A stretch of DNA of 58,625 nt, the filler included, from Bipalium vagum (lineage: Eukaryota): assembly GCA_037834085.1 (NCBI GenBank). It is 3 parts of 3 records of this genome, joined end to end, with 100 filler letters (N's around TTAATTAATTAA, not from the genome) between each part and the next. Parts side by side here need not be neighbours in the genome. Positions count along the whole stretch, not along the records: positions 37,051 to 58,625 come from JBBMKC010235154.1; 2 more parts are not named here. The stretch is one strand, 5' to 3'. The position numbers were made by a program, and so were the translations under genes. Under the pieces are notes generated by a model, which saw only the letters and a list, made by a program, of their open reading frames with translations, was not told the origin of the DNA and ran no database searches. Shown in pieces: positions 1-58,625 of this stretch (position 1 is the first letter of the stretch; each line of letters starts with the position of its first letter).

Positions 1-564
1 TTATTATTATTCTCGTAATTACCAAATGATACTGATTCTATTCTCAAGTTCTTCCTGCCGAATAAGTACTATATTATTTTTATGCCTCTTTCTTAATCAA
101 ATTAACAGTGATCACATATATGATTACGGAAAATATTACTGTAAAATATTATTATCAGTATCCAGAGCTATATGCTTCGGTCTGAAAAAATTATTTTTCC
201 CAAAATTGTTTCCTGGTTAAATAAAATTCAATAAAATATTTTCGCTGAAAATAAATTGGATATTAACTTTTCTGATTTTAGATCACTCCACTGACAATAT
301 CACAATATGAGAATAAATTGAATTTCTCCTCATTTAATTATATTTATCAACCACTGACATAATACCATGAATATGATTTGTTTTAATTGTTATTTCATTC
401 ACCGTGTCAAATGAATTGTAATAATATAATAAAAAATATAATTAGAATGATAAGATGGAACAATCATTAATATAATCAGATTAAAATTAATAAACCATTT
501 TAGAATGAAAATAGTTTCAATGAAAAGTAAAAATTTTATATTGAGATTGCCCCTATATATTTAG

Positions 565-872
565 AAAGTTCCTATGAAAGACTTCAGTGCCGAGGTCAGA
601 GCGTCGTTGGATATCGAAAAGTTTCTAAAGGAAGCTGTCCTCTTGCTTAACATGACTGGATCATCGTTAGAAGAAATAATTGATGTAATGCTGGTTACGG
701 TTTTAACCAACGAAGTAACCGAGGCTAAAGTCAGCCTTGAGACATTAGTGGAAGAAGCAAAGAAAACATTGTTTATCCAGTCCTCCTACTTGGCCTACAC
801 ATGTAAGCATCCCGTAATACATATATTTATATTTATGATAAAGAATACGAATTTATTCACAGGAATATAAAA

Positions 873-953
<81 letters not shown>

Positions 954-3900
954 AACTATAATAAACTATTTCCATAATATTTTGTGGATTATTATTTTGA
1001 ATTAATTGTAACAATTTTCCACATAAATTAATTAAAATTCTAAAGTTTCAGATTTTTTGATTTTTTGATAAATTATTGGTATAAAAACGCCTTAAATTTT
1101 CTATCCTCAGCTAATTTTGCGTTGTTATCAATAATCAGAAGAGGATGCCAATTTTTATGTTTTGAAATGGATTTTATTTATATTTTGTATTAATAGTTGA
1201 AGGATAGGGGAAAAAGTATCATTTTTCGTGGAAGGTGAATTTAAAAATCCCACTTGAATAAATCAATTAAAATCAATCTGAACTTTCTCTGCAGATATTC
1301 TACATTAAAAGAATTTTATATTATAATATAATATTTTAATTTATAATAAATTTTTAAAAAATATGAATTTATCACAATTTACCAACTGCAATTTTTTTAA
1401 TTAATTAATTTTCAGAAAATGAAAGAAAAATGATGTGGCGTTTTGTTTTTTAATAATTTTTGAAAATATTCTTCTCTTTCATAATGCAATATATATTGAG
1501 TTGTGCGGAAAGTGTTGCATTTTTTGATAAAAGCCAAAAAGTTTTGTGGTAAACATAAATTTTAATCAATTACATATTGACCGTTTTGGTCCAAACCCCT
1601 TTGCCATCTTTGGGGAAGTTGCAGAATTCCACATTCGTAGAAGGTTTGATCTTTACTTGCAAAATACTGATCCAAGTGATTTTTGACCTCCTTATAGTCA
1701 AATTGAACCATTTTTGATCATAATACATTCATTAATTACCTATAATTTCAGATCAACGTTTAGCCAAAACAATCAGGGGACTCAGCTTGTCTGACACGGA
1801 GGGCTTGATGACTGATCAATCGTGGTTATGTACAATGTAAATGTTTTTATTTAAATTCTTCCTTAATTAAATCTGTTTTTCTTCTTTTCTAAAGGTGCTC
1901 CCTTCATAACATTCATAAAAGACATGTTGCCATAGCGCGACTGAACAATCCAATGAATCTTGGAAGGAGCAACGAAGGCATTTATTTCATCATTTTGGTC
2001 ATTACCCCAACTAAAGAGGTGAATATTTTAAATCCTAAATCTTTAAAGAAAAGTTTAGATAAGAAAGAATCAATTAAAAATAACTAATTAATTAATTATT
2101 CCATAATTTAAAATTCTTTTTCTTAATTTTTATATTTTAAATACTTTATTTTTAATATTTTATATGAAGAAACTTTTGAATAATTTAAGAAATATTACTG
2201 TGCAATTTATTATAATTTTTTTATTTATAACAAATTTATAAAATAAAAAAATTCAATATTATTATTATTTATAAATATCAAAACTTGAAAAATAAAAAAA
2301 AATTAAGAAAATTTAATTTTAATTTTTGTCAATTTTATATTAAGAAAAGGTTTAACATTTAACTGCTAAAGTTCGGCACCGTTATCGAAATAAGACGAAT
2401 AAGTAAATTAAATGATGAAATTAAAAAAATGCACGAAAAGAAAAAGTTTCCAATAGATGACAAAATTATTCAAAAGATTAAGAGATTACAAGGGACGAAT
2501 ACCATAAATATATGTTATATTTAATAATTAAACAATATTTTTTAGTTATATTTGCAATAATTCAAAGTAACAATTTATTTTAAATATCTGAATATCGAAT
2601 GAAAGCTTATATACTTTTATAAGTTCAATTTGTTTAAATAAACGCTTTTAGAATGCGCAAAAAATGAAATTATTTTTCAGATATACTAATGTTTATATTA
2701 GATATACAGAAATCCATATGCGCGCATATGCTGATCAAGCTCCATAGTTTCAAAATGCAAATTCTGATTTACCTGATTTATATCAAGCGAATTCAATTTG
2801 AGCCCTTCTCAAACAGAAAAAAATTGGCTATGTACTAAATACATAATTCAACAATTTCCAGACAGCGTGTGCAATCAGTATTCGTTTAAGTATAGCTACA
2901 TCCTCACTTGTCTGGCAGAGAAAAAAAGTTTTGTGAAGAATTGTTAAGGGCGATGAAAAATGGATTTATTTCCATAATCCTAAACGATAGAGTTTATGTT
3001 TTGATCCAAGATAAATACCAATGCCACCACAAACCTCAATAATTATGATAAGAAAGTTATGCTTTGTATTTGGTGGAATATGGATGTCGTGTATCATAAA
3101 CTTATGAAATCGAAGGAAAATATTACGAGTGAACTTTAACATCAACTATAAAGGTCAAATAATGAATTGATTTAATCATTTATATATATAATATCCAGCA
3201 GTGGAAATGACAATCTTAGACCAATCATCAAGTGAACACTGTTAATCTTGCAATAAACTTAATAAGTCTTTCTGTACCAGCTTACTCTAGACATGGCTGC
3301 AGCAAATTTTTATTTATTCAGACCAATGATACATTCCCTGAAGATATGAAATTCAATTCGTACGATGCTCAATTTTTGGTTCCAAGAGAAAACTCATTGA
3401 ATTGACGCGAAATATGTATAATGCGCAAATTTATGGAAAAAAAAATTTAACAATGGAAAGTATTTAGACACATTTTATTGTGTGATATTTATCATAAAAT
3501 AAATATTAAGAGCAGTTTAAAATTAATGCACTCTCTTTATATATACATGCACATGTATGATATAAAATAAAAGTAAAAATATTATTACTATTATTATTAT
3601 TTGATGAGAAAATTCATTTAAATATTATAAGAGCATCTATGAACTGTCGAAGGTATGTTTTAGAAATACGTGTCTCTCAACTACAATATTTACTGAGGAT
3701 AGCTGTAGAAACGGTTAAAAAGTAAGTAAAACTTTTCAGGATAATATATATTATAGATATGCATCACATTTAGTAATATAACCAAAAATTTATAAGGAGA
3801 AAAATATTTTTCAAGTATTAGAATGTCCAGAGGCCTCAAAAAAAAAGTATTGAAAGCTGAATCAACAGAGGAATGATAGTGAGATTGAAAAAATGGAAAG

Positions 3901-6900
3901 CACTGTGGAAAAATATCTCCAATAAATAAATGTTTTGTCTGGAGATTTTTTCTTTTCAGAGCCAACGATGAACTAAATATTTCCCAATCGTCCTATGATT
4001 TGCGTGGAAAACTGAAATTATTAATTTCGCTCAATCTACCACAAGCTACCGTTAAGTCCAAACGGATTTTATTATATTGTTTGTACCCGTTTTAGCAGTT
4101 AACAGTTTTTGTTGAAGAGAAAACACTAAAATTTTATTTTGGACAAAAACCTAATTGATTCCTGGAAAATGTAGATCTAAGTTTTATGTTTCATCATTTT
4201 ATATATTTATTATGGCTAACATTAATGATCTTATTTAATTTAATATATTAAAATAATCAAAGAATTCTTGGTTTTGTTTAACTAATAGTTACGATACACT
4301 TCATTTTTAATTTAATTTTTAAATTCTTATATTGTGTTCCAGTGTTAAAAATTAATCAAACTTTGATTATTTCAAATTTTAAAGATTTATTTTACTAAAT
4401 TCTAATATGATATTTTGGAAAAAAATGTTTGAAAATAAAGTGGCAATTTATATTGATTTATTGAATAAACAATTTTTCTTTAAATAACGGTATATTTTTG
4501 TATGTTTTTGAAATAATAAATTTTTATTCAACAAATGAATTCTCTTGATTTTGCGGCTAACCAAATCAAATAATGGTAATATCATGGTATATACTGGCTA
4601 AAAAATGTTTCTCGAGAGCTCTTTCATTCTCGTATTATATTTTAAAATGAAAATGTTAATTTAATTATTTTATATTAATTATTTTTGCATAACATAAAAT
4701 TGACAGTAATTTATAAATTATGATTAAGTTAAATAATTAAATTATAAAATGACTAAATATCTAAAAATATAATAATAATACTTGTCAAACATGTTAGATT
4801 CTGACGTTTGCTTATTATAATTTGCTGTCAAGGCAGGACAATTTTAACAGAATTTAATTTTAAGTTAAATAACATTAATTAAAACAATACAAGATTTTAA
4901 TTTTAAAATAAAAGTTGAAACAAACTTCTAGAATACGTTTATAAATTTTTGAAATTAAGAAATTTAGGAAACACTAATTTATTTAAATTAACAAGTGTTT
5001 TGAGTCATTTATTAGTCAACTTTAATAATGATTCTTAGTTCTTTACAATTTTAAGGTCCTCGGGAATAATAATTTTAAAGGTTATTATATATGATAGTTT
5101 AGTAATTGTGTAATAGTAATTATATAACAGTTTAACCAAACTAAGTGGAGTTACATTATCGATCATAGGCTTAATGAACAGAACAATTTTTAATAAAATC
5201 CGATACCTTTCAAGTGCACACGGACTGCTCTGACTGCTGAGCTACATCTCCCGAATAATTTTCAATTTATCTCACACCAACAACACAATTGCTCAATAAA
5301 ACGTTCACAAACCAATCAATAATTTTTGATAAAAACAGATTAAATTAAATCAATATATTAGAGTTAACTGAAAAACTGAAAATATTAAAAATTAATAATA
5401 ATCACCTACAATGAAATGAACACAACACATAAAAGACATGATACCTTACTTCGTAACTCCGTTCAGATCTCCGAACTATTAGCTAAATTTTTATGGTTGT
5501 TCAGAAATAGTCATTTGTTATGAAATCCAAACACAATCTTGGCATAATCATAAATATAACGATACTTAGTTTCAATAGGTTCTCCGTCTTCGTCTAAAAT
5601 AAAACTCGAACTAATGTCTTAGCTAAATATCAACACTACTGTATTCGTTGAGCACTGCTGCAATGTTATCGAGAAATCCTTTTCCTTATAATATTTTTGG
5701 AATTATGGAATAATGCTCTTGATTGTAACAATTATTCTTGAAATGTTTTAAAATCACTTAACTTATTATAATAACCATTAATTTTCCCATAAATTTCTAT
5801 TACATATCTTCATCATTTGGATTATTTAATAATTGATGACAGATCGACAAACGAGATTCAGCTTGACTTGGTATCAAATCATGCGGTACTTCAGAAATGC
5901 GCTTGTTTCGCTTATTATGTAGATGTAGATGACGAACCACGGATGGTTGTGAAGTTCCGGTCTCAGCCGACAATCTACACGTACTATTTGATGAAATCAT
6001 TTTTACGACTTTGAGAATAGCTTCCGAATCTACAGTGGTGGGACGTCCACTGCGAATTAAATTATTGAGGTTCATATAACCCTTGTTGATTTTTTTGAAC
6101 CACTTTTGAGCAGTTCTTATGGACACTGATTTGTCGCTTTCAACTTCAAATATTTTCTTTAAAAAATCTATGTCTCTGAAATTCTGCATCCAGCATTGTT
6201 TCAGAAGTATACGGATTGCTAATTTATCCATGTTTTTTTCTGAATAAACATATATACAAACTACATATAACGTAATATAATTAAAAGTATCTTACGCCTC
6301 TCTTTTCAGCTTTCAAATGGTGTGCAACTTGTTAATATTTAAACAAATAATATATTGAAAATTTTCTTATAAAGTGTATATAGGAAAAATGCACGAACTT
6401 ATGAATCAACCCAATAATGTTAAAATATTTGAATATACAACCTGACGCTCACTTTTTCATCGGCAAATTTCTATTTTTACCTCATTACAAGCATGATTCT
6501 AACCTTAAACAAAATGATTGAAAAATGACTGCATATGTACACAATTAGATACCTGACAAAAAGTCTAACGAGAACCCCATTCAATTGAACCTTATCTTTA
6601 AATCCTTCGATTAATCAACCAGTCTCTGTCCAGCCTCTTTTTACAGTATGTGAATAGTACTCTGATACCTCATCTTGCTGTTAGCACATAAGATGCCTTG
6701 TTACTTTATACCATATAAATTAATTCAGGTCTTAATTTATAACTACTTTACTGTGATTTTTTGGACTGTTTTGATTACAACTAGATTATTTGCTCTGTAT
6801 TAAGTAAGTCAAAGATTATGCTCGCTTATATAAATGGTAAATTTAAATGAAAAATATTTTCAAAATTATTACTGTTTTGATAGTGTAATTTTCCATTGAT

Positions 6901-9900
6901 CTGACCTGAATATCTCATGAAATGAAAATTCAATTTATTGTGCAGATCAAAGTTGTTGTTTTAGTGACTATTTGTCAATAGCAAGGAAAATGCCTATAAA
7001 TCCATATTCAAGGGATATTTTCTGATTTCACCACAATAATTATGAAAGACGCAGATGTACATCAGTGATTGACAAAACATTACTGGAAGAAATGATAGCA
7101 GTGGATCCCTATTGACATCTGAAGAAATAACGAATATACATGACTGCATTTTAACATCATTTAAGAACTTCTTATATACGACTAGAATGTCACAAAAAGC
7201 AGATGCTCGGGTCCTGCAAGGATTGACAAAAAAGATTAAAGTAGTGGAAGTTTCTGCTTGCGAATCTTGATTCTGAAGAACAAAAATGAGTAACTTCTTA
7301 AACACATTTCGCAATACCAATAAATGAAAGCAAGGTTGTTATGTCACAACATTTCTTTATTTAATACAAACCTCGCTTATTCTGGGGAAAAAATCAAAAA
7401 GCGATTTCGTAACTTTTAATTCGTCACAATTAAATACATTGTGTTCATAGTATTGCTCGATTTTATTTTTAACTGCATATGAAAACCATCTACTATATTA
7501 ATATCTATTAAGTCAGCTTCCCTTGTCAGTTTAACTGATTGAATCTGATGCCTTTTTTAGAAAGATTGCAGCCACCCGGAAAATGCTTTGAAAATGAAAT
7601 GCTTTTTCAATTTTTTATGCTGAAACCATTTATATAAAGGGTGATTAATATCCTTACTGTTGTACAAATTGGTTTCCTTTTACAAACTAGATTATTTAAA
7701 TTCCATATATACCTTTTTTTCTACCTTAATTCCTACCTTAATAATTGAATTGATACATCTCAAGAAGTATTTTTATTCTTCAGCTAGGTTTCTTTGTAGA
7801 GTCTTCCACTCACGATATTTAATAATTATTGCTTTTTTAATGTCAATAGTCGTCTGGTTGTCCTCCTTTTTACTATTTCCCATCATATGGAAAATGTTCA
7901 AGTTATATAACTTTTTAAAATAAATTTTAAAACTTTTTATATAGGAATTACAAATAATTTTAAAAATCTTAATGTTCTTGTTCAAAGTTACAATTTTCAA
8001 AGATACAGAATTTATAGAAATTTAGATCAGTATTCAAAAAAATCATTTTCATGTTAAATAGTATTCAAGTTAAGCAGGCTCAGATTTATTTGAAATCAAT
8101 TATCTATCAACTTTGATGTAAATACATCTTTTGAAAAATCCATATCATTAAGTATGAAACATGATTTGTGAACAAAATTTTAAGTTTATCTATATTAAAA
8201 ATGTTACATAATTTTCCATAAAGATATTTTTTTTAATTTATTGTTAAATTTAATCAGTGCACATGATTGAGCCAAATCTCAACGGAAGTAATGATTTTTC
8301 TATAATTAACTTGATAGTAGAACGAAAATTATTTTTTAATAAATACTTAAAATCTTTCAATAATAAATAACATAGTTATATTAGGTCATAAATTCATTTC
8401 TCTACCATTCAGCTACACGGATGATTATTTTATATATTATTAATTAATATTTATTATGCAATGAAAAATAGTTAAAATTAAATATATTAATAAAATGATT
8501 TTTTGATATTTTGATTTATTAGGAAATAGAAATGGGAAGAGATAACGGTTATAGTACTAGACAAATAATTTAATTAACTTCGTCTTTTCAGTCGGACCTC
8601 TACTCGGAGAAAAATAACGAAATTTAAATATCCTCTTCAAGCGAAAGAAATATTTCTTAAAATATATTCTAATTAATGTTGGCAATAAAATATAAATTTG
8701 TCAATATCGTAAATTAGGAAAATTGAAATTTTAAGTTTCATCTGAAAATTCATTGTTGGAATTTTTTGTTTAAATGTTAATGATGTTTTATGATTATTTC
8801 TAGATTATGTGAAACATTTTCTTTGACATACTGAATGTCAAAACATGGAGAAATCAATGTTATTTTTCATATAAACTAACAGTTAAATGATGCTGGGAAT
8901 TGTTTTCACCTCTCTTGTACTTTTTCTGTTTATAGTGGAAAAAAGATCAATTTTATATACAAGACTTCAATATATAAAGAAAAATCACAATCAATATAAA
9001 AAAAATCAATTAAATATTAAAAAATATAATTATTATTATTATTTTTGCTAAAGAAATTATGTTATTATACGAGAATATTTTATTTAACTTAAAAATTTTG
9101 CGTTACTTTTGACACCATGTATTAGTCAATGAAAAATACTATTTTCAACTGAAAGCTTTTTACTATTAAGGTCATTTTTATCTTATGAAGATTCATTCCC
9201 ATAATAAAATTTTTCAGTTTTTCCAGAAATTATTTATTTATTTCTCAGATATAATTTTAATAATAATTTTCAAAAATAATTTTACATTTTTGCCAGGTTT
9301 AACTTGAAAATTTAACAACATTTGGTTCTTAAATTAGAATTGCGCGTTTTCAAGACTAAGTTAGCTTGGGATTTATTAGCCACATCTATTTATTTTGTCA
9401 ATTCAAGGTAGATGATTTGCCAGGCGTCTGTATTTGAACTTCTAAGCAAGTTGCAGAGTTTTTTGTCAAAGATCTGTCTCAGTGACTTCTTTTAAGTCAT
9501 TATCATCTACCTTTTGAAGACGTTGTCTATGCTGACCATCTTTCATATTTACATTTCTGTCTTTAAATGGTTGAAACCATCTCTTACAATCACTATTAAT
9601 AACAGTATCACCAAACAAATTGCATATTGTACAGTATGGTTTTGCATAACTTTTCCTTGTTTGAAATTAACCACATATAAATGCAATTTTTATATTTTGG
9701 TCAACCACATTTTTAAGTGTATTTTCCGAAAAAAATAACTAAAATAAAAGATAATATTAAAAAAATTATTATAAAACAAATATTTAAAATGCGCGGTTTT
9801 TGTTGGTTTATGCAATAATAAACGTTATTCATTAAAACTCACATTTCTAAATTAAAAACACAATATTTGTCTTTTAATTTGGATAATAATTCATGATTAA

Positions 9901-12900
9901 ACTTTTTTCACGTATAATGTCAACAGACCTCAAAGCTTCTTTTTTTAGGAATATTAAAAAAATTATAAAAAAGAACCATGTTTAAATAAGAAATAAAAAT
10001 ATTAATTAATAAAAAGAATTACCAAACTTATTTAGAAAAACTGGAGAGAGGTAATTTCACCTTAACTTGCTAATTTATTTTGAGAAAAATTTTATCAATT
10101 AAATCATTTTCTGCACTTTTATAAATTTTCCTTTTTATTTTATGCAAATAAAATTTTTTTTTCGCTAAAATTGCAAAAGTAACTTGAGTACCATGTGGAT
10201 TCTATTACTCTTAAAAATGATTTATTTCTAAAACATTTCTCAGGTTTATGTAGAACAATTTTTATTTCTTTTAATTCAGGTTTAATTTTTTTTATTTATT
10301 TCTTTTTTAAAATCAAATTTTCGGATAAAAACTTTTAGAAAGGAACAAAAAGTGATATTGAACTGGCACGAACTTTCTCAACGATTTTTGCCGATATTGA
10401 GTTCCGACAGCAACTCTTGTTTTCGGAATCTGTGGAGCAGTTCAAGGAATTATTACAATACCATTCAGGAGATTTAATGGAGGATCAAGCCATGAACCGT
10501 CGAAAAAGTTTAAAAATCCAAGAAGTTATGAACCAAGCATTTCACTTTGTAAGCAGAAAGTATAAATATAAATAAAATAAATTTATTCAACAATTCTTAT
10601 GATAATAATATTTGTTTAAATTATTAAAAAGTTATATTATACTTAATTTTGTAGAAGGGTATCCTTTCAAAGCCTGGGACCTTAATCTGCTTTAGAAAGC
10701 TTGTAAAAATTATTTTTACCATTTATTTCATCATAAACAGTTTTATTCGTAACGCTTCGAAGGGAACGTTAGATTATTTTTTCTCTCAGGTTCTTAATAA
10801 ATATTATAAGACTTATAAGACTCCAGAAGAAGTATTTGTGACAAATGTGTAGATGGATATATAATAAGCACAAGTTCTAAAATGGGTCACAAATATATTA
10901 AGCGAAGTGAAAAAAATATTAAGACACGAATAGGAGCCTCAGCAAGGTATTTCATCTCATAAAATTTTATGTTCATTATAATTCAGACCCTTATAAATTT
11001 TAAATAAAACAACCAATTTAACCGAACATCAATAAATGGAAAAAGTAAAGGACAATTTGTAGTAAAGAAAGATTAGGCCTGCTGATCTTAGAAATTATCA
11101 TTATTGAATCATGGGTTATGTTGATATGATACTTAGACATTGGTAATGGGATGTCTCCAGAAGCTTGGAGAAATATCAGGGATAGGTTTTATGATAGATT
11201 ATAAATGAAAATATATGCATCATTTGTTCATGACCGAACAAAATTTTCAAAATTTGCTAAGTAAATCTGCAGCTTTTCAGTTTATATAGTTACGGGCAAA
11301 ATCTCGTATCATACATCTTAAATTACGATTAGTTTTCGGATATCTTTTCTTCAACTTTTCCTTTTCCTTCAACAGTTATCTTATTAATTCTGTATTCTTT
11401 TCATTTTTTACCTTGAATGGCGATCTATGAGTTCTGATATGAATATTCAAGAGAATGTATGGAAAATAAAATCTGACTTAGCTTATGATAAAACATTCAT
11501 TTTGCCGATTTATTGCGAATGGCAGTTGCCATGATAAGGTTTTTTATTGTAGTTTATATGTACAATCAAAGGGAATTATGATAATAATTCTAGACTATTC
11601 CAGTTAATTGATACCAAAGGACAATATATTTCATACTAACATTTAAAAGTGTTATGGATAATAAGATATAATGGTCGAAAAAGTTTCTCACATTTTTGAA
11701 TATTTAAAATTTTTTAAATTTATTCAAAATAAATGTGTTCATTTTCAAATCTTAATATAATTATTTATTTTTGCTTATTTGTACAATTTATGGCAATAGC
11801 TTAAAAATATTCGAGTTTAATAACTTTGATAAAAATTTATGGTCAAAAAATGTCACATTGGAAAATATCATAAGACTAATCTTCGCTTTCAACGTCCAAT
11901 ACTTTAAATTGACAGTAAATCTGGGCTATGTTTATATCAAATAATTTTATTAAATAGATATTGTTTTACTTAGCTAATTGTTAGGTCATTTCAATTTTGA
12001 ATGTTTCATTAATCGATAAAAGATATTGGATCATTATTTTTGACCAAAATGACTATCTAGTGTCATTTCTGACTGGTCAAATACACCAAGTATTTTATTT
12101 GACAAGAGCTCACACCCAAAGAATTGAGTCTGTTTGGGGAAAACTGGCGACTAAGCTCGTGGCAATGGAGAGAGTCTATTGTGATGTCTTGTATATATAT
12201 ATATATATATATATTGATAAATTAACTCGAAGAATTACCGCGAATTAAATTTATAACAAATCTGTGTTTCTTATTTTTTTAAAATTAAAACAATGTGAGG
12301 AAGTTTTTTTATCGGTCTATTTAATCAGGTATTTATTTTGACTGTATCTGTGATACAAAACATGATTCAAGATCTTTTGATTATATTATTTTTAATTTTT
12401 CTGAACTTAATGGAGCACTATATATTAAATGTTACAAATCAAAATATAAACAGATTTTCTATTTTGCTGAATGTCCTTTAATTTATTAAAATTGGTATTT
12501 TTTTTATTTTAGGAAAAGAAATTATTTATTGGCAGTGGAATTATTTCTGATTTGAAAAAACGTATTCCAGTTTATTTCATGGATTTCCGAGATGGTAATT
12601 TAATTTGAATATTGATATTAACCTTTTTTCATTATTTTTACTTTCTCTTTTTTTTAATTTTTTAACTGTTAAAAAATTATTAGTTAGTATAAATTTTTTA
12701 AAAAACATTTGCTTTATTAATTAAAATTTGTTAAGAATACAGTTTCAAAAAAATATCTTCAATTTTTCTGATTTTACGGATAATTTTTGAGAAGAAACGG
12801 TTCAACCTATCATGGTGACCAAATTATTAAAGATACGTGTATACGTGATTCTTTTCCGGAAAAGATGATGTAGAAAAGGTTATTAGAAATTGCAATCGAT

Positions 12901-15900
12901 ACTTCAGGATAATGTAGATTGAGAAAATTCAAAAGGAAAATTTGAATAAGAATGTTTCTTATTTAGATGTGGAATAAACCTAACTAAAACTAGAGTCAAC
13001 ATCTTTATTCTTGAAAAATCAATGCGCTTTACCTTTGAACTACAAAACAAGTTTTTAATTAAATTTCCAAAAAGTGAATTTCAGACATGATGTTTTAAAA
13101 AGGTAGAAGTTCTGATGAAAATGATATTAGCACAGAAAATTTTGGAGAAATTATTTTTTATATTTTCTGGAAAATAACGTGCACCTAACAGTAAACGCGC
13201 CAGCCATTTGAATAAACCGTCGTCAACGCTAACAAAAAACAGGCACCTAATAGATAAAGTGCTGATTGGGTAATCATTTTAAACTATAACTAGAAAAGAA
13301 ATAAATTGAATAAAATAGAACATTACGATATAAGCATAGACATCAAGAAGCAAGTAAATAGAAAATCATATACTGCTGAATTTAAACTGAAATTTGTCGA
13401 ACATATGGAAGAACATGGAAATTGAGTAGCACCAAGAATAATCAATGTTGGAGAAACTTCGATTATAGAATGGCTTCGAGACAGAAATACCTTACAAAGA
13501 ATGCATAAGCGAAAGCGAGCATTGGGGTTTGATAAATGCATTTGGCTCAATTTAGAAAATGATTTTGTTCATTGGATAAATGAACAGCACACAAATGGCA
13601 TCGAAATATCAACGACACGGATTCAATTAAAGACAAAGGAAATTGTTAAAAGCTCTAAAATTGAAAATTTTGTATATCTTTCATGGTGTTTCAGATTCAT
13701 GAAAAAGAACAATTTATCTAATCGAATATCCACAAGTACTGGACAAAAGCTGCTGATTGACTGGGAAAACAAAATTAAAAATTTCCGGAAATATATACTT
13801 GACAATATGAATGGTGTTCAAGCTAAAATTTTGGAAATTTGGATGAAGTGCCAGTCAATTTTGATTTACCTGCTTCTCGAACTGTAAAGGACCAAAAGAT
13901 ATATGAATGTGATAACTAGGCACAAAAAACCTAATTTCACAGTTCTGTTAACTGTAACATCCGATGGCTCAAAGTTAACGCCAATGATAATTTTAAAAAG
14001 GAAAATTGTTTCCAAAAAATATATTAGAAAAAAATCATTGTTGCTGCAAACTTAAAAGAATGGATTAATCAAGATATGATGAAAATATGATTAGATGAAA
14101 TTTGGAGAAAGCAAAAACAATCATTATTTTGTCAAAAATCCATAATAATAATAATGGATTCCTGTCGATCACATATAACTGCTGAAATAAACAAGTTATT
14201 CACAAAGTATTCAAAATTGGCCATTATTCCAGGGGTTTGACTTAAAAGTTACAACCACTGGATTTGACTGTAAATAACTTATTCAAATCAAAATTACGAT
14301 CAATGTGGGTAGTATAGATGATTAGTGGAGTCCATAAATATATAAAATCATCTAAAATGAAAAGTACGTGGGTAAATGGATTGTGAGTGCTTTCGTAAAT
14401 GTTTGAAGCACGTGTATTATAATAGATTTAATAAGTGCTTAATTAATATTCCAATTACAGAATTTTTTTAAGTTCATGATGGCAATGAAGAGAAATGGTT
14501 CCCGAAGAAACTTTAAATATTATCGACTTTCTAAATTTGGAATCAGATGATGATTTTTCTGGTCTTGATTAAATAAATAATGCGATTTTTAACATATCTG
14601 TCGGTTTCAAATTATGTAATTTGAACTTAAATTTGTATGCATGTTAAGGCAGACAAGACGCATCTAACAGATAACGCAACTCAACATTTTAAAAACCATT
14701 TACGAAAAAAAGTTAAAGAACAATCAAAATAAAAGGATATTAAATGTACTCGGTATTAAGGAAACAATTAAAGAAAAGAGAAGATAAATTCACTAAAATC
14801 ATACAGTTAAAAAAAAGGATTTTCAATGTTTAATAATTTCGACAGTCATAAAATTTTGATTTTTTAATAAATCTTTTGAATCAGAATGATATGAACTAGG
14901 ACAAGTTGGTCTAGAAATAACATTTTTGAAACATTGAAGGGTTCGAATTTCTAATTGATTCTCGGCAATAAAGAGTTTTAATAGATAAAAGATCTAAGCT
15001 TAAACGTTGATCACTATTGCTGTTCATTGAGGCAATTCTCACCAGCAATTCTTAATAATAATTCTTTGGTGAATCTTGGCATCCGTCAACAATTATTTTA
15101 ATTATTAATGTCAACTAATAAATAATATTTGGATTACAAATGCTTTTCATTAATTTTAAAATTATCTGTCAAAAACTAACTATATCTACTTTAAAATATT
15201 ATTTTTGTTTTAATGCAACATTTTAATTAATATTTTAAATAAATAATGGTTTAATCGTTTTGAATTTGATTAATAATTAATTTAAAAGTAATTTAATTTT
15301 AATTTAATTTAATTTAAATTAAAATTTTTAGAACAAAGGATTATTTTGAAATTGTATCTATAACTGTTTTTTATAAATAAATAATGTAATTCAAATGACA
15401 TTATTTTTAAATTTCTTTTACAAGGTGCGATAAAAGTAACGATCTTTTTTATATAGTTATATTTTTCGTACAAGAAACTATTTATAATAGTTGAAAACCA
15501 TTAAAAAATGGTTTATTAATAAATTTATTCCAACGATGTTCAAGTCTTTCAACCCCATTAACGTATTATGATTTATCAATATCATAGTTTCCCATTGAAC
15601 TTACTGATTTGATTTGAATCGTTTTCCATAAGCCATTTTCAAGTTTGGAAACAAGAAATTACTTTATGAATTTTTTCACTAACTTCATCAATTTTTTCTG
15701 TGCACGGTCTTCCCGAACGTTCATCATCTTCAATTCGTGTGGTACCACACTTAAATTCAATTTCCCATTTTTTAATTTTTGAAAAGATGGAGGCTCCCCA
15801 ATCCATATCTTTTTTGTGATCATCATAACACAATGTTCTATTTTATGGATTTTTTGAAGAAATCCGTTAATTGTTCAATTCAAACAATTGTTACAACAGA

Positions 15901-18900
15901 ATTATTACATTAAATTAGCTGAAAGTCAGAATGCAATTACACAAACTTTTGTAATTTTCAAAAATAATATCATTTTATTTAATTAATGTTCTTTCTTTAT
16001 TAGACAAAAAATTTTCACCCATCATCGTATAATTAATAATTATTAGTGTATAAAAATCATTAATTTGTCCCTCATGTTGAATTACAGTTAAGTGCAAAAG
16101 TCAACTTTTATTTATACATTTCAACTTTTTAAATGCATATTTGTTGTTATTTGAAATAAGTTTTCGCAGATATGCTTAGTCATAAGAATAAATCTATAAA
16201 TATGTCCATGTTTTATATATATTTCTTATTTTTACAGATCTGTTTTAATAAAATGATAACAAAAATTTCTCTAAGACCTGTGAAGCACAACATAAATATA
16301 ATTAAAGAACAATGTACCATTGAAGACCGTTCGCTCAAAGGAAGACCTCTAAACATAAATGCGGGTGACAATAAAGCCTTTGCACAATAGATTAGACGGA
16401 ATAATGAGATTATATCAAAAGAACTTTTACAAAAACTGATGGACAATCGATATTTGGAGGTTCTTCAATAGACCGTTCAATGACATCTTAAAAGATTTGG
16501 TTACCATAGTTCATTACCCCACATAACCCCAATGCTAACACAAAGATACCCATGTTCAATGGACAATTCAGCACAAAGATAATGATTAGAATCGAACTAT
16601 TTTTACTGATGAATGCCAATTGTTTCGTAAAACCATTCGTACGTGGTCAAAGAATCCAAGCGTTGAATTCAAAAGCACTCCAAAAAATAAACACAAGATT
16701 ATGCCATGTGAAAGTTATAGCATCAAGGGTAGTGTTGGTGTGCATGCATTTAAAAGAATTATGTCTATTTTTGAACAATATATACCAAGTCTTAGGCTAT
16801 TTGTTAAACAAAAATATTGTGACATATTCACATTTATTATTTTCATTTGATTCGATACTTTTGGGTGGAATTAAATTAATTAACAGTAATATTGAATTTT
16901 TATTACTTATTTCATAAAAATGATTTTTAAATCTATTTTATTCTGATAAAACAACACGTTATTCAATATATAGAATAAAATGTTTTAACACTTTATAAAT
17001 CCTCGGTTTTCCATTTTCTTGATCACTCGGAGAATGGAGAGAATTCGCACATCTCCTGATGGATTTTTATAAAAAGTATAATATTAATTCATAAAATTTT
17101 AGTATGGCCCAGGAAAATTTTATAATCGCAAAACTTAAATAAAGAATATATCGATTTCATAAATATTTTATGGAACATTTTTCAATATTATGTATCAATT
17201 CGCACTTGAATATGTCTCCATATTTAATAATAATTTTTTATGAAAGAAAAACTTTTAATATATCTTTAAAATTACGCTCGTTTGTGTAACATTTAAAAGT
17301 ACAACATTTCGCAGAATTAAAACGAAATTGAATGAAAATATTATTTATTCAAATAAATCAAACCGTTACAAAAGACTCATTAAAGATTCATGAACAAAAA
17401 GACTGAAAGCTTTTATTGTTAGACAATAATATATAAATATTATATATATAAACGATTAGCGGGGAATGCTGTTCATCCTTTATGGTCCTTAAGAGTTCAC
17501 ATAACAATTGGTTTTAATTATTAATTGGTGATTAATTATTGATCGTTAATTATTAATTTTATTACTTTTAGTAAAAGAAACACAAACAATGTTTGCTAAA
17601 AAAGCTAATAAATTAATTATTGAAATAAGAACATTTTTCTTCATTTCAATTGGTCCTTGAAAATATTCATAAATTATTTTGTATGATTTTTTTCACAATG
17701 ATATTCTTATAGATTTACTTTTCCGAAAGAGATATTTCCAAAGTTCCAAATATTAATTAAATGCAAAAGATAACAAAGACTATAAAGATTTGAATATGTA
17801 AACAGATTTTATTTATGTGGTTAGGCTAAAAAGTCTTGGGACTCCACTAGAAATGATGAAGTCAACAAAATTTATTTTAACAACATGTATACATTTATAG
17901 GTCTCATTTCTCCACATAACCACAGACCATTACATTGAAACATATTTTAAAGAAATTCTGATCCTTCTCTATGATGAATTTCGTCACATTGTCCTTCATC
18001 ACATTTCATCATTTGAAACATGACCTCACATATGTTTCTTCACATGACTGAACAATCAATAATTACTGAAAGCGAGATTCTAACTGGATGGAGGATGATT
18101 CAACTTCACAAACACAGCTTTTATTAATGATCTTTTGTTTTCTAGGATATGTGAACATTATTTTTAACATGGAATAACAAGTTCCTGGTTGATTCACTTG
18201 TAATAATCCTAATTTAAGATTTTTACAGTAAAAACGAGCTTCAATATTACATTTACATTTCAACGTAATATATTTAAGACGCGAAGTCCCGAGACGTAAG
18301 ACTTTGGATGGCTTCTCATTTTTGAAAATTTTTTTTCTTTGACTCTCTATTAAGTAAGGTAGAGACTAAATGGAGCCTCGTCTGTGGATATTATATTCGA
18401 TAAAAAAATTGATCAGACTGCATCCAAAAGAAGAAGATTTCTTTCACAAGCTTTTTTCATCTAACCATCGTCCCAGCTGTTACAAATCGTATCATGAACC
18501 TCCTATATACTTTGCCAATCTCCATTTTCTCAAGAACAACTGCGTGGTTCTCTTTCAAACATTTAGCTACTAATACAGCGGAGTTTGAGTAATTTTTTTT
18601 TTCATTTGTCACAATATCTGGCAATTTTTTGTAATTTCTTCATTATTTCCAACCGGTCTTTTTTGTTGTATCGAATCCAGTATCGGGTTTTTTATAGTAT
18701 TCGGGCTTTTTTATAGTACTCCTCTTGAAACTGGTTAATAATTTCCTTCTTTAATTTACTTCTAGAGAAGTAAAACACAAATGACACAAATTATTATTAT
18801 TATTTAAGAACTTTTAGCCACATATTTCTGAAATTGAGGAATATGAATATGGAGGATTGACAGCAGTCTGAAGCAATTACTTTTAAAAATAAATGTTTTA

Positions 18901-20992
18901 TTTGTTTAGTTAAGTCCAATGATATAAGTCCAATGATGGCAATACAAACTGAAAGTCTACAAAATATTCTCGATCGTCTTCCCTCTTATCATTGTCGTAG
19001 GAACTGAAACAAATCTGAGATCGTTAAATCTAAATCTTCCCCATGTTAAAGGACTGAATAATTCTTGAACATTTCAAAAATACAACTTGATACCTTAACA
19101 ATTTTCTAATTGTTTTCAAAAATAGACAAAAAAAATAATATTAAATATAGAGATTCTTATCGAAACTCTTTCCCCGGTATCCCGTTATAAATATACGCCT
19201 CCGTCTCCCTTCTATGGGGAAAAATTTATTCTTAATCCCTTGAATAATTGATCAAATTGAGAAATAAATATCTATTATTACTTAACGATTTATCAGCCCA
19301 GTAGCCTAAGAGGGGAAACTGGTTACCAAAGGAGAGAATCTCTTTGACAGAAGGCGAGACATTTTCAACTAATCTACCCCGTTCTGTGTCTTAACCTGAA
19401 CCTAAGTATGGACGAGGAAATTCCGAACAGTTGCCCAAGATTTTCGCATCTGTCATATGATTATGATACGGTTTGTGACGACGATAAATTATTTTCATTG
19501 TACATGATGCGTAGAGAGATTGTTTTAATCAGGGATAATTTCAGGTTTCCTTTTCAAATTGCAAAATTCGATCTGCAACTACCCTGGCGACGAATATTAA
19601 TTCTATTGAAATTTATTGGAAAATAATTAATGTTAACTTTGACTACTTTTATCGAATATATCCATTTAATAGTTTAATAAACGATTTTATTTACCATTTT
19701 AATGACTTATTATGTTTGATTTGTGAATTTCAAGTTTAAATATTNNNNNNNNNNNNNNNNNNNNNNNNNNNNNNNNNNNNNNNNNNNNNNNNNNNNNNNN
19801 NNNNNNNNNNNNNNNNNNNNNNNNNNNNNNNNNNNNNNNNNNNNNNNNNNNNNNNNNNNNNNNNNNNNNNNNNNNNNNNNNNNNNNNNNNNNNNNNNNNN
19901 NNGTAGTATTTCACTTTAATTTTTATTGTCATATATTATTATAAATACTTTAAAATATACTTATTTTATCATTAATATTTTCATAGTAAACTACAGGAGG
20001 AAGTTATTGTCAATTTTCTAATTAAATACGTCTCATTTTAAGAACAAAATACGCATCTTGACATCCATAATACGAGGCCACCAAAATTTAACGAGACATT
20101 TTTTAACAAGAAAATCTGGTTCTATCCTCTGAATAGACAGTTAAAAATAATATATTTATTATTTTATTTTTCATCTTGTTTTAATTTTAATTTGACATTT
20201 CCTAAATTTATTTATTGATATTTATGTAAATTATTTATTGAGTAATTGATGTATTTATTGATATTTAACTTATTAATTTTAATTATTTTTTCTTAAGCTT
20301 TGTAGAGCGTCAATCAATGATTATTTGAAAAGATACATGAACCGTACAATACAAAGAGCTCAATCATTAAATGTTTAAAATAATTAATAATAATTATTAT
20401 AATAACAATAATAATAAAAAAAAATAAACAGTTAATAATTATCTTTTTAAGAATTTTTTTGTAAAAACCAATATTTATGTTCTGTGGAAAATAAAATATA
20501 AATAAATCTCTTTCATCTTTTCATTCATATTAATAATAATAGAATAATATTAGCAAAAATTATTACTGATAATAATATTAATGGAATAAAATTGAAAAAC
20601 GTTTTAGTTTTATAAATTATGTATATTTTTGGATAATCCTTTCGTTTTGAAATAAAAAGCATCTGAGTAAATAAATGAGAAAATAATATTTGGAAAATTT
20701 CTATTTCATATAAGAAATGTCATGAGAAATAATTACTACCATCGAATCATTAAAACAAAATATTTAAAATTAAAAATTCATGATTTCAGAGGATTATATT
20801 TTCTCAAATAATAAATTTTTTAAAAAGGCAATGTTGACTTTATTTTTGTATTATTTATTTATATTATAGGATTTCTTGGAAAAGGAACAATTAGAAAAGT
20901 AATTTTAGCAACACTCTTTCTGTATTTTGCCTGCCTATTACCTAGTATTGCATTTGGAGTACTAAATTATAATAATACTGATGGACAAATAG
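565..20992 (+). CDS. SLC4A11: SLC4A11-like (BTR1/NaBC1) SLC4 family transporter, partial; 6 exons visible
   Basis: AG/GT-bounded, phase-compatible exons 565-802, 1752-1836, 1895-2018, 10339-10548, 12513-12594, 20870-20992. Spliced product includes [91 protein letters not shown] and [16 protein letters not shown]. These match remembered SLC4A11 motifs ([50 protein letters not shown]). Upstream exons were not found; the 3' part is cut by the scaffold end at 21299. Confidence 0.93.
874..952. repeat. (TTA)n microsatellite in SLC4A11 intron
   Basis: About 26 uninterrupted TTA units. Confidence 0.95.
1494..1730 (-). mobile_element. mariner 3' end fragment with TIR
   Basis: Minus strand reads [42 protein letters not shown], the typical mariner C-terminus. 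TIR-like TATTGAGTTGTGCGGAAAGT at about 1494. Confidence 0.85.
2690..3540 (+). mobile_element. degenerate mariner (DD34D) transposase
   Basis: [16 protein letters not shown] at about 2940, [11 protein letters not shown] at about 3055, and [16 protein letters not shown] at about 3285 (YSPDLAPSDYHLF-like). Many stops and frameshifts. Confidence 0.85.
3640..3960 (+). mobile_element. possible hAT transposase relic
   Basis: [16 protein letters not shown] resembles the hAT motif FxxATxxLSGEKYxTxS. Single weak motif. Confidence 0.25.
5560..6416 (-). mobile_element. degenerate mariner with 5' TIR
   Basis: ORF 5800-6231 is a mariner HTH region ([38 protein letters not shown], similar to WVPHEL). Minus-strand TIR TATTGGGTTGATTCATAAGTTCGTGC at about 6391-6416. 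Confidence 0.88.
6960..7330 (+). mobile_element. degenerate mariner N-terminal fragment
   Basis: Frameshifted [16 protein letters not shown]...[14 protein letters not shown]...VSACES resembles the HTH2 plus WVPHELT region. The minus-strand ORF 6994-7320 is an antisense artefact. Confidence 0.6.
7650..7900 (-). mobile_element. Tc1-like transposase N-terminal relic
   Basis: [34 protein letters not shown] resembles the Tc1 paired-like HTH start. Confidence 0.4.
9330..9900 (-). mobile_element. degenerate mariner fragment
   Basis: Minus strand reads [52 protein letters not shown] (mariner HTH region) with stops. Confidence 0.7.
11990..12260 (+). mobile_element. Merlin/IS1595-like transposase relic
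   Basis: [14 protein letters not shown] matches the HTxxIESxWxxLK motif of Merlin/ISXO2 transposases. Confidence 0.5.
13160..14715 (+). mobile_element. pogo/Tigger-like element (Brinker-type DBD, CENP-B HTH, DDE_1), inactive
   Basis: [13 protein letters not shown]; [27 protein letters not shown]...[13 protein letters not shown]; GNLDEVP-like; [22 protein letters not shown]; IMDSCRSH; [13 protein letters not shown]. Related subterminal motifs AACGTGCACCTAACAG (about 13176) and GACGCATCTAACAG (about 14657). Stops and frameshifts throughout. Confidence 0.9.
15430..16030 (-). mobile_element. mariner fragment
   Basis: ORF 15639-15833 reads [25 protein letters not shown] (mariner N-terminus). Confidence 0.75.
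16083..16800 (+). mobile_element. degenerate Tc1-like (DD34E) element
   Basis: Terminus TACAGTTAAGTGCAAAAGT. Broken translation EDRSLKGRP...TVQ*HLKRFGY...PMLT...[17 protein letters not shown] matches the Tc1 WxxVIFSDE region. Confidence 0.8.
17820..18760 (-). mobile_element. degenerate mariner-like element
   Basis: Minus strand HPPSS*NLAFSNY*LF at about 18100 resembles HPPYSPDLAPSDYWLF. TIR-like GGCTAAAAAGTCTTGGGACT at about 17824. Confidence 0.6.
19745..19902. other. assembly gap (158 N) within scaffold 1
   Basis: Run of N without a linker; SLC4A11 exons on both sides are in phase. Confidence 0.97.
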
Positions 20993-21299
20993 GTTAGCAA
21001 AATTCTTTGCATTTTTCATTTTTATATTCACAAAAAAATGTTCAACATTTTTTTTCGACGAAATTAATGCATCATTTGATGAGATATTATTGTAATTATT
21101 ATTATCATTATTAACAATACTTTTTTATTATATTATTATATTATTATATTATTATTATAGATTTTTATAGATGTTTATATGAAAAAATTTTTAGATTGAT
21201 TTATATATAAGTACTAAATTTAATATTGAGGATAATAATAATAATTATTATAATAATAGTAAAAATAATAATAATAATAATAATAAAAATAATAATAAT

Positions 21300-21399
21300 N
21301 NNNNNNNNNNNNNNNNNNNNNNNNNNNNNNNNNNNNNNNNNNNTTAATTAATTAANNNNNNNNNNNNNNNNNNNNNNNNNNNNNNNNNNNNNNNNNNNN
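21300..21399. other. artificial scaffold-joining linker N44-TTAATTAATTAA-N44
   Basis: Exactly 100 bp; the central palindromic 12-mer gives stops in all six frames; identical to 36951-37050. Confidence 0.95.
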
Positions 21400-21615
21400 G
21401 ACCGATCAAATTACTTCGTTATATCAAAGTTTCGTTAAATCGAAGTATACATATTATGTAAATTTAAAATTCGTAAGTTTAAATGTTTCATAAAATTTCG
21501 TTATGTCGAAAATTTGCTGTATCAAAGTTTAATTTGTATATACATGTGCGGCCAACCATTTGTTTCACACATGTTCGTTATATCGAGATCTTCGTTATAT
21601 CGAGACTCAACTGTA
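21400..21615. mobile_element. end of a Tigger/pogo-type MITE with repeated TTCGTTATATCGA motifs
   Basis: At least five TTCGTTA(T/A)(A/G)TC variants ending in ...GAGACTCAACTG-TA, the reverse of a TA-CAGT.GA.TCTCGATATAACGAA terminus. Confidence 0.6.
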
Positions 21616-24600
21616 CTATTAAAAATTGTAAACAAATTTCTTTTCAGAAAACATTCCCATTCGATGCTTTGAGCTGAATTGACTCATCATCAGCGATTTC
21701 CTAGGCCCATTTCAATATATCATATCTCATAACTGTTTTTCTTTTATGACAGTCATTTTAAGATTACGAATTTTAACTTTCTTACTCCTATACTGCCCGG
21801 TATTGAAAATTTCTATCATCTCGTTATTTAATCATCGTTCAAGAACCTTAAGATAGATTTTTATTTGTTTTCTGAAAGCTTTTATTCATTTTATACTCGG
21901 CTATAGCTATAATTTTGTATGTTATGTTGTTTATATTTCGTTAGAAAAGGTAAAACAATTAGTTCATTAATTAAATGTTATCTTTTCACAATTTTCGAAT
22001 ATGATTGTTTATTTAAATGTTTAATAAATTAATAAAGCCCCAACTGTCAGTTTCTAACGCTGGAAAAAAACAATGCTCGTGAGACATTTATCAGGTTATA
22101 AAAATAAAAAGGTAAATTTTTTGAATAAGAAGATCTTGCTTAGATAACGACAGATTTTGAAACATGTTTTGACGAAAATAAATATTTTACAAAAAATTTC
22201 TCGATCTCAACCAGAGTTATTTAGAAGATCTGATGATGTAGAGAAATTTCTTTATAAATGTAACTTGTTTTGACGTGTTGGGCTCACCAAGAATGTTAGT
22301 GACATTTTACAATAAATATTAAATTTGATATTGTGGCTGATAAAAGTAGCATGGCCTGAACAGTGGAGATGGCACAGCTAGCAAACATGGTGGCCGCTAA
22401 AAAACCACAGTCACCAGGACAGTGAATTTGATTGGAAAAGTTTGAAAAATATATACAAAAATTGATTAAGTTAATGTTTGAGTTGAATAAAGCTACTTCT
22501 TTCGTAGACCTGTAGAAGTTTCCCCGAACCCTATGAAGACTGGTGACGAGTAGATCGTCTCAGGTGACTGATGAGCTTCAAACCGACCTGTGGGGTGCAG
22601 GGGCTTTGAAGATGGAGCCGTTTAAAAAATCTAAAAATTGCACTCTCTACGTAGTGCGTTGAGGTATTTTAACTTAATTAAATAATTAAAGTTATTAAAA
22701 TACTGACTTTTTAGGCCACCATAGCACCTAGGTCTCGAACCGGAGCGGGGAAATAAGGATTTAAAGATGGAGCTTTTTTGTTAATAAATTTCTTTAAATG
22801 AACTATTAAGTTTACAATTTTGCGCGGAAATTAGAATGACAGGAGTGTGGAATTTATCCACAATTGTGTCATTGGTATTTAAAAGGAAATAAGTTCCAAA
22901 AACAATGACTGATGATGGCATAAGTTAGATGATAAAAAATGGCATCCATTGATGTCCCATTTTTCTGCCAAATCGCAATATTTAAAAATTCGTAGAAATT
23001 AGTAGGATTCCAAATGATGGTAAAGGTAACTGAATAGTGGCCAGATAAGACCACAGAGAGGTAGTGCAAGGCATGGAAAGAGATAAATGCCTTCACAGGT
23101 TTAAGCGTGAAGGTTTATAATTAAATTATAAGTCTTACAAATTTGAGTTCGATTAAAATTAAATATACTTAAATTTAGATTATACGTTGTGTTTCTGTGG
23201 GGACTCCCAGGCAAAGTTCCAGGACTTTCAGGAGATGAAGGACAGAACAAACCCTATTAAACATTTTTTGTTAATTTAAACATTTTAACATTTTTTGTGA
23301 TTCATTCAACCTTTTTGTGTGATCTTTTGCATGGAACAAAACATCTGGTAATATTGTAAAGAACTTTTTATTGTGCAATATATGTGAAATATTATTAAAT
23401 ATATGTGAATTATTGATAGATCCCGAGAACCATTAATTATAAAATTTAAAATAAATAAATAAAATATAATTAATATGTATAAAATATAGTACATAAATTA
23501 AAATAATACTAAATTTAAAAGTTCAGTAAAAATAATTACTAAAAATAAAAATAATAATCTATAACCGAATAAATAAAAAAATAATGTATAAAAAATTAAA
23601 ATTAGTAAATTTAGATTACTAAAAATAATTAAAAGATAAAAAATTATATAAATTAAGTCGCTTATAACTACAAACACACAAAAAAACAAAACTAACAAAA
23701 GCGACGCAAAAGTTAGAACTACGAAGTAAACCAACGTCAACCACAGTTAACATCAAATTGGAAATTGGATCTCATCCAGTCATTGGGAAATAAATTATAA
23801 AGCGACTTTCTCGTACCAAAAATATCAAATGTCACATCAGTTGTCAGTTACTACAGAAATCGGATACAGGAAAATAAACTAAAATATTCTATAAAAACGG
23901 TCAGAATTTCGAAAAAGAGAAAAAAACGACTCGAAGAGAACAAAAAAAATAACAGTAACATTAAAGGAGAAGATAAAGCTTCAAGCGATCACTAGAAGAA
24001 CTTCACTTCCAAGAGGATATCAACGGTTACAGAAAGGACAAACACGGAAGAGAAGAAACGAAAAACCTACAGATATATATTTCGATTCTGAAATATCAAA
24101 GTCAACTTCGCCGATATATTAATTATAATCCAAAGTAATTATTTTTACATTTATGTTTAAATTTAAATCATCAATATCAATTGAATATTACAATTAAAAT
24201 ATTATCTTTAAATTAATCGATCGGAATTAACCAATTGGATAGATCCCCAATTGTTGTTCCAATATCAAAATTTTTTTTTGTTCCTCTATTATAACCTTTT
24301 TGCTTTCTCAACGTCAAGTAGGGCGGAGAAGCGCTTTTTACTTTCGAGGGCTCTTGAGGCTAAGATAGCGAAGAGCGTAAACTAAACATCTCAAAGTTTC
24401 TCCGGACTTATCATTAATAATAATAATATTTGTGTTTAAAAAAATAATTTTGTTCAACAAAGTTTTAAACCAAATAAAGTTTTTAAATTCATAAAAGAGC
24501 GTTTTATTTTGTCTTAGTGATTAAAACTTTTTATTAGTTATAATTCACATTTACGTTTTGTTACACATTTATTATTCATCCGCACGCTATCTACAATTAC

Positions 24601-24899
24601 CCAGTCGATTTAAAATAAACATAAATAAACCGAACGTAACATACATTAAATCCTGATCAATTTCATACTAAACGAGCCACGTTAATTTTGGAAAGATACA
24701 TAAGCTTAAGCAAGCTAAAACTAACCCCATCCCAAAACTTAACATTTCATTGAATACCAAACTCTACAAAAACATTACTTATGGCTGGATTTAACAAACT
24801 CAGCAATTATAGAACTTAAATTGGTTTAAAGTAATCTATTTATTAGTTTAACATATCGCCTTATCTGAATGAATGATGGTCCTACGGATTGGTGGACGG

Positions 24900-25096
24900 A
24901 ATGTAATTTGGAATTTCTATGATATGGCGAGAGTACTAATCACAAGACAGGTTGTTATTTTTGCATGACAAATATAACTGACTTTAATATGATGATAAAT
25001 TTGTTACACAAATAAAACCGTTTGAAATGACAGCATAGATCAATTTCCAATCCGTTGTTGAAAATTTTCTTGATAACGAGATTGGATGACGCAAAG

Positions 25097-25128
<32 letters not shown>

Positions 25129-25951
25129 GTTTAAAAATATGAAATTATCAATGGAAAACTTTCGACCTATGATTCTATATAACTTCCGATGCGGATTCAC
25201 ACGGCACCAATGTCTCGATCGCCTATATTTGGCATTTTCTGATGATGCGTCATTGGAAACTAGAGTGTATTGATGGTTTCATAAATTTATGTCTGAATGC
25301 GTCTCTTTGAGATGTTCGGAAATTAATTGATGAAGATAGTCGGACAACATATGATGAAATTGACGCACCATTGAACATATCTCGAACTTCAATTCATTCT
25401 ATTTTATATGAACACTTGGGTTTCAGAAAGCTATGTTCTCGTTGGACACTACACGTTGGACCTTACAATTGATCAAAAACGAGATCGCGTTAATTGGTTC
25501 AAAGTTATGGTAGATACATTTAATCAGGGAACCTCAAAATATGCTTATGATATCGACAGTGGAAATAAATTATGGATCATCAAAGCAGCAGTCAAATTTT
25601 TGGTTGTTTCAGGTAGTCCCACAGCTACTTTGAATTTGTATACCACAGTTTGCTTACTTGGCGTCCTCAAAGAATGGAGAAAAACAACTAGAAACGCTCC
25701 ATTATACTTCATTATGAAAATTCCACTTCCCATACAGCCCATAAAACAATCTATTTCAAATAGAATTCAAATCACATAATTTTGACATATCGACTTCGGA
25801 TTGGAAAATATGTTTGAATAACTTTTTTGGCAGAATACGAAAGTGACGGTAGATTGTGACGGTGAATATATCGGAAAACAATGATGTTAATTATTATAAT
25901 AAATATATGCTGTTTGTGTGTCATTCCGAAACTTTTCGACTGACCTATGTA
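24900..25951 (+). mobile_element. internally deleted mariner
   Basis: MENFRPMILYNFRCG...TRVY*WFHKF; IHSILYEHLGFRKLCSRW; LTIDQKRDRVNW; DIDSGNKLWI (similar to IVTGDEKWI). Right TIR TCATTCCGAAACTTTTCGACTGACCTATGTA at about 25921-25951. Confidence 0.88.
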
Positions 25952-26819
25952 TATAAATAATAGCATCAATTTACTATTTTAAAAAATCAATAAAATAAAA
26001 ATAATATAAATTAAAGTGATTTTTCAAAGAAGACATACAACAAAAATAGAGACTAAGCTAAAAGAAAAGTTATAAAATAAAGTGTCTAGCAAAATATAAA
26101 AATCTAAGAAGAAAGATACATAAAACAAAGACGAATAAGAATATCAATGTAAAAGAAAGATAATCGTTATCATTATAAGTCAGCAAATATAAAAATTCAA
26201 AATGTATCAAGTTCAAGCATAACTGAAAGTTTCTGAATTCCTTAAAGCAAAGTAGAATTACATGGTTGTATTCGAATTAATCGATTGTCAGTTAAAGTAA
26301 TAATCGAATTATGTATTTTGAAAGTTTGATTACAAACTTTATTTGAATTAATTAAATAATTTAATCAAGTTTTTTCTGATTACAGATGATCCGATTCAAA
26401 ATGTAATTTTAAAATAAGCTGCAATTAAAATAATTCGATCATGAATAAGCCATTTTATTTGACTAATAAATCAAATGAATCCTAAAAGTTTGGTTATCTC
26501 TTCTAACACCTGACGATTAAATAATGTAACTCATTTTTGCTATTTTTGTTTCTTCTCTTTTTGGATTCTTTAGTAAAGTTCTACATGTTAGAAATTCTTG
26601 ACTGACAATCGAATTGCTTACAGAGAGCAGAATAGCATAAGACGACATCTCTTATCTTTGACTCTTTAAGATTTCCAAAAAACTAAAATTATTCCTTTAA
26701 AAAGTATGCCAACAACAATTGTAAAAATTGTCTTAGAGAAATAAAATTTCATGCAAACATAAAAGAATAATTATCAAAAATATTAGAGATACTCAATATC
26801 AAAATTCAAATTATTCCTT

Positions 26820-26883
26820 TTATTTATCATTTATTTATCATTTATTTATCATTTTATCATTTATTTATCATTTATTTATCATC
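26820..26883. repeat. 11-bp tandem repeat (ATTTATTTATC)n
   Basis: About 6 units, one shortened. Confidence 0.8.
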
Positions 26884-27204
26884 AATTAATTATTAAGACC
26901 GCAAGAGGGTCAGGAATAATAATAATAATAATAATAATTAATTAATTAATTATAAAGTACATCTAAAAAAAGGGGGAGCAATTAATTATTTCTAAAAAGG
27001 ATCTAATCTTGACAATGGCGAACCAAATTGCCAAGATTAGATCAGGGTCCGCAAGGAGGAAAAAAAAGGGAATTGACATTCCCCAATGATAAAGCTGGTC
27101 TACGATTGATTGATCGTCTGATCAGAATAGTATATAAGGAGTTGGAATCCGCAGTGGATTGCTACAGGAAAGTGATCGAGAATTGTTACGATTATTGTTA
27201 TTGG

Positions 27205-27345
27205 TACTATTATTGTTATTAGAGTCAGAAGAAGGATCAAGCCGTACTATTATTGTTATTAGTGTTAGAAGAAGGATCAAGCCGTACTATTATTACTAGA
27301 GTCAGAAGAAGAATTAAGCCGTTATTATTGTCAGAAGGATCAAGA
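27205..27345. repeat. 40-bp minisatellite, about 3.5 copies
   Basis: Unit TACTATTATTGTTATTAGAGTCAGAAGAAGGATCAAGCCG at 27205, 27245, 27285 (37 bp) and a partial copy at 27322. Confidence 0.85.
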
Positions 27346-27358
27346 GCTGTCAGAAGAG

Positions 27359-27517
27359 AACCCGCCATTGTCCGAAGGTTACTACTGAAATAGTAATTTA
27401 TCTTGATGCACTCCATGCGACAGGAGCACACGACGGGTCCTGTGTGGTTAGGGGGTTTCTGAGCGGACCGGATTGGGTTCAGCTAACCACCCTTTGGACC
27501 TGTCATCACAGGCGGTT
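27359..27517 (+). ncRNA. candidate structured RNA element (multi-stem, GC-rich), family unknown
   Basis: Nested complementary pairs AAC(C)CGCC/GGCGGTT, TTACTA/TAGTAA, CTCC/GGAG, GACGGGTCC/GGACCTGTC, GTGGTTAG/CTAACCAC and CTGAGC/GTTCAG. G-U wobbles favour the + strand. Confidence 0.35.
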
Positions 27518-30096
27518 ATTAAATTGTTATTCTTTTTTTTCTTTTTAAATTAACCGAATAGACACTTACTCGGTTTGACATTTAATTATTTAATTATTAA
27601 TTATTATTATTCGATTTTTCAGCGTGCTAGTATTTGATCTTTCGTTTTATACAAAAACATTTGATTGTAGACATTTTACTGATTGTTGGAAAGATTTTGT
27701 TGTATTTTTATTTTAGCAATAAAGTGTTGTTCATAATTGTTTGATTCATTCAATTGCGTACACGTATAGGAACAAGTGAAGGGGTCAGAAACGTTTCGAG
27801 CTAAGGTTACGACAGGGTTCATAGTGAAATAATATTGTAACAGTAGTGTGTCTGGTAGTTGTGTATCTCCTAGTTATGAGTAATAAAAATCATTGAATCT
27901 CAACGAACAGGCTATGTTACCAAAAACGGCCAGAATTTTCTTTCCAACCTATACAAATCGTACTTCAGTACATGATGAGAAATATCATCTAAATTGAATA
28001 ATTTACCCGAATGTCATTGAATGGGGTGGTATAATATTTATTTTTGTACAATAAACAGAAATATTCTAATTTCAATACGTTGAATTTATTAAAGTTTGTA
28101 CAAAAAATGACAGATTTATTATCATTTTTAACTTCGTCGAATAATTTACCATCTTTGACTAAATATTTATTTAAAAAATTGTTTAAATTAAATTTTGATA
28201 TGAATGAAATATTTTCTGCAAATATCTTTCCGAATTTGAAAAACTATTTTAATCAATTGAAAAAAAAATAAAACCCTTACTTAATATTAAAGATACCAAC
28301 TTTACAAAATATTTAGAAACTGAATATAACTTAATGTAATTTAATGAAATAAAAAAATTATTATTTCCAATACACAACAACAGTTTAAAACTTAACTCAA
28401 CCGTAGATGTGAAATAATAAGGTGCTTAGACCGCTGGTCTACCTTTAACTTAACTTTTCCAAAAATTAAATATCAGCCATTATTCACTGTCAAATGGAAA
28501 ATACAAATTAAAAGCTAAATCAAATCCTCACCATGTCAAACGAATATTTTACGAGGTGCTAGTAGTAATTTTGAAAGTTATAAAACCAAAAAAATAATTA
28601 ATAATATCATTCTAAAACATTAAAATATAACTATTGAATGTCTTGTTGTTTTTTATTATGACAATAAAAATAAACATTGTCTAATTACATCATTTTGGAA
28701 ACATCGAGATACTTTAGAAGGAAAGCGAGTTTTGTGATTTGCCAAATATTTAGACATTTGACATAACTCTGAAATTTTATGCATATTTATTATTTCAGTC
28801 ATCCAATCGTCTTCTCTTCTCTTTCAGACATCGAAATCAAATTTATTAGACATTATTTTTGAAAATAATTTCTTTCTTGCGTGAAAATATTAATCTAAAC
28901 CACATTTTTCGGTTACGACTAATTTTAAAGCAAATAGAATATTATTTTAAAAATAATATAAAATATACAACATTATATATTAATGAGTTGATTGGTTATA
29001 TTAAAAATATTTCGTAAAACTAGTTTTCAATTTCAATAAATTTTAATTGACGATTTTATTTATTTATTTTTTTTATTTAATTCATATTTATAATTATAAA
29101 AAATCATATCCAGTCGATTAATTATAACAAAATTATAAATAAAAATATATTGAGAACAAATCTATTGAAAAACATCTGAGATAAATGTAATCCTCCGTTA
29201 AAACTAGCTAAACCAAGTTGATTTCGAGAAAACAATATTAATTATTGTTAACTTTATAAAAAAGTTATCTGTTCATGAATAACAACGGAAATAAGAAGAC
29301 CTAATCAGCTTCTATACCATACATTTTATCTTTTGTGTTAAAATTTGTTTGTTATTGATTGTAGGTTTACATTTTTTCAGTTCTGTTTGAAATCATCGAA
29401 ATAAAGTCTGAATAATAAAATTTATTCAATAATAGTAAAAGATTTTTTATATTTGTTTTTTATAATATTAAAAAAATTAATATTTTAAACTTTAAATAAT
29501 GTGTAAATTTTAAATATTAATTTAAAAATTAATTAAAAAATTCTTTAAAAAATTTTAATTTGTGTTAAAATTTTCGAAAAATTTATGAAATTAATTTTTG
29601 TCCTAACAATGTTCGATAAAAATTTTGATTATTAAATTTGATCAGCAAATAACAAATGCTGATCAAAATTTTGATACAGATGCACAATAACAGTTTCTCC
29701 TTTTTCTCTTGCTAGATTTATATCAGACTGAGATTCATATTAATAGAACTATTTAGAATTGTTTTTATTTAACTTAAATATAAATTTCAACTTCAAAATT
29801 CAAACTCTTATTTTCAAATTTCACATTAAATTGTTAAAAATAATATATAGCCAGTCTCACGAAAAATTTACATAAACAGCATATTGAATAAATGATGATA
29901 TACCATCTACTTTTAAATATTCCATTCTTTAACTATACTTGGAAGAAATATGAAAATACACTGGTCTCAAAATTTAATTTTATTGTTTAAATCAACATGA
30001 AAATACAATAGAATTATTACTATATAACAATGTTAATGAATATAATTTGAATTACTACAAAAAAGCAAAATACAAAGACACCGAGAATGTAAAATA

Positions 30097-30817
30097 CAGG
30101 GTGTCCCAAAGAGGATTGACATTCTAAATCTTTTATGAGAATTTGTTTAAACAATTTTGAAAATGTTTTTATATTATTTTAATATACATGCATTTCATTT
30201 ATTTATGAAACAAAATGCCTTAAATCTCCAAATTTGATAGTTTTGTTTGTTGACATTGCCATTAAGGCGGAAATGTGCAGTGTTGATAACGGTGATTTTT
30301 TCGAAAATCGATCAACTTTCATTTTTTTAAAAACCAAGATGCGAAAGCCCGGCAGGTTGTATGATCTACTTTGTATGCATGCAAATACAATTCTTTTTTT
30401 CAAGATTTATTGAAAAATTTAAGAGCTTTTGACGACGAATTGAGGTTGAAATGTTTTTGGAAACACTTTCATTGAAAATGGCCATGACTTTATTCGATCG
30501 AGAAGTGCGGATATGGCCAAGGGATTTCTGGTCTTCAACTGTCCTATATAGGTAAAATTTATATAATAAATTTACAAACGCGTAACGAGAAGAAGCATGG
30601 TGGAGACTAAAGATGAAATTGGATTTTCGAACAGCTGCCACTATACATGATCCATTCCCATAGTTATTTTTTATAATCTCTAACCATAGTTTATTGATAA
30701 TTTCTTCATTCTTATAATGTCTGTTTATTAATAATAATTAAACAAAAAGTAAATACTTTGATATTACTGAAAAAATAACAGCCAATTTAAAATGTCAGTT
30801 CTTTTAGGGACACCCTG
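30097..30817 (-). mobile_element. non-autonomous rosa/DD41D-like Tc1/mariner derivative with both TIRs
   Basis: TIRs CAGGGTGTCCCAAAGAGGATTGACATTCTAAAT and (reverse complement) CAGGGTGTCCCTAAAAGAACTGACATTTTAAAT, with TA on the left flank. ORF 30366-30641 (LLYKFYLYRTVEDQKSLGHIRTSRS...ESVSKNISTSIRR) fits the transposase N-terminus; the catalytic domain is deleted. Confidence 0.85.
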
Positions 30818-33800
30818 TTTAATGCAAAATCAACTTATTAACACATCATGAATTTTCCAACTCTTTGTATACTGTTTGATCCCTCACTTCAGTCATTTTG
30901 AATCATATATCAGATCAACTTGTTTTTCACTGTTACTTTTCAACTCTATTATATGAATTTCTATGACACCATTTTGTTGGTTCATGCAAAATGTTATTGT
31001 AAATTCTAACTTTAATTCTTGGGTAAACAACGTAAAATAGTTCAACTGTACATGTATAGACTATTAATTCCAATGCTTTAAATTTACTGATAATTTTGAT
31101 TAATACCGTAAAACGTTATTATACAAAAATAACATTCAAGAAACAATAAAAATTTATTACATATAAAAATTAACTATTTTAACCATATCTTTGGTTTTTA
31201 ATAGTGTTCAGTTAGACAAGGGCACATCCCTAATATAGTAAAGATTTGATAAGTCCAAAATTAAGAACTGATTTTAGCATTATTAAAGTAAAACAGGAAT
31301 TGCCGTTCGCTGATCAGAAAAATTGCTCAACGATGGAGTAGTCGGCTGGCCAATATTAAAATGGAACCTCAACGGGGAAATTTTCAGAATACAGTTTGAA
31401 ATAAATTCTATTGATTAATTCTTATTTAATTATTTGTAAGTCGAATATGTTTTATGTCAAAAGAACCTGGATTGGTCAATTGCAAGAATCCATTTGTTTA
31501 AGTTGTTCAGTCGTTAAGCGAACCGGTTTGGCTTAGCGAACGATCCAAAAACTCATGAAATTTTTTGTTCTTTTCCTTTTCTTCTATTAATAAAATTTAT
31601 ACTACTTATTATTTGTTCATAATTTCTAAAAATTTATAGATAAATTGATTTTTAAATTCATTGAATATTTAATTGATCTTTTCACCTATATCTGGTATTT
31701 GTACCATTATCATTTTATTAATTTTATAATTATTATTATTAATCACTTTATTAATTTTGATCACATGTGCTCAGTGTAATATCGGAAGTTTTTTGGTTGA
31801 CAATTGATTTATCACTGCATTATTATAAAACAAAAAACTTATTGACATAAGTGATTGAATCAGTAAAAATCAAGAGAAACAAGTTAAATAGTTTATACTA
31901 TATAAATGTAACAATAGTTTTCTGAGCTAGTACCACACTATAATAATAGTTGTTACTAAAAACTAATATTTTTGGATAAAGTTTGAATTTATTGTTTATC
32001 AGGAATACTGAGTTCTTAATATTTTTATCATTCATCCAATAATAATTTTTATCCAATAAATTTGTGTCAATAATAACAACTCTACAAAGTTCTTATTCGC
32101 TTTGTTAAAAACATTAAAGTTCACATTAATTCAACATGTTATCGTTAGATTAGAATGCCTACATTTTAATTATTCTTTTAGATTTTTGTTATTGATTTAA
32201 ACAAAAATTCTAATACTATTATAAAAACTAACGAGATCCTTAGATTTCTTTTAAGCTTATTTAAAATAATGAATCAGTTTTTTTAGAAAATTTAATTTAT
32301 TATGAAAAAAAAATGAGTTGAAATTATAAATATCGACGTTTTGATTTGAATTTTAAAATTAAATCGATAATTCATAAATATTTTTTTAATAAAATAAGTT
32401 TCTAAACACTTAACAAAGTGAATTATAATTATGAAATTATGTTTAATTTAAAATATTTGACTATTTTCAATGAAAATTTAACGTTTCCAGATTATACATA
32501 ACTATATTGAATTTCCCCCCGAAAATTAAGTAATAAATACTTTAAAAATTCTCAACATCGTTTTGGCAATATATTTTACAGAGAAAATATTAAAAATTAA
32601 AATTAACCACGTATAATTTGTATTTATAATATATTTAGAAATAATAATTGAAAAAATAATTTAAAATAAAATATTTTAAAAACTTTTGAATTTATGCTAA
32701 ATGTTTTTCTAAAGACTTGTGATTAATATAGAATATTTCATTATCAAGATGGATATTTCATTAATCACTTATAGAGAAAAGATAGAAATTTAATTAAATA
32801 AAAAATCATTCTTAGGCGTGTATGTTCTCTATCATAAATAAATTGAAGCAGATTCAATATGAGTTTCCCGGATTTACTAAAATATAACTCAAACAATCAA
32901 CCGATTAATTTAATTTCAAAATTCAAAATATTAACAAAAGATAATTCAACTTACATGACTACACTCAAATTGTCATAAGTAAATCCATTTGATATTATTA
33001 TCATAAGCAGGTTTTGAGAAAATAAATATTATGATTATTTAATTTTATTTCTTATTGACTATATAAAAAAATATTTTTTGCTCAAATATTACTCGAAAAC
33101 ATATCAGAATTTCTTATTATGCATATCCGTAAAGGTTTGAAATAATGTGTGTAATTACAGAAATTGACAACATTGTTAATTCAAAGGTATGTATGTCCGA
33201 ATGAGTGTGTATTACAACTGATTTTAATATTTAAGTGTGTGTGTGGGAGTCGAGGAAAGAAAAATGTTAAGTGAATTGTGTTTCGTCAGTCAATGTGTTC
33301 CAATTTCTGAAATGCAGAATTATTTTTCAATTGAAATTTGTATAACTATTTTGCAATTTTTATTTTCTACCTCAAAGTATATCGTTTTTGATCATCTATA
33401 ATTTATAATTATTCTCTAATCATTTTTCAATATTTTATATTATTTATTTTTGTCCCATTTAATATTAACATTTTCGCTCTATATTAGGCAAATGATTATT
33501 TGGTCTTAGTCAAATTAAAAGAAATCTTTTAAATTATATTTAGTTGAATAGCTAATTTGAGGATAATATTGGATGTAAAATGATGTTTTTGTTCTTTTTC
33601 CAGAGAAATTAAATAGTTACAAAGGAAGCAAATGAAATATTTATTACTGTTAAATAAATAAATATTGGATTCACCAATAATCTTTATTGAAATTAATCTG
33701 ATGAATATTTTGGTAAAGTCTATTTTTGGAAAGTAATGACCTGCGTCATTAAAAAAAAATTAATTTAAACACAGTGATGGAAAAAGTATTCTTATACATC

Positions 33801-34879
33801 AACTTTTAGAATTAAACATTTAAATTATCAAAATCTGTTCAATTTTGGAATAATAGAACTTTTAAAAAATAGAAAAAAGAGCTTTCATAAAAATTATAAA
33901 AACACTTGATTTCATTTCTTAGAATAGTTCAAGCTATAATTAATAATAATAGACAACATAAAAGTGTTAGTTACCATTTCTGTATCGAAAATCTAATTTC
34001 TTTTCTAAAGTTAAAAGTATACGAATACTTATTTCTAATGAAATTTATCACTTTAAAAATTTTGTTGAATTTCGATTTCACTGCAGGTCTTTGTCAAGGT
34101 TAATTTAATATTTATGAATTTAATATTTCTTATGTTATATAGTGTTTTTTAGAATCCAGAATTAGAGTGATTATCTAATTATCGGGTCGTTTTTTGGGAG
34201 CGTAGCGACCTTAATAACAGTAACTTTCGTTAAATTTAAATAATATACTACAAAGCTAAAAAATAATATTACTTTGAGATTAAATTAATCATTTAAAAAA
34301 AATAAGATGCTCCATCTAAATGAATGAAATCGACAAATTTTTATAAAAGATATTTGCAATAAAATTTTTTTGTTTTTTATTTATTTTTTGTTGCTTTTTT
34401 ATTGATTTAAGTGAAGAACTAGGAAGTCCGAATGAAAAAGTGTTGTCTGAAAAAGTGAAGAGTATAAATATTCCTGTCCATCATTGTATAAGACGTTTCA
34501 AAATAGATTTAGTTAAATTTCATCTAATGAATTTTCTTTTAAAAATCTAATTAAAATAAAAATATAAAAATACATAAATAATATAAATAAATAATATGCA
34601 TATAATAATAAATAATATAAAATTCACTTTGAAATAGTTTTACTGAAAAATGTTACAATCTTGATTGTACGAATATAATCCTATTTAGGGCTTTTTAATT
34701 AATTAGTGGATATCTATAATAACTTAAAGTTGATGAAAAGAAAATTAAATCGTTGGTAAAGCAAATGTCTCACATGTATTCAGGCCTTTAATTAATGACT
34801 AGTACTCATTTTTTGTAATATTTTAATATAGCTTTTATATTATATGAACAAGTTATACAATCAATCTACTTATTTGTTA

Positions 34880-35280
34880 CAGTCAAACCTCTTTAAAACG
34901 TCACCCGGGACTAGGATTTTATAACGTTATAAGAAGGTTTCACGTTATTGAGAGGTAACAATATGTTATGAAAAATTTTATTTATGTAATTTTATGGTGC
35001 CATGTAGTGGTTTGACGTTATAAAGAGATAAATTTTTTAAAGTTGTAAAATGACTTATTTAATTAAAAAAAGCCCTGTATTTAACAAATAAATATATTGA
35101 TAAATAGAATAATACAAATAAAAAATATATTTCAAATCTTTATTTCATACTCAAAAAAATTAGTTTATCTCCATTTTTTAACGGTACTTAGCAACAGTAT
35201 CATCAAGTTGATCATAAAAATTTAATGCATTAGGATCATTCTTGCTATTCTCTATAAAGCTTCTAAAAATTTTCCATTTT
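34880..35280 (-). mobile_element. Tigger-like element end
   Basis: Terminus TA-CAGTCAAACCTC with repeated ACGTTAT subterminal motifs; the minus strand carries a degenerate C-terminal tail. Confidence 0.5.
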
Positions 35281-36116
35281 ATGTTTATAAAGAATATTTT
35301 AATTGCAATAAATTTCCTTTATGGATATAGGACATAAACACCGGCCTAATAATATATAAGGGGCTTGGAGAAGAATTTAAATTTCAGCTTGTATAAAATA
35401 GATCCAAGTACAATACGAGTCAATACAAACATAAAGCACATAAGGTATAATTTTTATTACCTTGTATTTTATTAAATTTATTTAGAACCAAAACAGTTTG
35501 TTTTTACTCACTTTTGTACTTTTCTAGCGAGTTTCATGTTTCATTAACTTTTTTATTTCAATATTGTGAAAGTTGAAGAAATATAGTTTAGAACAATCGA
35601 TTAAGGAAGAAAATAAAACAATAATTAATTCCTAAAAATCTTTCAAAAATAATTTCCTATTTATGAAAAATTTTTTATCTGATTAATAGTTAATCCTGTT
35701 AAAATTCTGTTTGTAGTAATTCCTAATAATTTGAAGAAATATCAAATTTCTATTTGAAAATATTATTTCATTGTTTAAAAATTACTAATTTCAACAGCTT
35801 TCAATCTTATCGTTAGAAATAATAATTGTTAAATGTCTTTTTTTTGAATGATTTCCTTAATTAAAATTTAAATCTAAGTTGAGTGACCTGAATTATTTAA
35901 AGTAACATTAAGATATACACATTAAAATAATTTTTTTTCCAATAAAATAATCATTAGTGATTTAAATTTTGAAAATCATGACGAAGTCAAAATTATTCAT
36001 AAATTATCATATTTTATTTTAAACTATTTGTATGTATATTTGTTTAAATATATTATTATTATATTTTCTTTAATAGACATAATTTTTAATAGTGATTCCA
36101 ATGTAGTATATATCTA

Positions 36117-36323
36117 ATGTATTCATTTAATTGTGGTCTTGTAGTTGGAGCAAATGTAGATATTCAGAGGACAGATGGTTCAATATTTAATATTAGTAAT
36201 TAATTATTTGTATAATTTAAATATGCAGGCAGAATACATTCAGCAATTGTAAGTCAAATAAATAAAGAATCTAATACAATTACAGTAGAATGGTTTGAGA
36301 AAGGTGAAGCTAAAGGAAAAGAA
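36117..36323 (+). CDS. KIF2A: kinesin-13 (KIF2A/KIF2C-like), first two coding exons, partial
   Basis: Exons 36117-36177 and 36229-36323 (51-nt GT-AG intron) give MYSFNCGLVVGANVDIQRTDGRIHSAIVSQINKESNTITVEWFEKGEAKGKE. This matches the KIF2 N-terminal motif VEIKRSDGRIH...VTVEWxExGxTKGKE. The rest is cut by the scaffold end; absent from the ORF track. Confidence 0.9.
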
Positions 36324-36950
36324 GTATGTAAAAAATATATTTTATAATTGAATATAATATCTTATATGGACTTTCATAGTGTTAAAATTTAATGAAAATT
36401 TATCTAAAATATTTAAATCTTTTTTTAATTATTTCAACTTCGTTTGAAACTAAAATTTTTCGGAAACTGAAAGTTCTTCGGTTTCAGTTCATTGCCCTTT
36501 TCCAAAATCTAATTATTAAAATTTTTAGAAATGGAAATGTAAAATCACCATGTTGAATATTTTAGTAAAACTTGAAACCACTTTAAGTTTTAATCGATAA
36601 ATATAATTATTTACAAATTTAATGAGTTGCTTTCGAAGAAAAATTAATTGAATACTTTTATGAATCCATGTAATTCTTAATTAATTATTAATTTTTCCTA
36701 TAACAAGATCTTATTTTTATTATTGTAAATTTTGGTAGTTTTTTGTTATTTACCGATAACTGATAGGGCGATTGTGTAGATTTGAACTTTTTATTATTTT
36801 AAAAAAAACACTGAAAATAGTTTCGCACTTTTTATTATTTTATAAACAAATATACTTTATTATAACTTTTTTTACAATTAATCAAAGCTAATAATCAGAA
36901 AAATAATGTCTTATCCAGTAAAGTATGTTACCGAAGACATTCTCTTTAAA

Positions 36951-37050
36951 NNNNNNNNNNNNNNNNNNNNNNNNNNNNNNNNNNNNNNNNNNNNTTAATT
37001 AATTAANNNNNNNNNNNNNNNNNNNNNNNNNNNNNNNNNNNNNNNNNNNN
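36951..37050. other. artificial scaffold-joining linker N44-TTAATTAATTAA-N44
   Basis: Same 100-bp structure as 21300-21399. Confidence 0.95.
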
Positions 37051-38633
37051 GTTTTTTGAAAAAGTAGTCAAAACTGACTCCTTGGATGTTATAGGTATAT
37101 AATTTCCTCGGATGTTCTAGTGTTAAGTTTAAGAGAACTCCTAAGAACGAGGTATTTCAAATCTCAGTAGAAGATGGAAAAAGTTCATGAAACCTTTGAT
37201 TATTAAATCACATAATCTATTGAAATGAGTCGGTTTTTTTAATATTGTCACAGTTCATTTGGTAAAATTTTGTTCATTTCAATTTTTTCAACTGCAATAT
37301 CGATTTGCACCATTACTTAAAGTGCTACTTCACATTTAACAAGTTACATGAGTAATTATCCGACAGCTTCCATGAAAAAAGATTTTTTCTATATAACTAG
37401 AACTGATTTCCTTTTGATTTTTGTTGGCGCCGTATTTGCTTGAAAATTTATTTCTTGATTAGTTTCCTTGATTTTTATTTACTAATATAAAATTTTTTAC
37501 AAATATAAGAATTTGCCAAACCACTGCACAGTCCATATAATACAACGCATATGATGGATTCTATTCGATATAGATGCAACATTTTGTTTTAAATGATTTC
37601 AAGGTAATATTAATTTTTAGCTTTACTTTTGTAAATATATAGTATAAAATGCTGCGCAAATGAAAAAATCATCCTGAAATCTGGATTATAAAAAATTGTA
37701 TAACATAAGAAATATCCAATTCATAAATATTACATCAACCTTGACATAAGAGCTGCAGTGATATCGATGTTCAATCCATATGATTATAAAAATAGTTGTA
37801 TTAGGCTGTAATCACAACAAGTTTATACTAGAATTTAATTGTAATAAAGGATTTATTCTTTTTTTTTTAGAGAATACTCATTATTTGATAATGGTTTGAA
37901 CCTATAGGCGTAATAATTCCGACCTAGTACACAACCCAGGGATACACAGCAAACTGCTGTGTGAAAGATAATTTGATATTTTTATTTAATCATCTTTACT
38001 TATTTTTAGTATTCGTTCCATTATAAATTAATCATCAACAAATTTATTCCTTATTTGATTATTAAACGCTGATTCAAGTATTTGTTGAACCTGGTTGAAT
38101 CTGTCAATCTTGATAACCATTTTTTATTTAAATATTTAACTATTTGTTAGTTACCTTTGACTCGATTATTATTGTGATTCGATATGAAGTTACATTGTGA
38201 ATTCCTTTTGTATGAAGTTTTGGGATTATTTTGATTCATTTGTTTAAGGATAAGTTAATAACATTAAGTCAATAAGGCTTGAGGTGATGTTATGAAACAT
38301 AACAATATAATATTATCTGGATATGACTTCTTTAAATCAAGCACATTTATCGGTATTTCGCATTTGTTAGACTCCTTTCCTAAAGAAAGACTAAAAACCT
38401 GCATTCTACAATTTAGAATGGACAATTTTAAATTAACTTTTTATATACTCTGTTTTTAGTTAAAAATTTTCATTGTTTATTTATTATTGTTATTCTGCAA
38501 TAAAAAAACATTTTAATGGATAAATTCCCCAAGAATATTTGACCAATCACACACTCTCGACCTTTAGCAGAATTATCTTACCACTCATAAATTTCATCAT
38601 TATATTAAATCTTCACAACACAAGAACTAGATT

Positions 38634-41600
38634 TTAATGCTTCAATTCTATTAGACCACTATAATCGGTAATCGATTGCAAAGAGTTTCCAGTCGCGACC
38701 TGTACATCATTGTTTAAGTCTAAAATCCATTGCCGACAACAAATCTGAACGTCCTTTACAAATTTACAGAATTCCAGCGATGTCGATTCTTGCAAAATGA
38801 CTTTCGATACACCGGTGTCAATGTCAAGCTCTACAAGATAAGACACTCTGCGAGACTCATCCATTACATGGACGAGTAGTGTTTTGCGGAATGACAGCTT
38901 GCCAGTTGCCATTCCAAGACAATGTATGACAACCTCAGATTGCATGTCCGGAAACCAAGATCCACTCTAAAATCAATATCTTTATCTTAAAATTTTAATA
39001 AGAATATCGACGGTCTCAAATAAACAATTATATAAAATTAAAGACTTGGAAATTTGTAAAATAATAATAATTACTTAATGTTCCATTTCGTGTTTAAAAT
39101 AAACAATAAATTTACTCGGTTAAAAGTGCAATAATAATTTTATTTAGGTCAAAATTGCTAAAACAATTAAATATCTTGTTGAAAACTAAAGATAATGATG
39201 TATGATAAGAAACTATATTCCTAATACAAAAAAATTAAGAATAAATATAAAATAACAATAAATAATATTATTAATTATAATATTAATAAATAAAATATAA
39301 CTAAGCTAATAGTCAAAATAAAATAGTAATAATAATAGTGATTGAAGGTGATAGTGATATGACCAATAATAATAATAGTCGATGATAATAATAAAAAATG
39401 ATAAAAATTGAAATTGTGGTGAAATTGAATTCTGATGAAAATCGAACACACTGGAAAGAAGAATTTATCAGATCAAAAATGATTATTAAAAAAATAACTC
39501 TTCAGTGACTATTTGTAAAGTTTATTTTTCATTCAGTAGTAATCGAATGAATTGATAGGATGTTTGCTAATATGTATTTCTTTTTATTTGTGGTCTCATA
39601 GCGACCGAACCAAAAGAAAATCATTGGAGTCCAAGAGAAATAATAGACAGTTTGAGTACCATGGGTAAAAATAAAATTTAGGTAATATTCTTTCGAATAT
39701 TATCATTTAATTTTAATTAAAAATTTATGAAGCGTAGAAATCGAAATCTGGTGAGTTCTATTTTAAAAAAGAGCGCTCTGAAAATTTCCTTTGTGGAAAT
39801 TGTTTTTTCATTTTTATGAAATAAAATTTTATTACCATTTATAAAAGTTATAAAGTAATTATAAGCTTCATGCAAAATAATTTTATTAAATTACTAATTT
39901 TTATATTTTAATGATTATTTTTTATAATTACTATAAAGTATTATTTTCTATTATATAATAATTATTATTATATCATTCTTTTCTGCTTTGCATTTATATT
40001 GCAACTATAACATATTTTTTTAAAGAACCAATGATTCTCAAATATCATGCATTACAAACCTGTGACCTCAAGAGAATGAATTTATGAGAATGGGTTATCC
40101 TCAGACTCTCGGTACCTAAAATCTTATATTTTATTTATTGACATAACCATTCAAGGGAAAAGCAATTTATCTCCCATAATTTATATATTCTCTTTTGTTA
40201 AATAAAGAAACACTTCTTTCGGTAACAGAATTTGAAAATTTTTATTTTTTGCTCTATCGTATATTTTTTCATATTAAATTCCCAAGAATTAAAGTTAATA
40301 AATCTCTTTGTTATTCAATTTCTAAATAGGAAAGTGACTTATGGGTCTTCCTGTGATAAAAGGTCTAAATAAATTTTAAACTAAAAATAGAATCACAAAA
40401 CAAATTATTTTTCGAACAGACAATTGCCTAAATTAAAATAAAATCTAAAACTTACCGATGAGAATTTTAAAAACCCAAAACACTCACTTTCAAAATTCCG
40501 CAAAATAACGAAATTATTCAGAAATGAAAAACCCAGTCTAATAATATTCGACCATTAATGAATACGAATAAAAAAAATCAATAAAAATATATCGATTAAA
40601 GTCGGCAATTTTTAAATTGAAAATGAAATTAAAGAAAAATTGAAAATTTACATTTATGACCAATTCTTCCGTCACAATTGTCGCCAATTTTGTCGTCTCT
40701 ATCGTCGCTCCGGCACCGTCTGTGACCCACTGGTAACTATTACTGCCATCGGCATTGGACGAGCCCAAGATCTCGCCATGAATCGAGTCGTAGTCAAAGT
40801 TGGCAAATGAGGAATTGTGCTTGCAAAGTATCTGAATACGGAGAATTGGAAATCACTTTTTCTCAATGGAAACCGAGGAAATTTTTCTCAATCAAGAAAA
40901 TCGATCACGAAACCTTACCAGGCTCTGATATGAGGCCCCAATATCGTTGAGGAACGATTTTTTGTTACACGGTCGACAAGTCAACACCGATTCACGTTCC
41001 ATCAACAAAACTCGGTTGAATTTAGTGGAATTAATTGGCGTTTTCTGGGAAACAGTGTGAGATCGATTGATAATTTCTTCCGGAAGTTCTTGGTGACAAT
41101 TGCATTCGCATTGGTTATCGTTAACAATAGTCACGGTCGATTTTGTCAGACACAGTTGGCATTTGTCTTGAATAGACGATCGCAACGGTCTCAAGCGAGC
41201 CTGTCGACATTTCTCATTGATATCCACATTGTCAAAGAAACAACTGCACTCGTTTTCGATAATTTTATTGTTGAACAGCGAAACGGAAAATGGAAACATG
41301 GATTTCGGATATTTACAATGTTGAACGCAATGGAGATTGTCGACAAATTGCATTGTGATAAAACGAATGTTGCATTCACAATCGCCGATAACAATGACCA
41401 ATGTCTGGTCCTGGTGGTAGATTGTGATGACCTGGTGAAACTTGTCCGTGTAATTTAATTGGGAAAGTGGCAACTGATAGGACTGCTTAGCAATCAAACC
41501 GTGTCGGTCACATGATTTTGATTGGCATTTCGAACAATGGAGTCGAGGTAAATTGCCAAATAAAATCACCAGAATTTCACAGTCCATTTCAGTGATGAGG

Positions 41601-41959
41601 AAAACAAAGAGGTCCGGATTGACAACATTCTGGTAGAAGTGAATGTGAATAAGGGACTGTTGAAATTGTCCCAGGTGGATTTGGTGGAACACTGTCATCG
41701 GGCTTCCATTCAATGGAGTTGTATTGAAATTCAGATAGAGATTGGAATAAGAATGAATGTAAAAATTTTCCGTGTCCAATTGTTCAGATGTCACGCTGAT
41801 TATGAATTCACAATTGATAGTTAAACCCAAGAATATATCATTCAAACGGGTATCGTGCAATTTATCAGATAGAGAAAAGGAATAGAGAGGTTTATTCAGT
41901 TTCATATTTCCAGAATGTTCTCTTTTATAAAGCGAATATAACAAATTATATTTCTTCAT
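38634..41959 (-). CDS. DCAF15: DCAF15-like (DDB1- and CUL4-associated factor 15), divergent
   Basis: Exon 41959-40919 (ATG, 347 codons, GTAAG donor), exon 40831 to about 40650, probable small exon(s) including 40115-40060, and last exon 38966-38634 (TAA). Colinear motifs versus remembered human DCAF15: IFLGLTINCEFIISVTS/IFLGFSKCGRYVLSYTS; PRLHCSKCQ..CDRHGLIAKQSYQ/PGRCAACQ..CLRHGFMLHTKYQ; WVTDGAG/VVTDLRG; LDIDTGVSKVI/WDLNTGIFETV; TGNSLQSITD/KGCSLKVLAD. Internal exon structure unresolved. Confidence 0.72.
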
Positions 41960-42609
41960 CAAGTGGAATTCAGTGGGAAGACAATCGATAAATTATATAA
42001 AAGTTTTCCAAGGACATATAACCAATATTAAATTTATATTGAATAATTATAAATATTTAAACAACTTAATTAATTCCAAATATTATTATTATAATTATAA
42101 TACTCTAATTATTATCTAAAATTGCCAAAAACACTATTTTTTTCCTGAACATAAATATAAATAAATATGATCTAAAGAAATTATAATTTTATTTTTAATA
42201 TATTACTCTAAAACTTGAAATATTTGCCAACCCTTTAATAATACCCCACCACGTGGAAAATATTGATTTTTAGCGGCGAAAAGATTAATGCCCCATTGGC
42301 AATTATTTCAAATGGCGTCTTACAGTATCCAAAAATTATTCTGAATTTGACTGAGTAGCAGGACCTTTCCAAACATAGCCATCACTCAGGATTTTCAGCA
42401 TGTCCATAACATTTCAAAATTTCAATAATTAATTATTATTATTATTAAATTATATTAATTAATATATTGCAAATTATTATTATTATTAAATTATTATATT
42501 ATAAATAATTTATATTTATTTATCTATATTTCTATATTTATTTTTATAATAAGTCACAGGTTCTTTTCTTCTATTTATATTTTTCTATTTTTAGATATGC
42601 CTGTTCCAT

Positions 42610-44000
42610 GTGAAACTGATCATGATAAATTCATATTTTAAATAACAATTTGAGATTCTTGTCCCATGTTTATTCTCGAAATATAATTAATAATAAGTGT
42701 CAGAATAGATTATAATCATTACAAAACTCCTAAGACAAGTTTTGCTTCATTTATCAAAATCAACATTAAATTTTAAAGTCTCATTTATTTCGAATCAGTC
42801 TTCTCCGAAAGGAGAATTCTTCGTATCCAATTTAAAACTAAAATATAAAATAATAAAATTAAAAATAATTCCTATTGGCGTTCGATTATGAAAGTCAGTC
42901 AAAAGGTTTCAGAAAATGGGCATGAGAAAAGTTATTGAGAAAAATTTATTAATTATTGCACAATTCATTTATTAAAATAATCATTTCAGTTTTAAAGGAC
43001 ACAAAAGACGATTAAAATTAATCTGATTGGATGAGACAACTACAAATGGCAGCCAATAAACAAGTAATCCAACGTATTATAAAATTTATAAAATAAGAAC
43101 ATAAATAATTTAACACCATGTAACAATAATATTAATAAACGCTTTTTCTAAATCACAACTGTGAAATTTCTTCAAACAAAGCACAATAAATTGGTGTAAT
43201 TGAATATTATTTAAAATCAATAAATTTAATGAAAATTATCAATTAACTATAACGAAAAGATAACAATTATATCAGGAAAGCATTCATAACATTGTTAACA
43301 TAAAAGAAGAACAATTACAAAAAGGTAATTTTAATATTTTCCAGCCAGGCTACATCTGTTTTGTATTATCAAGTTGTATTTTAACAAGTGTAATGATCAC
43401 TTGAAAATTTTGAAAAAATTGTTATCTTTGTTGAAATCAATATTTAAAGCCGAGAAAAGGTCTACCAACATTCTCATTAACAAAAGTTACAAAAATTTAT
43501 TACAAATTTTAAACATTTATGACCTTGAAAATTCTAATTAGTTCACTTAAACAAAACAGCGTCAAATCTTAGTTATCTTTAACAATGTTAATATGAAAAA
43601 TACAATATCGATCATCGAAAAATTCTTGGTAATAATTAAATAATCAATATTTTCAAAAGTGACACATTTTTTCATTATTGAAACAAAATAAGGTCATGGA
43701 AAGGTTATTATATTTTCATTAGGAATTACTTTAAAATAAAATTTGAATTTTAGTACAAAAAATTCGAATAAACTTTCCCTACAATTCGAGAATTATTTCT
43801 TCAATGATTGAAGCGTAAGATTTCGTTGTATTTAACGGACATTGGAAGGAAGAACCTGTCACATAAAGGATGGACAAATGAAACTCAGAACACTTAGATC
43901 TAAAGATGTACCAGTTGGCAAAAAACGTAGCAGAGGACGACCAAAATTAGAAACGCGTGCTTTTTTGATGGATTGATCCGATAGTAAATTTTCTATTAAT
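42610..44000 (+). mobile_element. Mutator-like (MULE) transposase relic, copy 1
   Basis: C-terminal VPVGKKRSRGRPKLETRAFLMD* resembles the PLGQKRKRGRP tail of SWIM-type MULEs; IIPIGV..SEN-like region. 42610-43035 and 43700-43900 are clearly homologous to the reverse complement of 55630-56845. Confidence 0.55.
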
Positions 44001-44453
44001 AAATTTTTACTTTTCATGTTTTTTTAAAATTTAAAGAAAACATAATGACAAAAAAGCAATTTTTACTTACAAAAATCAAAAAAATACTTAAAAAAACCTT
44101 TTTTAACTAACAAAAAAACTATTTAATACTATAAAATAATAAAAATAATACTATTTATTATTATAAAATTTAATATATTATTTATTGATTGGTAAAAAAT
44201 GTGCTCTATCGATTGTAAAGTGACATTAAATGTGAGAATGGTTTGTTTAAACGGTTTTAAATATTGACAACTGTCAACACTATAATTTAAAATTGAAACT
44301 TAAAACTGAAACGGAAACATTTTCCTCTGTGACATTAATCAAGTAAACATTATTGGTTGATTATTTTGACAATGTTTTCTGTGGGAAAATTGGTTTGAGA
44401 GAATTAATTCCAGATAAAACTTGACAAATCGATTTCATTCTCAGTTCGGATCG

Positions 44454-47400
44454 ATGGCGAAACAGTAATCAGTTTTTCCTTTACATTTTGTGCTTATTTT
44501 GTGCTTATTTTGTGCAAAGGCAATTCAGAGCTTTTAAGAAATGTTTGTGGGAAGGCGACTTCGTTGGAGTGGAAAAGCATTTGGAGGATTCGTTCATAGA
44601 TAGAATTGTTGACGAATTAGAGGTTAAGTAAAATGATTACTATTATTATCTGAATATGATTGACAAATTCACCGTTACTCTCTTTCTGAAAGGGTTCTAG
44701 TGGCGTTTAGAGATATTTAGAATGCTCTAAAGATATTAAAATCGATGTTTCCATTGATAAGGATGAACCTCCTTCTCCCGAATTGTTGAAATGTCCTTCG
44801 ATATTGGTCGTCCTCGGACAAAATACATCAATTAGAAATTTGTTTCCACTGGCCATGTCAATGATTGTTACTGAAGTCTCTTCTCAGAGTCAGTTCTCTT
44901 TTCAAGTCTCTCCTTTTTTGTATAAGGAAGACGGACGAAAATTTTGAGTGATTGTGAGAAAGGTGTTAGCCAGTGTCTCAGATCTTTGAGCAGGTAAACC
45001 CTCCGGTTTTTGATCATTATGATGTGCATTGAAGTCTTTAGAGAAAGGATGATCGTATTTCCACGTTCAACGAACTGTCCCTTATTCTATCATTATCATT
45101 TAAAAGTGTTATTATAGTGTTACGATATAATTATTATTGTCAATTTCTTTCTCTCTTTTTTCTTTGAAACCGGAACGGTTGAATTATAACAGGATTTTCA
45201 ATTTTTAGTCACATTGGCGAAGAATGAAACAATTTTTATTTTAGGGACAGAGACCGATTCATGTGGCTTGTCTGAGAGGTCACTTTGAAATAGCAAAATT
45301 ATTGATCGAGCAAAAATGCGACATCGAAAAGAAAGATAGAAATGTAAATAATTATATTATTGATTTAAAATTTTTATCAATATTATTATTATGATTATAA
45401 TTTTTATTATAATTTTAATTATTATTATTATTATTTCATTTAACTATTATATTATTTCTATGAGTAAAAATATTGAAAATATAAAAATAATTATCTTAAT
45501 TATATTATTATTATGGTATTATAGATTTTACTTTCATATTGTTACCATATAATTATTTTTATTTGTGGTAATTTTTATTATCATGATCTTTTTGTCTTTT
45601 TTATCTTTGAAACCAAAACGGTTCAATTATAAAAGGATTTTTCTTTTTTATTCAAATTTGCGAAATAATGAAACAATTTTTTATATTTTAGGGATGTAGA
45701 CCGATTCATGTGGCTTGTCGGAATGGTCACTTAAAAATAGCGAAATTATTGATCGATCTAAAATGCGACGTCGCTGTGAGGACCAAAGTGAGTCGAATAA
45801 ATTCTAAGCAGAAAAATTCTTTGTCTTCCCCAAAAAATATCGATTGTCTCAATTTCTGCCCATCCATACATTGACCATTTCTCTATTATTTTTCGCAGGA
45901 CGGAGAAACTCCGACGGACTTGGCAGAAAAAGGTGGTCACACTAAAATCGCCAAACTGATTCAAAATATCGTCGAAGTAATAATATTATTATTTTATTAT
46001 TATTTTGATATTATTTATTGTAATTGACCAAAAATAAAAATCATTTGATAAATCAAAAAACCCATTCGATTGGTTTTCTGATTCTGTTCCACAGGACATT
46101 CGTTACCTTAAAGAGGTGATGGCAAATGGTAGTGAAGACTCAGCACACGTTCATTTCTGCCAAGAGGTGATTTCATTTTCTCATTGATGTTCATGAGATC
46201 CCCTGTTCAGATCCTGCTCTACAAATCCATCAGAGACCATCACCAAGACGGATTCCAGCTGTCATGTCGTGCCGACGTCGTCAATGGAAACCTTGAAATT
46301 GTAAACATTCTCAACAATATATTTGTTCATTGATTTCCGCTTAGATTCAGTGCTCCTTCTTGGAACTGGCTGCGGAGCACGGGAGTTCTCTTTTCGTCGA
46401 AGAAATCTTGAAGAAGACCGTCTTTGACAGAGAGGTGAGGGAGGCTGATGGAATGAAATGTTTTCTTTATTTTGATGAGGTCTTTTTCATATTTTAGACA
46501 TGGGACAGAGCCAAAGTGATCGCAAGAGAGAAAGACCACGATCAAATATTTGAGACAATATTGAGAAGAGAATTGTTGTTAGGACTAAGAGAAAAAGTAC
46601 ATTTGATGCTATATTTTCTTTATTATCGATCTCAACAATTTCATTGAAGGCAAAGTTATCGATTTTGCACACTGCTGTCATCGAAAATGATTCTGACATG
46701 GTTGACTTCATTCTGAGAAAAGGTGACGTCGATCCCAACTACAATCATGAAGTGACAGAAATATTTTTAGCGCCGTTCATTTTAATTGGTCATATTTTTT
46801 TTCAGAATTATGGAACTGCTCTGGCAATGGCCATTGGCTTGTGCAATGAAGAATGTCTAAGAGTGTTTGAGAAGTCGTCTATTGATTGCAACACCCGAAA
46901 CAAGGTTTATCAGTTATACATTTGAAACGGTTATCTGTGTGCTGTTCAGTTCTTGCAAGGTCCTCTCCATGATGCCATTTTAAATGGAATGATTGATCAA
47001 TGTCGATTTGTGATCGATCGTATTGAAAATGTGGACGAAAGAGGATTTGTGAGTTCTTTTTCAAACAGTGTCATGTGATTCTATTCCTCTAAGATGGGTC
47101 AAACCGCTCTGCATTGTGCTGTGATGAAAGGGTGCGAGGATCTTTGTGAGGAGTTGATGAAGAGAGGAGCAGATTGCAGAAGATCCATGGGGGTAAGAAA
47201 TGGAATAGTTTTCCTTTTCTGTTTTATATTCAAATTTAATTATTATCATTATAGTTATTATTAATTTAATTAATAGAGAATATTATTAAAGCTTTTTTCA
47301 TTTTCAGTTCTTTCAGAATGCTCCGGAAAACGAAAGTACGTTTCATACTCTCTTAATTTCATAATTTTTTCTGTTCTTTGAAATGATTCTGATCTTTTAC

Positions 47401-49081
47401 TTTTGAAGTGTTCCGTCCAAAGTATTTAAGCATTACTTAGAATTCTTTCCAATGTTCAGAGTCGTTGAATAAATAAATTCATTTCAACTTTTGTTTCTCA
47501 CAGATCCATTTCCACTGACATCTAAGGAGAACTGTTTCACGTTATGTATGAAAAAGAACAGGACGATCTATCCCTGTTTCATTAATCGATTGGATGAAAC
47601 CATTTCCAATAGTCGCGACGATCAAGGGAACTCCTTGCTCCATTTCGCGGCGAAACTTTTAAATAAAGAACTCTGTACCACTCTGATAAAAGGCGGAGGA
47701 ATAGTGGATGCCGAGAACAACCAAGGAAGAACTCCGCTGTACGAGTTTCTGTCCACTTTGGATCGTCAAACATTTATCGAAGTTTTTAATAATTATTTCT
47801 GTTTCGGTCAAAAGTCATTTTATTCGGCTTAGAATGAGGAAAGGGTCATTGAGGTCGTGGAAGTATTTGTCCAATCAGGATGCGATCTGAGAAGACGTTT
47901 GCAGGGGAATGTGTCTCTTTTTCAAATGGCTGTGAGCTTGAACTCTGAAAGGTTTATCGATGTTTTATTTGGTTCTAATATTATTGAGAATTTGTTATTG
48001 AGTATTGATTACAAATATGTTCAGATTATTGCTAGCTCTTCTGTCGGCCAACGGAGATCGGTCGCTGGAGATTGATGAAGAAATGTTGAGAATTGCTGTA
48101 GAGAACGAATTCTTCACTTTCTGTCAGTCTTTTTTGAATAATTATCCCGAAGATCAGTTAAAGTTGAATATCTCTCCGGATACTATTGAAATCGTTCTTC
48201 GACATGGCTGCGCAGACTTATTAAAGTCTTTCATACTAAAAGCCAATGACAGAGTTCAGCAAATAGTTTTAGAATCATCCTTATATCGTTTATCAAAATT
48301 GAATGCTCAGGAATCTTTTGACAGTTTACTCAATATTGAAGTGAAGTATCCGTTGTGTCTTCCAAACGGTGAAACACTTTTGACAAGGCTGATGAAAGAA
48401 AACGAAGTTTATTTTTATAGAAAGCTCATGGAAGCAGAGAAGAGTAAAAGTAAATATATCAATATGAGAAATGAGACGAAACAAACGCCTTTACAAGTGG
48501 CTATTGACTTAGAGTCGATGGAGCTCGTGCAAGACCTCATATTTGAAACCCATCAATTGGACAATGAAGACGACAAAGGCTGTACTGCTTTGAGCCAACT
48601 TTTGGAGAAAATATCGCAGTACGATGATGTAATTCTTTTGGTGAATGGAAATATTTTCTTACTTTTTATTTAGAAGCAGCGACACTTTGGATTTCTTAAT
48701 GCAGTTAAAACAATAATAATGAGAGGAGGCAATATTTACCACGAAAATTCGAAAGGAAAGCAAACAATTTGTTTTTGTTCTAAAAACGAAATAAAGGGTG
48801 AAATAGAAAAATTTTTCCAAAAGAATGCTCCGAAAGAAAAGACTTTTGAAAAGCAAGATATTGTAGAGAAGGAAAAGATTGTTGTGATGGAAAAGATTGT
48901 AGAGAGGGAAAGGATTGTCATAGTTAATGAGAATCAAATTTGTGGAATATGTTTGGATAAAGAGATTTGTTTGGCTTTGGACTGTGGCCACACAATTTGT
49001 GACATTTGCAACGAGGGAATTGTACTGTGTCCATACTGCAGACTAGAATCAGGTCGACCAAGGAGGATCTTCCTCAACTGA
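44454..49081 (+). CDS. ankyrin-repeat protein with C-terminal C3HC4 RING finger (putative E3 ubiquitin ligase)
   Basis: Exons 44454-44464, 44520-44622, 45245-45343, 45692-45787, 45899-45976, 46095-46166, 46211-46300, 46345-46434, 46498-46596, 46650-46751, 46806-46904, 46950-47048, 47094-47192, less certain exons at 47.3-48.0 kb, about 48025-48628, and 48674-49081 (TGA). Ankyrin motifs GQRPIHVAC, GQTALHCAV, GNSLLHFAA, GRTPL, QTPLQVAI. RING: CGICLDKEICLALDCGHTICDICNEGIVLCPYCR. Confidence 0.88.
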
Positions 49082-49659
49082 TATCACAATTATTTTATTT
49101 AATGTATTTATTCAACGATCCTTTTTTTCAATTGATTCAATTGAAATCATTATTTATATATACTTTATTGATTATTAGTATCATAATATACAAACTCCAC
49201 TTTTTCCCAGCGTAATTAATACAATTTATTGTCCATTGATTTATTATTATTATTATTAATTTATTTTATAATTATTATTTTTATTCTCTGCTTTTTCTTT
49301 CTCTCATCAATTGCTCAATATTGTTATCTTCTCGAGGACTTCGTTTATTTCGACGGATGGAACATTGATTTCAGAGAAGTACTTCAACAATTTTGGAAGA
49401 ATAGAAAATTGTATCAGTGAATGGATCAATTTTGAATACGAAAATGAATAATGGTATTGATAGTGGTGATCAATAATGATGAGGAATGATATTGATGGAT
49501 AATGAGTTGCGAATTATCAATTATTTCGGAAATAAGTACATTAGTTCTACTTTTGGGCTACAGTTGATCCTCTATTTTGAACCATGCCAAAATTATATTA
49601 CTATTAATATTAATATTAAAGTATTCGTGGTGTCAATCCTTTCCTTATGATGTGATTAT

Positions 49660-50560
49660 TATTATTTATTGATGAAGAGGCCTTGAAACATGAACCTTAG
49701 AACGAGTTTGATAATTCCTCCGTGTAAGCAAAGGGTTTTCGTTTTTGCTTTCTTCAGTTGTTAGGGTTACTTTCTGCTACCATTCCATATTGTTTCGATT
49801 ATACAAGGTTCCATTGTTTAGGATTGTGTGGCTCTTGGAGATCTTCAGATGAAGGGTATACCTGGGATAATTTTTCTGCAAAAGACTCTGTGCATGGAAG
49901 GGTGTTTTATCGGATCATATTTTGTTTTCAACCCATGTTTTATTTAACCCATTTATTGTTTTCATGTCACAATTAACCACATTCATTTTATTGGGATTTT
50001 TCTATAGAAGATGTTTCCTCCAAGTCCATCCGACCAGGTAAGACTCCAGTACCGTTCTATATATATATTCCCCTCAAACACTTTTCCCTGCTTTCTGAAA
50101 ACAACAAGGTAATAAATTATTACAAAACTTTATCATACCGATGACGCCTAACAGTCAATATTTTCTTTAAAGTGATTTGATGATTACTTTCTGGTCGTGG
50201 TTTATCTTTGTAAACGGTTACATATGTTGTTTTCGTTAAAATTCTTTTGCTCTTCATTTGAGAGAAGGAAAGCTTATAGAGGGTTTTCTTTTTGTTTATA
50301 TTTTGTTGCCTTACACCTTTAGGTGATCGAGGTATATAGCGTCCAAGTTGGAAGGTCTTTAGTTCTTAAAAGTTTTGAATCTGACAGAGATGGTAAGGGT
50401 TTTCCTTCGTTCGACACTATGATCGCGTCAATTGGCTGTCAACACCAGGTCATACATCTGAAGTCTGGTTTCTTCCTTTATGATAATCTGTAATTCGGGG
50501 GTCCATAGTTGTACGATAATGTTTTTTTTCTTTGAGATTTTCGTTTGTTTCATTCAGATT
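49660..50560 (-). mobile_element. possible highly degenerate Penelope-like retroelement
   Basis: Minus strand PELQIIIKEETRLQMYDLVLT..SVERRKT loosely resembles the PLE RT motif PxIxFTxExExxxLPFLDVxV..VYRKPT, and YIYRT..YLVGWT loosely resembles GIY-YIG. Weak. Confidence 0.25.
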
Positions 50561-50579
50561 TGGGATTTTTTTTGAGTAT

Positions 50580-50778
50580 TTTTTCTCTTCAAACGACGAT
50601 GATATTTATAAACTTATTTCTTATTGGAAGTGTTATTGATTATGATGCAGTTTATTTTAATGAATAACATTTAAAATATTATTTATTCGTTTATTATATT
50701 TGTTCATTTATTAGTCTTCATTTGAATTTTAATATAGTTATGCAAAAACCGACACGAACTTTCTTGGTAAGCTGTTAA
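50580..50778 (+). mobile_element. mariner 3' end with TIR
   Basis: IYKLISYW..VIDYD..YFNE* tail followed by AAAACCGACACGAACTTTCTTGGTAAGCTG. Confidence 0.6.
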
Positions 50779-50779
50779 T

Positions 50780-51838
50780 TGCACAGTTTGTGTGGTTCTT
50801 TCTGTGAGATTTCTTTCTTCACAATGACAAAAATGTAGTTTAATATACCTCTCATCGTTCATTCTTTTTAATAATTTTAAGTCACTTTCCAGATTTAATG
50901 ATAAAGAAGTTCAAACTCAGATTCCCGTAGTTTTTTCACACTAATTTGTGCATTGTGTGGTTTAGCGTTGTCTAGCATTAAGATAGGAATCGATTTGGGC
51001 TGTTATTTTAAAAGTTTTTTCATTATATCGCCCAATTGTTTGCAGTATACTTCTGCCGTAATCGATGATCTAGGTTTCATGAAATGAAAAATGATAATTC
51101 CTGCGCTAGACAACCAAAAACTCACTATCAGCTTCTACTGGTGAATTTTTGGCTTTGATGTGTGTTTTGGTTCTTCATTCTTGACCAGCCATTGTACTGA
51201 ACGTTTGTGATTGTCATATTTGATTCATTTTTCAGATTTATGACGAGAAAATAATACCAAACAAGCTTCCAAACGCTTTAATTTCTGCTGTTCATTGAGT
51301 TCATGCGAAGCCCATTTATCCAACTTTTTCACTTTATCTATTTGAGATAAATGACATAATAAAGTTTTCTTACTGATACCAAACTTCAAGGATAATTCAT
51401 GGGCACTTTGATATGGACCAGACTAAAAGGTGATCTTTACATGGTCATTACACCTTCGCTTCTGGACTACCGCATGGTTCATTTGTGAGGTCAAATTGTT
51501 CTTTTCGAAATTTAGCAAACCAAATTCCACCGTCTGATGTGTAGTCACACTGCAGCCAAATACTCAATTAATATTTTGCGCGTCTGTGATGCTGTAGTTT
51601 CTCGTAAGAATTCATATTTTATGATAATTCAAATTTCTGCTTCTTCCAATTTCAAATAATTTCATTAAAAGAAATATTTGTTATTATCAGTTAAAGATTA
51701 TATTGATTTGTTTAACAGGGGAAAAATTAAACTTTCTAATAAAAAGACTGAATGATAAAATATGAAATCATTGTTAAATAATCAGCTGTTATAATTGACA
51801 ATGTTTAACATAAAATTTTCATGTGACGACCCAGTATA
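50780..51838 (-). mobile_element. degenerate mariner
   Basis: IIIKYEFLRETTAS, WFAKFRKEQFDLTNEP, KKLDKWASHELNEQQKLKRLEAC, YDNHKRSVQW, LMLDNAKPH. TIR-like TATACTGGGTCGTCACATG at about 51820-51838. Confidence 0.88.
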
Positions 51839-54106
51839 AAAAATTAAATTAAATAAATATTAAAATTAAATTTACACTTAATGAAAAATTTAAATAAGAC
51901 AGTATAACAATTTTAAAATTAGAAAATCAGTTTAAATACTCTCAAGATAATTCTGGAATAAACAATTTTAGATCAATTAATTTAAATTTAGGATCTCATT
52001 TTTCCGATATAATATTTTTAAAAAAATTCATTCTTTAAATAAAATTTAACTTGTTGCATATTATAAATAATTATATTATAGAATTGAAAGTATTCATACA
52101 TTAACCTTAAAGGAAACTTACCTCGAAATGTATTATTTGAATATAATGGCTTTCTTTTTAAAAATCTTTATGCTTATCTTTTCTTACTTAATGAGGTACG
52201 CACCAAAAATATTTTCTGTACCATGAAAACTAAATAAATAATCAATGTCTTCTTTATCAATTAAATGAGTTAATATATCTGAAGAAATTTGATTTTTATC
52301 TCGTTTTCAAATTAAACGATAGATTTATTTCAAATACTTCTTTAAGGTAAATCAAAAAATTGTTGAGATATATATATAATTAGTCATTTATTATGTCTCC
52401 TGCCACTGAAATACATTTCCATAATAAGTTAAGTTTTTTCATTTATTACACCAACAAAAATTATCATTTCTTTTTAGTTATTTCTTATTGATTTCATGGT
52501 TCTTCATTTACTCTTTTTGTAATGAGTACTCAATTTTTAAAGTTTTAAATTTAACTGATTTGTAAGTACTTGGTACGATGTTTAATGCGAGATTTATTTT
52601 CGAAAAGACAAACTGCTAACTCTATATAACTAGGTCAGATTTTGGCTCACCAATTCCTTCAAAGGTAGTATAAAAAATCAGTGTTCTAAGTTACGAACTA
52701 AAATAATGCAATTTGTTTTAGAAACCTATGTTTTATAAAGCAAATACAAATCTCTCATCTCAGCAATATTAATTAATTAAAGTCTTATTTGTTTTATGAT
52801 AACCGAAAAAGTCATGATGTCAAAAATACGTTTTCTGTCGCCTAGAGCGAAGCAGAATCGATTAGTAAAGAGAACAGAAATGGAAAGTAGAAAAAACGAG
52901 TAATAAAAAGAACGTATTGCAGAGTATTTGCTCTGAATCTGTTGAGTATTAATTATTTATTTATTTCGCACGACTCAAATAGATCGATTAATTTTAAAAT
53001 AACAAATGCGTATTTTGTTTACCTTTTATACCGGCTTTAATTTGTCAAAGAGAAATTAAGTGCGAATTGAATTCGAAAAACAAGAGCTTTTATACTTCTG
53101 ATTTTCACATTCCTGATCTCTTGATTGGTTTAAAATAAAACTTTCCATTAATAGGGTAATATGTGGGCTGTTGTTTTTGAGTTGATGAATAAGGCATGAA
53201 TTATTTTTATGAAAATTAAAATACAAAGTTCCAACGCTTAAATAATTATTTATCCAAAAAAGTGTAAGCCATTCCGGTGAATATCTGATTTTCATCAGTT
53301 ATGACAAAGGCATCCGCTATCGGAAGCACGCAAACAATCTGTGAAACGTAACAGAGTTTTTAGCTGACTCACCATATATTCCATATGTCGACCCTTTTCG
53401 AATAAAATAAGTAAAAGGTCTGAAATATTATCTCAACAACGCGCGATCTATAATACTAAGAATAATAACGATTACTTTATTTTATTATTACGGTGAGTCA
53501 TAAGTGATGTAATATTTTTGTTTAACTATTTCAAAATAATGTATTAAATAGATAAAAACATTTGAATTAATTGATTAAATAATCATATTGTTGATAAATT
53601 AATATTCTATCACAACGAAAATGAATTTAATAATAAATGAATTAATAAATGCAGTTTAATAATTTATTTTAGTTATAACAAGTATGGAAAAAATTAAAAT
53701 TCGGGCTACTATGGCATAATATTGCAGATCATATGTTCCTCATTGGCTTTTTTCAAATCTCACTAATTAATTAAAAAATTGATAAATATAAACAAATTGC
53801 AAAATTTATTTTATATTTTATTAATGATTTTAAGTTGAACAATATTCCTTTAAAAAGTCAACATGAAAATCATTAGTAACGGTGCCTCTCAAGTGAACAT
53901 TCTCAACAATTTTCCCTCCCTTATCTTTTGCTATTCCCTTGACACAGAAAGCGAGAATACCTTTCATAAAATGGTTAACCAATCAACGGCGTTGTGCACG
54001 GCACATCTTCACTTTGATTTGGTCATTTGTTTACCTTATACTTGTAACTGGTTTCCTTTAGAGAATTGTTACTCCATTATTAATTCGCTTTGAGATTTCA
54101 TTAAAA

Positions 54107-55612
54107 ATGATGTCCAGGTTGGTCGACTTATTTAACGGTCATAAAATGCCCCGTCTTGGTTTGGGAACGTGGCTGGTATATTAGTATAAAATGTAAGTAT
54201 GGTACTGATTCTGAAATAGTTGAAAACAGAAGAGGTGCACGGAACCATACGAAATGCATTGAGCTTGGGATACCGACATTTCGACTGTGCTTGGATATAC
54301 TCCAACGAAAAAGAAATTGGAGAGGTTTTAAAAGATGAAATGAAGTCGGGAGTATGTAAAAGAGAAGACCTTTTCATCACGACCAAAGTTGATTATTGAT
54401 AATATCGAATTGAGAATGACTTCAATTGATTTAGGTGTGGAACTCCTTTCACAGAAAAGATCTGGTCCCTGTTGGGTTTGGAGAGTCTTTAACCAATCTC
54501 AAGCTCAACTACGTGGATTTGGTTTTGATTCATTTCCCAATAGCACAAAAGGTTAAAACATTAATTTTCCAATCGAAACGCGTTGAACAAATATTGAATT
54601 ATCTTCAGCCAGGAAATCATTCCGCGGAAGAAAAGGGTTTCAAGGACAAAATTGATGATGTTGATCTGATAGAAACGTGGAAGGTCTTCTTCTTCATTTT
54701 AATATTAATATTTTCTTTTGTATTATTTAAATGAGGAAATAATCAATAAAAATAATATTTGTCGAAAAGCACTGTTATAATGATTTTTTAAAATAAATTT
54801 AATAATAATAATAATAATAATTATAATAATAATAAATGTCAATTTTGATTATTAAGTATTATTATTGTCCCACACCAGGCCATGGAATCCTTGGTGGACG
54901 AGAAAAAGGTCCGGTCCATTGGAGTGTCGAATTTCAACATTCGCCAAGTGCAGTATATCTTAGGTAACTGTCGCATTAGACCAGCCGTTAATCAAGTATG
55001 TCGCAAATGACCGTTCTCTGAGATTATTCTTTCAAATAAGATTGAAGTCCATGCTTATCTACCCAATAAAAAGCTGGTGGCTTTCTGTCTGGAAAACAAT
55101 ATCCAGGTGACTGCTTATTCGCCATTAGGAGCAGCAACTGATACACCCCATGCATCGCAAGATAGTCGAAAACCTCTAGAAGATCCCGATGTCTTAAGAA
55201 TATCTAAGAAACTTGGAGCCACCCCAGCCCAAATTTTACTCAGTTACATTATCCATAGAAACCTGATTTGTATATGTAAATCGAAGTCTCCGGCTAGATT
55301 GGCTGAGAATATGAAGGTGAAATATGATTGACTTAAAAGGTGTTGAGATTTAACTTCACAGGCATTGGACCTCCGATTGCCGGAAGAAGACTTCCACGTT
55401 CTTAACAATCTCAATGTTTTCCATAGAATGGTTGACCCCAATGTGTAAGTTAACATTCTATGATGTACTTAGATGATGGACTTTGAGGTTTGTCGTTTTG
55501 ATTTGTTTTGGATGCTATGTAGACAATAAATTATTCTCCACTTTATACATCCTAAATACTTTATTGATTAAAGTTCGAATGTAGACATCAGAACTGGTTC
55601 ATCCATTACTGA
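54107..55612 (+). CDS. aldo-keto reductase family 1-like, complete, 8 exons
   Basis: Exons 54107-54175, 54220-54387, 54435-54551, 54609-54683, 54879-54995, 55041-55316, 55362-55444, 55585-55612 (TGA), all phase compatible. Motifs [73 protein letters not shown]; catalytic D/Y/K/H tetrad intact. Confidence 0.95.
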
Positions 55613-55629
55613 CTGAACTTTCAAATACC

Positions 55630-56845
55630 TGACCTGGAATTTAAGTTGCTCTGAGTTTCATTTGTCCATTATTTGTGTGACAGGTTCTTCCTTCCCATAT
55701 CCGTTAAATACAACGAAATGTTAAGCTTCAATCATTGAAGAAATATGTGTCGAGTTGTAGGGAAAGTTTGTTTGAATTTTTCGTCACTAAAATTCAAATT
55801 TTATTTTAAATCAATTCCTAATGAAAATATAATACGTAAACATCGATCATCCATTGATTTCTGATTTGTCAATTTTGTGAATTAATTTCAAATTTAAATA
55901 TTTGAGCACTAATGATGTTCAAGATTTTTCCTCATCATTATCAAATTTTTCCACTGCAACACAATAACCATTTTCCTGTTTTACAAATGGCAGTGTGATT
56001 CGGTACTTTGTGGTTTGATGTGAAATCGTGTTTCATATGACATGTCCGATTTATTAACAACTCGCCAGTTATCACGGTTAAGAGCATTTTTGTATTTGAC
56101 CTTTTTTTTGTGAGTAACTATTGTTTGTTATATATTTTTGCCAAAAATGCAGCTTGTGGATGACCGCTGACTAAAATCGATGTCGGAATACTACGAGTAA
56201 AAGTGGAACAGGCTTTCATTATAACAGACCATACTAATCATGATTCTCAGCAAACAGAGTTAGACCACAACTGTTTCACCCTTTCGTTAAACTGTAGTTT
56301 TCGATGGTATGGCATCACCAAATGTCAGTCGAAGGTCGTATAAAATAACTAATCAGCCAACCAAATTAGTTTTAATCGTCTTCTGTGTCCTTTTTTAAAA
56401 CTGAAATGATTATTTTTATAAATGACTTTTTCTAATTCCAAAATCGTTTTCATTTGCCAGTCATATTTTCCAATTATGTAAAAAATTTTTACCCAACATT
56501 TTTTCTCATGCTCATTTTCTGAAACCCTTCGACTGACTTTCATAATCAAACGCCAATAGGAATAATTTTTAATTTTATTATTTTATATTTCAGTTTTAAA
56601 TTGGATCCGAAGACTTATCCTTTCGGAGAAGACTGATTCGAAATAAATGGGACAGATGGACTTTATAATTTAATGTTGATTCTGACAAATGAAACAAAAC
56701 TTGTCTTAGACGTTTTGTAATGATTATAATCTAGTCTGGCACTTATTCTTAATTATATCTCGAGAATAAATATGGAACACGAATCTCAAATTGTTATTTA
56801 AAAAATGAACAAAATCGTACATAAATCTTTCATAATCAGTGTTAA
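55630..56845 (-). mobile_element. MULE-like relic, copy 2 (inverted relative to copy 1)
   Basis: Reverse complement shares long blocks with 42610-43900, e.g. TTTCGAATCAGTCTTCTCCGAAAGGA and TTCTTCAATGATTGAAGC..ATTTCGTTGTATTTAACGGA. The middle portions differ. Confidence 0.6.
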
Positions 56846-56849
56846 TTTG

Positions 56850-57560
56850 TTCAGTACCAAGAATTTTACTTCTACTTTAAAAAACTGGCAATTTCAGGGT
56901 TCACTCGCAATCCGGCTTCTTTTATTTTTTTTTAATACCCTATCCAGCCTTATGTAATGTTGTTCGATGTTGTCTGAGAATACCAAGATATCATCCAGAT
57001 ACACAATTGTTCCTTTCAAACCACTAACTACTTTATCCATAATCCTTTGAAACGTCCCTGGAGCAGCTGCTATTCCAAACGACATGCGATTAAAACAATA
57101 TTGACTTGCTTTGTTGAAAAGGTCGTCTTTTCTTTTGACTCTTCATCCAATTCCACTTGGTAATAGGCGTTTCCTAAATCAAATGAACGGAAATATTTTG
57201 ACCCACTTAATTGATCTAGCATCTCATCAACATTTGGCATTGGGAAAGCTGGTCTTTTCGTTATTGCATTGAACTGTCTGAAATCCAACCATAAACTGAT
57301 TTCCTGCTAATCTTTTTTCCACACACATATTAAAGGCGTGTTCCACGGTGATTGACATTTACTAATTATGTCATTCTTATGAAGTTTGTTTATTGCTTTA
57401 TTGATCTTGTCTTCTAAATTCATCGGCTGTCTAAATGGATTAATATTAATAGGATTACCCGTTGTTTTTATGTTATGCCGAGCTAAATGAGTGCATCCGA
57501 TGTCCCACTTATCAGCCATAAAGGAGTCAATTGTTAAATTTTATTATAGATTTGAATTGG
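56850..57560 (-). mobile_element. Ty3/Gypsy reverse transcriptase relic (frameshifted)
   Basis: Three frames: HNIKTTGNPI..SPWNTPLICVWKKD; DFRQFNAITKRPAFPMPNVDEMLDQLSGSKYFRSFDLGNAYYQV; MSFGIAAAPGTFQRIMDKV...VYLDDILVFS. Confidence 0.93.
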
Positions 57561-58625
57561 TTAAGTTTTATTTCATTGTGATTTTTATTTCGATTTTGGA
57601 TTTCTTTTAATGTCTTATGTAAATTCTCAAATTATGAAGCGTATTAAAACAATTTTAAAAAACTCTCAATATTAGTTGCTCAAATAACGGAATATTCATC
57701 TCCATTTTCAACTGTTAGTCAAGATTCTTTCATTAAGGTTTATTTACATAAACCAACAATGGATTTATTGCTTGCATAAAAAAATAGACAAAAGATACAA
57801 TAAAATTTTCCAATAATATGAGAAAGCAAAAAGTTCGAGAGAAATATATGGAAAGAAGGAAAAAATAAACTTAAAAAAAGAAAATTAAAACCAAAAGACG
57901 CAACAGCTAGATCAAGATTTTATTTACAAAGATTGGATCCTTATTTTAAAATCCAAAAATTATAGAAGAAATCTATAATAATAAAATAATAAATCAATCG
58001 GAAGTAGGAAAAGGAATAGCATAGGATTTAACTTGATGTCCTAAACCGGTTACCAATAAATTTGGAAATATAAAGAATGAAAAAGTTGATAAAAAAGAAA
58101 ACATAACTGAAAAAATCTTTAATGGATAATAATAGAGAACCAAGTATTATTTGATTTTATTGATTTTTCATTATTGGAAAACAATCATTAATCAGAAAAT
58201 TAATTAAATTAAAAAAACTATTGATTGATATTGATAGTAAAACATATACAATGATAATCGATTTTCAAAGTCTAAAATTTGTATTTTAATGTTTCTTTTG
58301 AAATTGAACTTTAAAACAGAACCAATCACTCGAGAGATATTAAAATCAATTCCAGCAAAAAATGATGTGGTAAAGAACTTAAATAGTTTGATAAATACAA
58401 TATAATCGAAAAATTAATTGAATCATCTGTGAGGAGAAATTTTTATTAAATAGTTTGACAACAAATATAAAAGGGACAATTTCGAAAGACTTTTGTCTGC
58501 TACTTCGATTATATTCCGAGATTTGGTCTATTTAATAAATATTTAATGTATTTTTCGAATATACGCCTTTTATTAAATGAATACAAAATTTATTCAAATA
58601 TATATTTTCATGAAACATGTTTCGA

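Follow-up and report, generated by a model that had tools for sequence, protein, structure and literature searches.

The window analysed here is a stretch of 58,625 nucleotides from Bipalium vagum, and within a 21.6 kb portion of it lies the gene of interest (Table 1). As a model spliced from the sequence, this gene comprises 18 exons and approx. 854 codons, is intact, and encodes ankyrin repeats followed by a C-terminal RING. Every intron follows the GT-AG rule and most are 44-63 nt long; exons A to Q, once spliced, give 816 codons with no internal stop. We infer the position of the start codon from the in-frame join of exons 1 and 2, which reads MAKQ-QFRAFKKCLWEGDF... Exon 2 has counterparts in two relatives, P0107 (residues 46-74) and L001 (residues 11-31), in both cases ahead of their repeats, and exon C corresponds to the caps GMSPLDLAKKFNRAKCVQLL of P0107, DGRTPLDIAKAGNRKDCMELL of P0006, and GFTPLDFAKLEKHQDCLDFF of L001. 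From 46208 to 49078 the gene is colinear with its homologue P0006. Its central part (exons H to L) consists largely of one repeat per symmetrical phase-0 exon, i.e., exon length is exactly 99 nt in H, J, K, and L and 102 nt in I, or roughly one repeat each. The region has a G+C content of approx. 30% and contains mariner and gypsy remnants.

Table 1. Positions of the ankyrin-RING gene's features, counted along the window.
Feature	Position	Strand	Remarks
Putative first coding exon (ATG GCG AAA CA)	44454..44464	+	ATG, donor GTAATC, 55-nt intron, pyrimidine-rich acceptor
Exon 2, N-terminal capping ankyrin-like helix pair	44520..44622	+	encodes QFRAFKKCLWEGDFVGVEKHLEDSFIDRIVDELE; AG/GT borders
Shared upstream intron segment, copy 1	45114..45244	+	aligns with 45536-45691
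Exon A, one 33-residue ankyrin repeat, phase 0-0	45245..45343	+	Pfam Ank; borders AG and GTAAAT
A-B intron, non-homologous middle	45344..45535	+	92% A+T, mostly (ATT)n-like simple repeats
Shared upstream intron segment, copy 2	45536..45691	+	insertion of ~20 nt near 5' end
Exon B, one 32-residue ankyrin repeat, phase 0-0	45692..45787	+	Pfam Ank; borders AG and GTGAGT
Exon C, C-terminal cap repeat of first ankyrin module (DGETPTDLAEKGGHTKIAKLIQNIVE)	45899..45976	+	phase 0-0
Rest of gene, exons D to Q	46095..49081	+	GT-AG introns; open spliced frame
Exon D	46095..46166	+	
Exon F	46211..46300	+	
Exon G	46345..46434	+	
Exon H	46498..46596	+	
Exon I	46650..46751	+	
Exon J	46806..46904	+	
Exon K	46950..47048	+	
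Exon L	47094..47192	+	
Exon M	47317..47335	+	
Exon N	47504..47781	+	
Exon O	47833..47951	+	
Exon P	48025..48628	+	
Exon Q	48674..49081	+	
RING finger, C-x2-C-x10-C-x-H-x2-C-x2-C-x6-C-x2-C	48932..49045	+	Pfam zf-C3HC4_3; spacing by direct reading

The sequence-only reading of this locus had attached its ankyrin repeats to an E3 ligase, and this is borne out at the level of domain prediction. A RING was accepted where the model reached at least 27 bits and the eight zinc ligands stood in C3HC4 order; the residues encoded by 48926-49078 match zf-C3HC4_3 (PF13920) with 27.7 bits against the cut-off of 27 and present all eight ligands in that order, and the homologues P0006, P0007, and P0005 score 30.4-36.2 bits with the same model. 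The nearest PDB matches of the 51 C-terminal residues are the RING of BIRC7 (E=5.7e-8) and those of XIAP, cIAP, and MIB1 (RING3), the IAP-family matches (BIRC7, XIAP, cIAP1/2) ranging from E=5.7e-8 to 1e-5. The gene product is thus a predicted RING-type E3 ligase. In placing an IAP-type C3HC4 RING at the C-terminus, behind ankyrin repeats, it resembles Mind bomb (MIB1/MIB2; RING3 of MIB1 is among the PDB matches). Mind bomb proteins carry N-terminal MIB/HERC2 and ZZ domains and REP repeats before the ankyrin repeats; none of these was found by Pfam scanning of P0006 and of the window exons scanned or among the precomputed domains of P0107, and both homologues, which are full-length, contain ankyrin models and zf-C3HC4_3 only. 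Membership of the Mind bomb family was therefore rejected, the single RING being a further point of difference. With the IAP family (BIRC7, XIAP, cIAP1/2), the gene shares a C3HC4 RING of the short-loop kind, situated at the very C-terminus. That family is defined by the presence of at least one BIR domain; no BIR was detected in P0006, P0007, P0107, or the window exons scanned, and the remainder of the protein consists of ankyrin repeats, so that it is not an IAP either. Plant XB3/XBAT ligases have a similar overall plan, with N-terminal ankyrin repeats for substrate binding and a RING, but with RING_XB3-XBAT31 the gene reaches 13.2 bits where 50 are required, and it was not assigned to them; it comes from an animal-like genome, and nothing points to common descent.

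Exons A and B lie where they had been placed from the sequence, with the same translations, and each encodes a single ankyrin repeat that is significant in Pfam Ank (PF00023), with 30.6 bits for exon A and 31.6 bits for exon B at a gathering score of 21.1. Although exon B is one residue short, it is completed by the leading D of exon C, and by direct reading the 33-residue register is kept. A repeat search returned direct repeats of 94 nt and 79 nt, spaced 447 and 443 nt, and BLASTN aligned 45128-45326 with 45569-45773 over 205 columns (82.4% identity, E=4e-54); weaker similarity reaches back to approx. 45114/45536. Within this alignment, the core intron (45128-45244 vs. 45569-45691) shows 99 matches, 18 mismatches, and 3 indels, which agrees with the earlier observation that about 130 nt of upstream intron are common to both exons. 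The homology, however, has its limit at approx. 45326/45773, i.e., within the exon: the first 81 exon nucleotides are 85% identical (12/81 differ), whereas 10 of the final 15 differ (Fisher p=9e-5). The final 18 nt of exon A are unrelated to exon B, the two tails have none of five residues in common (each is 33-40% identical to other tails of the family), and the introns downstream of the two exons do not align. The middle of the A-B intron, which contains TRF arrays of period 3 and 21 at 45370-45457, has no counterpart downstream of exon B.

Thus, A and B are tandemly duplicated exons in the sense that they are neighbours, share the same phase, and have an alignable flanking intron, with the homology stopping 15-18 nt before their 3' ends. 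Of the earlier claim that intron and exon were duplicated together, recent common ancestry including the upstream intron holds, but a cassette comprising the whole exon does not. That this ancestry is recent follows from third-position identity, which is 0.81 between A and B, compared with 0.37-0.56 to same-subtype repeats of a different gene. At the protein level, identity between A and B is 70% across 27 residues, so that they are no closer to each other than B is to repeat 2 of L001 (70%). No copies besides these two were found in the 21.6 kb by BLASTN (word size 7), TBLASTN, or a six-frame HMM scan with a profile built from A, B, and the L001 repeats, which exon C matches weakly and in a generic manner only.

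A codon-by-codon recount agreed exactly with the figures given before: the residue is replaced in 13 of 32 codons, eight of them within the first 27, and the sole purely synonymous change is GCA/GCG at codon 17. The term 'diversifying' that had been derived from them does not withstand testing. By the Nei-Gojobori method, dN/dS between A and B is 2.5 over 27 codons (Fisher p=0.44) and 1.37 over 32 codons (p=0.77), neither being significantly above 1. When 12 unselected substitutions were simulated, a mean of 8.0-8.4 replacement codons was obtained and one or no synonymous codon occurred with a probability of 0.27-0.40, such that random mutation reproduces the 8:1 split and chance suffices to account for the excess of replacements over silent changes. 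Moreover, the divergence of the exon (12/81) equals that of the intron (18/117; Fisher p=1.0). The replacement rate between A and B therefore does not significantly exceed the silent or the neutral rate, and the differences have the look of ordinary random mutation, not of selection for diversity. Across approx. 30 codons, many replacements per silent change are, in themselves, not evidence of selection.

The residues randomised in DARPins are 46, 48, 56, 57, 78, 79, 81, and 89 (PMC3602593), and the replacements Q/C, L/R, and R/N, which had been noted as falling on such positions, do fall on positions 5, 13, and 14 of the DARPin repeat by our own mapping, which is consistent with the published list. 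DARPin libraries also share with the first ankyrin module the order of N-cap, internal repeats, and C-cap, and in their tails A and B differ at the further randomised positions 33, 2, and 3. DARPins, however, are synthetic, whereas natural ankyrin arrays vary at such positions because the fold does not need them; the coincidence is therefore to be expected and shows no selection. In agreement with this, the residues that differ between A and B fall in columns that are variable among the eight L001 repeats (mean 3.5 vs. 2.1 residue types, Mann-Whitney p=0.008). Nonetheless, at the three canonical binding-face codons (positions 5, 13, and 14), six of nine nucleotides differ. The corresponding figure is 15% for the intron (binomial p=7e-4, Fisher p=1.5e-3) and 6/72 for the remaining exon (p=2e-4); this signal of three codons, the only residual one, was noticed after the fact. 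The intron also has runs of adjacent changes (GG/AA, CAA/TCT), and when events instead of nucleotides are counted, a hand estimate gives p ~0.01-0.04. The binding-face codons have thus changed faster than the neutral proxy, which fits some positive selection, but three codons are too small a basis to carry such a claim. A literature search found no paper tying ankyrin exon duplication to positive selection.

The repeats encoded by A and B belong to a subtype with the signature G-x-R-P-I-H-x-A-C-x-x-G-H ... C-D-V/I-E, of which P0107 has four copies, P0156 seven, and L001, a polyadenylated environmental transcript, eight in tandem, compared with two in this gene. The modularity proposed earlier therefore holds at the level of the family, and because relatives carry 4, 7, or 8 repeats the module appears to be expandable, as is usual for repeat proteins. 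Among these relatives the module occurs in fusion with either a RING or a TIR. In the ankyrin-TIR proteins L001/P0155 and P0156, the N-cap is homologous and the repeat subtype, the cap, and the post-cap region recur; unlike the present gene, they contain 7-8 repeats and a C-terminal TIR (TIR_2, 75.7 bits), in place of its long degenerate ankyrin region and RING. The N-terminal halves of P0107 and L001 are colinear, with residues 75-342 of the former aligning with 206-476 of the latter. L002 has the same exon layout but stops approx. 570 nt upstream of exon F and does not reach the A-B region, and L003 is too short for a comparison. At least seven paralogue clusters exist that are known only from UniParc, an exhaustive HMMER search with exon P returned no protein above 43% identity, and the ESM Atlas yielded generic ankyrin clusters only.

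On the whole, A and B are probably two neighbouring internal repeats, both spliced in constitutively, which arose by ordinary expansion or homogenisation of a repeat array, and not by a specialised mechanism of diversification. The N-terminal ankyrin domain runs from N-cap through A and B to C-cap and opens a protein of approx. 854 residues with ankyrin repeats and a C-terminal RING. The segment of recent common ancestry measures approx. 210-230 nt, i.e., about 130 nt of upstream intron plus the first 27 codons, and differs between the copies by approx. 0.17 substitutions per site. Two routes could have led to this state. The first is tandem duplication, after which the last five or six codons were remodelled; the second, which we slightly favour, is unequal exchange or non-allelic gene conversion between two older neighbouring repeat exons. 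Since then, the two copies have diverged overall at the rate of the intron, with purifying selection presumably retaining the framework residues (G, P, H, A, G-H, L-L, C-D) and surface positions left free to vary. L001 and P0107 carry eight and four repeats of this subtype in tandem, and such repeats are therefore included together in the mRNA, from which we infer constitutive inclusion of both exons here.

Tandem internal duplication is the accepted route of repeat expansion (PMC1553488), and the locus conforms to it in that a repeat and its flanking intron share recent ancestry with a neighbour and in that repeat number differs among members of the family (2, 4, 7, 8). Such a copy would be tolerated because the exons are symmetrical in phase. 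In a survey of repeat proteins, ankyrin repeats were usually found to be duplicated several at once (Bjorklund et al. 2006, PMC1553488); here, in contrast, a single repeat is concerned and the homologous tract ends within the exon, an indication of partial conversion or of subsequent remodelling. Apart from this, the locus may be regarded as a textbook case of repeat-protein growth, in which a symmetrical one-repeat exon with its intron was copied or converted next door.

The interpretation advanced in the sequence-only reading, that positive selection acted on the target-contacting face after duplication and produced the variable surface of an E3 surveillance or immune-type receptor, is unlikely. 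It can draw on positions 5, 13, and 14, which exceed the intron rate (p ~1.5e-3), on a hairpin-loop tail that is wholly different between A and B, on the varying repeat number (2, 4, 7, 8) of the homologous module and its junction to TIR in L001 and P0156, and on the seven or more paralogue clusters found only in UniParc. However, the whole-exon dN/dS is not significant and unselected mutation gives the same pattern, exon and intron have diverged equally, A and B differ where ankyrin arrays vary in general, just two copies occur in 21.6 kb, and the difference in the tail is better explained by a homology tract that ends within the exon. An immune-receptor role is speculation, for which the fusion of the same N-terminal module to TIR in an environmental transcript offers the sole circumstantial point. 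It is quite unlikely that this gene and its relatives together represent an unannotated, lineage-specific family of N-terminal ankyrin 'sensors' (N-cap, 2-8 R-P-I-H-x-A-C repeats, and C-cap), whose repeat number shifts through exon-level duplication or conversion, with a concave face evolving faster than neutral and a RING or TIR effector, which would serve as innate-immunity-like receptors of a small-intron invertebrate. If this wider RING- or TIR-joined family of 2-8 repeats, met with only in database entries and environmental contigs, proved to be a variable receptor family, it would matter more than the ordinary expansion favoured here.

Use of A and B as mutually exclusive or independently skippable exons, giving isoforms of equal repeat number and different binding surface, is improbable. 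Mutual exclusivity would mean that no mature mRNA carries more than one of the two; the one sequencing run found to contain this sequence is not recorded as RNA. Tandemly duplicated exons are commonly spliced alternatively, a general tendency that counts for this possibility, as does the fact that A (99 nt) and B (96 nt) are adjacent, symmetrical in phase 0, and provided with good splice sites. In addition, the conserved intron stretch next to the acceptor of A (45224-45245) and a segment upstream of B (45551-45574) each show approx. 82% complementarity to 46022-46049, which lies in the intron following exon C, loosely like competing selector/docking pairings; this complementarity is A/T-rich and one of 30 similar pairs in 1.6 kb, hence chance is likely, and the pairing was discounted as an argument for mutually exclusive splicing. 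By direct reading, the frame is kept and the repeats stay in exact 33-residue register if both exons are included, whereas a direct junction of A with C introduces one extra residue; transcripts and models of the relatives have 4-8 such repeats in tandem; and the similarity of the intron (85%) does not exceed that of the exon, with no specially conserved regulatory element seen in it. That one copy is a decaying or unused pseudo-exon, whose replacements reflect lost constraint, is highly improbable: exon divergence does equal intron divergence and dN/dS is indistinguishable from 1, but neither copy has lost a framework residue, a splice site, or its open frame, the canonical register with exon C requires the two together, and outside the three surface codons only 6/72 nt differ, about half the intron rate.

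Exons A and B, two single-ankyrin-repeat exons in the 21.6-kb third part of the window, most likely owe their similarity to ordinary duplication or conversion of repeat exons within the gene of a lineage-specific ankyrin-RING ligase. This piece consists of A/T-rich eukaryotic genomic DNA (G+C ~20-39%), and both open segments are flanked by acceptors ending in ttttag and by donors gtaaat (A) and gtgagt (B). Their translations are identical to those of the sequence-only reading and match the Pfam ankyrin-repeat model at 30.6 and 31.6 bits, respectively (gathering score 21.1). The duplicated structure described there, including the shared upstream intron, was confirmed by BLASTN, which aligned 45128-45326 with 45569-45773 (205 columns, 82.4% identity, E=4e-54); in the MAFFT alignment, weaker similarity reaches back to ~45114/45536. 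A repeat search resolved two direct repeats, one of 94 nt (86% identity, spacing 447) that includes the acceptor together with the bulk of the exon, and one of 79 nt (81% identity, spacing 443) farther upstream in the intron. At third codon positions A and B have an identity of 0.81, compared with 0.37-0.56 against same-subtype repeats of another gene; the two exons are thus of recent common ancestry. The proposal that intron and exon were copied together as one unit holds for the upstream intron and the first 81 exon nucleotides, but homology stops within the exon: 12 mismatches fall in those 81 nt and 10 in the last 15 nt (Fisher p=9e-5). The exons differ in length by one codon, the introns downstream of A and B do not align with each other, and exon A is separated from the second intron copy by 192 nt of 92% A+T sequence, largely made up of simple repeats of the (ATT)n type. 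A search for further cassettes, run within the 21.6-kb piece by BLASTN, by TBLASTN and with a repeat-subtype profile in all six frames, found no third copy, so that the set there comprises two.

The predominance of replacement changes had been read as a diversifying recognition surface. The codon counts themselves were reproduced by codon-by-codon comparison (13 of 32 codons replaced, eight of them among the first 27, and one purely synonymous change, GCA/GCG). By Nei-Gojobori counting, the 27 well-aligned codons hold 10.8 replacement differences on 63.7 sites and 1.2 silent differences on 17.3, i.e., dN/dS = 2.5 (Fisher p=0.44); extending the count to all 32 codons lowers the ratio to 1.37 (p=0.77). 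When 12 substitutions were placed randomly on either exon without selection, the means were 2.0-2.5 silent and 7.9-8.4 replacement codons, and one silent codon or none occurred in 27-40% of trials. The 8:1 split is thus what unselected substitution is expected to give. Moreover, the exon has drifted overall as fast as the intron, with mismatches at 18 of 117 aligned positions of the intron core (15.4%) and 12 in the first 81 exon nucleotides (14.8%). The inference of diversifying selection is therefore unsupported. The residues that differ between A and B are those that also vary in an independent array of eight same-subtype repeats (mean of 3.5 residue types per column at A/B-differing positions vs. 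2.1, Mann-Whitney p=0.008), as is expected when constraint falls on the framework and not on the surface.

Positive selection on the binding face has one residual signal in its favour, although it is not demonstrated. In our own mapping, with which the randomised residues listed in PMC3602593 are consistent, the positions randomised in DARPins correspond in the aligned part to repeat positions 5, 13, and 14. These codons carry six of nine possible nucleotide differences, exceeding both the intron rate (binomial p=7e-4, Fisher p=1.5e-3) and the rate in the remaining exon (6/72, p=2e-4), the signal being that of three codons chosen after inspection. The intron also has runs of adjacent changes, and if each run is scored as one event the three-codon probability becomes ~0.01-0.04 by hand estimate. 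The excess is a lead rather than a result.

Splice sites and frames yield a coherent gene model in which all introns are GT-AG and most measure 44-63 nt; spliced from exon A onward, the frame stays open for 816 codons up to the stop at 49081. The A-B intron and the intron after exon C are far longer because of (ATT)n/(TAT)n-type simple repeats, which fill the former and the start of the latter. At exactly 99 nt each for H, J, K, and L and 102 nt for I, the central exons follow the same plan as A and B, one repeat per symmetrical exon. In the ligase, the first ankyrin domain would consist of an N-cap, A, B, and the cap encoded by exon C. Read directly, exons A (33 residues) and B (32 residues) both begin at repeat position 4 and end at positions 3 and 2, respectively, and exon C opens with D-G, positions 3 and 4. 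Consequently, the order A-B-C keeps an exact 33-residue register, whereas an A-C join breaks it. Being symmetrical and nearly equal in length, A and B could in principle be spliced as mutually exclusive exons, but this is unlikely: both are needed for the register, and relatives have such repeats in tandem, their transcripts carrying runs of four to eight. Register and tandem repeats together argue for constitutive inclusion of both exons. Two segments, 45224-45245 near the acceptor of exon A and 45551-45574 upstream of B, are each ~82% complementary to A-rich 46022-46049 in the intron after exon C, but this complementarity is at chance level: each site is A/T-rich, and pairs of this kind number 30 in 1.6 kb. 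That one copy is a decaying pseudo-exon is unlikely, as A and B each retain the full set of framework residues and intact splice sites at both ends.

Coordinates of features in the third part of the window
Feature	Position	Strand	Remarks
Plausible first exon, 11 nt	ATG at 44454	+	donor GTAATC, 55-nt intron, start MAKQ...
N-cap-like helix pair exon	44520-44622	+	upstream of exon A
Exon A	45245-45343	+	one ankyrin repeat
Simple repeats	45370-45457		long A-B intron
Exon B	45692-45787	+	one ankyrin repeat
Exon C	45899-45976	+	C-terminal cap
Simple repeats	45984-46016		start of intron after exon C
Exons D-Q	46095-49081	+	rest of the gene
Cysteine-rich frame	40892-41962	-	356 codons
Mariner-like frame	51225-51389	-	short
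Aldo/keto reductase exons	54435-55331	+	
Reverse transcriptase-like frames	56894-57519	-	three, consecutive

The predicted RING E3 domain proposed for this gene is borne out by its last 51 residues, a C3HC4 RING that exceeds the zf-C3HC4_3 cut-off (27.7 vs. 27 bits). The closest solved structures are the RINGs of BIRC7, XIAP, cIAP, and MIB1 (RING3). However, the MIB/HERC2 and ZZ domains of Mind bomb and the BIR domain of IAPs are absent from the homologues and window exons scanned, and the XB3-type RING model of plant XB3/XBAT proteins is unmatched; membership of these three families was therefore rejected, and the gene is predicted to encode a ligase of a separate, lineage-specific ankyrin-RING family. 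An exhaustive protein search with a 223-residue stretch over exon P (48002-48670) returned a small family of unnamed proteins, none above 43% identity. One of these, P0006 (774 aa), is colinear with 46208-49078 at ~30% identity, and the RING scores above threshold in P0006, P0007, and P0005. The environmental contig L002 shares the exon layout of the gene and likewise has short introns. An additional ankyrin-like exon (T-G-L-x-x-L-(D/E)...I-x-D-K) lies between the D and F counterparts of P0006, L002, and a further family member, P0107; in its place the window gene has just a 44-nt intron (46167-46210). Repeats have thus been gained or lost as exons elsewhere in the family too.

Relatives of the N-terminal module were sought by scanning metagenome contigs with the degenerate pattern R-P-I-H-V-A-C...G-H, which matched twice in a single contig, L001 (Ga0247628_1000963). 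L001 is a polyadenylated environmental transcript and encodes a complete protein of 686 residues (L001:73-2133), in which an N-cap and eight tandem R-P-I-H-x-A-C-subtype repeats are followed by a cap, a helical region, and, at the C-terminus, a TIR domain (TIR_2, 75.7 bits); seven such repeats are present in P0156, its single close relative. P0107 (614 residues), found by a second word search with P0006 as query, bears four repeats of this kind between an N-cap and a cap, and its residues 75-342 are colinear with L001 206-476 across repeats, cap, and post-cap region. The N-terminal module is thus common to RING-ended and TIR-ended proteins, with two repeats in the window gene, four in P0107, seven in P0156, and eight in L001. 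This variable repeat number, together with the fusion of one module to either RING or TIR, is the sole aspect worth following up.

Two routes could have produced the shared tract of ~210-230 nt. Tandem internal duplication is the accepted means of repeat-array growth (PMC1553488); here, the 3' end would have been remodelled later, possibly restoring the register. Alternatively, gene conversion or unequal exchange may have acted between two older adjoining repeat exons. At the protein level, A and B are 70% identical over 27 residues, no closer than B and repeat 2 of L001 (70%), and their tails have none of five residues in common, each being 33-40% identical to other tails of the family. Conversion or unequal exchange is slightly favoured, because homology ends abruptly within the exon and each tail resembles a different family-typical tail.

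Elsewhere in the piece, an uninterrupted cysteine-rich frame in its most G+C-rich part has no Pfam match and may be a single-exon gene. A short frame (...KVKKLDKWASHELNEQQKLKRLEAC...), also without a Pfam match, is similar on inspection to the DNA-binding N-terminal region of mariner-type transposases. Three frames with a visual resemblance to a Ty3/gypsy-type reverse transcriptase are broken by stops or frameshifts and probably represent a decayed retrotransposon. The exons of an aldo/keto reductase gene match Pfam Aldo_ket_red at 33.9 bits over 55077-55328.
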